The position numbers and the translations under genes were made by a program. The notes under the pieces were generated by a model, which saw only the letters and a list, made by a program, of their open reading frames with translations, made no database searches and was not told the DNA's origin. Source: an uncultured delta proteobacterium (GTDB lineage: Bacteria; Desulfobacterota; Zymogenia; Zymogenales; Zymogenaceae). Taken from it: a stretch of 64,000 bases of DNA. Location of the stretch: the NCBI GenBank assembly GCA_963735595.1, contig CAVTLK010000004.1, positions 64,001 through 128,000 of the forward strand, in the 5' to 3' direction. Positions 1-64,000 of this stretch are shown in pieces (within the stretch, counting starts at the first letter, position 1; each line of letters begins with the position of its first letter).

Positions 1-3000
1 GCAGGTGTGCATCCCATATTTTCATCCTGGGCAAAGGTCGCATCGGGTGCATTGACAACCACTGAAATATCACTTTCACCATAGCATCCGTTGCTGTCCT
101 TGACTCTGTAATTAAGATCATAGGTATCTCCTATCATCGTCTTGAATATCGGATTCTGGGTGAAGTAGCTGTTAAGAGGTCCTACTTCTCCGGTCCAGGT
201 ATGTTGCGTCCATGTTCCGGAACCGCCGGTGATGATTGGAGTCATAGTTATGCTAAATTCCGCCGCATGCATTTAACGGATCGCTTGCAAAGGTCACCAC
301 CGGCAGAGAATTGACTGTCAGCAGTGCACCGTTTGAATATGTGTTGGCGCAGAATGCTTTAAGCGCGAGTCTGTACTGGTAGTTGTTGTAAGCAAAAGGA
401 ACATCCACGAGTGCCAGCTGCTGTGTTGTTGTGCCGCTGTAGATCGCATTGTCGTGGATATCGTTCCATCCGCTTCCTGTATTGACCTGCCATCTGAGTG
501 AGTCTACCATCCCTGCTCCGTATGAGAGGAAGTAAACAGGACCGCCAAGGTCGCAAACAGCTGCAGCCACAGGTTGTTTGGTTATTGTCGGAGGGACGTT
601 TACTCTGAGTACAACATAATTCGAGTATACCCCGACCGGTGATCCGCATGTACCTTTTATTATTACTCTGAAGATGGCATTATTATAACCTGCCGGTGGT
701 ACATTCGTCAGCTTAAGTGAATCGGTACCCTGTCCGCTGTATATGCCTCCATTGACAACTGATGCAAACGGAGTTGCTCCGATCTTCACCTGCCAGTCGT
801 ATGTCAGCCCCTCGCCTGTAGCAAAGACTCCGAAGGCTGCATTCTGTGTAGAGCAGATAGTTGTATCTCTCGGCTGTGACTGTATCTCAGGAGCTGTATT
901 TACGGTAAGCAATGCAGAACCGGAAGTCACAGTCTGTGAACATCCTGATACTTCAGCATAGTAAGTGTTGCCGCTCAGATCCCTTGTTGCTCCGTAGATG
1001 GTGAGCTTTTCTGAATCAAATCCATAATATACACCGCCGGTGATCGCAGTTGTTCCCACATACCACTGATAGGTAAGGTCATCACCATCAGCGTCAACCT
1101 CGAAGGAGACAATTCCATATTCACATGTAACAACCGGCAGATGGAGATGATGTAATCGCGGGCAGACGTTTAACCCTGACAACCATCGATTTTGAAGTTG
1201 TGTTGCATATTCCTGTGGATGTTGCCGTGATTGTTGCATTACCATAGAATGCTGCATCCCAGTTCATCACTCCGGTTACAGGATCTATAACACCTGCTGT
1301 TATCGGTAATACCGAGTATGCAATAGATGTGCTGTTATCTGCCGTTGCCGTATAGGTTTCGTTGACTGCATCCTGGCACACTTCCGGCGCTCCGGCTGTA
1401 AATGTTGTAAGTCCTGTTAAAGGATTAACAGTTACTACCACTGTAAATGGTACTCCCGTGCAGCTGCCTGATTTAGGTGTTACTGTGTAGGTTGCTGTTT
1501 CTGTCGATGTCGACATGTTGGTGAGTGTGCCGCTTACCGATGTTCCGCTGCCAGGCATTGCGCCGACAATTGCTCCGGACAGAACCGGCATCGTCCAGGT
1601 GTATGTTGTACCCGAAGGAACAACACCATCTGTGAGGTTGGCCGGTGTAATTGTAAATGTGCTTCCGCTGCAGATTGTCGAAGCCTGGTTATTTATTGCA
1701 GGCATCGGATTAACTGTTACGGTAACCGTGAATGTTGCTCCGGTACAGCTTCCTGAAATAGGTGTTACCGTATATGTCGCGTAAGTGCCGAATACTTGTG
1801 GAATTCGTAAGTGTACCGCTTATGTTTGCAGCATTCGTGCCTGCAGAACCGCCTGCCACTTGCATCCATTGAAAGGAGCCAGCCAGCTGTAGGTTGTTCC
1901 TGCAGGTACAACACCATTGGTGCTGTTGGCAGGAGTTGAGGTAAATGTCTCTCCGCTGCAGATAGCAGCAGTCATATTGGTGACTGCAGGCATCGGGTTG
2001 ACTGTTACCGTTACCGTGAATGTCGGTCCTGTACATGTACCCGACAGAGGTGTTACTGTATAAGTAGCCGTCTGAGGTGTATTCATCGGATTGGTAAGAG
2101 TACCGCTGATATTCAGAGCTCCGCTTCCTGCAGCTCCGCCTGAGATACCTCCCGTTACTGAAGGAGCAGACCATGAGTAGGTCGTTCCTGCAGGCACTAT
2201 ACCGTTTGTTGATTCAACAGGTGTTGTGGTGAATGTTCCTCCGCTGCAGATCACAGCCGTCATATCGGTAATTGTGGCTTTCGGATTAACTGTTACAGTT
2301 ACAGTGAATGTATTTCCTGTACAGCTCCCTGATGTAGGAGTCACCGTATATGTTGCTGTCTGTACAACGTTGGAAGTATTTGTAAGTGTCCCGTTGATGC
2401 TTCCTCCTGCACCCGCAGCTATGCCTGTAAGACTTCCTGTGATCACAGGAGCCGGCCAGGTATAAGTAGTAGGTGTGGGAACAATGCCGTCTGTTCCATT
2501 AAGAGGTGTTAAGGTGAAGCTTCCTCCGCTGCAGATCGTTGCCGACATCGGGTTGATTGCCGGCGTCGGGCTTACCGAGACGTTTACCGTGAAGGATGCA
2601 CCTGTACATGGACCATCAGGTGATGTGGGTGTTACAGTATAAACTGCGACCTGTGGTGCATTTGTCGGATTGACAAGTGTACCTGTTATGGAAGTCTGTG
2701 CGGTTCCTCCTGCACCACCCGAAATACCTCCTGTTACTGAAGGTGCCGACCATGTATATGTAGTATTTGCCGGAACGAGTCCGTTGGTAACGTCTACCGG
2801 TGTAAGCGTGAATGTACCGCCGCTGCAGATCGTTGTGCTCATACTTGTAACTGCAGGCATCGGGTTGACAGTAACAGTTACGGTGAATGTGGCTCCTGTA
2901 CAGCTTCCCGACTTCGGTGTAACAGTATATGTTGCTGTCTGAACACTGACTTGATGTGTTGGTAAGTGTTCCGCTGATGCTTGCAGCATTTGTTCCTGCT

Positions 3001-6000
3001 GTTCCGCCGGTGATGCTTCCTGATGTGGAGGGCGCACCCCAGCTGTATGTTATGTCTGAAGGAACAATTCCGTCTGTAACATCAACAGGACTTACGTTGA
3101 AGCTTCCGCCGCTGCAGATTGCAACTGTCTTATTGCTTACTGCTGGTGTCGGATTTACAGTAACAGTTACTGTAAATGTTGATCCCGTACAGGTTGCTGT
3201 TGCCGGCGTTACAGTGTATGTGGCTGTTCCTGCCGTACTTCCGGTATTGGTGAGTGTGCCGGTTATGCTTGTACCTGTTCCTCCTGCTCCAACCGAGATG
3301 GTTCCCGATATTACAGGTGCTCCCCAGGTGTAGTTCGTTGATGCAGGTACTATTCCGTTAGTGCCGTTGACAGGTGTTACCGTGAATGTACTTCCGCTGC
3401 AGATCGTTGATGTCATGGCACTGACCGACGGCGTCGGATTGACAGTGACAGTTACCGTAAACGTTGCTCCTGTACATGTTGCCGTAGCCGGTGTTACAGT
3501 GTAAGTGGCAGTCTGAACTGCAGTTCGTCGGATTGACAAGTGTACCTGATATGTCGGCTGCCGATGTGCCTGCTGCTCCTCCGGTTATGCCTCCGGAAAC
3601 TGCAGGTGCCGCCCATGTGTAGGTTGTTCCTGCAGGCACTATCCCATCTGTTATATTTACAGGAGCTATTGTGAAGCTTCCGCTGCTGCAGATCGTTGCT
3701 GTCTGGTTATTTACAGCAGGTTTCGGATTTACTGTCACCGTTACTGTGAATGTTGTTCCGGTACAGCTTCCCGTTACAGGCGTAACAGTGTATGTGGCTG
3801 TGGCGGCACGTATTCAGCGAGTTCGCAAGTGTTCCTGTTATGTTAGCACCTGAACCTGCAATACCTCCCGTGATACCTGCATCCATTGCAGGTGGGGTCC
3901 AGGAATAAGTTGTTCCTGACGGAACTATACCATCTGTTATATTTACAGGTGTAAGTGTAAATGTACCGCTGCTGCATGTGGCTGTCGTCAGATTATTGAC
4001 CGCCGGTGTCGGATTCACAGTGACCGTGACAGTGAAGTTTGGTCCTGTGCATGGCTCCGGCAACAGGAGTCACTGTGTAAATGGCTGTCTGTGAAGTGTT
4101 GGAGGAATTGATCAGAGTGCCGGACACTTCTGTTTCTGAAGTTCCCGGTGCCCCGGCTGCCAGTCCGCTTGTTACAGCAGGAGCTGACCATGTATAGAGA
4201 GTTCCCGCCGGCACAATTCCATTAGTGGTGTTTACAGGTAAAGCTGTAAATGTGCCTCCGCTGCATATCGTTGCGGTCATATTTGTAACAGCCGGCTTCG
4301 GATTAACCGTTACGGTAACTGTAAATGGTGTTCCCGTACAGCTTCCTGATTTAGGCGTTACTGTATATATAGCCTGTCCTGCCGTATTCAGTGAGTTGAA
4401 GAGCGTGCCGCTGATGTTTGCAGAGTTGCTTCCTGAAGTTCCTCCGGTAATTCCTGCGCCCATTGTAGGTGCCGACCAGCTGTATGAGATGTCTGCCGGA
4501 ATAATTCCGTCGGTTCCGTCAACAGGTATTGTTGTGAAGGTTCCTTCACTGCATATTGTTGCGGTAAGATCGTTCACTGCAGGCATCGGATTGACAGTCA
4601 CTGTTACGGTGAAGGTTGCTCCCGTACATGATCCCGAGACAGGAGTAACGGTATAGGTTGCCGTTCCTGCCACACTGCCGGTATTGGTAAGAGATCCTGT
4701 AATGTTCGGACCTGCTCCTCCCGCGCCTGCGGATAATGTACCTGAAATAACCGGTGCACCCCATGTATAAGATGTTCCTGCCGGTACAACACCGTTAATG
4801 CCATTTACAGGAGCGGCTACGAATGTCGATCCGCTGCACATAGCTGTTGTCATGTCAGAAATTGCAGGCATCGGATTGACAGTAACCGACACTGTGAATG
4901 TTGAACCTGTACAGCCTCCTGAAACAGGCGTAACAGTGTAAGTTGCTATCTGAGCCGAGTTATTCGGATTGACAAGAGTGCCGGTAATGGCCGCACCTGA
5001 ACCCAGATCACCTCCGGTCATTCCTCCGGTCACTGAAGGAGCCGGCCAGGAGTATGTTGTCCCGCCGGGAACTATTCCGTTTGTCACATCCACAGGTGTT
5101 ACGGAGAATGATCCGCCGCTGCATATTGATGTGCTCATTGCCGATACCGAAGGTTTGGGATCAACAAGAACCGTAATTGTGAATGTTGCACCCGTGCAAC
5201 CGTTGGCAGTTGGTGTTACGATATATGTTGCACTATGCTGGGTGCTGGTCGGGTTTATCAGCGATCCGCTTATGTTTGCCGACCCGCTTCCGGCTGAACC
5301 GCCTGAGATACCGCCGGTAACTGAAGGAGCCAGCCAGGAATAGGTTGTTCCTGCAGGTACAATGCCATCAGCACCGTTTGCAGGCGTAATGGTGAATGAT
5401 CCTGCACTGCAGATCGTAGTGGTCAGGTTATTAATTGCAGGTTTCGGATTAACAGTTACTGTAACTGTAAAGTCAGCTCCGGTGCATGTACCTGTCACCG
5501 GTGTTACGGTATATACTGCTGTGCCTCCTGCATTATCTGTATTTGTCAGTGTGCCTGTAATTGTTGCACCCGATCCGGCTGCTTCTCCTGTTAATGCGCC
5601 CGTGATTGACGGTAAGGTCCAGGTATAAGTTGTGGCTGCCGGTACTATTCCATTGGTAAAGTTAACCGGTGAAACACTGAAGGGTGATCCACTGCAAACC
5701 GTAGAAGTCATTGCATTGATTGCCGGTTTCGGATTCACGGTTACTGTTACTGTAAAGGAGGATCCGACGCAGCTTCCCAGGGCAACAGATGACGTTGGAG
5801 TCACTGTATAAATTGCAGTCTGTGCAGTGTTTGTCGGATTTGTGAGTGTCCCGGTAATATCTGTTCCGCTTCCGGCAATGCCCCCTATAAGTCCGCCTGA
5901 TACAGCCGGAGCAAGCCATGTGTAAGATGTGACTGCCGGTACAAGACCATTGGTGACATCGACAGGAGTGACTGTAAAAGCTGCATCACTGCAAGTTGTT

Positions 6001-9000
6001 GCACTCATATTTGTTACTGCCGGTTTCGGATTTACTGTAACTATTACTGTAAATGTCGCTCCGGTACAGCTTCCCGACTTCGGTGTTACCGTATATGTGG
6101 CTGTCTGAACCGAGCTTGTTGTGTTTGTAAGGGTTCCGCTTATGGTTGCTGCATTAGTACCTGCCGCACCGCCGGTGACCAGTCCTGGTAATACTGAAGG
6201 AGCTGACCATGTGTATGTTGTCCCTGCGGGAACTATGCCATCAGTCCCGTCGACAGGATTGACAGTGAAACTCGTGCCGCTGCAGACAGCAGGCGTAAAG
6301 TCATTTACTGCAGGCATCGGATTAACTGTTACTGTTACCGTAAAGGTGGCTCCTGTACATGGACCAAGCGGCGATTCCGGTGTTACTGTATATGTTACAG
6401 TACCGGCGCTGCTGCCTGTATTTGTCAGAGTGCCGCTGATATTTGCGCCTGATCCTGCTAATACCGGATTGATTGTACCTGCTATTACCGGTACTCCCCA
6501 GCTATATGTCGTTCCTGCAGGTACTATTCCATTTGTACCATTTGCAGGTGTTACCGTGAAGGTGCCGCCGCTGCAGATTGTTGCCGTAATATCGTTAATG
6601 GCAGGTTTCGGGTTGACAGTGACCGTTACCGTGAATGTGGCGCCGGTACATGTTGCCGTGGCCGGGGTTACAGTATAGGTAGCCGTTTGTGGAATATTTG
6701 ATGTATTCACCAGTGTGCCGCTGATGTTTGCTGCCGATGTTCCTGCTGCACCGCCTGTTATACTTCCTGTGATAGTCGGTGCTGCCCAGGTATAGAGTGT
6801 ACCAGCGGGTACTATTCCGTCTGCCGGATCAGCAGGCGTTATAGTGAAGCTGCCTCCGCTGCAGATCGCTGCAGTCTGGTCGTTGATCGCAGGTTTAGGA
6901 TTGACAGTTACCGTAACTGTAAACGTAGCTCCCGTGCATGGACCTGCAGGGGATACAGGTGTAACTATATATTCTGCCGTTCCTGCAGTATTATTGCTGT
7001 TGGTAAGTGTGCCTGTTATGCTGGCGCCTGATCCTGCAACGCCTCCTGCAATACCTGCTGACATCGTAGGCGGACCCCATGAATAGGAGATCCCTACAGG
7101 TACCACTCCGTCGACGCCATTAACAGGTGTCTTGTTGAAGCTTCCGCTGCTGCAGATAGTTGAAGTAAGGCTATTTATAGCAGGCATCGGGTTGACAGTA
7201 ACTGTCAGCGTGAAGGATGAGCCTGTGCACGGACCTGCCGGTGATACAGGTGTTACAGTATAGATGGCTGTCTGTGCTGTGTTGAGAGGATTGGTGAGAG
7301 TACCAAAGATATTGTCGTCCGCTGTTAGCCTCTCCTCCTGTTATGCCGCCGCTCACTGTCGGTGCCGTCCAGGTGTAGGTAGTGCCTGCCGGAACAAGTC
7401 CGTTTGTTCCATCTGCAGGTGTCGCGGTAAAGGTCCCTCCGCTGCATATAACTGCCGTCATGGCTGTTATCGCAGGTTTAGGATTGACAGTTACTGTTAT
7501 TGTAAATGGTGTGCCTGTACAACTCCCCGACTTAGGTGTGACACTATAGGTTGCTGTAAGTACCGAGCTTGTGCTGTTGGTCAGTGTGCCGCTTATACTT
7601 GCTGCGTTGGTACCGGCTGTTCCGCCAGTGACACCAACATCAACGGTCGGTGCTGTCCATGTATAGGTTGTTCCTGAAGGAATGATCCCATCAGTGCCAT
7701 CGACAGGGTTAACTGTGAAAGTGCCTCCGCTGCATATTGCAGGCGTGAAGTTGTTTATCGCCGGCATCGGGTTGACAGTTACGGTTACCGTGAAGGTGGC
7801 TCCCGTACATGGTCCTGCAGGTGATTCCGGTGTTACCGTATAGGTTGCCGTTCCTGCACTGCTGCCTGTATTTGTCAGTGTGCCCGTGATACTGGCTCCT
7901 GATCCTCCTAATACCGGCGGTGTGATTGTCCCGACTATCGTTGGAACTCCCCAGCTGTATGTCGTTCCTGCAGGTACTATTCCATTTGTACCATTTGCAG
8001 GTGTTACCGTGAAAGTTCCGCCGCTGCAGATCGTCGATGTAAGATTATTGACTGCAGGCATCGGGTTAACTGTTACGGTTACCGTGAAGGTGGATCCTGT
8101 ACATGTCCCTGATACCGGTGTAACAGTATATGTGGCTGTATGTACTGCATTTGTCGGGTTGACAAGCGTACCTGAAATATTCACTGCAGATGTGCCTGCC
8201 GCTCCTCCCGTTATTCCTCCTGTTACCGAAGGCGCTGCCCAGGTATAAAGGGTGCCTGCCGGTACCAGTCCGTCTGTTGTGTTGACAGGCGCTATAGTAA
8301 AGCTGCCGCCACTGCATATCACTGCAGTCTGGTCGTTGATCGCAGGTTTAGGATTGACTGTTACCGTAATTGTAAATGGCGTTCCTGTACAGCTTCCTGT
8401 GGCAGGTGTGACAGTGTATGTTGCTGTGGCTGCAGTGTTCAAAGAGTTGGTAAGTGTGCCTGTTATGCTTGCTCCCGATCCTGCAATACCTCCGGCTATT
8501 CCTGCATCCATGGCTGGTGGAGTCCATGAATAGGATATTCCTACGGGTACCAGTCCGTTAACACCATTTACTGGTGTAACATGCTGAAGCTTCCGCTGCT
8601 GCAGATCGCTGAAGTAAGATTATTTATTGCAGGCATCGGGTTGACTGTTACCGTTACCGTAAAGGTCGAGCCTGTACAAGGACCATCAGGTGATACAGGT
8701 GTTACAGTATAGATGGCTGTCTGGGCTGTGTTCAGAGGGTTGGTGAGTGTGCCTGTTATGTCAGTACCGCTGCCTGCCAATCCTCCTGTGATGCCGCCGC
8801 TGACTGTCGGTGCCGTCCAGCTGTAGGTTGTACCTGGCCGGAACTATTCCGTTTGTGCTGTTGACGGGTGTTACCGTGAATGTTCCGCCGCTGCAGATAG
8901 CTGCAGTCATTGCGGTTATTGCAGGTTTCGGATTAACAGTAACAACAATTTCAAATGATGCTCCTGTACAGCCTCCTGTCTTTGGAGTTACTGTATATGT

Positions 9001-12000
9001 TGCTGTCTGAACACTATTTGTGGTATTGGTAAGAGTACCGCTTATGTTTGCAGAATTTGTACCTGAAGCACCACCTGTAATGAGACCGGGTGTTACTGTC
9101 GGACCCGGCCATGAATATATTGTTCCGGCAGGCACAACACCATCGGTTGCATCCACAGGGGTTACTGCGAATGTTCCGCCACTGCAGATTGCTGCAGTGA
9201 GGTCGTTGATGTCAGGTGTCGGGTTGACTGTAACTGTGACTAAGAAGTCGGGCCCCGTACATGCCCCTGCGACAGGAGTCACGGTGTATATGGCAGTACC
9301 GGCTGTGCTTCCGTTATTTGTCAGAGTGCCGGAAATATTTGCTCCACCACCTCCAACACCTCCTGCGATGCTTCCGGTTATTGCCGGAGCGCCCCAGGTA
9401 TATGTAGTACCAACAGGCACTGTTCCGTTTGTGCCATTGACAGGTGTTACCGTGAATGTCTCGCTGCTGCAGATCGCTGCCGACATGCTGTTGATGCCCG
9501 GTGTCGGGTTGACGGTTACCACAGGACCCAGGTGGTTTACCGTGCATGCGCCGTTTCTTTCTATTGCTGAAACCATTCCTGATACTCCGGCGAGAGGGAA
9601 TGTAATATCCACTTCATTATCATCATTTGGTAGGCTGGATACATATGCTCCCGGAGGAGAGCTCCAGGCATATGTAGAACCTATTAATGTGTTATCGGGC
9701 AGGATAGTATAATGTTTTATTCCATCCTTGCAAACTGAATTATCTCCGGTGACGAGAGTCCCGGCTATAACAGGAGAAACAGTAATGGGCAATGTCTTAA
9801 CAGGAGTACTTAAACAGCCTGTTGACAGATTTCTTGCATAAACCGTTATGTTTCCTGATCCTGATGAAGCGCCATTGACAAGGATGAAGTACATTTTTGC
9901 ATCGAATGCCTTTGTGACGATTGCCGGGACTGTCCAGAAATATTCAAATCCTGCGCCGAGGTCATTGATCTGGTATGTTTTGTTTATGGCATCCTGGCAT
10001 ATCGGGGATTCTCCTGTAATTGATGTTAACACAGGAAGAGGATTTACAGTTACGGAATGAACTGAAGTAGTTGGTCCGTTACATCCTGCGGCTTCAACTG
10101 TTATCACTGTTGATCCAAACCAGGTTGCTGCATAAGTAACTTCTCCTGTGGAAGCATTTATTGTATTGCTTCCGGCAATTGAGGCGGCATCAAGACTATA
10201 AGTAAGACTTGTGGAATTTGTGGCTGTTGCTGTATAGGTTACTGTACCTGCTGCCTGGCATCTTGTTGAGCTTGCTCCAAGAGCAAATACCGGTGTACCA
10301 ACAGTCGTAGTGACAGTAACTGTTGTTGAAGCTGAAGGTGATGGTCCGCTGCAACCATTCGCTGTAACCGAAACTGTAGCGACTCCGGTAAATGCTGCAT
10401 CCCAGGTAACTGTTCCTGTAGTGCCTGTCCCTGAGATGGTATTTCCGGCTCCTGTTACTGACCAGTTATATGACGTGGCATTTGCCGCTGATGTTGTATA
10501 GCTTGTCGGAGCGCTTCCCTGGCATATAGTTGATAATGATGGATCCGGTGTACTTGGAGTACCTACATCAGGAAGTACTGTTACAGTACCTGATGCACAG
10601 GCTGTGGTGTTACAGTCTCCCTCCGCACGAACGTAATAGGTTGTGCTTGTACCAGCAGCCGGATTGACGACAAGGCTGGCTCCGGTTCCAACAGCAGTAC
10701 CGCCGCAGGAACTTGTATACCAATGCCATGATGCTCCGGTTCCAAGGCTGCCACCGGTTGGTGTAAGTGTTTTATTCGTTCCAACACAAGTGTTATTATT
10801 GGTGATATTTATTCCTGTTGGTGCTGTTGAAAGGCTCTTAACAGTAACTGCTAAAGTTCTGGCAACGCTTGTACCGCAACTGTTGCCTGCTGTAACAGAT
10901 ATATTGCCATCGTCACCAAAATTACCGGATGTAACAACTATTGCTGTCGTTCCATTACCTGAATTTATGGTCCACCCAGTTGGAACTGTCCAGGTGTACG
11001 TGGTTGCATCTGTTACAGCACTAATGCTATAATTCAGGCTACCGGTAGCAGGACATTGTGCTGCTGTTCCGGTTATTGCTCCAGGCTGTGCCGGTGTGGC
11101 CGGCAATGTGGCATAGCTGATAACATTCGAACTTATTGAGGTGCCGCAGCTGTTACCTGCCCTCACTCTGTAATAATACGTTGTCCCTGCTGTTAGTCCG
11201 GTGACACTATAGGTAACTACATTATTTACATCAAGGTTATTGTATACCCGCTACAAATGACGCAAAAGTGGCTACTGTGGATACATCCAGATAATAATCA
11301 GTTGCATCGGTTGATGCACTCCAGTTAGCGCTTATTGACGTACAGGCTGCGTTTGAGCCGGCGTTCGCTGTCGGTGGTGCCGGTGTGGCTGGCAATGTGG
11401 CATAGCTGATAACATTCGAACTTATTGAGGTGCCGCAGCTGTTACCTGCCCTGACTCTGTAATAATACGTTGTCCCTGCTGTTAGTCCGGTGACACTATA
11501 GGTAACTACATTATTTACATCAAGGTTATTGTATACCCGCTACAAATGACGCAAAAGTGGCTACTGTCGATACATCCAGATAATAATCAGTTGCATCGGT
11601 TGATGCACTCCAGTTAGCGCTTATTGAGGTACAGGCTGCGTTTGAGCCGGCGTTGGCTGTCGGTGGTGCCGGTGTGGCTGGCAATGTGGAATAGCTGATA
11701 ACATTCGAACTTATTGAGGTGCCGCAGCTGTTACCTGCCCTGACTCTGTAATAATACGTTGTCCCTGCTGTCAGTCCGGTGACACTATAGGTAACTACAT
11801 TATTTACATCAAGGTTATTGTATACCCGCTACAAATGACGCAAAAGTGGCTACTGTGGATACATCCAGATAATAATCAGTTGCATCGGTTGATGCACTCC
11901 AGTTAGCGCTTATTGATGTACAGGCTGCGTTTGAGCCGGCGTTGGCTGTCGGTGGTGCCGGTGTGGCTGGCAATGTGGAATAGCTGATAACATTCGAACT

Positions 12001-15000
12001 TATTGAGGTGCCGCAGCTGTTACCTGCCCTCACCCTGTAATAATACGTTGTCCCTGCCGTTAGTCCGGTGACACTATAGGTAACTACATTATTTACATCA
12101 AGGTTATTGTATACCCGCTACAAATGACGCAAAAGTGGCTACTGTGGATACATCCAGATAATAATCAGTTGCATCGGTTGATGCACTCCAGTTAGCGCTT
12201 ATTGAGGTACAGGCTGCGTTTGAGCCGGCGTTGGCTGTCGGTGGTGCCGGTGTGGCTGGCAATGTGGCATAGCTGATAACGTTCGAACTTATTGAGGTGC
12301 CGCAGCTGTTACCTGCCCTCACCCTGTAATAATAGGTTGTCCCTGCCGTTAGTCCGGTGACACTATAGGTAACTACATTATTTACATCAAGGTTATTGTA
12401 TACCGCTACAAATGACGCAAAAGTGGCTACTGTGGATACATCCAGATAATAATCAGTTGCATCGGTTGATGCACTCCAGTTAGCGCTTATTGAGGTACAG
12501 GCTGCGTTTGAGCCTGCGTTGGCTGTCGGTGGTGCCGGTGTGGCTGGCAATGTGGCATAACTGATCGTTCTGAATTTCCTGAGGTGCCGCAGCTGTTACC
12601 AGCTCTCACCCTGTAATAATAGGTCGTACCTGCCGTTAGACCTGTTACACTATAGGTAACTACATTATGTACATCCCTGTTATTATATCCTGCTACAAAT
12701 GACGCAAAAGTGGCCAATGTGGATACATCCAGGTAATAATTGGTGGCACCGGCTGATGCACTCCAGTTGGCGTCTATTGAGGTACATGCAGCGTTTGTCC
12801 CTGCGTTAGCTGTCGGAGTTGCCGGTGTGGCCGGTAGTGTGGCATAACTAATCGTTCCTGAATTGCCTGATAAGCCGCAGGGGTTTGCAGCTCTGACTCT
12901 GTAATAGTAAGTTGTACCGGCAGTCAGACCAGTCACAGAAAATGTAGTAACATTACCAACGTTCCGGTTATTATATCCTGCAACAAATGATGCAAAGGTT
13001 GCAGATGTGGAAACATCCAGAAAATAAGCTGTTGTACCCGTTGAAACACTCCAGTTAGCGCATATAGACGTACACGCTGCATTTGATCCGGCATTAGCTG
13101 TCGGGTCTGCCGGTGTGGCCGGCAATGTGGCATAACTTATAGTGTTTGAATTACCTGATGTTCCACAAACACTTATAGACCTCAATCTGTAATAATATGT
13201 TGTACCTGCTGTTAAACCTGTAACATTCTAGGTTAATACATTGCCAACATTAAGAGCATTATAACCTGCTACAAATGAGGCAAATAGTATTTGATGTTGA
13301 TACGTCAAGCTCATATGCCGTTGCTCCTGCTGCAGCGTTCCAGTTTGCTGTTATTTGCAGGCATTGTGCACCTGTACCGGCAATAGCAACCGGAGCAACC
13401 GATGGAGATGTTGCATAGGAAATAGTATTTGAGTTGGCACTTGTTCCGCAAGCAGCAACTGCTCTGACTCTATAATAATAAGTTGTAAGGGTTGCCAGAC
13501 CTGTTACGGAATAAGTTGAAACGTTACCAACATTCAGATCCTTGTAGCCTGCTACAAATTGAAGTAAATGCGGCATCCGTGGATACATCCAGCCTGTATG
13601 AGGTTGCACCGAATGATGCATTCCAGTTAGCATTGATCGAGGTACATGTCGCACCCGTTCCTGCTGTTGCCACTGGTGCCGGTGGAACAACTGTCCCTGT
13701 AGTTATAACGTTTGAACTAATGCTTGTACCGCAACTGTTACCTGCCCTGACCCTGTAATAATAGGTTGTAAGGGCAGCAAGTCCTGTTACATTATAAGTG
13801 GTGACGTTATTTACATCCAGATTGTTGTATCCTGCTACAAATGATGCAAAGACGGCTGAAGTGGAAACATCCAGGTAATAATCGGTGGCATTGGCTGATG
13901 CATTCCAGTTGGCAGTAAATGCAGTACATCCTGCATTTGTTGCGGCAGTTGCCACAGGAGCGAAGGAGTTGCAGGAAGTGTGGCATAGCTGATAGTTCCT
14001 GAATTGCCTGATGTTCCGCAACTGTTCCCTGCCCTCACTCTGTAATAATAGGTTGTCCCTGCTGTTAGTCCGGTGACACTATAGGTAACTACATTATTTA
14101 CATCAAGGTTATTGTATACCCCTACAAATGACGCAAAAGTGGCTACTGTGGATACATCCAGATAATAATCAGTTGCATCGGTTGATGCACTCCAGTTAGC
14201 GCTTATTGAGGTACAGGCTGCGTTTGAGCCGGCGTTGGCTGTCGGTGGTGCCGGTGTGGCTGGCAGTGTGGCATAGCTGATAACATTCGAACTTATTGAG
14301 GTGCCGCAGCTGTTACCTGCCCTCACTCTGTAATAATACGTTGTCCCTGCTGTTAGTCCGGTGACACTATAGGTAACTACATTATTTACATCAAGGTTAT
14401 TGTATACCCCTACAAATGACGCAAAAGTGGCTACTGTGGATACATCCAGATAATAATCAGTTGCATCGGTTGATGCACTCCAGTTAGCGCTTATTGAGGT
14501 ACAGGCTGCGTTTGAGCCGGCGTTGGCTGTCGGTGGTGCCGGTGTGGCCGGCAATGTGGAATAGCTGATAACATTCGAACTTATTGAGGTGCCGCAGCTG
14601 TTTCCTGCCCTCACTCTGTAATAATACGTTGTCCCTGCTGTTAGTCCGGTGACACTATAGGTAACTACATTATTTACATCAAGGTTATTGTATCCCGCTA
14701 CAAATGACGCAAAAGTGGCTACTGTGGATACATCCAGATAATAATCAGTTGCATCGGTTGATGCACTCCAGTTAGCGCTTATTGACGTACAGGCTGCGTT
14801 TGAGCCGGCGTTCGCTGTCGGTGGTGCCGGTGTGGCCGGCAGTGTGGCATAGCTGATACATTCTGAACTTGCCTGAGGTACCGCAGCTGTTCCCTGCCCT
14901 TACCCTGTAATAATAGGTTGTTCCTGCTGTCAGACCAGTAACATCATATAATAAGAACATTATTAACATCAAGATTATTGTATCCCGCTACAAATGATGC

Positions 15001-16045
15001 AAAAGTGGCGACTGTCGATACATCCAGATAATAATCTGTGGCATTTGTCGATGCACTCCAGTTGGCTCTTATTGATGTACAGGCTGCGTTTGAGCCTGCA
15101 TTGGCTGTTGGAGCCAGTGGTACTGGGATTACCGTAATATTTTTTGTCACTGTCGATCCGCAATATGGTGTAGTGGGATATCGCCACTCGACACTCATAA
15201 TCCCGGAAGTTCCTGTCGCATCCACTGTTATATCTTTTGTCGTATTGCCGGCAAGATTAGTCCATCCGGCAGGCGGGGTCCAGTTATAAACCGTAGCGCC
15301 TCCAATAAGCTGATTTGCAGGAGGATTAGGTAATGAATATGCTAAACCCACAGTGTTTAAACAAACCGGCGAAGGCCCAGTAATTATATCCGACAGTGTT
15401 AAAGACTCTCTGATTGTGAGAACAATTGGTGTAGCAGGGCTGACGCATCCATTAACACCCCCATTTACCTGTGTAACATAGAAAGTAGCAGTACTTGCAG
15501 GCGTGTTGGGAATACCAGTAGTATAACTATTTGTATTGTTTGATCCAGGAGCAACTGTGGTAAGTGTTGCGTCTGTGAACCAGTAAAAAGTCGCACCTGC
15601 CATTCCGGTAACTGTTAAAGGCAGAACAGCACTTCCAACACATATTGTTCCGTTTATAGGGATTGGGGCAGGAGAGAAGGAATTAGTCTTAAACGGGAAA
15701 TGGTTGTTACTGCATTTACAAAAGCAAAAGGAGTTCCGTCATAAATATTACAGGGACCCCAGTATCTCATTGTGACTTCAATTACATCATCTGCTACATC
15801 TGTTGAGAGATTACCTTTATGATAAATTGGGTAAGTAGTTGCACGAGGGGTAATTAGAAGTTTCAATCTATATAGAATAGATAGTTTACTACAGGTCCTT
15901 CATATGGAATTGGATTTCCGACTGCATCGGTAATCCAGACCGTATCTCCTGGTGCTCTAATTAATCCTGTATGAGGGATACTAGGAGTGGTTTGAGTGGA
16001 ATATACATATTGAACATACCTTGGCTTAATATTTGGTAATTCTAC
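1..16045 (-). CDS. Giant repetitive cell-surface/secreted protein (FN3-like + PKD-like + Ig-like repeats), >5,000 aa, truncated at both ends and split by many indels
   Basis: Successive minus-strand ORFs (15863-16087, 14944-15603, 13835-14614, 12487-13185, 8761-11166, 7171-8511, 3993-7187, 1820-3037, 1121-1705, 253-1257) continue one another across frameshifts with the same Thr/Gly/Val/Pro-rich beta-sandwich repeats and no intergenic gaps. Reading continues to position 1 (...DSNGCYG...NMGCTPA, a PKD-like start). Confidence 0.85.
1420..9520 (-). repeat. Array of 28 PKD-like repeats (~95 aa)
   Basis: I counted 28 units of the form xxxICSGGTFxxTP...GIVPAGTTYxW...ISGTLTN...TATYTVTPxSGxCTGxxFTVTVTVNP across the ORF fragments. 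Confidence 0.88.
11090..15115 (-). repeat. Array of 14 FN3-like repeats (~96 aa, ~288-289 nt)
   Basis: The YYYRVRA-type motif recurs 14 times at ~288-nt spacing. Unit: SYATLPATPAPPTANAGSNAACTSISANWSASTDATDYYLDVST...YNNLDVNNVVTYSVTGLTAGTTYYYRVRAGNSCGTS. Confidence 0.9.
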
Positions 16046-16046
16046 A

Positions 16047-18615
16047 GGGCAGAACATTGTCGTCGTGACGGCCACGTCGAGCGGCAAGACTCTATGCTAC
16101 AACCTCCCCGGTCATCGAGCGCTTGCTTGTTGAGCGGGAGGGCAGAGCCCTCTACATCTATCCCATCAATGCGCTGGTGAATGATCAGCTCAAGAGCCTG
16201 TTCAAGATTAACCTGGCGCTGGGCCGGGAAGCCCTTGGAGTTGCCCGATACACTGGCTCGCTCAGCGCGGAAAAGCGTCGCGATACGCGTGCTCGCCAAC
16301 CGAACATCTTCCTTACCAATCCCGAGATGGTGCATCTGAGCTTTTTACTGTGGCATCAGAATTGGCAAGACCTGTGGCGTAACCTGCGTTTCATCGTCAT
16401 CGACGAGGTGCACACCTACCGAGGGGTGTTCGGCTCGAACATGGCTCAACTCCTTCGCCGTGTCCTGCGTATGGCAGAGCATTACGGGGCCATTCCCCAA
16501 TTCGTCTGTTGCTCAGCAACGATCGCCAACCCCAAGGAATTGGTCCAGAACTTGATAGGCCGTGAGTTCCACGTCGTCGATCACGATGGTGCCGGCCGCG
16601 GGCAACGTTATTTCGTGCTCTGGAATCCGCCACTGACCAGTGCAGATGGAAGCAATGTTCGCCGCTCCTATGTTGAGGAGTCAGTGGACTTGCTACTGCA
16701 TTGCATTCGCGCAAGCTACAATACCATCCTCTTTGCCCGCGCCCGTCGATTGACGGAACGCATGTTGCGGCTGACCAAGGCAACGAACCAAACGCTAGTC
16801 GAGACCAACCATGGACAGGCAATTAGCTCTTACCGCGCCGGGTACCTGTCTGAGGAGCGAGAGGAGATCGAGTCCAGGCTCAAGACAGGGGATATTAGAG
16901 GTATCATCACCACCAATGCGCTAGAGATGGGCATCGATATCGGCGGGCTCGATGCCGCCATCATTGCGGGGTACCCGGGAACCATCATGTCTACCTGGCA
17001 GCAGGCCGGACGCGCGGGACGGCGGGGACGTGACGCGCTGATCTTCCTCGTTGCTTCCCAGAACCCTCTGGACCAATACTATATGGGCCATCCACAGGAG
17101 TTCTTTGCCCGACCCCACGAGCTGGCTGTGGTCGATCTGCAGAACCCCTACATCCGGCTCAAACACCTTCTTTGTGGCGCAAGGGAGTTGCCCTTGACCG
17201 CAGACGAATTGTCCCGCATGGAGCCTGACTTGCAGGACACGGTCTACGAGCTGCGAGACCGGCAGCTCTTGGAGCCCTGCAAGCTAGCCGACAACTCGGA
17301 AGGCTTGACTTGTCCTCAGGGCCGGCGCGATATTCACTTTCGTGTGGCGCTTCGCTCTGCCAGCCATGAGACCTTTCATATCCTGGACCAGGACCGCAAT
17401 GAGATCGGCACGATAGAGCCACCGAACGCCTATCGCGAAGCACACCCGGGGGCCATCTATCAGCATGGCGAGGACGACTACCGCGTCGTCTCCCTCCGCA
17501 AAAGGGATAACACCATCCTGGTACGTCCAGAGGCTGCTCCGCATTACACTCGGTCGCTGAGTATGCTTGGCGTCCATATCGAGGGTATCCATGCCTCGCG
17601 TTTCCTGACCCCTGCCGAGTCGGGAGTCGGAACGCCCTTCGGGGTGGTCCACGGTGATGTTTTGGTGGAAGAAAAGGTCTACGGCTACGAAGAGCTCCAG
17701 TGGGGCACGGAGGAAATGGTCAAGCGGGTCAATCTCGACTATCCCTTGATTATGCGCTTGCATACCACGGCTATGTGGTTGACGTTGCCTCCTGGGCTGG
17801 AACAATGGCTCTCGGTCCGGATTGGTCTGCAGGTGACTGACGATGCGGATGCGACAGAACCACTCGATGGGGAAGCTCTACTGGCACGAGGATTGCACGG
17901 CGTCGAGCACCTTCTCACCGGCGTCTTGCCCCTTCTCGTCATGTGTGATCGGCGTGATGTGGATGGTTATCACCTCCTCAGGCTCCCGGGGCTCGATGCC
18001 CCAGCGGTTTTTGTGTACGATTCCTACGAAGGAGGGATCGGCCTGGCGGAGGTCGCCTACCAGCGTGTCACCGAGCTGTTGCAGCTGGCCTACAGCACCG
18101 TCGCGAGTTGTCCATGCAATGCGGGGTGCCCCTCGTGCATTCAGTCGGGTGCCTGTCGTCAGCGCAATGACATGCTGCATAAAGGGGCTGCGCAAGCTAT
18201 TCTGGCCCTTCTTGCGGAGTCAGGCTCTATGCCCAGTGGCGCGGGACCCCTACTGGACTCCCCAATCAACTCCCTAGCCGCACATGGGCAGAGCATGGCC
18301 CGCCCTGACATGAGCCGGAAGCGAGCCCTGCAAGATTTGCTGGAGCGTACTCGTGAGCAAGGCATTCGCCAGCGTATTTCGGCATCGGAGAAGGCGGAAT
18401 CCAGTGTCCCGGGCGAGTCCCGTTTTGTACGAGGCGATCAGGTCGAGTATTCGCTCTATGGACGGGGTACCGTTCTCTCTCCCCGCCTGGATGGCGATCG
18501 GCAGATCGTTATTGTGCGCTTTGCGCACCGCAACCTGGTGAAAGAGATCGATGGATCACGGTGCACGCTGCTCAAAAGGGGCGATGACGCTGACAAAATA
18601 GAACAAATGTACTAA
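16047..18615 (+). CDS. DEAD/DEAH-box SF2 helicase with DUF1998 Zn domain (MrfA/YprA/SftH/Hrq1 family), 5'-truncated at the junction
   Basis: Walker A (VVVTATSSGKTLCYNLP) at ~16056-16110 in a shifted frame; YPINALVNDQ, TNPEM, DEVH, SATIANP, TNALEMGIDIG, QQAGRAGR; C-terminal YDSYEGGIG...CPCNAGCPSC. Confidence 0.93.
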
Positions 18616-18618
18616 TAT
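18590..18618 (+). promoter_or_regulatory. Sigma70-type promoter (CTGACA-N17-TAATAT) with a LexA/SOS-type box AGAAC-AAAT-GTACT in the spacer
   Basis: Sequence ctgacaaaatagaacaaatgtactaatat. The box at 18600-18613 matches GAAC-N4-GTTC/GTAC and lies ~60 nt upstream of the radical SAM start codon. Confidence 0.75.
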
Positions 18619-18674
18619 GGGATCATGGATGGAGGCCTTGTTGCATCACGATCTACAGTGATCGGAGGCCAGGG

Positions 18675-19795
18675 ATGGACCTGCTGCAAAAGATTGACGT
18701 GCTGGGCGAGTCCGCACGCTTTGATATCTGCCGAGGATGTGGAAGCCACGACAGCCGGGTCAAAGACGACCTGGGACGCTGGATCTATCCGGCTGTGCGA
18801 CCTGATGGCAAGCGCATCGACATGCTCAAGATACTACAGAGCAATGTCTGCGAAAAAGACTGCGCCTATTGCGCCAATCGGAGCGACCGCGATGTGCACC
18901 GTATGACCTTCAAGCCGGATGAGTTGGCCCGCGGTTTTTCCGAGTTGCTGCGTCGCGGACGTGTGCAGGGGCTCTTTTTGAGTTCGGGCGTGTGTGGGAA
19001 TGTAGGCCAGGCCACGGAGCGCATGCTGGCCACCGTGGAGATCCTGCGACGCCGGTATCTTTTTGGCGGCTACATTCACCTCAAGATCCTTCCGGGCGCC
19101 GACGATGCCAGTATTGAGGCTGCTGTGCGCATGGCAAACCGAGTTTCGGTAAACTTGGAAGCTCCCAATGCACGTCGCATTGGCGCGTTGAGCAAAGGCA
19201 AGGATTTCGAGCAGGACCTGGTGATGCCGCTGCGCAAAGCCCACAGAATCAGGCAGTATATCGGGCGCGCCGTCAGCATGACCACCCAATTCGTGGTGGG
19301 CGCCGCAGACGAGTCTGACAGCGAGATCCTCACGACCTCGACACAGCTCTACGGCGACTTGCGCCTCGCCCGTGCTTACTACAGTGCTTTTCAACCCATT
19401 AGCGACACGCCTTGGAGAACCACCCTGCCACGCCCGCATGGCGCGAGCATCGCCTCTATCAGGCCGATTTTCTGTTGCGGCAGTATGGGTTCGGGTTGCA
19501 GGAGATCGTCTTCCAACAGGATGGTAACCTGGCCCGCGAAGTGGATCCCAAGCTCCAGTGGGCGCTCCATCATCCCGAGTTCTTTCCTCTTGAGATTAAC
19601 ATAGCTAGCTCTGAGGAGTTGTTGCGCGTGCCGGGCATTGGGCCCGTATCGGCGCAACGTATCGTGCAGCAGCGCAGGCAGGGCAGGCTCAAGGATCTCA
19701 GCCATATCTGCTTGGGCGGCGCAGATAGCGGACGCGCTGCGCCTTTCATCCTTCTTGATGGAAAACGGCCCAACTTCCAGTTATCTTTCTGGTGA
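18675..19795 (+). CDS. Putative DNA modification/repair radical SAM protein with C-terminal helix-hairpin-helix (TIGR03916-like); one frameshift near 19410
   Basis: CEKDCAYC (CxxxCxxC), GLFLSSG, GYIHLKILPGA, ANRVSVNLEAP, RAYYSAFQP, REHRLYQADFLLRQYGF, INIASSEELLRVPGIG (HhH). Confidence 0.9.
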
Positions 19796-19858
19796 TCCCG
19801 CCCCCGCTACAGTATAATGGGTCGCACTCTACGATAATGACTTGAGGAGGGGGATGCC

Positions 19859-21011
19859 ATGTTGGCCACGAGAGAGAAATTGGAGACCCTGGAGGCTCAG
19901 CAACTTGCCCCTTATGCCCAACTATCCCAGAACTCGCGTGGGCGCACACATCCCGAGCCTGAACACGGCTACCGCACGGCTTTCCAACGAGATCGCGACC
20001 GCATCCTGCACACCACAGCCTTTCGGCGACTGGAATACAAGACCCAGGTTTTTGTGATCGATGAGGGGGATTATTACCGCACGCGCCTTACGCACACACT
20101 TGAGGTGGCGCAGGTTGCACGTACCTTGGCGCGCACTCTGCTGGTCAATTCCGAGCTAACAGAGGCGATCGCTATGGCGCATGACCTGGGCCATACCCCT
20201 TTTGGACACGCCGGCGAAGCTGCCCTTCACGAACTGATGGCAGAGAAGGGGGGGTTCAATCACAATACTCAGAGCCTGCGCATTGTAGAAGTCTTGGAGA
20301 TTCGCTATCCCGACTTTGCCGGACTGAACCTCACCTGGGAGGTCCGCGAAGGGATCATCAAGCATGCCACGGATTATGATACGCCGGAGGCGATAGCCTA
20401 CGAGCCGAACTGCCGCTCCTCTGTGGAAGGGCAGATCATTAACCTGGCCGACGAGATCGCTCTACAATACCCACGATCTGGATGATGGTCTGCGCTCGGG
20501 AATCATCGATCCCAAGCAGCTCCGGAGCTTGGAGCTTTGGGATGAAACCCTGGAGGCCCTCGACTTGTGTGGGCACGAAGTAACGGAGCTGGAGAGGCGT
20601 CGTATCATTCGCCACCTAGTGAACCTCGAAGTGACCGACGCCCTGGAAGCGACAGATCTCGCCTTGCAGCAGGCCAACCCCCAATCCCCCGATGAGGTGC
20701 GTCATCTAGCCCAGGATGTGGTGCGTTTCTCCCCATCGATGAAGCGGAAAAACCAGGAATTGAAGAGCTTTATGCTCAAGAATATGTACCATCACTGGCG
20801 GGTGATGCGCATGTCCGAGAAAGCCAAGCGAATGCTCACCCAGTTGTTCCAGACCTACGAGGCTGCACCCTACCAGCTACCTGACTGGGTACAGGCACGC
20901 GTGGATGGTGAAGGGTTGGAGCGGGTCATCTGTGACTATGTCGCCGGAATGACAGATCGGTTCGCCATGCAAGAGTTCCGCAAAATGTTCGATCCGGACG
21001 AACGAGTTTAG
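19859..21011 (+). CDS. dgt: Deoxyguanosinetriphosphate triphosphohydrolase (HD-domain dNTPase); frameshift near 20465
   Basis: [51 protein letters not shown]-terminal [11 protein letters not shown]. Confidence 0.93.
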
Positions 21012-21058
21012 ACCGGGCGCTTGACTGATAGCCAGACGGCGTTGTAGGACAACAGCCG

Positions 21059-22422
21059 TCAAGGCAACTGGTCGTTTTTCTCCGCAATGAGCTCGACGCG
21101 CAGTCGCTCAAAATGCGCGTTCCCTTTCTCCCTATCCTGAAGATACGAGAATTCCTGAACAGTGGCCGTAACCACTAGTGAGAGGGTCTCCAAGGGGATG
21201 ATGGCGCCCGGCTGGACCACCATCACGTCGCCCTTTTCGGCGAGTCTGGAGTTCAGTGCGGGGTCGTTGAAAGCATACTCGCTCACTAGAATCTGGCGCA
21301 CCGTGCGAATGTCGCCCTTGTCGAATAGCCATATCTCAAAGGCATCCACCCTCTGTGGCCCTTCTCCCACGGCATAGTCCACCGCGCCGACACCGCATTC
21401 ACCGAGAAACTCGTGATCGGGCGTCTCAATCGTGAAATTGCAGTCAAAATCGTCGTCGCCATAGGCATAGTCCGCCTCCCAGATGCCCAAGACATCGGGG
21501 GGCAACTCACTGCGTGCCACCTCGGGATGTACTATGGCGCGAGAGGCGATCTCTCTCCTCCTCTTCTTCTTCCTCTTCCCAATCCTCATTCAGGTCCAAC
21601 GGGGCAACCGCCTCCTGCTCTGGGAGCGCTTCCGGTGCAACGGGGGGCGCCTGGGGCTCTGCTGTAGCTGCCCCCTGTTCTTCAGGAGCGATGTACTCGC
21701 CCGGGACGGTTAGCTCTGCATCGAGTGGCTCCTCAATATCTTCGACTATGTCCGTCTCGCCCGCTAGGGCCTGCGCCGAGGCTGTTGATCGATAGGTCGC
21801 CCTGTTCTCCAATGGTGGCGTGGCATCGCCTGACACAGTGGTCGTAGTCACCGTCCGGGTTTGTGTTACTTTGGCACGGGCGGCCTGTAATGGGGAAGTC
21901 GACACTGCCGCTGCTTCGCCGGCGCCAGTGAGTAGGAGCCAAGCCGCTAGGCCGATCAACAGTACCAGGGCAATAACCAGGACAGGCAGAAGCAAGGGGT
22001 TATCCGAAAACCGGATACGGTATTGTGGCTCCTGGAACTGGGCAGCGGTTGCTGATGGCATCTGCAAAGTCTGGGCCATGCGCCGAATCAAGAGAGCGCC
22101 TCCGGCATCCCCTGCGTTTTCTCGCTCTCTGGCAACGCGATCCACCAAGTTGGCCACCTGTGCCCAAGAGGTGCTTCTTCTCATCCTGCAATTCGGCAAG
22201 CCCCTGTCGCGCCTGCTCCACATTGCCAGTCTGAGCAAACGATTCGGCCGCCATACGCACATAGGCTTTCTGGTGCTCGATCCGCAGATCAGAGGGGTCC
22301 GTATTATACCATGTGACTGGCCAGATCTGCCAGCCGAATAGCAGTCCAAATAGCGTACCCAGCACCAGAGTGATCAGCATAAAAGGCAAGGCACTACGTA
22401 CTCGAGCTTCCATGTGGGTCAT
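21059..22422 (-). CDS. Conserved hypothetical membrane-anchored protein (Chloroflexota-like); frameshifted
   Basis: N-terminal TM plus GWQIWPVTWYNTDPSDL, a second TM, an acidic linker and a C-terminal domain FLGECGVG...AFEIWLFDKGDIRTV. The ATG overlaps the upstream stop (ATGA). Pieced together from ORFs 22000-22470, 21507-22349 and 21059-21589. Confidence 0.65.
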
Positions 22423-22979
22423 CTCCTCTGCACTACCGGCATCTTGGGCGCCCCGGTCAGTACACGACATCCCTCCGCCGTCACGACGACCATATCCTCG
22501 ATACGATCACCCGCCCCAGCCAGGAATATAGATCCCCGGCTCGACTGTCACCACAGTCCCTACTTGAAGCAGATCCTTCGATGTGACACCTGCGCGTGGC
22601 TTCTCGTGGATCGCCAGACCAACACCATGGCCCAAGCCATGGCCGAACTTGCCCTCATAGCCGGCGCCATAGATCATCTGGCGCGCTATAGCATCTACTT
22701 GTGCCCCTGGCAACCCGGGGACGATCGCTGCCTCGGCGGCTTGTTGCGCCTGAAGAACTAGTTCCCAGATACGACGGTACTCGTCACTGGCGTGGCCGAG
22801 GCAAAAAGAGCGGGTCAGGTCAGAGCAGTATCCCTCGTACTTGGCCCCCATGTCGATCACGACAGGATCACCGCGTTGTATGGCCCGATCAGACGTGACC
22901 GCATGGGCCATAGCCGCATTTGGCCCAGAGGCTACAATCGTTGTGAATGATACTTGCTCGGCGCCGTGTGTACGCATAT
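22419..22979 (-). CDS. Xaa-Pro aminopeptidase/dipeptidase (M24), C-terminal part only
   Basis: IVASGPNAAMAH, IDMGAKYEGYCSDLTRSF, GHGLGHGVGLAIHE, TVEPGIY; cut at the second junction. Confidence 0.9.
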
Positions 22980-22980
22980 G

Positions 22981-23410
22981 TACAAGAACCCCGAGGCCAC
23001 CAAGAACGCCATCAAGGACGGTTGGGTCCACTCCGGCGACCTGGGGAAAATGGACGACGAGGGCTACATCACCCTGGTCGACCGTAAGAAAGACATGATC
23101 ATCACCGGCGGCGAGAACGTCTACAGCAAGGAAGTGGAGGACGCCATCTTCGAGAACCCCAAGGTGGCCGACGCCGTCATCATCGGCATGCCGCATCCCA
23201 CCTGGGGCGAGACGGTAACGGCCGTCGTGGTGACCAGGCCAAATGAGACGCTCACCCTCGACGAGCTCAGGGAATTCCTCACAGACAAGGCTTGCGGACT
23301 ACAAGATCCCGCGGAAACTGGAAGTCATCGAAGCCCTGCCGCGCAACGTTGCCGGCAAGGTCCTCAAGTACCAGCTCAGGGACCAGTTCAAGGCAAAGGC
23401 GGACAAATAG
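22981..23410 (+). CDS. AMP-dependent acyl-CoA synthetase, C-terminal fragment; frameshift near 23290
   Basis: DGWVHSGDLG..DDEGYITLVDRKKDMIITGGENVYSKEVE; shifted frame YKIPRKLEVIEALPRNVAGKVLK. Confidence 0.9.
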
Positions 23411-23460
23411 CAGGGCCGGGGGTACTATAACTATAGGCGGCTATGGAAAGGATAAGGAAC

Positions 23461-24153
23461 ATGGACATCAAGGAAATCTTTATGTATCCTACCCAGGATA
23501 AGGAGTGGTCGGTCAAGATGATCATCGGTATCGCGCTCTCGCTCCTGCCGATCGTCAACTTCTTCTGCACGGGCTACGCCTACCGGATATTCAAGGCGGG
23601 GCTCACCGGGCGCCCTCCCACGATGCCGGAATGGGACGAGTGGGGAGATATCTTCATCCAGGGCTTCATGATCTTCCTGTTGCGCCTTGTCTACTTTTTG
23701 ATACCGCTGGTATTCCTGGGGACGGGATCGGTGTTTCTTATCGGCGCCTTCGTGCTCAAGGAAAGGACCGGCATTTTCCCGGAAGGTATCATCCTGCCGG
23801 CGGCCGTGTTTTTCGGCGTCGGTGCGATACTGGCGATCGTGGCCGCGGTCCTCTTCCCGATGGCGCTTGCCCTCTACGCGAAAAGTAACGAGCGGTTCGG
23901 GGCCGCCTTAAGGATATGGGAGGTCGTGCATAACATCTTTAAGGCATTTGACGACTACGCCATCGCGGTCGTGTTGATGATATGCGTTTTCTTCGCCTAC
24001 TTCGTCCTCTCCGCGATACCGTACCTCGGCATCCTTATTGCCGTTCTCCTCACGTTTTACATCAAGTACCTCTTCTACTACGCGCTGTTCGGATCGGCGT
24101 GCGCGGGTGCGTTTGAGAAGGCCGCCGCGGCCGACAACCCGACCGGCGCATAA
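23461..24153 (+). CDS. DUF4013-type integral membrane protein (paralogue 1)
   Basis: YPTQDKEWSVKMIIG...PIVNFFCTGY...PEWDEWGDIFIQG, several hydrophobic helices, RBS upstream. Confidence 0.75.
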   Translation: MDIKEIFMYPTQDKEWSVKMIIGIALSLLPIVNFFCTGYAYRIFKAGLTGRPPTMPEWDEWGDIFIQGFMIFLLRLVYFLIPLVFLGTGSVFLIGAFVLKERTGIFPEGIILPAAVFFGVGAILAIVAAVLFPMALALYAKSNERFGAALRIWEVVHNIFKAFDDYAIAVVLMICVFFAYFVLSAIPYLGILIAVLLTFYIKYLFYYALFGSACAGAFEKAAAADNPTGA

Positions 24154-24185
24154 TAGGCCGAGATGCCGGGACTGTGCTGAATGAA

Positions 24186-24215
24186 AACGGGCGACGATCT
24201 TCGGATCGTCGCCCG
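24186..24215. terminator. Hairpin between convergent genes (probable bidirectional terminator)
   Basis: acgggcgacgatc-ttcg-gatcgtcgcccgt, a perfect 13-bp stem. Confidence 0.7.
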
Positions 24216-24243
24216 TTCTTCGTATCCCTTCCAAATAGTATCC

Positions 24244-24888
24244 CTACGAGGTGAGGGTATCAAGGAACTCGGCCGCCGCCACCCGGATCCGGTCGAAGAC
24301 CGCGTCTTGCCCGAGCATTCCGTCCACCGTGATTACAAACGGCAGGCACGCCATATGCCCGTCGAAGATCTCCTTGACCCGGTTCAGGTACTCCTCGCGC
24401 TCGAAGGAGGTGAAGCCGCCGCGGGCTCGTTTGATGCGCCTTAAGCCTTCCGCCACGCTGATCGAGATATAGAATACGCGGTCGGGCGCCGGCGCGAAGG
24501 CCTCGTTTTCGATCCGTATCCGCTCGGGGTCGATGCCGCGGGCGCCCTGGTATGCCATCGTCGAAAAGTAATAGCGGTCAAGAACCACGACTCGTCGATC
24601 GGCAAGCGCCGGCCCGATGTTCTCTTCGACGTTTTGCTTCCGGTCGAGCAGGAATAGCTCGTACTCCCGCTCGGGGTCTTCGCGCCGCCTGTTGGCGTGG
24701 GCGGCCAGTCGGATCTTCTTTCCATATTTCCCGTCGGTCGGCTCCCTCAGTAAAGCAACATCGTATCCCTCGCGCGCGAGGTGGTCGCCGAGACGCCCGG
24801 CCTGCGTGGACTTCCCCGAACCGTCGATGCCTTCGATAACGAACAGAACGCCCCGGGAGATATCCTTCTTGTGCGCCGGATGAGACAT
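24244..24888 (-). CDS. tmk: Thymidylate kinase
   Basis: IEGIDGSGKSTQ P-loop, REPT, LDRYYFSTMAYQG. Confidence 0.93.
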   Translation of the reverse strand: MSHPAHKKDISRGVLFVIEGIDGSGKSTQAGRLGDHLAREGYDVALLREPTDGKYGKKIRLAAHANRRREDPEREYELFLLDRKQNVEENIGPALADRRVVVLDRYYFSTMAYQGARGIDPERIRIENEAFAPAPDRVFYISISVAEGLRRIKRARGGFTSFEREEYLNRVKEIFDGHMACLPFVITVDGMLGQDAVFDRIRVAAAEFLDTLTS

Positions 24889-25191
24889 GGAGAATCTATA
24901 ACACAGCCGACAAAATAAAACAATGGCAGAGAGCCGAAAAATGCGGCCCATAAGACGGGCGATCCCGGACACACGATCTCGTTACCGCTTGCAGAGGGTG
25001 TTCTTTTATCGGGACCGCCGCTACTAATCTTTCTTTTCAATACAGAAACGATATATTATAATTGGGTATTGACTCGCGAAGCGTACGGCATCGCCCGTGC
25101 CGGCAGCCAAGGCCCCGGGCCGATCGAACAGGAGATATCGGCATAAAAAGTGACCGGGGTCACCATGCCCCGCCGACTATAATATTATACT

Positions 25192-25219
25192 TTGACACTC
25201 AAAGAAAAAATGGTATACT
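25192..25219 (+). promoter_or_regulatory. Sigma70 promoter TTGACA-N16-(TG)TATACT
   Basis: Near-consensus hexamers ~30 nt upstream of the AGGAGG RBS and ATG at 25250. Confidence 0.65.
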
Positions 25220-25249
25220 TTATAGGGTTTATTAAAAAGGAGGTTGACT

Positions 25250-25937
25250 ATGGCATTAGATATCGGAAAGGCGTTTAAGTTCCCGCTCGCCGATCCCAAC
25301 TGGGTCGTTAAGGTTATCATAGGAACGGTCTTGAGCTGGATTCCGATCGTTAACTTTTTCTCTTTCGGCAACGCGTATCGCGTCTTCAAGAAGGTCCTCA
25401 ATAAGGGGGAGCCGGCGCTCCTCGAGTGGGACGACTGGGGCGGCTTCTTCATTGACGGCCTTAAGGTCTTCGCGATTTATCTCGTCTACATGATCGTCCC
25501 GATACTCCTTATGTTTGCCGGTCAGGGCTTGATCGGCAGCGCCATGTATAAAATGGCTATGGGCGGCTCCGGCGGTGGCGTTATGGCACTCGGCTGGATC
25601 GTTTATATCATCGCGATTATTCTGAGTATCTGCCTGGGTATTATCATGCCTATGGCCGTCGCTTATTTCGCCAAGAACAACGAGGACTTCGGGGCGATTT
25701 TCCGTTTTAAGGAAATCATCGCATCGGTCTTCAAGGTCATCGGGGACTATATCCTGGTTATCGCGATAGCGGTCGGCGTCGGTATCGTCTTCGCCGTCAC
25801 GTTCATGATAATCATCGGATTCATCCTGCTGCCGATTAGTATGTTCTACCTGATGGTTGTCTTCGCCACGCTGTACGGGCAGGCGTTTGCGCCCGCCTTC
25901 GACGGGGCGCCGGCTCGCGCCGGCAAAGAAGGCTTAA
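25250..25937 (+). CDS. DUF4013-type integral membrane protein (paralogue 2)
   Basis: FKFPLADPNWVVKVIIG...PIVNFFSFG...LEWDDWGGFF aligns with paralogue 1. The likely true stop is ~25937, before the terminator; the ORF track reads to 26002, probably through an indel. Confidence 0.75.
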
Positions 25938-25959
25938 TTCCTCAGGTACGGTGCGCTAC

Positions 25960-25987
25960 AAGGGGGGCGTGTGCCCCCCTTTTTTTA
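25960..25987 (+). terminator. Intrinsic terminator
   Basis: aaggggggc-gtgt-gcccccc followed by a T-run. Confidence 0.75.
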
Positions 25988-26009
25988 GGTATTCTTCAAT
26001 AAAACGTCT

Positions 26010-26480
26010 ATGAAATCCAACTCCCCGACCGCGCGTCTCAGTTTTAAGGATCGCAAATCGTTTTTTCTGCTCCAGGCGGTCGGGAGAGAATTCCCGGACA
26101 TCGACGACTACTGGGATGGGAATTGGATCCTTATTAAGGCGTCGCTCGGCATGCCGGGGCTCTCGGTTCAGATCACCGATCCCTGTATCCGGGTGGACGA
26201 GCTGGAGGCCTTTCTCCTGGAGCTCAGGAGCTTTTCCCTCGGACACCTCAACGCCGTGGAGTCGTCTTTCCGGGAGCCCGTGCTATCCATCGGGATTCAA
26301 TCCCCGGAGCCGGGAGAGGAAGACCTCCTCGCCCGTATCGAGATCAACGTCTTCACCGATGACGGCGTCGCCGGAACCGTGGCCGAGATGGACCTTCGGA
26401 ACGATAGTCTTGATCTCTTCATCCGGGGTATCGAAGACATACTCCGTGAATACCCGGTGCTGGCGCGGGAGACTCACTGA
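26010..26480 (+). CDS. Hypothetical protein, WapI-like immunity-protein family (tentative)
   Basis: 156-aa acidic protein with REFPDIDDYWDGNWI...F.EP...I..EYP, resembling proteins annotated WapI-like (from memory). Confidence 0.45.
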   Translation: MKSNSPTARLSFKDRKSFFLLQAVGREFPDIDDYWDGNWILIKASLGMPGLSVQITDPCIRVDELEAFLLELRSFSLGHLNAVESSFREPVLSIGIQSPEPGEEDLLARIEINVFTDDGVAGTVAEMDLRNDSLDLFIRGIEDILREYPVLARETH

Positions 26481-26538
26481 CCGGGATACGGGATCGCATC
26501 CACAAATCCGGGATAATTCAAAGGGAGCACCGTACGCC

Positions 26539-27246
26539 ATGGGCCCTATGGAATTTGACGATTCTGAAGAACTGAAAGTTACCGACGGCGTCTATCAGGT
26601 GGCGGGCGGCGATATTACCGACGGGGCCGATGCCGCCGCCTTTCTCCTTACCCTTGCCCGACCCATTCTCATCGATACCGGCGCGGGCCGCTCCATTGAC
26701 GGGCTCGTGGAAAACATCAGGGCCGTCGGGGTGGACCCCGCCACCGTCAAGGACGTAGTGCTCACCCATAATCACATCGACCACATCGGGGGCGCGCCCT
26801 ATCTGAAGGAGCGCTACGGCTGTCGGATCATTATGCACGAGATGGACGCCGCCGCCCTGCGATCCGGCGATGACCATGCCACGGCGGCCGGGATGTACGG
26901 CGTGTCGTTTCCGCCTACCCCGGTGGACGAAACGTTTAGCGGGCGGGAGCATCGTCTCGCGATCGGAAACGACACACTGGTCCTCGTCCATACCCCCGGC
27001 CACACGCCGGGGTCTATCTCTGTCTACATCGATCTGGGGGGCCGTCGCGTACTGTTTGCCCAGGATGTTCACGGTCCGTTCATGGCTGCGTTCGCCTCCG
27101 ATATCCACCAGTGGCGCCAATCCATGGAGCGGCTGATCGAGCTGGCGCCGGATATCCTCTGCGAGGGCCATTTCGGGATCTACGAACCGAAAGACCGGGC
27201 CGTCGCCTATATTCAAGGGTACCTCGACCGGTACGCCCGATATTGA
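26539..27246 (+). CDS. MBL-fold metallo-hydrolase
   Basis: LIDTG, THNHIDHIGG (HxHxDH), HTPGHTPGS, CEGH. Confidence 0.9.
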   Translation: MGPMEFDDSEELKVTDGVYQVAGGDITDGADAAAFLLTLARPILIDTGAGRSIDGLVENIRAVGVDPATVKDVVLTHNHIDHIGGAPYLKERYGCRIIMHEMDAAALRSGDDHATAAGMYGVSFPPTPVDETFSGREHRLAIGNDTLVLVHTPGHTPGSISVYIDLGGRRVLFAQDVHGPFMAAFASDIHQWRQSMERLIELAPDILCEGHFGIYEPKDRAVAYIQGYLDRYARY

Positions 27247-27292
27247 CCGAAGGCGGTACGGCGGCCGGTATTGTCCGGCGGATCCCCCGACG

Positions 27293-30166
27293 CTATGTCG
27301 TGGGACCGCCCCTGGCAAGGACCGTGTCGAGCACTTCGGTTATTGTCGCAATCCCATAGGGCTTGATGAGCACCCCGACAAATCCATGTGCCCGGAAATC
27401 GGCCATAATCGGATCGTTGGAATAACCGCTGGACACTACCGCCCTGACGGAAGGGTCAATCACCCGGAGACGCCTGATAGTCTCAATCCCCCCCATTCCG
27501 CCCTTAATCGTTAAGTCCATAATCACTAAATCAAAAGGCATCCCGGCCTGGGCGGCCCTTGTAAACTTTTCTATTGCCTCCCGGCCGTCCCGGGCTGTAT
27601 CTGCTTCATAGCCCAGCCCAATAAGCATGGTATAGGCGACGTCCCGAATGGCTTCCTCGTCGTCCATTATCAGGACATTCCCCTTTCCCCTCACGTTTTT
27701 TACGGCCACCGGGTTCCCCCGGATATGCGCGCTGCCTGATACCGGCAGGTAGATCATAAATGTGGTGCCGGTTCCAACTTTCGACCGGACGCCGATATGG
27801 CCGTCGTGATTCTTGACGATCGAATACGAAATCGAGAGGCCCAGGCCGCTGCCCTTCTCCTTGGTGGTAAAGAAGGGGTCAAATATCTTTTCGAGGTTCT
27901 CCGGCGGTATTCCCTGTCCCTTATCGGTAATGGTGACAAGAATATAGTCCCCGTTTGCAATCGGCAGTACGTCTTCATCCGAGATAGTGACATTTTCGGC
28001 CGATACCGCCAGCGTACCGCCATCGGGCATCGCCTGGTGCGCATTGATGACAATATTATTAAACACCTGGCTGATCTGCCCGATATCGGCCTCGACCGGC
28101 TTAAGATCCTCGGCGATCTGAAACTCGCACGGTATAGTAGAGCCCCCGAGGGCAAACGTTACCGAGTCTCTGATGAATTCGGAGACAATGACGGTTTCTT
28201 TAACGGGTACCCCTCCCCGGGAAAACGTGAGGAGCTGATGATTGAGACGTCCCGCCATGATCGAGGCCTTTTCCATCTTCTCGAGGCGGTCATAGATCTT
28301 TTCTCCCTTTTGGGTATAGGTCTTGGCCAGTGAGATGTTGGCCATAATAGCCGTCAGGATGTTATTATAGTCATGCGCGATCCCACCGGCAAGGATGCCC
28401 AGGGATTCGAGCTTCTGTGTCTTTCTGAGTTCATCCTCGATCCGTTTCTTTTCGGTTACGTCCCGAAAGACGAGGACCACGCCGATAATATTGCTGTCCC
28501 TGTCCTTGATCGGCGATCCGCTGTCGGCGACGATACGTTCCGTCCCGTCCTTGGCGATGAGGATCGTATCGCTTTCAATTTCGATCATTCCCGCACTGTC
28601 GATGATCTTCTTTACGGGGTCCTCGCACGCTAGGCGTGTAGTCTGGCTGATGATCCGGAAGACCTCCGAGAGCGGTCTTCCGCCGGCCTCGCTCTGAGAA
28701 AAGCCGGTCAATGCCTCCGCCGCCTTATTTATCAGGACGACCTTCCCGCCAATATCTGTCGTGATAACCCCGTCCCCGATGCTCTTGAGGGTTACGGCCA
28801 GCCGCTCCTTTTCTTCGGCAAGGGCCTCTTCGGCCCGCAGCCGCTCGGTCAGGTCCCTCAACGTCCCCTGGAAGCCGACGATCCTGCCCTGGCGCCTCAG
28901 TACCGTTACGTATCCCTCTACCTTTCGCTCGGTACCGTTCTTCGTATACATGCTGTACGTGAAGTTATCTATCGGGACGCCTGTCCTATACAGGGAGTTA
29001 TAGGTTTTGTAGATTTCCTCGGCCTTGTGGGGGGAGCAGAATTTTATGTAGCTTGCCCCGATAACCTCCTGCCAGGGGTATCCCGACATTTCGATGAGGG
29101 CGGAATTCGCCGCTGTGATAACCCCTGCGAGGTTTACGGTAAATACCCCCTCAATGGAATTTTCGAACAAATTACGCCACGTCTCTTCACGCTCCTTGAT
29201 CTGTTCCTCCGCCCGCATCCGGGCGACCGCAGTACCGATTTCACGGCCTATGCTTGAAAGGATATCCTGGATCTCCTCGGTGAAAAACAGTTTATGCGAG
29301 CCGGCGATATCCAGGGCCCCGATAGCCCTGCCCTGCGAGAGGAGGGGGACGATAGCATATGAGTGTGCGTCGAAAATCGCCCCCGGCACGTGATCCTTCC
29401 CCCGGCAGTCGTTATCGACGAACATCATGTTCCTTTGGAAGACACCATCGTACGGACTCTCGGATGTTTGCACCCTTCGGACTTGATCGATAGATTCCTC
29501 CAATAATCCATTATTCACGACGAGCTCGGCAACGTCCAGGTCTTCGTTCAGAAGGTAGACTCCGCCGCCGGCCAGATCCATGAGGTCAAGGATCGTCGCA
29601 AGGACACCCTCCAGGAGGGATTTGACGCTGTCGGCCTGGTTGGTCGAGATTATAACCCGGTTGAGTATCTCCAGTTTTCTCGTCTGTTTGCCGACCTCTG
29701 CCCGCGTCTTACTGTCGTCCGAGATGTCCCGCGCGATCTCCAGGCAGGCCGTCGATCCGTCGGGCAGGGGCACGGGGATCGAATGGATCTCGAGGATGAC
29801 GCCGTTAGCGCGGGATGCCTCTCGCATGAAAGGCTGCCGCTGCCTGATGGCCTCAATCGCGGTGCACGACGCGCACGGGCAATCCGTATTATAATAAAAC
29901 TCGTAACACTTGCGGCCGCCTGCCTTACCGGATACGCGGATCGACGCCTTATTCTGGAACACGATGTCGTACGATTCGTTGATGATATCAACGGAATCGG
30001 GCATCGCGTCGATCAGGGCATTGTTGATCTTGAGGAGGCGCCCGATATCTTCCCTTGCCCGGGACAACTCATCGGTGAGCGTTCGAATTTCGGACCGCAG
30101 TGCGTCTTTTGAGTCTTCCCGACGGTTCACCGCTGTTTCCTCGAAAAGATTGACAATTAGATACAT
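27293..30166 (-). CDS. Cytoplasmic hybrid sensor kinase PAS-GAF-PAS-PAS-HisKA-HATPase-REC
   Basis: [14 protein letters not shown]-box, NIVINA N-box, [20 protein letters not shown], receiver MDDE...MDL...KP. Confidence 0.92.
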
Positions 30167-30346
30167 GCCCGATCGGTTCCGGCTACCCGGTGTATTGCCG
30201 ATCAGCCGTTAAGACAGGTAATGAAACGAGTAGCGGACTATCCCGCTTCTCTCAACAACGATACCGCCGTAACCGTCCGTACGGCTCACCGAGTCTTCTC
30301 AGTCTTTCTGATACGGCTTTCACTTGTTGAGTCCCCAAAGCCGGGG

Positions 30347-31885
30347 CTACCTGATCAGTGACTTTCCGGTCATCCCGGCGGATTTTTTGTGCCCGAGGAT
30401 GGTCAGGATTGTCGGGGCGACGTCGGCAAGGATCCCCCGTTCAAGGGTGCGTCCCCGAAGGTCGGGGTCTACAAGGATTAAGGGGACCGGGTTGGTAGTG
30501 TGGGCAGTATGCGGTTCATTGTTCTTGAAATCCCACATCTCCTCGGCGTTGCCGTGATCGGCGGTGATGAGGATCGAGTAGCCCGCCTTCACGGCCTCGT
30601 CTACCACCCTGCCGACGCACGTATCCACTGTCTCGACGGCCTTTACCGCCGCCTCCATGACGCCGGTATGCCCCACCATGTCGGGATTGGCGAAGTTGAG
30701 GACGATGAGCCCGTATTTCTTTTCGGCAATCAGCGCCGTGACGCGCTCGGTAACCGCGCGGGCGCTCATCTCGGGTTTCAGGTCGTAGGTGGGTACGTCC
30801 TTGGGCGAAGGGACAAGGACCCGGTCCTCGAGGGCAAAGAGCCGTTCCTGGCCGCCGGAAAAAAAGAAGGTTACATGGGCGTATTTTTCCGTCTCGGCGA
30901 TCCTCAGCTGGGCCTTTTTAAGATCGGCGAAGACCTCCCCTAGGATATTATTCAGCGCCTGCGGCCCGAAGACGACCGGAAACGGGAAGGTTTCGTCATA
31001 TCGGGTCATCGCGAGAAATCCGGCGTGTTGTACCACGCGCTCCCGGACGAACCCGTCGAAGTCGGAAAACAGCAGCGCCCGCGTTATCTCGCGTGCGCGG
31101 TCTGCCCGAAAGTTGATAAAGAAGATACCGTCGCCGTCGGCAACCGTTCCGACGGGTTTCCCCCCCTCCGTTATCACCGTGGGGGTGACAAACTCGTCGG
31201 TCTGGCCGCCGTCGTAGGCCTGTCTGACGGCCGTCACGGGATCGGACGCGGTTTGGCCCCGCCCGAGCACGATGGCGTCGTATCCCTTCTGGACCCGATC
31301 CCACCGCTTGTCCCGATCCATTCCGAAGTAACGCCCCTGGAGACTGGCGACCTTGCCCGCACCGATTTCGGTCATAAAGGCAACCAGCTGCTGCATATAG
31401 CCGGCCCCGCTCGTAGGGGGTGTATCCCGGCCGTCGAGAAAGACATGAAAAAAGAGGCGCTCAATTCCCGAATTGTGAGCCACCCTGATCGCCGCGAAGA
31501 TATGGTCTATGTGGCTGTGTACCCCCCCGTCGGATAAGAGACCCATGATGTGGAGCGCAGCGCCTCTCTCCTTTACCTCCCCGCAGAAGCCCGTCAGGAC
31601 CTCGTTGGAAAAGAAAGACCCGTCGGCGATGGCCTTATTGATCCTCGTATAGTCCTGATAGACGATCCTCCCGGCGCCAAGGTTCAGGTGGCCGACCTCG
31701 CTGTTACCCATCTGCCTGTCGGGCAACCCCACGTCAAGGCCGCTGGCCGCTAACGTGGTAGAGGGATACTCGCTCGTCAGCCCGTCAATCACGGGGGTCT
31801 TCGCCTGGGCGACCGCATTGAATTCGGTATCAGCCCTGATCCCCCAGCCGTCCATAACGATAAGAATGATTCGTTTTTCAGTCAT
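30347..31885 (-). CDS. gpmI: 2,3-bisphosphoglycerate-independent phosphoglycerate mutase
   Basis: MDGWG, MGNSEVGH, DGGVHSH, DGRD, AETEKYAHVTFFF, NPDMVGHTG, TADHGNAE. Confidence 0.96.
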   Translation of the reverse strand: MTEKRIILIVMDGWGIRADTEFNAVAQAKTPVIDGLTSEYPSTTLAASGLDVGLPDRQMGNSEVGHLNLGAGRIVYQDYTRINKAIADGSFFSNEVLTGFCGEVKERGAALHIMGLLSDGGVHSHIDHIFAAIRVAHNSGIERLFFHVFLDGRDTPPTSGAGYMQQLVAFMTEIGAGKVASLQGRYFGMDRDKRWDRVQKGYDAIVLGRGQTASDPVTAVRQAYDGGQTDEFVTPTVITEGGKPVGTVADGDGIFFINFRADRAREITRALLFSDFDGFVRERVVQHAGFLAMTRYDETFPFPVVFGPQALNNILGEVFADLKKAQLRIAETEKYAHVTFFFSGGQERLFALEDRVLVPSPKDVPTYDLKPEMSARAVTERVTALIAEKKYGLIVLNFANPDMVGHTGVMEAAVKAVETVDTCVGRVVDEAVKAGYSILITADHGNAEEMWDFKNNEPHTAHTTNPVPLILVDPDLRGRTLERGILADVAPTILTILGHKKSAGMTGKSLIR

Positions 31886-31966
31886 TGGCGTTATTGATAG
31901 TCCCTGGTGACGGGAATCGACCCGTATGCCCCGTAGCGAATTGTCCGTGCCCGGCCGGCGCCGCCG

Positions 31967-32383
31967 TCACCGCTGCCGGCCGCCGGGCGCGTCAGGAGCG
32001 GTCGGGGCGGCCTTTGTCTCAACGGCAAGCCCCTTCTCGTCATAGCGCGCCCTGGGAACCTCATGCCAGAGGCCCTCGATATCGTAAAAGAGACGGACCG
32101 GCTCAAGAAAGATATGGATGATCACATCACCGTAGTCCATGAGGACCCACCGGCCCTCCGTGGTCCCCTCCACACCGATGGGGCGGATGCCCTGGGCCGA
32201 CAGAGTCTCCTGGATGTGCTGCGCTGTCCGAATTGCGTGCAGGTCCGAGGTCCCGGTCATAATGATGATAAAATCGGTAAAGCTCGAGAAATTCCTGACG
32301 TCAAGGACGACCAGGTCCCTGACTTTTCTGTCCAGGATTGCCCCAATGAAGGCGTCCGGACCGACTGTGGTACTCGTTTTCAG
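31967..32383 (-). CDS. rsfS: Ribosome silencing factor
   Basis: LDVRNFSSFTDF...WVLMDYGDVIIHIF..PVRLFYDIEGLW; follows nadD. Start approximate. Confidence 0.9.
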   Translation of the reverse strand: MKTSTTVGPDAFIGAILDRKVRDLVVLDVRNFSSFTDFIIIMTGTSDLHAIRTAQHIQETLSAQGIRPIGVEGTTEGRWVLMDYGDVIIHIFLEPVRLFYDIEGLWHEVPRARYDEKGLAVETKAAPTAPDAPGGRQR

Positions 32384-33042
32384 CGGTAAAGCCCTTTCTC
32401 TTGGATGTATCGATCCACCGCCGGCGGGACGAGGTAGCGAATCGATTTCCCCTGTCCTACCAGCCACCGTATGTGTGTGGCGGATATATCCATTGCCGTA
32501 ATATTATGGTAAATAAGACGCGTCCCGCTCTCGTGCACGAGGGTGCCCTCGGGGTCGCGTGAGAAAAGCGTCGCGATCTCGGGAGGCAGGCTGCACTCCG
32601 GCTCCATATTCCGCCCGGTCGGACGGTCCGTTACCACGAAGTGAGCCAGCTCGAAGAGACGCCGGTAGTCGTGCCACGTGGCGATCTCACAAAAGGCGTC
32701 CAGCCCAAGGATAAAATAAATATCGGCGCCGGGGCCGAGGCGATTGCGAAAATTGGAAAGCGTATCGACGGTATAGGATTTGCCCTCCCGCTTGATCTCA
32801 AGGTCCGAGGCATCAAAGAGCGGGTTGTCCTTCACGGCGCGCCGTAGCATCTCGTATCGGTGCACGGCCCCTGTGATCTGCGCCGGCGCCTTGTGGGGCG
32901 GTACGGCCGAGACCATAAAGATAATCCGTTCGAGATCTAAATCCTCGCATACTTCCTGTGCGCTCCGCAGGTGGCCCACGTGAATCGGGTTAAAGGTCCC
33001 CCCCACGATTCCAAGCCGACGTATCCCCAAGAGGCTCTTCAT
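32380..33042 (-). CDS. nadD: Nicotinate-nucleotide adenylyltransferase
   Basis: GGTFNPIHVGH, PPHK, SYTVDTL, ISATHIR. Confidence 0.95.
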   Translation of the reverse strand: MKSLLGIRRLGIVGGTFNPIHVGHLRSAQEVCEDLDLERIIFMVSAVPPHKAPAQITGAVHRYEMLRRAVKDNPLFDASDLEIKREGKSYTVDTLSNFRNRLGPGADIYFILGLDAFCEIATWHDYRRLFELAHFVVTDRPTGRNMEPECSLPPEIATLFSRDPEGTLVHESGTRLIYHNITAMDISATHIRWLVGQGKSIRYLVPPAVDRYIQEKGLYR

Positions 33043-33054
33043 AGCGTGTCCCGC

Positions 33055-34311
33055 CTAAGACCGTACCTGCCCGTCGCCGAAGCCGATAAACTTCGTGGTG
33101 GTCAGCTCCAGAAGGCCCATCGGCCCGAACGCGTGCAGCTTCGTCGTGGATATCCCGATCTCGGCCCCCAGCCCCAGCTCAAATCCATCGGAGAATCTCG
33201 TTGAGGCGTTGACAAACACGCACGACGAATTGACCTCGTCGACGAACCTCCGCGCGTTGGCGACGTCCCGTGTGACGATAGATTCGGTATGGAGAGACCC
33301 GTAGCGCTCTATGTGTGCGATCGCCTCGTCAATGCCGGAGACAACCCGCACGGCCAGGATCAGGTCAAGATATTCCGCGTACCAGTCTTCCTCGGTTGCC
33401 GGCTTGGCCGCGGGCGCCAGCGCCAGCGTCTCGGGGCAGCCCCGCAGCTCGACTCCCCGCTCCGTGAGGGCGCCGGCCGCCTTTGGCAGCCAACCGGCCG
33501 CGGCCGATCGGTGAACGAGGAGGGTCTCTGCAGCATTGCAGACGCCGGGGCGCTGTGTCTTGGCGTTAAGGATGATCGAGAGCGCCATTTCCGGATCGGC
33601 CGATTCATCTACAAAGACGTGGCAGACGCCCTTGTAGTGCTTGATGACCGGAATTCGGGATATCTCAACGACCTTCCGGATCAATTCCTCTCCCCCCCGG
33701 GGTATGATAACGTCAATATAGTCGTCGAGCTTCAGCAGCTCATCGACGGCCTGGTGATCGGTGATCCCGAGTATCCCGATCGCCCCTTCGGGAACGCCGT
33801 AGCGCGCGGCCGCCCGGGCAAGAACGTCCGCGACGGCGACATTGGACGAAATCGCTTCCGATCCCCCGCGGAGCACCACGGCGTTACCGCTCTTCAGGCA
33901 GAGCCCGGCAGCATCCGCCGTGACGTTAGGACGGGCCTCGTAGATAATCCCGATAACCCCCAGCGGTATCCGCTGCCTGCCGACCAGGAGGCCGTTCGGC
34001 CTGCGCCACATACCGGTGATCTCGCCCACGGGGTCCGGCAGCGCCGCCACTTCCCTGAGACCGCCCGCCATGGAATCGATTACCCTGTCGCTCAGGGTCA
34101 GCCGGTCGATGACGGCGGCCGAAAGACCCTTGGCTCGCGCCGCTTCCAGGTCCTTCTCGTTTTCCTGTTTGAGGCGGGCCCTGTCTTTTTGGAGCCCCTC
34201 TGCCATGCCGAGGAGCGCATCGTTCTTAGCGGTGGCGCGCATTCCCGCCAGCCGCCGCGATGCGTCCCGGGCGGCCCGGGCCACCCGGAGCACTTCATCT
34301 CTCACCGACAT
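33055..34311 (-). CDS. proA: Glutamate-5-semialdehyde dehydrogenase
   Basis: [52 protein letters not shown]. Confidence 0.96.
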
Positions 34312-34392
34312 GCGTTTTCCCTGCTCAAATCATCCTGCCAATTGGGACGCGGCTCATCTTTCGCCGAACCGACCCGCGGTAAACCACGTTCT

Positions 34393-35520
34393 CTAAAAGA
34401 GGACAAGATTGTCCCGATGGATAACCTCGTCGGAGTATTTAAATCCGAGAACACCCTCGATGTCCCTGGTGTCCAGGCCCTTGATTTTGGTCAGCTCCTT
34501 CGCACCGTAGTTGACCAATCCCCGGGCGAATTCGGCGCCGTCCGGCCCCATCACCGAGATCGAATCACCGATATGAAAATCTCCCGCCACCCCCATGACG
34601 CCCTTCGGCAGGAGGCTCTTGCCCCCTTTTGAAATGGCAACGACGGCGCCCGTATCGACGGTAATGCTCCCCTTTGCCTTGAGGGTATAGGCGATCCAGT
34701 GCTTCCTGCTGGTCAGCCCCTCCCGTTTGGGGACAAAGAAGGTGCCGACCGGGCGTCCGGTAAAGACCTCCGTAATGACGTCCGGCACCCTGCCGCCGGC
34801 GATGATCGTGGGGACCCCCATGAAGGCCGCCATCTCCGCGGCCTCCACCTTCGACCGCATCCCCCCCCTTCCCACGGAGCCCGCCGTACCGCCTGCCGAC
34901 TCCTTGACGTTTTTTGTGATGCTCTTGACCAGTGGAACGATCCTCGCGTCGGGGAAAAGTCGCGGGTCTTTATCGTAGAGGCCCTCGGTATCCGTAAGGA
35001 TCATGAGGAGGTCGGCGGCGCACAGGTTCAATATCTGCGCCGCAAGGTTGTCGTTATCGCTCAGGCTGATCTCGGCGGTGGCCACGGTGTCGTTTTCGTT
35101 GATGATCGGAATGATGCCCATGTCAATGAGCGACAGCAGCGTGTTCCGGGCGTTGATGAAGCGATGGCGGTTCTTCAGGTCCTCGTGGGTCAGCAGCATC
35201 TGGCCGACGACGATAGAGAAGCGCTCGAAGGCGCGCTCATAGGCCCTCATCAGGGAAGTCTGCCCGACGGACGCGGCCGCCTGAAGAAGGGAAATAGAAG
35301 TCGGCTTTTTATCAAGCCCCATACGCGGCAGTCCGGCTGCGATAGCGCCCGACGAGACTATGATGACCTCCATCCCCCGTTTCTTGAGATCGGCGATCTG
35401 GGAAACGATCCGGTCGATGATGGAAAAATCGAGGCCCCCCTGCGCGGTCAGAACTCCGCTTCCGATCTTGATTACCGTCCGCGTCGCGTTCTTAATGTAG
35501 GTCTCGCGAATTGTGTCGTC
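34393..35520 (-). CDS. proB: Glutamate 5-kinase with PUA domain
   Basis: Upstream in-frame VIKIGSG, VSSGAIAAG, IINENDTV, DNDNLAA, GGMRSK, C-terminal PUA ending EVIHRDNLV. No canonical start codon visible near 35520. Confidence 0.93.
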   Translation of the reverse strand, partial: DDTIRETYIKNATRTVIKIGSGVLTAQGGLDFSIIDRIVSQIADLKKRGMEVIIVSSGAIAAGLPRMGLDKKPTSISLLQAAASVGQTSLMRAYERAFERFSIVVGQMLLTHEDLKNRHRFINARNTLLSLIDMGIIPIINENDTVATAEISLSDNDNLAAQILNLCAADLLMILTDTEGLYDKDPRLFPDARIVPLVKSITKNVKESAGGTAGSVGRGGMRSKVEAAEMAAFMGVPTIIAGGRVPDVITEVFTGRPVGTFFVPKREGLTSRKHWIAYTLKAKGSITVDTGAVVAISKGGKSLLPKGVMGVAGDFHIGDSISVMGPDGAEFARGLVNYGAKELTKIKGLDTRDIEGVLGFKYSDEVIHRDNLVLF

Positions 35521-35538
35521 CCCCCTTCAGGTAAGGGT

Positions 35539-36579
35539 CTATTCGGTGGATGGATCCGGCCGCGGCGTTTCTGAGAACCGGAGTATCGAGATCCGCCGGG
35601 CAAGCTCTTTAAGCAGCTCGGCGACGCCTTCTCCATTCATAGCAGAAATAGGAAAAATGTCAATACCTAACCGTTGAAGCGGTTCCTTCAGGATACCGAG
35701 CTTCTCGTGCGCCCCCTCTATGTCGATCTTCCCGCCCACCACGATCTGCGGTTTTTCGGCCAGGGGCCCGCTATAGGACAAGAGCTCGCGGTTGAGTGTC
35801 ACATAATCGTCGTGGGGATTCCTTCCGTTTCCCGGGTCGCAGTCGACTATATGAATCAGCAGCCGCGTCCGTTCCACGTGTTTCAGGAACCGGATGCCCA
35901 GTCCCGTGCCCGTATGGGCGCCTTCGATGATTCCGGGGATGTCGGCCACCACAAAGCTCATATCGTCGGAAAACCGCACGACCCCGAGGTTAGGAGTAAG
36001 TGTCGTAAAGGGATAGTCGGCTATCTTGGGCCGCGCGTGGGATATGCGGGCAATCAGCGTCGATTTCCCCACGTTTGGGTACCCGATGATTCCCACTTCC
36101 GCCATGACCTTGAGGGAGAGGCGAATGTGCATCGTGCGGGCCGGGGCGCCGTTCTCGGCCTCGCGCGGCGCCTGGTTTGATGGACCGACAAACCGGGCGT
36201 TGCCCCGTCCGCCTCTGGCCGGTCCCATGATCTGCGTGGGTTTGTCCGCCGTTGTGATGTCGGCGATTACCGTCCCGGTATCGTTGTCGATGACCTCGGT
36301 GCCTACGGGAACGGGGATGATGAGATCGATCCCGTTTTTCCCATGCCGATTATTGCCGGAGCCGTTCCCTCCCCGCCCGGAGGCCAGGTGTTTCTTATAT
36401 TTATAATCAAGCAGCGTCGTCATGTTAGGATTGCCGATAAACAAGACGCTCCCCCCGTTGCCGCCGTCTCCCCCGTCCGGCCCGCCCCGCGGCACGTACT
36501 TCTCGCGGTGGAAGCCGACGCACCCGTTGCCTCCGGCGGCCGCGGTTATCTCAACGACCGCTTCGTCGATAAATTTCAT
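35539..36579 (-). CDS. obgE: GTPase Obg/CgtA
   Basis: MKFIDEA, GGPDGGDGGNGG, GYPNVGKST, DYPFTTL, DIPG. Confidence 0.96.
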   Translation of the reverse strand: MKFIDEAVVEITAAAGGNGCVGFHREKYVPRGGPDGGDGGNGGSVLFIGNPNMTTLLDYKYKKHLASGRGGNGSGNNRHGKNGIDLIIPVPVGTEVIDNDTGTVIADITTADKPTQIMGPARGGRGNARFVGPSNQAPREAENGAPARTMHIRLSLKVMAEVGIIGYPNVGKSTLIARISHARPKIADYPFTTLTPNLGVVRFSDDMSFVVADIPGIIEGAHTGTGLGIRFLKHVERTRLLIHIVDCDPGNGRNPHDDYVTLNRELLSYSGPLAEKPQIVVGGKIDIEGAHEKLGILKEPLQRLGIDIFPISAMNGEGVAELLKELARRISILRFSETPRPDPSTE

Positions 36580-36590
36580 GTTTCTGCCTC

Positions 36591-36627
36591 AAAAAAGGAA
36601 AAGGGCAGGCGAAAACCTGCCCTTTTC
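36591..36627 (-). terminator. Intrinsic terminator between rpmA and obgE
   Basis: 12-bp stem gaaaagggcagg/cctgcccttttc with a U-tract on the minus strand. Confidence 0.75.
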
Positions 36628-36767
36628 ATATATGTTATAAGACCCGAAGGTCTTTTGGGACTGACGATAAACCTCACTCCCGTTTCACCGCACCCGGCCG
36701 GGCCTTTCCGGCCGTACCACCCATGACCGCCATCTGTTGGCGGCTTGAGATCCCCGAACGCCGGGCA

Positions 36768-37028
36768 TCAAGACGCGGAAGGCATAATGCTGACGTGCTT
36801 TTTACCGTCCGCCTTTGTCTTGAACGTCACGACGCCGTCAATCAGGGCGAACAGGGTATGGTCTCTTCCCATACCGACATTCTGGCCCGGATGGATCCGT
36901 GATCCGCGCTGACGAACGATGATGTTTCCGGCACGGACAATCTGACCACCGTAGCGCTTTACGCCGAGGCGACGGCCGATACTATCACGACCGTTTTTTG
37001 AACTTCCCTGTCCCTTTTTATGTGCCAT
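36768..37028 (-). CDS. rpmA: 50S ribosomal protein L27
   Basis: [32 protein letters not shown]. Confidence 0.97.
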
Positions 37029-37032
37029 GGGT

Positions 37033-37344
37033 CTACCCCTTTATCCCGTCGATCTTGATCCGGGTCAACAACTGGCGGTGTCCGAGCCGTTTCTTATAGC
37101 CGCCGCGTCGTTTGAATTTCTGAATCGTAATCTTTTTCCCCTTGTCCTGACCGGTTATGGTCCCGGTAACCGATGCCCCCTTTACGACGGGTGCGCCGAT
37201 CACGGCCCCTTTCTCGGAGTTGATCATGAGAACATCGGTTATCGCTACCGCGTCCCCGACATTACCATCAAGCTTCTCGACGGTAATGGTATCCCCCGGG
37301 GTTACTCGGTATTGCTTCCCACCGGTCTTTATAATTGCATACAT
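37033..37344 (-). CDS. rplU: 50S ribosomal protein L21
   Basis: [14 protein letters not shown]...GHRQ. Confidence 0.97.
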
Positions 37345-37393
37345 ATCGGCCTTCCCTGACGAAAAATGACTTTCCAAGTCTCCAAAAGCTGTT

Positions 37394-37422
37394 ATTTAAC
37401 CATTTCTTATGTACGTTGTCAA
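37394..37422 (-). promoter_or_regulatory. Sigma70 promoter for rplU (TTGACA-N17-TTAAAT)
   Basis: Reverse complement of atttaac...tgtcaa, ~50 nt upstream of rplU. Confidence 0.6.
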
Positions 37423-37496
37423 GCATTTTATGAACTGCACGCGGCATTATTACCTCTTTTCCCCGAACAGGGCAACCCTGATCTGATTCCGGTCTA

Positions 37497-37525
37497 TTGA
37501 CATAGTGCCGGTTTGGTATTACTAT
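37497..37525 (+). promoter_or_regulatory. Sigma70 promoter TTGACA-N17-TACTAT
   Basis: Divergent from the rplU promoter, upstream of the ATG at 37559. Confidence 0.6.
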
Positions 37526-37558
37526 ATGGCTGTAGGATAGTATATAGTAAAGAGAACT

Positions 37559-37969
37559 ATGATTGCATATGATGTAACCTGCGCGAATGGACATACTTTT
37601 GAGGGTTGGTTCGCCGACAACGCCTCATTTGAGGACCAGAAGTCCCGCGACCTGATAGATTGTCCGTTTTGCGGCGATACGCGCGTTGAACGAATCCCCT
37701 CGACGTTTGCCATCGGAAATAAGCAGAAGCCTCGGCAAACATCCGTCGATATACCGCCCCAACTTGCCGCGATGATCCGTATGCGCCGTTATATCGAGAA
37801 CAACTTCGAGGACGTCGGCGAGAAATTCGCGGATGAAGCCGTTAAGATCCATTACGGCGAGACCGAAAAGAGAAGTATTCGGGGGACGACCACCCAGGAA
37901 GAAGAGCGCCGGCTCAAGGAGGAAGGCGTTTCCTTTGTTAAAATTCCCATTATTCGGTACGATAGCTGA
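37559..37969 (+). CDS. DUF1178 family zinc-ribbon protein
   Basis: C.NGHTFEGWF...LIDCPFCG...EDVGEKFADEA.KIHYGE...IRG. Confidence 0.85.
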   Translation: MIAYDVTCANGHTFEGWFADNASFEDQKSRDLIDCPFCGDTRVERIPSTFAIGNKQKPRQTSVDIPPQLAAMIRMRRYIENNFEDVGEKFADEAVKIHYGETEKRSIRGTTTQEEERRLKEEGVSFVKIPIIRYDS

Positions 37970-38340
37970 AAAAAGATGAATTTTATCAACAGCGAATAGG
38001 TCGAAAGTTACTGATATTTCAAATAGTTGATTCACATCTGCCGCAAAATGGGGGTTAAGTAAGCCCCCTTTTCTTTAGGCTTTTTCCCTCTATAATATAA
38101 TTCTGTTTTTGTGCCGGTGTCAGTGCCGTTTCGGACGCCGGCTGCAACAGTCACGTCGTAAAGCCGGTCCGTTGCCAACCCTACGACCCGCAGGCAACCC
38201 GAAATATATCTCTATTGGACGGTATTTGATCGCGGTAATGGAGTAACAAAGCAGAGGCTTCTCTTTATAAGAGTTTCGTCTTCTGTATACTAAATTATGG
38301 ATACAATGTTTTTTCTACAGTTTCTGGGGGGGACGAGGTA

Positions 38341-38991
38341 ATGTTATATAAGATTGAAGATCTCAGCCTTAAACAACGCGTGGCCGACACGGTAAAGGAT
38401 GCAATCCTTTCGGGAAGTATCAAACCGGGAGAGAAAATACCCGAAGAGAGAATATCCGAGGCCCTCGGGATATCCCGTACTCCGCTCAGGGAAGCGATGA
38501 ACCTCCTGGTCAACTACGGATTGGTAAACGTCGTTCCGAGGCGCGGCGCGTTTGTATCCCATATCTCTCCCGAAGAGATACTCGATATCCTCACCGTTCG
38601 TATGGCGCTGGAGCCGCTCGGCGCGGAAATGGCGGCGCGAAAAAGGATCAGGCACGACCGTTTTATCGGTGACCTCAAGGAGCTTCATAGCACCTTCAGG
38701 AATAAGAAGCTCGGTGACGGCTCCGATTCGGATATTGCCTTTCATCAGTTTATCGCGGAGGCTTCAGAAAGCCCGACCCTTCTATCCGTGCTGCTGCCCC
38801 TCTTCTACCGCTCCGTTCTGGCGATGTCCTATTCTTCTCTCATCCCGGGCAACCGCCAGGAATCCCTTTCGGATCACGACAAGATCATCAAGGCGCTGGC
38901 CGCAAAAGACGCCGAAGGCGCGAGGCTGGCCATGACCGAGCACCTGATTCAGGTAATGAGCAATGTAAAGAAGGGGTATAAGGAAGCGTAG
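38341..38991 (+). CDS. GntR/FadR-subfamily transcriptional regulator (wHTH + FCD)
   Basis: PGEKIPEE.ISEALGISRTPLREA, D.AFH, C-terminal H..II.AL. Confidence 0.9.
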   Translation: MLYKIEDLSLKQRVADTVKDAILSGSIKPGEKIPEERISEALGISRTPLREAMNLLVNYGLVNVVPRRGAFVSHISPEEILDILTVRMALEPLGAEMAARKRIRHDRFIGDLKELHSTFRNKKLGDGSDSDIAFHQFIAEASESPTLLSVLLPLFYRSVLAMSYSSLIPGNRQESLSDHDKIIKALAAKDAEGARLAMTEHLIQVMSNVKKGYKEA

Positions 38992-39138
38992 GATTCTATT
39001 ATTGTTAAGCGTGATCTAAATTCTATCGGCGCGTGCACACCGTCCGCGGTAATACGTACGCCCCTGCTCGGCGGATACGACAGCACGTATCTGCACAGCA
39101 GGCGGCGGCCTTTTCCGGCACATGGTCGGCCGGTTCCC

Positions 39139-40023
39139 TCAGGTCAACCGGTAGTACTCTCCCTCCTGCCTCACGATCCCCCTTTTCATGAGCCGTGCCA
39201 GATGTTTTTTCATCGTACACATCTCGCCGAAGTCATAAAATATCTTTGGCTCCCGGGCCTTCTTATAGACGATCCGGGCTTCAACTATGTCTCCGATTGT
39301 CCTGGGAGTCCTCAAGAGGTCGAGAAGGCGGTCTTCCCTCTGGCCAATTACCGCTAAAAACCGGTCCCAGCGATCGGCCGGGTCGTCCCGGTATATGCCC
39401 GTATCGTGGGGGGATATCCAGACTTTCGCCGGGACTTCCCGTAAACGCCGGATCGACGCGATCGTCCGGTCGATATCCGAATCCCGGTCGCCGTAATAGG
39501 GGAAAGGAGACAGATCGTAATCGCCGATATAGAGCACCGCCGGTTCCCGGATGAAGAATGAAAGGTGACCCGCAGTATGCCCGGGGGTAGAGAGCACTTC
39601 CACCGTCACCCCGCCCAGTTCGACGATTTCGCCGCCGTCAAACAGGCGGTCGGCCTTGCGCGGCTGAAAATGAAACGAGGTCTTCATAATCTCGGCCCAG
39701 GCCGCCCGATCGTCCCGGTTGGTGATATCGTAGTAATCAAGGAAGCTATCGATTGATTCAAGGGCCGGCGCGTCCACGGCCGACATCGCCAGTGTCCGGT
39801 CCGTGAAAAGCCCGAGAAACATGAAGTGATCCTCGTGGTAGTGGGAGAGCCAGACCTCGTCGAGACCCCGGCCGTCCCGGAGGTCAGTGAGCTTTTCTTT
39901 GTTGGAAGACGGGTCAATGACGATGCGCCGTTTACCCTCGATAACGAGCGAATTGCAGTAGGGATACCTGCCCTGATTGTCCCCGGGGATGAAACGGGCC
40001 GGACCGAAATCGAATTGATCCAC
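39139..40023 (-). CDS. MBL-fold metallo-hydrolase
   Basis: SHYHEDH, TPGHTAGH, GDYDL. Confidence 0.88.
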   Translation of the reverse strand: MDQFDFGPARFIPGDNQGRYPYCNSLVIEGKRRIVIDPSSNKEKLTDLRDGRGLDEVWLSHYHEDHFMFLGLFTDRTLAMSAVDAPALESIDSFLDYYDITNRDDRAAWAEIMKTSFHFQPRKADRLFDGGEIVELGGVTVEVLSTPGHTAGHLSFFIREPAVLYIGDYDLSPFPYYGDRDSDIDRTIASIRRLREVPAKVWISPHDTGIYRDDPADRWDRFLAVIGQREDRLLDLLRTPRTIGDIVEARIVYKKAREPKIFYDFGEMCTMKKHLARLMKRGIVRQEGEYYRLT

Positions 40024-40126
40024 GGAAAACTCCGATCGGGATACCAGACGAAGAAAGGGGCAGCCGCCGGATATGCCGGTATCCCCCCTTGTGACCGCTT
40101 ATCAGCCGACGTGCGCGCTATCGGTA

Positions 40127-41044
40127 CTACAGGTAGGTCAGCCAACGCTCGAACTGCCGATCCTTACCCTTTACCGCGTCGAAAAAGGCCTCCTGCAGCC
40201 GCTTGGTAATGGGGCCCGGCCGCACCTTCCCGATGGGACGGTCGTCCACTTCGCGGATTGGGGTGATCTCGGCCGCCGTTCCGGTCAGGAAGGCCTCATC
40301 GCAGGTATAGACCTCGTCGCGCGAGAAGCGCTCCTCGACAACGGTGTAGCCCATCTTCCGCGCGATAGTTATGATTGAGTCCCTGGTGATACCGGCAAGA
40401 ACCGACGTAAGCGGCGTAGTCCTGATCAGGTCATGGGTGACGATGAAGATATTTTCACCGCTTGCCTCCGCGATATATCCGTCGGTATCAAGCATTATGG
40501 CCTCATCGTATCCCGCGCGGGTTACCTCGAGCTTGGCCATGATCGAATTTACGTAGTTCCCGCAGACCTTGGCCTTGGTCATGTTCACGTTTACGTGGTG
40601 GCGCGTGATGGAGGACACTTTTGCGCGGATGCCTTTGGCCAGGCCCTCCTCACCGAGGTATGCCCCCCAGGGCCAGGTAATGATCGCCACCCTGATGGGG
40701 TTATTCTGCGGATGAAGCCCCATCACTTCGTCCCCGATAAAGACCAGCGGCCTGATATACCCTTCCTGCATACCGTTTGCCTTGAGCGTCTCCAGTATTG
40801 CCCCGGATATCTCGTCCTCAGAAAAGGGGATTGTCATAAAACAGATCATGGCCGAATCAAAAAGGCGGTGAATATGCTCGGAAAGTCTGAAGATCGCCGA
40901 TCTTTGATCGTGGGTCTTGTAGCAGCGTATCCCCTCGAAGACACCGAGCCCATAGTGCAGCGTGTGGGTCAGAATATGGACGTTGGCCTTTTCCCAGGGG
41001 ATTAGCTTACCGTCGAGCCATATCGATGAAACTTTCTGAACCAT
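40127..41044 (-). CDS. ilvE: Branched-chain amino acid aminotransferase
   Basis: [53 protein letters not shown]. Confidence 0.95.
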
Positions 41045-41092
41045 GAGAAACCTCCGCTATCTCGTCTCGGATCTCGAGAGTCCCGGTCAGGC

Positions 41093-42562
41093 CTATCGCA
41101 AATCCCGTATCCCCAGGAGCGAGAGCTCCCGCCTGGCCTCCAGCGACTCGGGATTGATTTCGAGGGCCTTGCGAAAGTGGAGCGCCGCAATATCCCTGAG
41201 CTTCTGCTCTTTATACACAGATCCAAGGAAGAGCTGGGTAGTCTCGAGCGAAGGATTGAGGGCCGCCGCCTTCTTGAGATTCCGCACAGCCGCCAGGACG
41301 TCATTACCCTGCTTATCGTCGGCGGCAAGAAAGAGCGCCCAACCCAGATACGCCAGGTACTCCCCCTCTTCGGGAACTAATTTGGTCGCCCATCCAAAAG
41401 ACTCCCGCGCACTTGTGTAGTCCCGCTTCTTCAGGAAGACTTTACCTTTCTGGAATTGGAGCTCGGCGTTCATGATGTTGCTGGTTTTCTCTGCGTCCAT
41501 CCCTCCGCCGGGTTCGGTGAAGGAACGGATATACTCCGCCCGCTCACGTTGGTCAGTGAGGACTTTATACGCCTTGGTGACCAGGTCAAAGATATGGTTT
41601 GCCGTTTTCACGACGAGGGGGGGCGTCCCCGGACCGAGGGAATCGGGGTGATACTCCTTTACAAGCCTCACATAGGCGCGCTTGATGTCCTGAACCGAAG
41701 TATCTTCGTCGACCCCGAGTACTTCGAAGTAGTTTTTCGTCGTCATTTCGTGGTAGGTCGCCAGGATCTCCGAGGCCGCATCTTTCCCCGCCGCGTCCCG
41801 GGCAGATCGATCGGTCGAGTCCTGCCCCCCCGCGGCCTTTACGGAAAGGACGTCAGTGATGATGGCGCCGTAGATCAGGCGGTAGGAGTCGATAAACTCC
41901 AGGGGAGACATCTCGATCGTCTCTCTCACGGTCTTTGTACCGTCGGCCAGGTCTATTAGCCATCGTTCATCTTCACTGAGGCTATCCACGGCCGGCAGCG
42001 CCGTTCTTTTGGACCCGGGATAGAGGTAATCGCCGCCGTAGGGCCCGATCACCGCTGATAGTCTATCCAGACTGTAGTACCTTTTTATGCCCATAAAGAC
42101 AATAGATTCAACGGTGAGATGGGAAAAGTCACTGAGCGGCGACATGAAGTCCTTCTTGACAAAACGGTATTCCCCTTCCGTCCACTTGAAAAGATTGAGG
42201 AGCTTTTCAACAGTGTGCTCCCGGAGATACTTCCCGAGCTCCTCGCCGGTCAACAGGCCCCGCTCTATAAGGATATCTCCGTGAAGCCGGTGGCTCCGGA
42301 AGGCGGCGTCGATGCTCTCGGTATATTGCTCCTGGTTGATCTTGCCGATCGATACGAGGTACCTGCCGAGGACTTCCTGGAGGAGGTTCGAGGTTACCCG
42401 TGCCGGTTTCCCGTGATCAAAGATAAGGCTTTTTCTTACCTTACCCCGCTCGACGGTGAGGGTTCCGCTGATACCCATTGAGCCGATTTCGTTGAGGAGC
42501 TTGGGAAAGGGCGTCTCATCGAGATTTCCCGCAAATAGCGGTTTTATATTCTGGCCTTCCAT
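41093..42562 (-). CDS. DUF4388-like + J-domain + TPR protein
   Basis: N-terminal SGTLTV...LF.WTEGEYRF (DUF4388-like); NYFEVLGV...YHPD (J domain); C-terminal TPR helices. Confidence 0.85.
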   Translation of the reverse strand: MEGQNIKPLFAGNLDETPFPKLLNEIGSMGISGTLTVERGKVRKSLIFDHGKPARVTSNLLQEVLGRYLVSIGKINQEQYTESIDAAFRSHRLHGDILIERGLLTGEELGKYLREHTVEKLLNLFKWTEGEYRFVKKDFMSPLSDFSHLTVESIVFMGIKRYYSLDRLSAVIGPYGGDYLYPGSKRTALPAVDSLSEDERWLIDLADGTKTVRETIEMSPLEFIDSYRLIYGAIITDVLSVKAAGGQDSTDRSARDAAGKDAASEILATYHEMTTKNYFEVLGVDEDTSVQDIKRAYVRLVKEYHPDSLGPGTPPLVVKTANHIFDLVTKAYKVLTDQRERAEYIRSFTEPGGGMDAEKTSNIMNAELQFQKGKVFLKKRDYTSARESFGWATKLVPEEGEYLAYLGWALFLAADDKQGNDVLAAVRNLKKAAALNPSLETTQLFLGSVYKEQKLRDIAALHFRKALEINPESLEARRELSLLGIRDLR

Positions 42563-42594
42563 AGGGGACTGTCACCGAGGTTATTGGCCTGCAG

Positions 42595-43398
42595 CTAAAA
42601 TTCCTTCCGTGAGAAGACGAATGTCATAAGGGTCCACGTCAGGCACAGGTAGAGCACCGTATGAGCGACGGGCCAAAACGACATTGATTGGGAAAAGAAA
42701 TCATTCACGAAGGACGCGGAGTAAAACCACGTCGAACCCCATTGGGGAAACGCGAAGTATAGGATCTTTGTAATCCACTGGGCGGAAACGGTGCTAACGA
42801 CTCTTTCCCTGAGGGCGTCAAAGTAGACGAAGATATCGAATACGGTGGAAAAGACGTAAGCGAGAATCCCGAAGACCATGGCAATAATGCGGGAAGTCAC
42901 CAGGGAAATCAGGAAGATGAACGATATGAGCAGCGCAATATTCAGAACGAATATCCCCAGCGACGCAAAGAGCCCGAAAGGAAACATGCCCGCCTTCAGA
43001 AAGGCGAGAATCGAAAACCCCAGGCCGAGGACCGCGACATTGATGAGCACCACGGCAAGGATGCCGATAAATTTCCCCAGGAGATAGTCGAGCCGTGATA
43101 TCGGCTTGGAGATGAAGGTGGTAATGACGCCGGTTTCCACGTCGGACACGATCGCGCCCATCGAAAGGAGCCCCGCCAGAGTCAACCCCCAGAAGGTAAT
43201 GATGAAAAACCCGATTGTCGTCCCAAAGGAAACCATCTGGTCCGGTGAGAGCTCCCGGTTCTGAATGTTCATCGATCCGCTCATGCACCCCCGGCCGATC
43301 AGGATAAAGAGCAGCGCGACGCCCAGAAGGATATAGAACATCTTATTGCGGAGCCCTTCCTTGACGGTATTGCCCGCGATCGCCAGTATCTGTCTCAC
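42595..43398 (-). CDS. ABC-2 type exporter permease
   Basis: Six hydrophobic segments, ISKPISRLDYLLGKF, overlaps the ATPase stop. Confidence 0.85.
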   Translation of the reverse strand: MRQILAIAGNTVKEGLRNKMFYILLGVALLFILIGRGCMSGSMNIQNRELSPDQMVSFGTTIGFFIITFWGLTLAGLLSMGAIVSDVETGVITTFISKPISRLDYLLGKFIGILAVVLINVAVLGLGFSILAFLKAGMFPFGLFASLGIFVLNIALLISFIFLISLVTSRIIAMVFGILAYVFSTVFDIFVYFDALRERVVSTVSAQWITKILYFAFPQWGSTWFYSASFVNDFFSQSMSFWPVAHTVLYLCLTWTLMTFVFSRKEF

Positions 43399-44306
43399 GC
43401 TTTGCCCTCCTGTTTGATCGCGCCGAGGAAGATATCCTCCAACGATTCCCGATCTTCCCTGATCGATATCATGCGCGCTCCCGCTTCCACGATAATGCCC
43501 GGGATGTGGGCCATGGTCTGGTCATCCTTCGGGGTAATAATGTACGTGTTATCCTTCACCTCCACCCTGTCGGCCACCTTTTTGAGACCTTCGTGCAGCT
43601 TTTCGCTTTTCTCGGCGACTTCCACGATAATGCCGGTACGTCTGGTCGCCAGGGCGTCGAGCTTGCCCACCTTGACGATTTTGCCCTGGTTGAGGATCGC
43701 AACCCGGTCGCACGTACGCTCGACTTCCGAAAGCAGGTGAGAGTTGATGAAGATCGTCTTGCCGCGCCATTTCTCGGCAAGGATAATATCCCTGATCTCT
43801 TTGGTGCCGACGGGGTCAAGCCCGGACGTCGGTTCGTCCAGCAGGAGCATTTCCGGGTTGTGCATGAGGGCCTGGGCGATCCCGATCCGCTGGAGCATCC
43901 CCTTGGAGTATTCGCGCAGGGGGCGGCCCGCCGCCGCCGAAATGCCCAGTAGCTCCAGGTAGCGGCCGGTGCGCTCCTTGCGCACATCCCGGGAGAGGCC
44001 GTAGAGCTTGCCCGAAAAATCGAGAAACTCGTGCCCTTTCAGGAAGCCCTGCAGCCGCATATTTTCCGGGAGATAACCGATTTTTTTTCTGGCCGCGGGG
44101 TTTCCCGCCGGGCTTCCGAAGACACTCACGGTCCCCGCGGTGGGGAATACAAGGCCGAGCAGGATCTTAATAAACGTCGTCTTCCCGGCGCCGTTAGGGC
44201 CCAGAAAGCCGAAGACCTCTCCCTCTTTTACCGCCAGATCAACCCCTGCAAGGGCCCGCACCCTGGGATAGTCTTTTGTCAGGCTCGTGGCAATTATCGT
44301 GCTCAT
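43395..44306 (-). CDS. ABC transporter ATP-binding protein
   Basis: GPNGAGKTT, YSKGMLQR, LLLDEPTSGLDP, SHLL. Confidence 0.95.
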   Translation of the reverse strand: MSTIIATSLTKDYPRVRALAGVDLAVKEGEVFGFLGPNGAGKTTFIKILLGLVFPTAGTVSVFGSPAGNPAARKKIGYLPENMRLQGFLKGHEFLDFSGKLYGLSRDVRKERTGRYLELLGISAAAGRPLREYSKGMLQRIGIAQALMHNPEMLLLDEPTSGLDPVGTKEIRDIILAEKWRGKTIFINSHLLSEVERTCDRVAILNQGKIVKVGKLDALATRRTGIIVEVAEKSEKLHEGLKKVADRVEVKDNTYIITPKDDQTMAHIPGIIVEAGARMISIREDRESLEDIFLGAIKQEGKA

Positions 44307-44352
44307 AAAATAGCGGCCTCCTCACAATACGGTTCCATGCCGGCCCTGCCGG

Positions 44353-44396
44353 CCTATCGCGCTCCTGTCGCGCACCCATCGCGCACCTATCGCGTA
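44353..44396. repeat. Four tandem 11-bp direct repeats (CC[T/C][A/G]TCGCGnn)
   Basis: cctatcgcgct / cctgtcgcgca / cccatcgcgca / cctatcgcgta, contiguous and intergenic, upstream of the ABC operon. Confidence 0.8.
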
Positions 44397-44742
44397 GTAT
44401 ACGCGGGCTAAACAACGGGCGGTATGTCGCCCGTCACGTAATTTTGTCCTTTATTCTCAGGGCTTCACATATATTCGAATAAATATACACCACGTCATGC
44501 ATCTTTTCAACAAAAAAGGATGGTTTTATTTGTCTTGACAATACACGTGTCTTTACTACCATCAGACCAGCACAATCGGGGGATTACGCTCTTCTTGGAC
44601 AAGTCCTGGTCTTTTCAGCGCCTTCGCGGCGGGCGTATTCCCCATTGCCAATAAGCTACTACTTTCCGACTCTCTTTTCGCCGTGATGCCGCCGATTGCG
44701 ACGGGCATACTAACCGTTGTTTCCCACATTCAGGAGGCATCC

Positions 44743-45678
44743 ATGATCATCGATATCCATCGACACATTTTGGACGAGGGGTATTTCTCGGACTCCTATT
44801 GGAGGGGATTTGCCCGCATGGCCCTTCCCATCCTCCGGCGGCTCGGGGTTCAGGCCGACGTGGACATGGTCGTTAAGGACATCGTGCCCGTTTACTTACG
44901 ATCCAACCGGCGAAAAACACCTTGCCGCGATGGAGGAGGCCGGCATCGACATGACGGTCCTCTTCGCCTTCGACACCGGCCTCATGGTGGGCGAGACCGA
45001 AGGTCTCAATCGAGGAGCAGAACAAGGCGGTCTTCGCGATGGCCACGCGCTACCCGAAAAAGATAATCCCCTTCGTGACGACCGACCCCCGCCGACCCAA
45101 CGCCAGGGACTTCGTCAAGAAGGCTGTCCAGGAGTGGGGCGCCAGGGGGCTCAAGCTCCATCCCGGCGCGGGCTTCAGCCCGGAATCCAAAGAGACGCTC
45201 GCGCTGGTCGAGACCGTTGCCCGCTACGACATCCCGGTCCTCTTCCATACCGGCCCGAGCGTCCCCCCCACGTCCAGCAAATACTGCGATCCGATGTACC
45301 TGGACGAGATCCTGCTGCGCTTTCCCGAGGTCAACGTGATCGCTGCCCACATGGCCTACGGGTACCGGGATATCCTGTTCTCGCTGGGAATGAACCGGCC
45401 CAACCTCTACACCGACCTCGCCGCCTGGCAGACGACCGCGCGGGATCGCCGGCATGATTTTGCCCACGCCGTCAAACACGCGGTTGCGCACTTCGGCCCG
45501 GAGCGGGTACTCTTCGGGACGGACAATCCCTATCTCTGGCCGGTCCTGCCGGAGCCCGCGTATGTCCAGGCGGTAAGGGATCTCGCAGTAACGGGCCCGC
45601 AGGAGACCCGGATTACCGAGCAGGACGTCCAGATGATCCTCGGGATAACGCCAAAGGCCTCCTGAAGGTATCGCGTAG
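44743..45678 (+). CDS. Amidohydrolase family 2 protein; several frameshifts, end approximate
   Basis: MIIDIHRH, GLKLHP, VLFHTG, IAAH, VLFGTDNP; AGGAGG RBS. Confidence 0.85.
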
Positions 45679-45853
45679 CGAGCGCCCGGTTCCCGGAAGG
45701 TCTCCGGCCTGTCGATGCGTTCGGCGAAGGCTTCGCCCCGTCAACGCAGGGTTCCATCTCCCCGCCGTCGGGGGATGAACGATAAAAAGGGTTGACCTCC
45801 CCGCCGGTACTGCGCTATTATTGGCCGTTACGGAACAAGAGGGGTGGCCGTTA

Positions 45854-46988
45854 ATGACCGGATACGATATCGTTATCCTGTTTGTCCTGATCGTCCTTTT
45901 TATCAACATCATCGCCAACCGCATGGTTGTCAAGGACCCTATCGAGTCGGGGCGCCGGGATACGCTGCCGTCGGTCTCCGTGCTCATCCCCACCCGTAAC
46001 GAGGCCAAAAATGTCGGCGGCGTGCCTGAGGGGCGCGCTGACCCAGGATCATCCCCGGTACGAGGTTATCGTCGTGGACGACTCGTCGACGGACGCCACC
46101 GTGCAGATCGCCCAGAACATCGCGGCCAACAACCAGCGGCTGCGGGTTTTCCGCGGCAGGCCGGTCGCCCCCCACTGGTTCGGCAAGACCTACGCCCAGT
46201 ACCAGGCGGCGCAGGTATCGCGCGGCCAATACCTCCTGTTTCTGGACGCGGACGTGGTGCTCGACCGCAGGGCGCTCTCGTACTGGTCACCGCGGCCCAG
46301 AAGGCCGGCGCGGGGATCCTCTCTGTCCTCCCGCTCCAGGTGAAGGAGGGGTTCTGGGAAGGGCTGCTGGCTCCGTTCAAGTACTTCCACCTTCTTTTAT
46401 TCTTTCCGCTATACGCGATGGATTGGGCCTGGGAGGCGATGGCCGCCTACGCCAACGGCCAGTGCATGCTCGTCGAGCGCAAGGCCTACGTAAAGATCGG
46501 CGGCCACAGCAACGCCAGCGAGACGCTGCGGGAAGGCCCGGACATGGCACGGCTCCTCAAGCGCAAAGGGGGGAAGATCAGTGCTGCTGTCCGGCTCCGG
46601 GATCGCCCGGGCCAGGCTCTACGGCGGGCCGCCCGACCTCTGGGACGGGTTCACCCGCTTCCTCTATACCCTTGCCCACCACTCGGTCGTCGGGGCGATG
46701 CTCATGATCCTCGCCTACGCGCTGCTGTTCGTCATCCCGGTCATCAAGGTGGTGCTGGCGCTGGCCAGCGGCGCGACGGTCGGTTCGGTGGGGCTGCCGC
46801 TGGCCCAGGTCGGCCTGGGGATGATCATGTTCCTGACCGCGACCGGCCGCTACGGCCTGGCCTTTTCCGAGATGCTCTTCTTCCCGCTGGGCGCCGCCGT
46901 CTGGATCGGGATGATCGGAAAGGCCATCTCGGTTTCGATGGGCAAAAAGGGTGTGCCGTGGAAGGGAAGGACGATTCACCTGCCGTAA
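45854..46988 (+). CDS. Membrane glycosyltransferase family 2 (CrtQ/HpnB-like); frameshifted
   Basis: SVLIPTRNE, VVDDSSTDAT, WFGK, LLFLDADV, ANGQCMLV.R.AY.KIGGH, C-terminal TMs and V.WKGR. Confidence 0.82.
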
Positions 46989-47227
46989 GAAAGCGTCTCA
47001 CAGAAGTACGGTGACAGCCATAATCCGTCTCGATATCAGAACACGTTACGTCCTTATCGACCCGTGAAGGGACACGACTTGTCGTGTCCGTCTTTGCCTC
47101 ACGGACGGCATTGCTGCTTATCCTCTCCGACCCGACCCGTCGTCAGACACAGCGAATTGACACCCCTACAGGTACACCCGCGCTACCGATAGCATTATGG
47201 TTCGCTCCGGTTCTCTTTTCGTTTCGA

Positions 47228-48137
47228 CTATCTTAAATACTCCGCCAGCTTCTCGGCAATAGGCCCGATCACCCGCTGCACGCTCGCGTCCTCGACCATG
47301 ATCAGGTGGCAATCCTCATCTAACCACAGGATCTCCTTTTTCGGCGCTTTCACTTTTTCGTAGGCCAGCGCTTGATACTCTTTCGAGAAGAGCTTATCCC
47401 CCGCCGACGCGATCACCACCATGGGGCACGCGATGCTCCCGTCCGTTATCGGGGAGGTGTCGGTAAAAAATAGCGACTTCATGAAATGGAACGGGTAGGA
47501 CGTCAGGCCGATCGGGTCGGTGAAGACCTGCCGCTGGATATCCGTATCCGTCGTGATCCGGTTGATATCGAGGTAGGCCCCCAGCGGCATCTGAACCCGG
47601 GGTAACAGGGTGAACCCGGCGCGCATGAAGAGCCGTACCGGCCCGTAGATCGAGGCCAGGAACCGGGGAAAGATGGTGACGGATAGCGTCTCCGGCAGCG
47701 ACGGAAGGATGATATTCTGAGCGAAGGCCGCCTTCAGGCGATGGTCCGTCCCGGCCAACAGCCCCGCCAGGAGCCCCCCCTGGGACGAGCCGAGGACGCC
47801 GACGACCGCGTTGAATCGTTCGGTGCAGAAGGTCACGGCGTCCCGGGCGTTCTGGAGCATGTCGGAGATCGTGTAGAGCTTCTTTTCCCGCGGGCTCTTA
47901 CCGTGGGAGACCGAGTGGACGCCGACGATAGTAAATCCGCGCGCCGCGATACCGGAAAGGAACTCGTCATAGAGCAGCGGATGGGTCATCGTACCGGGCA
48001 GGAAGACGACGCACGGGGTCGGACTTCTTTGACTCGTAGATCGAGAGGGCTATCCGGGTTCCGGCGGATTCTATCAGCTCCTCCCGGTAGCCCGCGTAGC
48101 CGGAATTGTTCAGTATCTTCTGTTCAGTGTTTCTCAT
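47228..48137 (-). CDS. Alpha/beta hydrolase; frameshift near 48010
   Basis: HGKS, nucleophile GSSQGG, GDKLF (Asp), CH (His). Confidence 0.8.
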
Positions 48138-48165
48138 CGGTTCCTCCATTCTTCAGCAGTAGACA

Positions 48166-48184
48166 ATGACTGACTGTCAGTCGT
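48166..48184. promoter_or_regulatory. TetR-type operator, copy 2 (ATGACTGACtGTCAGTCGT)
   Basis: 18/19 identical to the palindrome upstream of tetR; ~30 nt upstream of the hydrolase start. Confidence 0.8.
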
Positions 48185-48214
48185 ACCATTAAAGAAAAAA
48201 GTATCACAACGCGA

Positions 48215-48818
48215 TCAGAAATCGTCCCCTCCCTCATCCCGAGGATGCGCGGTAGGGCGCTTTCCAACGCCGCTTTCATCCGCTCCCGGTGCCCCCGGTC
48301 CGAAAGGAGCGTCGGGTGGTCAAAGGAATAGGCCACGGCGGCAAGCACCAGCTCGCCCGGCCTCACGCGGGTGCGGCACGTCGAACGCACCGCTCCTGTT
48401 TTCCCTCCTCCACCAGCCGGGCCATGAGGGGGACCATGATGTCGATGGTGATCCTCTTCATTGTGTCGTGAATCAAGGCGTTGCCGGGGCGGTGGAGGCT
48501 CTCGATCAGTCCCTGCTTTTCGGTGATCGTGTCAAACGCCGCGCCGATGACCGCAGAAAGCTTCTCCGGCGCGGTGAGGTCCGCGCGGTCGTTGATATCG
48601 GAAATGACCCGCCCCACGTCATCGAGGCTTTTTATGATAATCGCGCCGAGGATGTCTTCCTTCGATTTAAAGTGGTAATAGAATGTCCCCTGCGCCACGC
48701 CGACGGCGCGGACGATGTCGCCGACGGCCGTGCTGTCGTACCCCTTTTCGAGGAACAGGCGCTCGGCCGCTTCGATAAGCTCGTCTTTTCTGGCTTCGGG
48801 GTCCTTTGAGATGCGCAT
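48215..48818 (-). CDS. TetR/AcrR family regulator; frameshift near 48390, end approximate
   Basis: RKDELIEAAERLF.EKGY..T.V.DI...VGVAQGTFYYHFKSKE. Confidence 0.92.
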
Positions 48819-48831
48819 GTTCACTATCCTT

Positions 48832-48880
48832 TATGACTGACTGTCAGTCATATTCTACTGTCTCACGGCTATCCTGTCAA
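48832..48880 (-). promoter_or_regulatory. tetR promoter TTGACA-N17-TAGAAT with an adjacent palindromic operator TATGACTGAC-t-GTCAGTCATA
   Basis: Perfect 10-bp arms at 48832-48852 abut the -10 hexamer at 48852-48857; -35 at 48875-48880. Confidence 0.85.
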
Positions 48881-48917
48881 GAAAAAAGGAGGGGGGGTAG
48901 GAGAATTAGCGGGAATT

Positions 48918-48993
48918 AAGGGGACGCCATACTTAATTAGCGAACTTACAGTGTCAGTATAGTATGAATAGTAATTAAGTATCGTGTCCCCTT
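48918..48993. repeat. Short AT-rich element bounded by 22-bp imperfect inverted repeats (MITE/REPIN-like)
   Basis: aaggggacgccatacttaatta ... taattaagtatcgtgtcccctt, 20/22 match, 32-nt spacer. Confidence 0.7.
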
Positions 48994-50417
48994 CAATTGC
49001 CTTCCCCATGCACCTCCCCCCTCGCCGCCGCAAACGCCTTAACCGATCGCTCGACGTCTTCCTCGGTGGTCGCCCACGAGCAGACGCTGATGCGGATGGC
49101 CGGTTCATCGTTCCATACGGTCCGGCCGCACCAGCACTCTCCGGACTGTTGAATCTGTTCGAGCGTCGTTTTTGTCTCGTCGGGCGTACCGCAGGCGACG
49201 AGCACCTGGTTGAAGACGACGTCGTTCAGGATATGGAATCCGTTAGCCTTGAGCCCGTCGGCAAACTGCGCCGCCCGGTCGCACAGCGTATCCACCAGCT
49301 CACCGACCCCGCTCCTGCCGAGCGCCTTCAGTGTCGCCCAGAGCTCGACTCCCCGCGCCCGGCGCGACATATCGGGCGTCGTGAGCATGCCGTCCCGCCT
49401 CTCGCCGTACTGGCCGTACAGAATGTACGAGCCGGTGGCCTGCATCGCGTCCACCAGCGCCTGCCGATTCCGGCACAGGACGATCCCGCAGTCATACGGG
49501 GCGTTGAGCGTCTTGTGGGCGTCGGCCGACCAGGAGTCGGCCTTCTCGATACCGCGCGCGAGACGCGCGTTTCGTTTCGGACGCGGCGGCCCACAGGCCG
49601 AAGGCGCCGTCCACGTGTACCCACGCGCCGGCGCGACGCGCAACTTGTCGCATATCTCGTCGATCGGGTCAAAAGCGCCGGAATTGACGTTTCCTGCTTG
49701 CGTGATAACGAGCGTCCGGTCATCGAGGGAGGGCATCTCAGCGGCGATCATCCTGCCCTGTCCGTCGACCGCGACGCGCTCGACCCGCTCGTTGCCGAGG
49801 CCGAATAGCGCCAGGGCCTTGAATACCGTCGCATGGGCCTGCTCGGCCGAGGACGACCCTGATCTTCGGCGCGCCGAAGAGCCCCTGTTTATTCGACGTC
49901 CCAGCCCGCACGTTTAAGCAGCGTCGTTTCTGCCGGCAACAATCCCGGCAAGTGTCGCGACGGACGTCCCGCCGACCAGTCCCATGACGGTGCCTTCGGG
50001 AAGCCCGAAGAGATCCACGAGCCACCGCTCGGAGATCGCCTCGAGCTGCGCGGCGATGGGCGACATCACGTAAAGCCCGGCGTTCTGGTCCCACGCATCG
50101 GAAAGCCACTTTGAGGCCACCGCCGCCGGGATCGCCGCCCCGTTCACGAACCCGAAGTACCTGCCGCCGGTGGTCGCGACCGTCGCCGGAGAGCCGTACG
50201 TGGCAAGGAGGCGGACGATTTCGGCGGCGTCGCACGGGACGTCCTGAAGCGCTTCGTCGAAGACCGAAAGCCCCTCGATCGCGCCCCCGGCGGGCGTGAC
50301 CGGGCGCTCGCGCACGCCCTCCATGTATTCGATAGCACACGCCGCCGCCTGCTCGAATAAGGCCTTATCCGCCGATTGGGAAAAGAGGTGTTGTTGGAGG
50401 GTGGGATTTTTGACCAT
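48993..50417 (-). CDS. Group II PLP-dependent decarboxylase; several frameshifts
   Basis: GRYFGFVNG, AWDQNA, AGNVNSGAFDP, SWSADAHKTLNAPYDCG, MSRRARG. Confidence 0.88.
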
Positions 50418-50475
50418 ATGATACAGTCGTCCTTTCTCTTATTGGATTTGTGGCGATGGGGTGGGATTGTCGGGT

Positions 50476-50823
50476 CTAAGGAGCCGTGTCGTCCAGTTCC
50501 GAAAGAATACTTTCAGCCGCCGCCCGCAACGCCGGCAGATCACGCTCTATTATCTCCCGGATTCTGCTAAGATTGAGCCCCAGATAGTCATGGACAAGCA
50601 CGTTACGGAAGCCCGAAATGAATCGCCAGGGCACCTCAGGGCAGGATTCCTTCAATTTTGAGGATAGGCGTTGCGTGGACTCGGCCAGCTCCTGGAGTTC
50701 CCGCAATACGGCTTTTTGCGTCTTTCGATCCTGTAGGAAAAATTCGCTCCCTGATAGGGTGTATTCCTCTACAGCCCGTATACACTCCAGAATGTGTTTG
50801 AGATAGACCCGGTCATCCCTCAT
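50476..50823 (-). CDS. hepT: HEPN-domain RNase toxin (DUF86, HepT-like)
   Basis: MRDDRVYLKHILE...PWRFISGFRNVLVHDY (R-X4-H-X-Y). Confidence 0.88.
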   Translation of the reverse strand: MRDDRVYLKHILECIRAVEEYTLSGSEFFLQDRKTQKAVLRELQELAESTQRLSSKLKESCPEVPWRFISGFRNVLVHDYLGLNLSRIREIIERDLPALRAAAESILSELDDTAP

Positions 50824-51110
50824 AGGGGAACGGCCTCCTTGAGGACCACCTCCCTGAGTTCCTTATTGAGGGCTTCGGTCTCAACGACGTCAACACGGCA
50901 ACCTAACAGGTCCTCAAGCTCCGCCACAAGCCCTCCGGGAAACCACGGCGTCGTTTGACCGGTTACATCTATGAGAAGATCTATATCACTCGCATCCGAA
51001 GCCTCACCCCGTATGACAGACCCGAACACCCTCACCTTCCCGACACCGTGCTTCTTGGCAATGCGAATGATCTCTTCTCGTTTCCCAAAGATATCGTGCC
51101 TTGCCTTCAC
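50820..51110 (-). CDS. mntA: Minimal nucleotidyltransferase antitoxin (MntA-like)
   Basis: FGSVIRGEASDASDIDLL (GS-X10-DXD), LGCRVDVV; 4-nt overlap with the HEPN gene. Confidence 0.88.
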   Translation of the reverse strand: MKARHDIFGKREEIIRIAKKHGVGKVRVFGSVIRGEASDASDIDLLIDVTGQTTPWFPGGLVAELEDLLGCRVDVVETEALNKELREVVLKEAVPL

Positions 51111-51191
51111 TTTTTCCTCCGCGTTCGACGCCCGGATGTCTACTGTTGGCTCGCCTTAAATAACTCGAATGCGGTAGTTACGCCGTCCTGC

Positions 51192-51841
51192 TTACTTGAT
51201 CGGCACGGCTTTGATCACCGGCTTTCCGTCCTTGACCTCAATCGTGAAGTCCACCCGGGAGGCCTTGAACTTCTTTTTGATGGCCTCTGCTTCCTTCTTC
51301 AGGCTCCACTCGAGGGCGTTATAACTGATGTTGTCGGTCGGCTCGCCGAGCCTCTTTTTTGCCGCCACCAGGCTTTTATAGACCGATTCGTATTCGCCGG
51401 TACCGGCGGCGGCTCCCTTGCCGGGGGCTGCGGGCTTGGACGGCGGGGGCTGCCCCGGCCCGGCGGTTTCGGTTCCCGGACCTGCGGGTTTTGCGGCCGC
51501 CGGACGCGCCCCGGTACCCTGCGGTGGAGCGGCCACTCCCCGCTCTTGTCCTTGAGGCGCATCCTGAAGATATCGCGCTGGTAGGTTCCGTCCTCGATCT
51601 GTTTGAGGATGCGGTTCCAGTGCTGGGTAAGGGTGTTGAACTGGGCGATGATCGAATCCCGCTTGAACTTGAGGCCCGTGTTGGTGATGTGAAAGGTGCC
51701 GACCTTGCGTACCATCCGCTGGACCTCGTCGCGAAGCCTCGCCGGTTCGATCTTCTCCACCCCGGCGAAGTACTTTTCGTAGGCTACCCTGAGCTCGCTC
51801 AGCCTCGCCTCGAGCAGCTGAATTTCTTCCATTTCGCCCAT
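51192..51841 (-). CDS. MXAN_5187 C-terminal-domain-like protein; frameshifted
   Basis: LRVAYEKYFAG...W.R.LKQIEDG N-terminal part, Pro/Ala linker, then Y..AK..LGE...V.F.IEVKDGKPVIKAVP. Confidence 0.7.
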
Positions 51842-52056
51842 GGAGATAATTATAGCAGACGGTATGTCGGTGTAAAGGTTTATTGTGCGGAGCGGCCGAA
51901 CCTGCCGACCGGGGGAAAACACGGGGCAATGGGACTGCCGGCCCGGTTTAACCTTCGTGTCGTGGAATGCCGAAGTCCTCTGTCGTTTTGTCTACCTTTT
52001 TCGTTGAAATCGCCACTAAGGTCTGATACTGTACTATCCAGCCGGGAGGAATCGGT

Positions 52057-52518
52057 ATGGAACCCACCATCCTTAAGGGTATCTATCTCTTTGAAGACCT
52101 GACCGAAGAGGAGCTTGCAAAGGTATCCCAGATACTCGTCAAAGAATCATATCCCGAGGGCACCTTCCTTTTTCGCGAGGGTGACAAGGGCGACAAGTTC
52201 TACGTGATCATCAAAGGCGCGGTGCGTATCTCCCAGGCGATCAGCGGCACCGGCGAAGAGGCGCTCACCATCCTGGGCAAGGGAGACTATTTCGGGGAGA
52301 TGGCCCTCATCGATGAGTCGCCACGGTCCGCCGACGTAATCATACACGAGAACTCCGAGCTGCTGGTCATCTCGAAAAAGGACTTCGACGATCTCCTCTT
52401 TTTCAACAAGGAGATCGCCTATAAAATGCTCTGGGCCTTCGTGCGAACGCTTTCGCGCCGCCTTCGAGAGACGAACGACAAGATCAAAGCCTTCCTGCAC
52501 ATGGCCGGCAATTTCTAA
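52057..52518 (+). CDS. Stand-alone cyclic-nucleotide-binding domain protein
   Basis: FREGDKGDKFYVI.KG.V, GDYFGEMALIDESPRSA; no HTH. Confidence 0.88.
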   Translation: MEPTILKGIYLFEDLTEEELAKVSQILVKESYPEGTFLFREGDKGDKFYVIIKGAVRISQAISGTGEEALTILGKGDYFGEMALIDESPRSADVIIHENSELLVISKKDFDDLLFFNKEIAYKMLWAFVRTLSRRLRETNDKIKAFLHMAGNF

Positions 52519-52528
52519 TCGTAAGCCT

Positions 52529-54054
52529 ATGCTGTCTCTTATCAAAAGCAGCGCCGTCATGGGTATAGACGCCTACGTCGTCGACGTGGAGGTGGACCTC
52601 GCGCTGGGGCTTCCCCAGTTCAACACCGTTGGCCTGCCCGACGCCGCGGTAAAGGAAAGCAAGGAGCGGGTCCGGGCCGCGGTAAAAAACTCCGGTTTTG
52701 ATTTTCCCTCCCGCCGGATTACCGTGAACCTGGCACCGGCCGATATCAAGAAGGAGGGCTCGGCCTTTGACCTGCCGATTGCCGTTGCGATTCTGGCGGC
52801 CTCAAACCTCGTCCCCAGAAAAACCCTGTCCCAATACGTGATGGTGGGGGAGCTCTCATTGGACGGAAGGCTCAAGCCCGTCCGCGGCGTGCTCCCGATG
52901 GCCGTGGCGGCCCGTGAAAAAGGATTTGACCGCCGTTCTCGTGCCCGATGAAAACGCGGCGGAGGCGGCCGTGGTGGACGGAATCGACGTGCTCCCGCTC
53001 ACCTCGCTCGCACAGGCCGTTTCCTTTCCTTCGTGGCGAATCAGACATCCCCCCCCGCCAGGTAGACCGCCAGGCGATCTTCCTTTCCCACAAAAACTAC
53101 GACGTTGACTTTATCGACGTGCGGGGGCAAAGCCATGCCAAGCGGGCCCTCGAGGTGGCCTCGGCCGGCGGCCATAACCTCATCATGGTGGGTCCTCCCG
53201 GCTCCGGCAAGACCATGCTTGCCCAGCGCATCGTTACGATACTCCCGGAGATGAGCTTTGAGGAGGCCATCGAGACCACGAAGATACACTCGGTTGCCGG
53301 TAAAATGGACGGCAAACCCCTGGTGGCCGTCAGGCCCTTCCGCGCCCCTCACCACACGATCTCGGACGCGGGGCTCATCGGCGGGGGAACGATCCCGAAC
53401 CCCGGCGAGGTGAGCCTGGCGCACAACGGGGTGTTGTTCATGGACGAGATGCCCGAATTCAAGAAGAACGCCCTGGAGGTGCTCCGCCAGCCCCTCGAAG
53501 ACGGCAGGGTCACCATATCCCGGGCGCTGATGAGCATCACCTACCCCTCCCGGTTCATGCTGGTGGCGGCCATGAACCCCTGTCCCTGCGGTTACCTCGG
53601 TGATCAGAACAAGCCGTGCACCTGCGGGCAGCTGGAGATCCGCCGTTACCGCTCGCGGATATCCGGGCCTCTGATGGACCGGATTGACATCCACATCGAG
53701 GTCCCCGCCCTGAAGTACAAGGAGCTGACCGAGCGGCCCTCCGAAAACTCCCAGGCGGTCCGCGAGCGCGTCAACCGGGCCAGGGTCATCCAGTTCGAGC
53801 GGTTTACCGGCCGCCCCTACTTCTTCAACGCCCGGATGCCCAACCGCGACCTCGAGCGCTTCGCCCCTCTGTCCGAGGAGTGCGGCAAATTCCTCGAACG
53901 GGTGATGCAGACGCTCAAGCTCTCGGCCCGGGCCTATTCGCGCATCATCAAGGTCTCCCGCACGATCGCGGATCTCGCGGGCGAAGCGGATATCACCACG
54001 AGCCACCTGGCTGAGGCCGTCCAGTACCGGAGCCTCGACCGGGACGCGATGTAG
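52529..54054 (+). CDS. comM: YifB/ComM Mg-chelatase-like AAA+ ATPase; frameshifts near 52920-53030
   Basis: [71 protein letters not shown]. Confidence 0.92.
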
Positions 54055-54187
54055 GGACGATAGTCCGATGTTTCGGCGAGGCCTCCGGCAACGGGGACCG
54101 TTTCCGGGGAGGTGCGTCTCTTGCCGCGGCGGCCGTTACCGCCTGACATTCTCACGCCGTTTTATCGTGATTCCCCCGAACAATCTA

Positions 54188-54215
54188 TTGACGGACAGCA
54201 CGCGTATGGTAAACT
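54188..54215 (+). promoter_or_regulatory. Sigma70 promoter TTGACG-N16-(TG)TAAACT upstream of bfr
   Basis: Near-consensus hexamers with an extended -10. Confidence 0.55.
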
Positions 54216-54288
54216 AATAAGACTTCAACGAGTATGCCGCTATTTCGTTGTTCTGGTCTTACACCAAACCGTATAGAGGAGTATACCC

Positions 54289-54756
54289 ATGAAAGGAAAC
54301 GACAAGGTTATCGAGACGTTGAACGCCCGCCTGGCCGAAGAGTTGACCGCGATCAATCAATACATGGTTCATGCCGAAATGTGCGACAACTGGAGCTATA
54401 AGAAGCTGGACGAGGCTATCGAGAAGCGCGCCATTACCGAGATGAAGCACGCCGAAAAGCTGATCGCCCGCATCCTATTCTTAGGGGGTGTCCCCGTAGT
54501 CAGCAACCTGAATAAGGTATTTATCGGCGCCGACGTACCCAAGATGCACGCGAGCGACTACACCGCCGAAGAAACGGCCGTAAAGAGCTACAATGACAGC
54601 ATCCGGCTGGCCGCGGATCTTGGCGATAACGGCACCCGTGACCTGCTCCAATCGATCCTGAACGACGAAGAGCAGCACCTGGACTGGATAGAGGCCCAGC
54701 TTGACCAGATCAAGCAGATGGGAATACAGATCTACCTCACCGAGCAGATCGGCTGA
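54289..54756 (+). CDS. bfr: Bacterioferritin
   Basis: MKG..KVI..LN..LAEELTAINQY..H, EMKHA (haem Met and ferroxidase ligands), EEQH.DW. Confidence 0.95.
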   Translation: MKGNDKVIETLNARLAEELTAINQYMVHAEMCDNWSYKKLDEAIEKRAITEMKHAEKLIARILFLGGVPVVSNLNKVFIGADVPKMHASDYTAEETAVKSYNDSIRLAADLGDNGTRDLLQSILNDEEQHLDWIEAQLDQIKQMGIQIYLTEQIG

Positions 54757-55042
54757 ACAAGCGCTCCCCTGAACGTCCGGGGTAATCTTCATGACCGGCC
54801 CGAACCGTCTCGGTATTGCGCCGTTGGCGGGGACGAGCTTGTTCCATCCCGACCGGGGGATGGTCGGGATTACCGTCCGTCTCGGACGCCTCCGCGCGAA
54901 CCCGACTCCCCCGGCAACGCCCCCGGTGAGGCGATCGGGTCGCCCGGTTTCACCGCATAAACAGCAGACACATCCGGAAGGCTCTCGCACACCGGAACAT
55001 TTCCAATAGGCTCGAAATACTAGATTCGCAAGGAGCGCAAAG

Positions 55043-56188
55043 ATGGCAGTTGACGAAAAGAATATGATGGAAGTAACCCTGCACGATCCCGAGACGGGCA
55101 TCAAGGCGTTCATCGTGGTGCACCGGCTTGTCGGGGGGATATGCGGCGGCGGCGTGAGGATGAGTTCGAACGTAACGTGCGCCGAGGTTGCCCAGCTGGC
55201 GCGGACGATGACCTATAAATTTGCCGCCATGGGCGTTCAGGTCGGAGGGGCCAAGTCGGGCATCGTCTATGATCCCCGCTCACCAGGGAAGAAAGAGGCC
55301 GACGCCGTCTTCGGCAGGATGGCGATGCCGCTCTTGTCCACCGTCTACATGATCGGCGAAGACATGGGCACCAATGCCGAGGACGTTTCGATCATCTACA
55401 ATACCGCGGGCGTCGACCCCATCGAGATGGCCAGGAAAAAGGCAAAGGAGCGCGGTATTACATTGAACCTCCCGGAGAACGTGGAGCTGTCCAAACTCGG
55501 CGGGGAGAGCTTCGAGGAGATCATCACCGGATACGGGATAGCGGAGGCCGCCGATGAGGCCGCTCACCTCCTTTCGCTCGAGCTTACCGGCGCCACCGTG
55601 GCCGTCCAGGGCTTCGGCACCGTCGGCAGCATCACCGCCAGGAACCTCGCCCGCCGGGGCGCCAGGGTCATCGCCGTTACCGACATCGAGGGGACGATCA
55701 GCAACAACGACGGCCTGGACGTGGAAAAACTGATCGCCGCAAAAGACCAGCACGGGACAATCGACCGCTCGAAGCTCGATTTCCCCTTCACAAAGGGAGG
55801 CGGGGAAGGGTGGCTTACGGCCGGCGCCCAGATCGTCGTTCCGGCGGCCGTGGCCGGCGCCATCAACGAGAAGAACGTGAAAACGGTGACCGCAAAGCTG
55901 ATCCTCGAAGGCGCCAACATCCCGATTACGCCGGGTGCCCAGGAGGTGCTGACCAAAAAGGGGACGCCGATCATCCCGGACTTCATCGCCAACGCCGGGG
56001 CAGCGGCCGGTTTCGGCCTCGTGCTGACCGGCCAGTGCCCGGTGGAGAAGGTCTTTGAGGAATTTTCCCGGCGGATCAGGGACGGGGTCCGCTACTCGGT
56101 CCTGGAAAGCAAGAAGAGCAGTATCACTACGCGGCAGGCTGCCGTTAACCTGGCAAACAAGAACCTCGAGGCGTGGGGAATAAAGTAG
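55043..56188 (+). CDS. Glu/Leu/Phe/Val dehydrogenase family protein
   Basis: MTYKFA, GGAKSG, EDMGT, VQGFGTVG, EGAN, PDFIANAG. Confidence 0.88.
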   Translation: MAVDEKNMMEVTLHDPETGIKAFIVVHRLVGGICGGGVRMSSNVTCAEVAQLARTMTYKFAAMGVQVGGAKSGIVYDPRSPGKKEADAVFGRMAMPLLSTVYMIGEDMGTNAEDVSIIYNTAGVDPIEMARKKAKERGITLNLPENVELSKLGGESFEEIITGYGIAEAADEAAHLLSLELTGATVAVQGFGTVGSITARNLARRGARVIAVTDIEGTISNNDGLDVEKLIAAKDQHGTIDRSKLDFPFTKGGGEGWLTAGAQIVVPAAVAGAINEKNVKTVTAKLILEGANIPITPGAQEVLTKKGTPIIPDFIANAGAAAGFGLVLTGQCPVEKVFEEFSRRIRDGVRYSVLESKKSSITTRQAAVNLANKNLEAWGIK

Positions 56189-56237
56189 CGGGCTTCTCAG
56201 ATAACCCAAGGCCCAAGTATATATAGGGAGAAATTCC

Positions 56238-56918
56238 ATGCAGACCGAAATCCTCTTTCGCCCTTCCTATTCGCTGGCAAGGGTGACGCTTGTTGGTAAC
56301 GAAAAGATCAGGACGGAGTCCGGCGCGATGGTCTCGATGTCGGCCGATCTTGCCGTGGAGACCCAGGCCCGCGGGGGGCTCTTGTCGTCGCTGGCCCGCA
56401 CCGTGCTGGGGGGCGAGAGCTTCTTCCTCAATACGTATACCGCCCCCTCCGGGGGCGGTGAGATTACGCTTGCCCCGGCCCTGCCGGGCGACATCATGGT
56501 TATCCCCATGACCGGCGGCACGCTCCTGGTCCAGTCCGGCTCGTACCTGGCCTGCTCGGATGCGATCACCGTGGACACCAAATGGGGCGGGGCCAAGACC
56601 TTCTTTTCGGGCGAGGGGTTCTTCATGCTCAGGGTCGCAGGCAGCGGAACGCTGATCCTTTCGAGCTACGGCGCGATCCACGAGGTAAAGCTCGCCCAGG
56701 GACAGAAGTATATCGTGGATACGACACACCTGGTGGCGTTTGACGAGACGATCGGCTACCAGGTCAAGACCATCGGGGGGGTCAAGAGCACGCTCTTTTC
56801 GGGCGAGGGACTCGTGGTAGAGCTGACCGGCCCGGGCACGGTGCTGCTCCAGACGCGCAGCGAGCGCGCCTTCCTTTCGTGGCTCATCCCCAAGCTGCCG
56901 AAACCCACCAGCTCGTAG
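56238..56918 (+). CDS. TIGR00266/AIM24 family protein
   Basis: ESGAMVSMS, GGESFFLN, LAPALPGD, GEGFF, VDT.HLVAF, SGEGLV...GPG.V.LQTR. Confidence 0.88.
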   Translation: MQTEILFRPSYSLARVTLVGNEKIRTESGAMVSMSADLAVETQARGGLLSSLARTVLGGESFFLNTYTAPSGGGEITLAPALPGDIMVIPMTGGTLLVQSGSYLACSDAITVDTKWGGAKTFFSGEGFFMLRVAGSGTLILSSYGAIHEVKLAQGQKYIVDTTHLVAFDETIGYQVKTIGGVKSTLFSGEGLVVELTGPGTVLLQTRSERAFLSWLIPKLPKPTSS

Positions 56919-56951
56919 ACGGGTGCGCTCCGCGTATCTTTGCAGAAACCA

Positions 56952-56988
56952 ATAATCCCCCGGAAGGGAAGGTCTTCCGGGGGATTAT
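56952..56988. terminator. Hairpin between convergent genes
   Basis: ataatcccccggaag / cttccgggggattat, 15-bp stem. Confidence 0.7.
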
Positions 56989-57017
56989 GTATTTCGCGGG
57001 GCGTCTTTTATTATGAT

Positions 57018-57971
57018 TCAGGTGTGTCCGTGTCGTCGCACCGGGATTCGGGAATCCGCCGCTTTCCCCCTCGCTATTTTCCCGCCGAGATACGCCAGGA
57101 CCCTCCCGTCGATACCGATCAACCCCACAAAGATCAGGCCCATCCCCGCCAGCTCCTGCCATCGGACTACCTCCTTGAGGATCACGACGCCCAGTATGAT
57201 CGCCCCGATCGGCACCAGGAAGGTCACCAGCAGCACGTTGACGGCCCCGGCCGTCGACAGGATCCGGAAAAAGATGACGTACGCCGCCGCCGTGCCGAGC
57301 ACGGCGAGCGTCGCCACCGCCCCGACCGCCTCCGGTGAGGGACGCGACGGCCAGGGCCAATCGACCGCCAGCGCCGGAACGAGCATGAGCAGGCTTGCGC
57401 TGACGAGCATCCCGGTCGCGATGGTCAGCGGTTTTACCCCCGCGAAACGCTTGGCGAAAATCCCCCCCAGGGCGTACATCAGCGCGGCGCCCAGAACGGC
57501 TACCTGGCCGAAGCCCCGCCACGACAGGCCGTCTTTGAGCTCCGGGCTCAGCATCAGATAGACGCCCAGAAATCCCACGATCATCCCGGCGAGTTTCCTC
57601 GGGCGGAGTTTCTCGTCCGCGGTAAAAAAGTGAGCGAGGATGCCGGCAAAGATCGGCGTCGTGGCGTTAAAGATCGCGGCGCTGCCGCTGTCGATCCGGG
57701 TCTGGCCCCACACGATCAGGGAAAAGGGTATGGCGTTGTTGAGCGCCCCCAGCACCAGGTAAGGCCACCAGCCGCCCGGGGTCGCGGGCAGCCGCTGTCC
57801 GAAGAGGTGCATGGCGCACAACAGGACGACCGCCGCCGTCGCCACCCGAAAAAAGACAACGGTAAAGGGATGGAAATCCCTGAGCGCGATCTCGATGAGA
57901 AAGAACGACCCTCCCCAGATAACCGAAAGGATAACCAGCATCCCCCACTCGATGGGTTTCATTGCGCGCAT
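57018..57971 (-). CDS. EamA/DMT family transporter
   Basis: LSVIWGGSF, NNAIPF.LI.WG, NATTP, about 10 TMs. Confidence 0.9.
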   Translation of the reverse strand: MRAMKPIEWGMLVILSVIWGGSFFLIEIALRDFHPFTVVFFRVATAAVVLLCAMHLFGQRLPATPGGWWPYLVLGALNNAIPFSLIVWGQTRIDSGSAAIFNATTPIFAGILAHFFTADEKLRPRKLAGMIVGFLGVYLMLSPELKDGLSWRGFGQVAVLGAALMYALGGIFAKRFAGVKPLTIATGMLVSASLLMLVPALAVDWPWPSRPSPEAVGAVATLAVLGTAAAYVIFFRILSTAGAVNVLLVTFLVPIGAIILGVVILKEVVRWQELAGMGLIFVGLIGIDGRVLAYLGGKIARGKAADSRIPVRRHGHT

Positions 57972-58005
57972 TCGTTCCCCCGATAGAGTGTCGGGAGTAT
58001 AACAT

Positions 58006-58032
58006 AAAAGGGAGGGGTAATCCCTCCCTTTT
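58006..58032 (-). terminator. Intrinsic terminator after the CoA-transferase
   Basis: aaaagggaggg-gtaat-ccctccctttt. Confidence 0.72.
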
Positions 58033-58062
58033 GTGTTGCCGGGCATGATTTTTTCTGAGGCC

Positions 58063-59370
58063 CTAAAAGAGCAGGCCCGCCTGTTCGGCCTCGTGTTTGA
58101 GCTGGTCCCGGTAATCCGGGTGGGCGATCCTGAGCATCTCCCTGACCCGCTCGGGTACGCTCTTGAGCCGGAGGTCGGCCACCCCGTTTTCGGTCACGAT
58201 ATAGTGGACGTCGGAACGGGGTGTCGTCACGATCGTGCCGGGGAGAAACTGGGAGACGACCCGGGAGATCGGGCCGTTCTTAGTCGTGGACGTGGAGGGC
58301 AGCGCGATGAACGACATGCCCCCCCGCGACATCGCCGCCCCGCGCACGAAATCGGCCTGGCCGCCGGTACCGCTGTACATCGAATGGCCGAGGGATTCGG
58401 ACGCGCACTGGCCCGTCAAATCCACCGTCATCGTATTGTTGATGGAGACCATGTGGTCGTTTTTGGCGATGTTATTGACGTTATTCGTATAGTATATCGG
58501 CGCAAACTCGCAAACCGGGTTGTGATCGATAAAGTCGTAAAGCTTGCGGGACCCGATACAGAAACCGCACACGATCTTTCCGGGGTGAAAGGTCTTTTTC
58601 TTATTGGTGACCGCGCCGCACTCATACAAGTCCATGACCGACTCGGTGAGCATCTCGGTATGCACGCCGAGGTTCTTTTTATCCGTGAGGAGGTGACCGA
58701 CGGCGTTGGACGTGCCGCCGATCCCGAGCTGGATGGTGGCTCCGTCCGGCACACGCTCCGCGATGAGGGCGCCGATCTTTTTATCCTCTTCGGTGATGGG
58801 GATCTCGGGCAGCTCCGTGAGCGGATGGTCTTTCTCGACAATCCAGTCCACGTCGTTTACATGAATAAGGGCCTGAAGGCCGGTAACGTAGGGGGTCTCC
58901 TTATTGACCTGAACAATGACGGTATCGGCAATCGAGGAGGCAAGCCCGCCGTTATAGACGCCGATGGGACCCAGGCTCATGAACCCGCGGGAATCGGGCG
59001 GCGTCACTTCGCAGAAGTAGACGTTGGGATTGATCATTCTCACGATATCATCGGACAACGACAGGTGATAGGAAATCGGCTCGACGTTACTCTTGTTCTT
59101 GAGGAACATCCGCTCCAGAGGGCCCATGAAAAGGGTCTTGAAGTTGATGTGGCCGCGCATCTCGGGTTTGAAGATTTCGAGCATATACATCGTGATGCCG
59201 GAAACCAGTGTGACGTTTTCCAGCTCCATGTACCGCAGGGCCAGGGCGTTGACGATGTCCGGCGGCGCCGAGATACCGCCTCCCATTGCGATTCTGTCGC
59301 CGGACTTGATGTGGGAAACGGCTTGTTCCGGCGAGACCAGCTTTCGTTTGTAGGCTTCTTTCCAATCCAT
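58063..59370 (-). CDS. Acetyl-CoA hydrolase/transferase (4-hydroxybutyrate CoA-transferase-like)
   Basis: GATIQLGIGG, LGVHTEM (catalytic Glu), VDLTGQC.SES, SGTGGQADFVRGA, IAHPDYR. Confidence 0.92.
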   Translation of the reverse strand: MDWKEAYKRKLVSPEQAVSHIKSGDRIAMGGGISAPPDIVNALALRYMELENVTLVSGITMYMLEIFKPEMRGHINFKTLFMGPLERMFLKNKSNVEPISYHLSLSDDIVRMINPNVYFCEVTPPDSRGFMSLGPIGVYNGGLASSIADTVIVQVNKETPYVTGLQALIHVNDVDWIVEKDHPLTELPEIPITEEDKKIGALIAERVPDGATIQLGIGGTSNAVGHLLTDKKNLGVHTEMLTESVMDLYECGAVTNKKKTFHPGKIVCGFCIGSRKLYDFIDHNPVCEFAPIYYTNNVNNIAKNDHMVSINNTMTVDLTGQCASESLGHSMYSGTGGQADFVRGAAMSRGGMSFIALPSTSTTKNGPISRVVSQFLPGTIVTTPRSDVHYIVTENGVADLRLKSVPERVREMLRIAHPDYRDQLKHEAEQAGLLF

Positions 59371-59773
59371 TGTATGTATCTCCTTTCAGTAGTATTTCGT
59401 CAAATTTTAGTATATCAGAAGACGGGAAACGATTACAAGTAAAAAATGAATAGCCATTCATTAAAGTGAGTGGGCGCTCAGTCATTACCATTGGGCCGCG
59501 TCCCCTCCAAACACGGGACGGCCTGCGAAGCTGCCGCCCCGGTCCGCTCCCCGGCCGTCCGGCGGGAGCTCGAGGAAATCGTCGGTCTGTGACGCCGATC
59601 ATTTTCTGAATCTCGATAGACGTGCTATGATTTATAAGAAAAGGGTATGAGCATGGGATCTATTCATCACCAACCATCCGGGTGGAGAAAAACCGGAGTG
59701 TGGTACTTGCTCTCCTTTTCGCCGGGTTGCTACGAAGGGATTATTTTTATCGATATTTATCAGGAGTAGATCA

Positions 59774-60178
59774 ATGAAAAAGAAGAACGCATTCCTAATG
59801 GTGGTGTTGGCCTGCGCACTCGTGCTTGCGGTGACGGCGGCCGCCTTTGCAGACGATTGGGTCGTGCTCGGCAGGAAAACGGTCGCGCTGGGTGCGGATC
59901 GCGATGAAATCTGGGTGGGGTCCGACGAGGGGAAGTTCAAGGCGATAAAGCTCCGCGTACTCGATACCGGAGTTGAATTCGACAGGCTGCTCGTCGTAGT
60001 CAGAACCGGCCGGACGGTCGAGGCATCGATCCGCGAGTTTATCCCCGCCGGTGGCGAGACGCGCGTCATCGACCTGCCGGGCAGGGATCGTGTCATCAAG
60101 AAGGTTATCATTCACTATACGACAAGACCCGGGACCCTGGACCGCGCCGAAGTCGAGGTGTGGGGGTTGAGGGACTGA
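59774..60178 (+). CDS. Small secreted protein (DUF2541/YaaI-like)
   Basis: Signal peptide ending AFA; W..LG.K.V....DRD.I...IDLPG.DR.I. Confidence 0.65.
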   Translation: MKKKNAFLMVVLACALVLAVTAAAFADDWVVLGRKTVALGADRDEIWVGSDEGKFKAIKLRVLDTGVEFDRLLVVVRTGRTVEASIREFIPAGGETRVIDLPGRDRVIKKVIIHYTTRPGTLDRAEVEVWGLRD

Positions 60179-60202
60179 GCCGGGCCTATACGCGATAGTA
60201 GA

Positions 60203-60237
60203 TACGGGCGCGACGCGATCGCGCCCGTATTTTTTTA
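60203..60237 (+). terminator. Intrinsic terminator
   Basis: atacgggcgcga-cgcga-tcgcgcccgtat followed by a T-run. Confidence 0.75.
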
Positions 60238-60424
60238 CCCCACGGCCGGATACTTCGGCCTCACGGTTCACCGGGCACTCAAAGCGCCGAAAAGCTCGGT
60301 AGATATCCCCGCCCTTCATCCATGCCGGCATATCAATTCTTTACTTGTAACTTCGTCAGTTTTCATATAGTGTATTCTATACTGATTCCATACTGTCAAA
60401 CGCCTATCGGCACGGGGGGTACCC

Positions 60425-61784
60425 ATGCTTTTCCCCCTCTCATCACACAGCGACAAGATACGCCTGCCCCGGGCGACGCTGGCCCTCGTCGGATTGAATT
60501 TCCTCATATACTTCTTTACCTCGCGCCTGTACGGAGCGGGGTTGGAGGCGTTTTATGATTTCTTCGGCCTGACGCCCTCCCGCGTGCTTTCTCCCGACTT
60601 CATCATCTGGTACAAGACCTTCCCGTTTTTGACGTCGATGTTTGTCCATGCGGACTTCCTCCACGTCGCCGGCAACTGCCTGTTCCTCTACGTCTTCGGA
60701 AGCGCACTGGAAAACCGCTACGGCCCAAGGAAGTACCTCTATTTCTACTTCTTGAGCGGTATCTATTCGGGCCTTTTCTTCGTAGCCTGCAACTGGCAAT
60801 CGCCGATTGGTGTCATCGGGGCGAGTGGAGCGATCTCGGGGCTGATGGGAGGCGTTCTTTTACTCCTGCCGGTCAAAAAGATACGCTTTCTCTTTATCTC
60901 TCTCATCCCGTTCTACTCCCGTATTGTAGAGATCCCCGCGTATATATGCATGGGGCTCTATTTTATCATGCAGGTCCTGTTTGGTTTCCTGGACAAGGGA
61001 TCCAATATCGCCTACTGGGGGCACGTGGGAGGGTTCGTCGGCGGTTTCGCCCTGAGCTTCCTCGTGCTGACCCGGCCGTTTTCCCGCCCGCGGAAGGCGA
61101 GGAAAAGGATCCTCCTGCTCGGCAAGACCAGACCCCCGCGCCCGCAGCCCCGTCACGAGTTCGTCTGGGACTCCGCCCGCGCGATCGCCGCCGGCGTCAT
61201 GCGCTCCAGGACCCTCTTCCGTATTGTCGTGGCGCTCCTCGTCGTCTACCTGATCCTGCTGGTGAACTATTACGTATTCGAACTTGCGGTGGGATTGGGC
61301 GATATTCTACACCCTTGTGGAGACTCTTTTTATCCTCTTCCCGTTCGTCTATTTCCTGATCCTGAACAAGGCCGTACACGAAGGCACCTCCTCGTTTTTC
61401 GGCTCGTTCTTTTCGCTGCTGTACGAGGGGAGATACGATGGCGAGGAAAAGCCGGATATCTATAAGGCCGAGGCCTTTGAACAAAAGGGAGACTATCTGG
61501 GGGCCGTCAGGGAATACCGGAGGATCTTTGCGCGGTTTCCCGACAGGGTGGACATCCTGTACCGGATAGCGGAGATATACCGCAACAAGCTCAAGGACAC
61601 GCGAAAGGCCGCCGGCGCGTATAAGGCCCTGCTCACGTATCCCGAAAAGGGCAAATACGCGTACTGCGTGCGGCATGCCAGGGAGATGATCGAAATACTT
61701 GAAAAAGGGACGCCTGAGCATCCGGAGCCGATCGGGGTTGATGGGACGGAAACCGATGACGATTTTATAATCAGCAAATTTTAG
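60425..61784 (+). CDS. Rhomboid intramembrane serine protease with a C-terminal TM + TPR-like extension (joined across a frameshift near 61285)
   Basis: TSMFVHADFLHVAGN, IGASGAISG (Ser), AYWGHVGG (His); the downstream frame 61284-61784 continues with TM and TPR-like helices. Confidence 0.82.
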
Positions 61785-61852
61785 GTTCTTGTTTGAGGTT
61801 CTTGAAGAAGCAACTGCAAAACCGATGACAATAAACCGGTAACACCGAGTAA

Positions 61853-62431
61853 ATGAAAGAGCGTATCCTTAATTTTGTAATCGGTATCCGAGAAGAAAGG
61901 ATTAAGGCGGGCTGCTGGATATGTGGGGTATTAGGTGTTTTCGTTCTTCTGTTCATTATCTACTCCGTGACTTTTGGCTATATTTCGGGACTCCTGGCGT
62001 TTAAACTGGCTTTTTACGAGACGTTATTCTTCGTCGGCATCCTTATACTCTATAAGTATTATCTCGAATTGATTGGGACGATTACCGGTCCGTTTGGGTT
62101 CCTCTTCCATAGCGGAACCAAGGAAAGCATCCTGAGGCCGGCCGTCCACAAAGCCAAGATGCTCCGGGAGCGACGTGACTATCAAGGTGCTGTTAAGGAA
62201 TATAGAAAACTATTCGTGATGTTTCCCGAACGTCTTGACTTCTTATATGAAATAGGTGAAATCTACCGTAAATACCTTTATGATTCCGAGCGTGCGATAA
62301 GGGCGTATCGTGAGCTTGCCAGGAAACCGGAAGAGGGCGAGTATGCGTATTTAGTCAAGGAGGCGAACTACCATATCGATACGTTTTCAGGAAAAACTGC
62401 TGAACATGCGGAAGAAGATGGGAATAAGTAA
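61853..62431 (+). CDS. Membrane protein with TPR-like domain, paralogous to the rhomboid C-terminal module
   Basis: DYQGAVKEYRKLFVMFPERLDFLYEIGEIYR versus DYLGAVREYRRIFARFPDRVDILYRIAEIYR. Confidence 0.75.
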   Translation: MKERILNFVIGIREERIKAGCWICGVLGVFVLLFIIYSVTFGYISGLLAFKLAFYETLFFVGILILYKYYLELIGTITGPFGFLFHSGTKESILRPAVHKAKMLRERRDYQGAVKEYRKLFVMFPERLDFLYEIGEIYRKYLYDSERAIRAYRELARKPEEGEYAYLVKEANYHIDTFSGKTAEHAEEDGNK

Positions 62432-62548
62432 GTCGGGTTATTTTATCCGTAGCTTTGAGCACGGCCAAAGGACTAACTTAAACACCGGTACAGTTAATGG
62501 AAGCAGATCACGAACTCCAAGTCAATAAGAACATTTTTGTGGAAGGGT

Positions 62549-63649
62549 ATGATGAAAAAGATCATGTGGCTCGTTGTTTGTTTTGTCGTTCTTCCGTTAA
62601 TAGGATATGCAACATCTTTCGCGCTTGACTCCGGTTCAACAAATGCCGAACCCGGACCGAAGTCCTTTGAGGAAATAGTGGCCACTTTTCAGACGCCGAG
62701 TGATGTTGAAACGTACGTTCTTAAGAATTTTACGTACAAGAAGGATAAGGGTAAGAAGGATCAACTAAAAAGCGTGGAAAGATTCGTGAAAGACGGGGGC
62801 GGTGATTGTGAAGATTACGCATATTTTATTGCAAAGTCCCTACGATGGCTTGGCTATAATGCGAAAATCGTAGAGCTACATTTCAAGAGTGATGTGAGTG
62901 TAATGGCCGAAAAAACGAATCACTCTGTAGCCATATTCCTTGACCCTCGAACAAATAGTTGGCATTTTATGGAGGGGTTCACTGACTCACCTTCAGGATC
63001 TGCCAAAATTAGCGGACCGTATAGTAATGAGCAAGAGCTGATAGCTGACTATTTCAAGTTATCAGGAGGAGTAGGAGATTCTGGCCCAAGTTACGATTTT
63101 CAAACACCGCAAACCTTAGAGAATATGTACAGAAACAAACCGAATTGTGAATTTCTGGAATCAACACCAGCAGGCACGAATACGTCTAAACCTGATAATT
63201 ACATTAATCCTTCGCCTAAAACTATGGAATCAACACCGATAGATACAACTACCCATGAACCCGATATTTCAATTACTCCTTCCTCTAACACGGGTACTGC
63301 TCTTGATTTACTAAATAAAGGAATAGCTTTTTCAGATAGTAAGCAGTATGAGAATGCTATCGACTGTTTTGACAAGGCTCTGATTGCTGACCCAAACTTT
63401 ACTCCTGCTCACATAGAACTAGGTAAAGTATACTACAACATGGGCAAATACGAAGAAGCAATACTTGTTCTTACAAAAGGAATCGGCGAATTATACGCAT
63501 CTGAGGGTCTATACTACCGCGGCCTCTCATACATCAAGTTGGGTCTGAAAGATAAGGCCTTGGCAGATCTTAAAAAAGCCTGCGAAATGTCTAAAAGAGA
63601 CGGTGTTGAAGGAACAGAAGCATGTGATGCCTATGACTCGTTGAAATAG
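62549..63649 (+). CDS. Secreted transglutaminase-like/papain-fold Cys protein with C-terminal TPRs
   Basis: Signal peptide, GDCEDYA (Cys), NHSVAI (His), Ser/Thr/Pro linker, TPRs ending ALADLKKAC. Confidence 0.75.
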   Translation: MMKKIMWLVVCFVVLPLIGYATSFALDSGSTNAEPGPKSFEEIVATFQTPSDVETYVLKNFTYKKDKGKKDQLKSVERFVKDGGGDCEDYAYFIAKSLRWLGYNAKIVELHFKSDVSVMAEKTNHSVAIFLDPRTNSWHFMEGFTDSPSGSAKISGPYSNEQELIADYFKLSGGVGDSGPSYDFQTPQTLENMYRNKPNCEFLESTPAGTNTSKPDNYINPSPKTMESTPIDTTTHEPDISITPSSNTGTALDLLNKGIAFSDSKQYENAIDCFDKALIADPNFTPAHIELGKVYYNMGKYEEAILVLTKGIGELYASEGLYYRGLSYIKLGLKDKALADLKKACEMSKRDGVEGTEACDAYDSLK

Positions 63650-63716
63650 TACTTAAATATGAGATAGGTTTTCACAAACACTTTGCGGCGGGCGGTCTTT
63701 TTTATTTAGGTAGACC

Positions 63717-64000
63717 ATGTATTTGATAACTCTATTTCTTAACCGCTTCTATCTCTTTCTTTCGATCCTACAAGACATTTGGAAGTTTGTCGGTACTACT
63801 AACTTTGTATCTCTTTTGAGCCTCTTTACTCTGGTAGCTGTATTGATTTCATTGAAGTATATGAGAGACACTCTTGACTTAATGAAAAAGGAGTTTGCGT
63901 ATTCCCGTCAACCCATGGATATCTTAGGTATTGAATATGACTTTTCATCTGCTAAACTATCAATTATAAGAATTACTTTTCAGAATAAATCGTCATTGGA
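63717..64000 (+). CDS. Hypothetical protein with a hydrophobic segment, runs off the window
   Basis: Open frame MYLITLFLNR...SLLSLFTLVAVLISLKYMRD... to the window end; AT-rich. Confidence 0.5.
   Translation, partial: MYLITLFLNRFYLFLSILQDIWKFVGTTNFVSLLSLFTLVAVLISLKYMRDTLDLMKKEFAYSRQPMDILGIEYDFSSAKLSIIRITFQNKSSL

Follow-up and report, generated by a model that had tools for sequence, protein, structure and literature searches.

According to one account (PMC7797055), it is not known how helicases of the MrfA family are directed to the DNA they act on. The locus described here, which lies in a stretch of 64,000 nucleotides referred to below as the window, encodes a DUF1998 helicase that continues beyond its zinc-binding domain into a further domain resembling the Tudor domain of PcrA and UvrD. 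A preliminary description of the sequence took the protein to be a crosslink-repair helicase recruited to RNA polymerase (RNAP). Is this tail genuine, where does it come from, and what might it bind?

The gene lies in a segment (Table 1) whose origin has to be considered before anything else. Two contigs of an Anaerolineales genome, G001, are 98% identical to this segment and have no match in its flanks; the RpoB and UvrB proteins of the contig's own genome, G000, are 54% and 59% identical, respectively, to those of G001; and both joins cut through genes. In addition, seven further G001 loci find no match in G000 at the 90% level, and at 16 kb of the window the GC content rises, from a value of about 0.45 to one of 0.55-0.60. 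Judging from these observations, the 7-kb stretch is probably a chimeric read within the contig. The first 16 kb of the window, which abut the Anaerolineales stretch, form a lower-GC, repeat-protein region, while the DNA on its 3' side belongs to the main organism, and features spanning either join are suspect. Compared with the G001 locus (L001), the stretch carries single-base indels near 16111 and 18591 and two more in the next gene. The 5' end of the helicase gene is cut at the junction near 16045 with the loss of about 78 N-terminal residues and, owing to the indel near 16111, is also frameshifted in the window copy; Walker A, DExH and motif VI are intact in L001 and in the family. At the 3' end L001 has one more T than the window near 18591, which places the stop after A823 and leaves a TTGACA promoter element intact, and a sequencing error probably accounts for the final seven residues of the helicase as read from the window. 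Because the linker of L001 is interrupted by a scaffold gap, the frame there rests on the homologues and not on L001 alone.

Table 1. Features of the helicase locus, in window coordinates
Feature	Position	Strand	Basis or remark
Anaerolineales-derived stretch, putative chimeric long-read insert in another organism's contig	16045..23001		identity, GC, cut genes
Helicase gene 5' remnant with Walker A motif	16045..16122	+	one-base insertion near 16111 splits it off the main frame
MrfA/YprA-family (DUF1998) SF2 helicase ORF, 830 aa as read	16123..18615	+	Pfam; likely true stop after A823
MrfA zinc-binding domain (MZB/DUF1998), residues 594-673	17902..18141	+	PF09369, E 5e-21
Linker, 67 residues (~700-766): two variable low-confidence segments flanking a conserved helix, 729-745	18220..18420	+	conservation, pLDDT
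PcrA/UvrD-type Tudor domain, residues 767-819	18421..18579	+	family profile, predicted fold
Sigma-70-type promoter of the next gene, LexA-type box in its -35/-10 spacer	18590..18618	+	L001 8477-8505
TIGR03916-like radical SAM gene, frameshifted in the window, intact in L001	18675..19795	+	adjacent in 1/21 loci

The body of the protein is that of an MrfA-type helicase. Pfam recognises DEAD, Helicase_C and MZB domains in the window protein, with WHD_HRQ1 below the cut-off, and the relatives share a RecA1/RecA2 motor followed by a winged helix (WH) and a C-terminal MZB domain; one of them (P0012) matches the Bacillus subtilis MrfA structure 6znp with an E value of 6e-148. The four-cysteine cluster at residues 663-672 (C663, C665, C669 and C672) is invariant in 60/60 sequences, together with C678, and so is R411, which aligns with R491, the rope-anchoring arginine of MrfA in 6znp. 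The protein thus resembles B. subtilis MrfA (YprA), Mycobacterium smegmatis SftH and yeast Hrq1 in its RecA1-RecA2-WH-OB-CON-MZB order, its cysteine cluster and its anchoring arginine, and 3'-to-5' DNA helicase activity may be assumed for it by analogy with MrfA and SftH. What sets it apart from all three are some 120 additional C-terminal residues holding a conserved helix and the Tudor domain. As originally described, the reading frame passes from the cysteine-cluster zinc domain through a linker of about 70 residues (67 by our count, behind the last zinc-domain helix at about residue 699) into the Tudor motif, which begins at F768. The motor and zinc domains have a mean column conservation of 0.57-0.78; the value falls to 0.19 in the first linker segment, rises to 0.56 in the helix, drops again to 0.30 in the second segment and reaches 0.60 in the Tudor tail. 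The full-length structural model follows the same pattern, with pLDDT below 50 at residues 703-724 and 747-761, a helix predicted at 729-743 and, beyond the two low-confidence segments, a Tudor domain modelled with confidence.

The assignment of the tail to the PcrA/UvrD Tudors was borne out in two ways, these domains ranking first by family profile and first by predicted fold. Taken alone, the window tail scores 15 bits (E 0.022) against the Pfam family PcrA_UvrD_tudor (PF21196) and misses the gathering cut-off of 23.9 bits, which is reached by one of 15 full-length relatives (P0026, 24.7 bits); on these scores we class it as a divergent homologue. At the level of the family the match exceeds chance: PF21196 is hit at E<=0.1 by 37 of 49 aligned tails (2.5e-7 at best), compared with eight matching the CarD/Mfd RNAP-interaction domain (RID) and four matching DUF3553, and when the profile built from these 49 tails was run against 177,635 PDB sequences, UvrD/PcrA Tudor chains came first (4c2t, E 6e-7). 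A Tudor/SH3-like fold, whose absence had been named in advance as grounds for rejecting the idea, is indeed predicted: the AlphaFold model of the tail has five strands at a pLDDT of 84.6, and the top six Foldseek matches are all PcrA/UvrD Tudors (5dma, E 4e-4, rmsd 1.8). In a VIA-align comparison with 48,161 chains, PcrA/UvrD Tudors are the only three at Z>=8 (5dma, Z 8.8, rmsd 1.8, 53 aligned residues; 7egs, Z 8.8, rmsd 1.7, 54 residues; 9dqs, Z 8.4, rmsd 2.2, 52 residues) and are followed by unrelated small barrels at Z 7.7 or less. The predicted fold alone thus sets PcrA/UvrD Tudors apart modestly and the profile adds specificity; together they point to these domains rather than to CarD/Mfd or KOW domains. 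With the tail profile, nine PcrA Tudors from Anaerolineae obtain 39-47 bits and the one from G001 36 bits, against 18-32 bits for UvrD/PcrA chains of other phyla in the PDB. This difference fits a capture of the tail from the host's own pcrA, which we regard as its likely source. The tails form a group apart from the PcrA Tudors (PcrA clade support 0.997).

Within its family the tail is constant in one close group. A set of 120 listed homologues contains a close group of 65 (P0002-P0065 and P0081, the window's own record included), of which 63 carry the Tudor tail; the remaining two also lack the cysteine cluster and look truncated. The tail is found in none of the other 55 homologues, which agrees with the earlier remark that MrfA-type helicases usually end soon after DUF1998. 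Homologues that are 48-64% identical to the window protein retain invariant Tudor residues. The named members belong to Chloroflexota or Anaerolineae; the full fusion is present in 21 of 61 relatives of G001, with one more cut by a contig end, and among 401 phylum-wide genomes (four unpublished ones included) a close member occurs in G001 only. In a tree of 38 sequences, the 12 tailed proteins form one clade with a support of 1.0, sister to tail-less Chloroflexota proteins, a topology that fits a single gain. Wider searches did not extend this range: a C-terminal profile search limited to 7998 candidates contributed 29 more helicases, whose matches cover just 16-40% of the query, the Atlas showed no cluster of helicase-Tudor architecture, and outside the clade the 40 listed of 46 plasmid records do not cover the tail. 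A single-sequence search with residues 660-830 returned only two proteins, a number that understates the size of the family. The fusion is real and is conserved in a narrow Anaerolineae clade, seen here in metagenome-derived records. Other extensions occur in the wider family. The Methanosarcina-labelled YprA homologues (P0086-P0121 except P0092) continue past the zinc domain into another conserved extension, some 150 residues long, which begins with a basic helix, is shortened in P0100 and P0114 and gives no match to the Tudor profile. Two short fragments, P0135 and P0136, show a related Tudor after a basic helix, with a different last hairpin, and may represent a second tailed protein family.

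If the tail is a PcrA-type Tudor, is it equipped to do what the PcrA Tudor does? In PcrA, each of the substitutions H681A, W684A, K712A and L714A severely reduced the pull-down of RNAP (PMC5397179). A structural alignment of 53 on 53 residues with 5dma (672-724) places these four positions at Y776, Y779, K807 and I809 of the window protein, and allowed 63 tails to be compared with ten Anaerolineae PcrA Tudors. The substitution of the conserved histidine by tyrosine, which had been noticed at the outset, holds for Y776 and is shared by L001. Across the 63 tails the H681 position is His in 37, Gln in 14 and Leu in eight, the W684 position Tyr or Phe in 62, the K712 position Lys or Arg in 47 and the L714 position hydrophobic in 62. 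All four positions are chemically kept in 23/63 tails and the latter three together in 47/63, whereas His, aromatic, Lys and Leu are all present in 10/10 Anaerolineae PcrA Tudors. The window tail keeps three of the four RNAP-binding residues chemically, and the pocket of the family as a whole is, by this comparison, recognisable yet relaxed, the window's lineage having lost the histidine (Cys in P0122). Two arginines that are not conserved in the PcrA Tudors are near-invariant in the tails (R799 in 61/63, R803 in 62/63), and all 63 tails have a positive net charge, from +1 to +10 with a mean of +4.6, compared with a mean of +0.2 for the PcrA Tudors.

The target of the PcrA Tudor is known: it binds a TGE beta-hairpin that occurs in RpoB as well as in UvrB, the two proteins competing for the Tudor, and the published motif reads [VIL]-D-x-x-T-G-E-[VIL]-[VILT] (PMC8318588). 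The first eight positions of this motif find five matches in G001 and one in a reversed control, and RpoB and UvrB are among the five. The motif of RpoB is strict in 20/29 and loose in 28/29 inserts (29 aligned of 58 genomes with a match); in these Anaerolineae (L070-L099) it lies within a lineage-specific insert of 59 residues, near position 500 of the RpoB frame used. For UvrB, the motif is strict in 17 of 29 loci, with TGE in 22 and TGQ in three, four loci not being read. The RpoB motif occurs in genomes both with and without the Tudor-tailed helicase, so that PcrA alone explains its presence; the motif in host RpoB and UvrB makes docking of the tail possible, and PcrA equally accounts for it. 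A complex prediction combining the tail (49-row alignment) with the RpoB insert of G001 (29-row alignment) scored 0.05 and 0.00 against a mark of 0.32, which with the controls not folded counts neither for nor against docking. The remaining G001 carriers of the motif are ORFs resembling a penicillin-binding protein and pyruvate phosphate dikinase (labelled by eye) and a 165-aa protein of unknown family (L039, G001:C547) which has several cysteines beside the TGE helicase-interaction motif and is a possible partner of PcrA or of the tail.

The genomic surroundings bear on what kind of helicase this is. Upstream of the tailed gene an ABC1/UbiB-type kinase is found in 17/21 loci and a NAD-dependent epimerase in 16/21, making this a stable, housekeeping position; the neighbours conserved across the 21 loci include neither an mrfB-like ORF nor a uvr gene. 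Instead, mrfB adjoins another DUF1998 paralogue in 7/8 loci of that class. These canonical mrfA loci (L150, L162-L168) have a NAD-dependent DNA ligase gene (ligA) upstream in 7/8 cases and mrfB downstream in 7/8, and up to three DUF1998 paralogues can be distinguished per genome: one with MrfB, a solo tail-less YprA and the Tudor-tailed protein. Among the 21 fusion genomes, an MrfB-type gene is present in 18, and 19 show one or more additional matches to DUF1998 helicases. No LexA-type box was found in 20 regions upstream of the tailed helicase, which give no sign of SOS control acting from there. Without an mrfB neighbour or a LexA-type box, and in hosts with a separate mrfA-mrfB locus, the tailed helicase is an added paralogue distinct from the MrfAB helicase, and the label of crosslink-repair helicase given to it initially finds no support. 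Two notions were rejected: that it replaces Mfd, which scores above the cut-off in 19 of the 21 genomes, and that it replaces the Tudor of PcrA, given that in 17/21 a second, PcrA-type Tudor match lies in a frame that is either PcrA-sized or cut by the contig end (read out as PcrA for G001 only). Nor is it evidently a defence gene: the signature of YprA-based defence systems such as DISARM, Dpd, Druantia, ARMADA and TALON (an operon with methylase or nuclease partners, or a fused nuclease) was not found among its conserved neighbours, which are the kinase and the epimerase. The downstream radical SAM gene is a separate matter. Its promoter in L001 is near-consensus (score 10/12; in the window its -35 element is one T short) and, because a box nearly identical to its own precedes lexA in G001, the gene is likely SOS-controlled; a functional link with the helicase was ruled out by its own promoter and by its adjacency in a single locus of the 21.

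Recruitment to RNAP, as first proposed, is plausible by analogy with PcrA, and our preferred reading, tentative and held at rather less than even probability, is that the tail docks this MrfA/YprA-family helicase on the TGE beta-hairpin of the RNAP beta subunit, near stalled transcription complexes. That it docks on the hairpin of RpoB or UvrB, either one, is slightly more probable than not. The docking model builds on the architecture, the predicted Tudor fold and its homology, the conservation within the clade, the intact motor and zinc-domain residues of the family and the motif in the RpoB insert. In outline, the C-terminal Tudor, likely captured from the host's pcrA, would dock the helicase on the RpoB hairpin, the flexible linker allowing it to grip the hairpin via Y779, K807 and I809 as deduced from PcrA. 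The motor would then load on single-stranded DNA close to a transcription complex that has paused or stalled, move 3' to 5' by ATP hydrolysis as in MrfA (PMC7797055) and SftH, and clear an obstacle such as an adduct, a hybrid or a fork collision; it would act alongside PcrA, Mfd and the canonical MrfAB, all of which the hosts keep. The conservation of a tail carried behind variable linker segments argues for such a role, and the co-purification of yeast Hrq1 with RNA polymerase-related proteins (PMC7718736) offers a weak parallel. Against docking on RNAP stand the relaxed pocket, with its histidine in little more than half of the tails, the same motif in UvrB, the more basic character of the tails with their new arginines, and an upstream region and neighbours that suggest neither SOS control nor repair. 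The mycobacterial UvrD1 precedent also counts against it: there the Tudor has been linked to the binding of Ku, and repair in vivo does not require it (PMC11975281).

Four other explanations have to be weighed against this. The fusion could be an assembly artefact or a functionless appendage, as might be suspected from the position of the window copy in a putative chimeric, indel-rich stretch and from the substitutions between window and L001 (four non-synonymous and two synonymous in codons 742-820 compared with nine and 32 in the core, all small numbers). Yet it occurs in one frame across 63 separate protein clusters and in 21 genomes with invariant Tudor residues, so it does not depend on this assembly; these independent records refute the artefact, and the explanation as a whole is very improbable. 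The tail might instead dock on the same hairpin mainly of UvrB, bringing the helicase to excision-repair sites independently of transcription. The competition of UvrB with RNAP for the PcrA Tudor (PMC8318588), the structure of the UvrD tail on UvrB (7egt), the motif in G001 UvrB and the standing of MrfA-family enzymes as repair helicases (PMC7797055) all speak for it. The UvrB motif is, however, less constant than that of RpoB, with TGQ in three loci, and the tailed gene has no uvr neighbours. RNAP, moreover, normally far outnumbers UvrB, and we consider docking chiefly on UvrB distinctly unlikely.

The charge of the tails, R799 and R803 and the relaxed pocket histidine would also suit a Tudor repurposed as a nucleic-acid-binding arm which helps to load the motor or to hold a forked substrate. 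Here the experimental precedents diverge: the Escherichia coli UvrD tail is reported to bind DNA at 1.9-3.8 uM whereas for the PcrA tail the same source reports no DNA binding (10.1101/2020.07.06.189035). The extra arginines would equally suit the acidic TGE hairpin, and R799 may pair with E808 across the hairpin, judging from the strand register, all of which leaves this an unlikely reading. Finally, the Tudor may bind a different, lineage-specific protein, or fold back together with the linker helix to auto-regulate the motor. The separate grouping of the tails from the PcrA Tudors, the conserved helix within the linker, the UvrD1-Ku precedent and the three further G001 proteins with a TGE motif are in keeping with this, but none of the 21 loci has a candidate partner nearby and three pocket residues stay near PcrA chemistry, so that we think it rather unlikely.

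How does the tailed helicase compare with known systems? With the PcrA/UvrD Tudor (PF21196; 5dma, 7egs, 7egt, 6yi2, 9dqs) the tail shares a five-strand barrel (rmsd 1.7-1.8 over 53-54 residues), the C-terminal position after a flexible linker and the aromatic, lysine and hydrophobic residues of the pocket; it differs in sitting on an SF2 instead of an SF1 motor, in its relaxed histidine (Tyr in the window), in R799 and R803, in its more basic character and in its Pfam score below the cut-off. The RNAP-interaction domains of Mfd and CarD likewise have a Tudor-like fold and bind RNAP beta; they are described as lacking apparent homology to the PcrA Tudor and as using another site on RpoB (PMC5397179, PMC8318588), they match the tail more weakly, ranking below the PcrA/UvrD chains, and Mfd itself is kept by the hosts. 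In contrast to MrfA, the tailed helicase is not encoded beside mrfB and is an extra paralogue in addition to the canonical mrfA-mrfB pair and the solo YprA. Bell et al. 2025 divide the YprA proteins into YprA-only, MrfAB, DISARM, Dpd, Druantia, ARMADA, BRIGADE and TALON clades (PMC12458937), and by its context the tailed helicase would fit the repair-type 'YprA only' branch. The C-terminal additions described there are nucleases or an ALBA-like domain, and Tudor, SH3 and KOW are not named in the main text, although the supplementary domain tables may bear on this point. No description of a DUF1998 helicase with a Tudor domain was found in the literature covered, which takes in few of the subscription papers. 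The novelty lies in two known modules in a new, conserved combination.

The narrow clade, the metagenome-derived records and the inferred partner set limits to the significance of this finding. Within them, a naturally occurring fusion with a docking domain whose target motif is known provides a direct test of how MrfA-family helicases are targeted, and with three DUF1998 paralogues per genome targeting becomes comparable on one motor. From the fusion it would seem that the PcrA/UvrD Tudor can move as a module and is not tied to SF1 helicases. It is possible, though doubtful, that this Tudor is a portable adaptor which, grafted onto an MrfA-type helicase, has created a third RNAP-tethered motor beside Mfd and PcrA. 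If so, the tailed helicase would be a bacterial counterpart of the transcription-linked helicases in the style of RECQL5 and Hrq1, and it would find its substrates at stalled transcription complexes without the help of MrfB.
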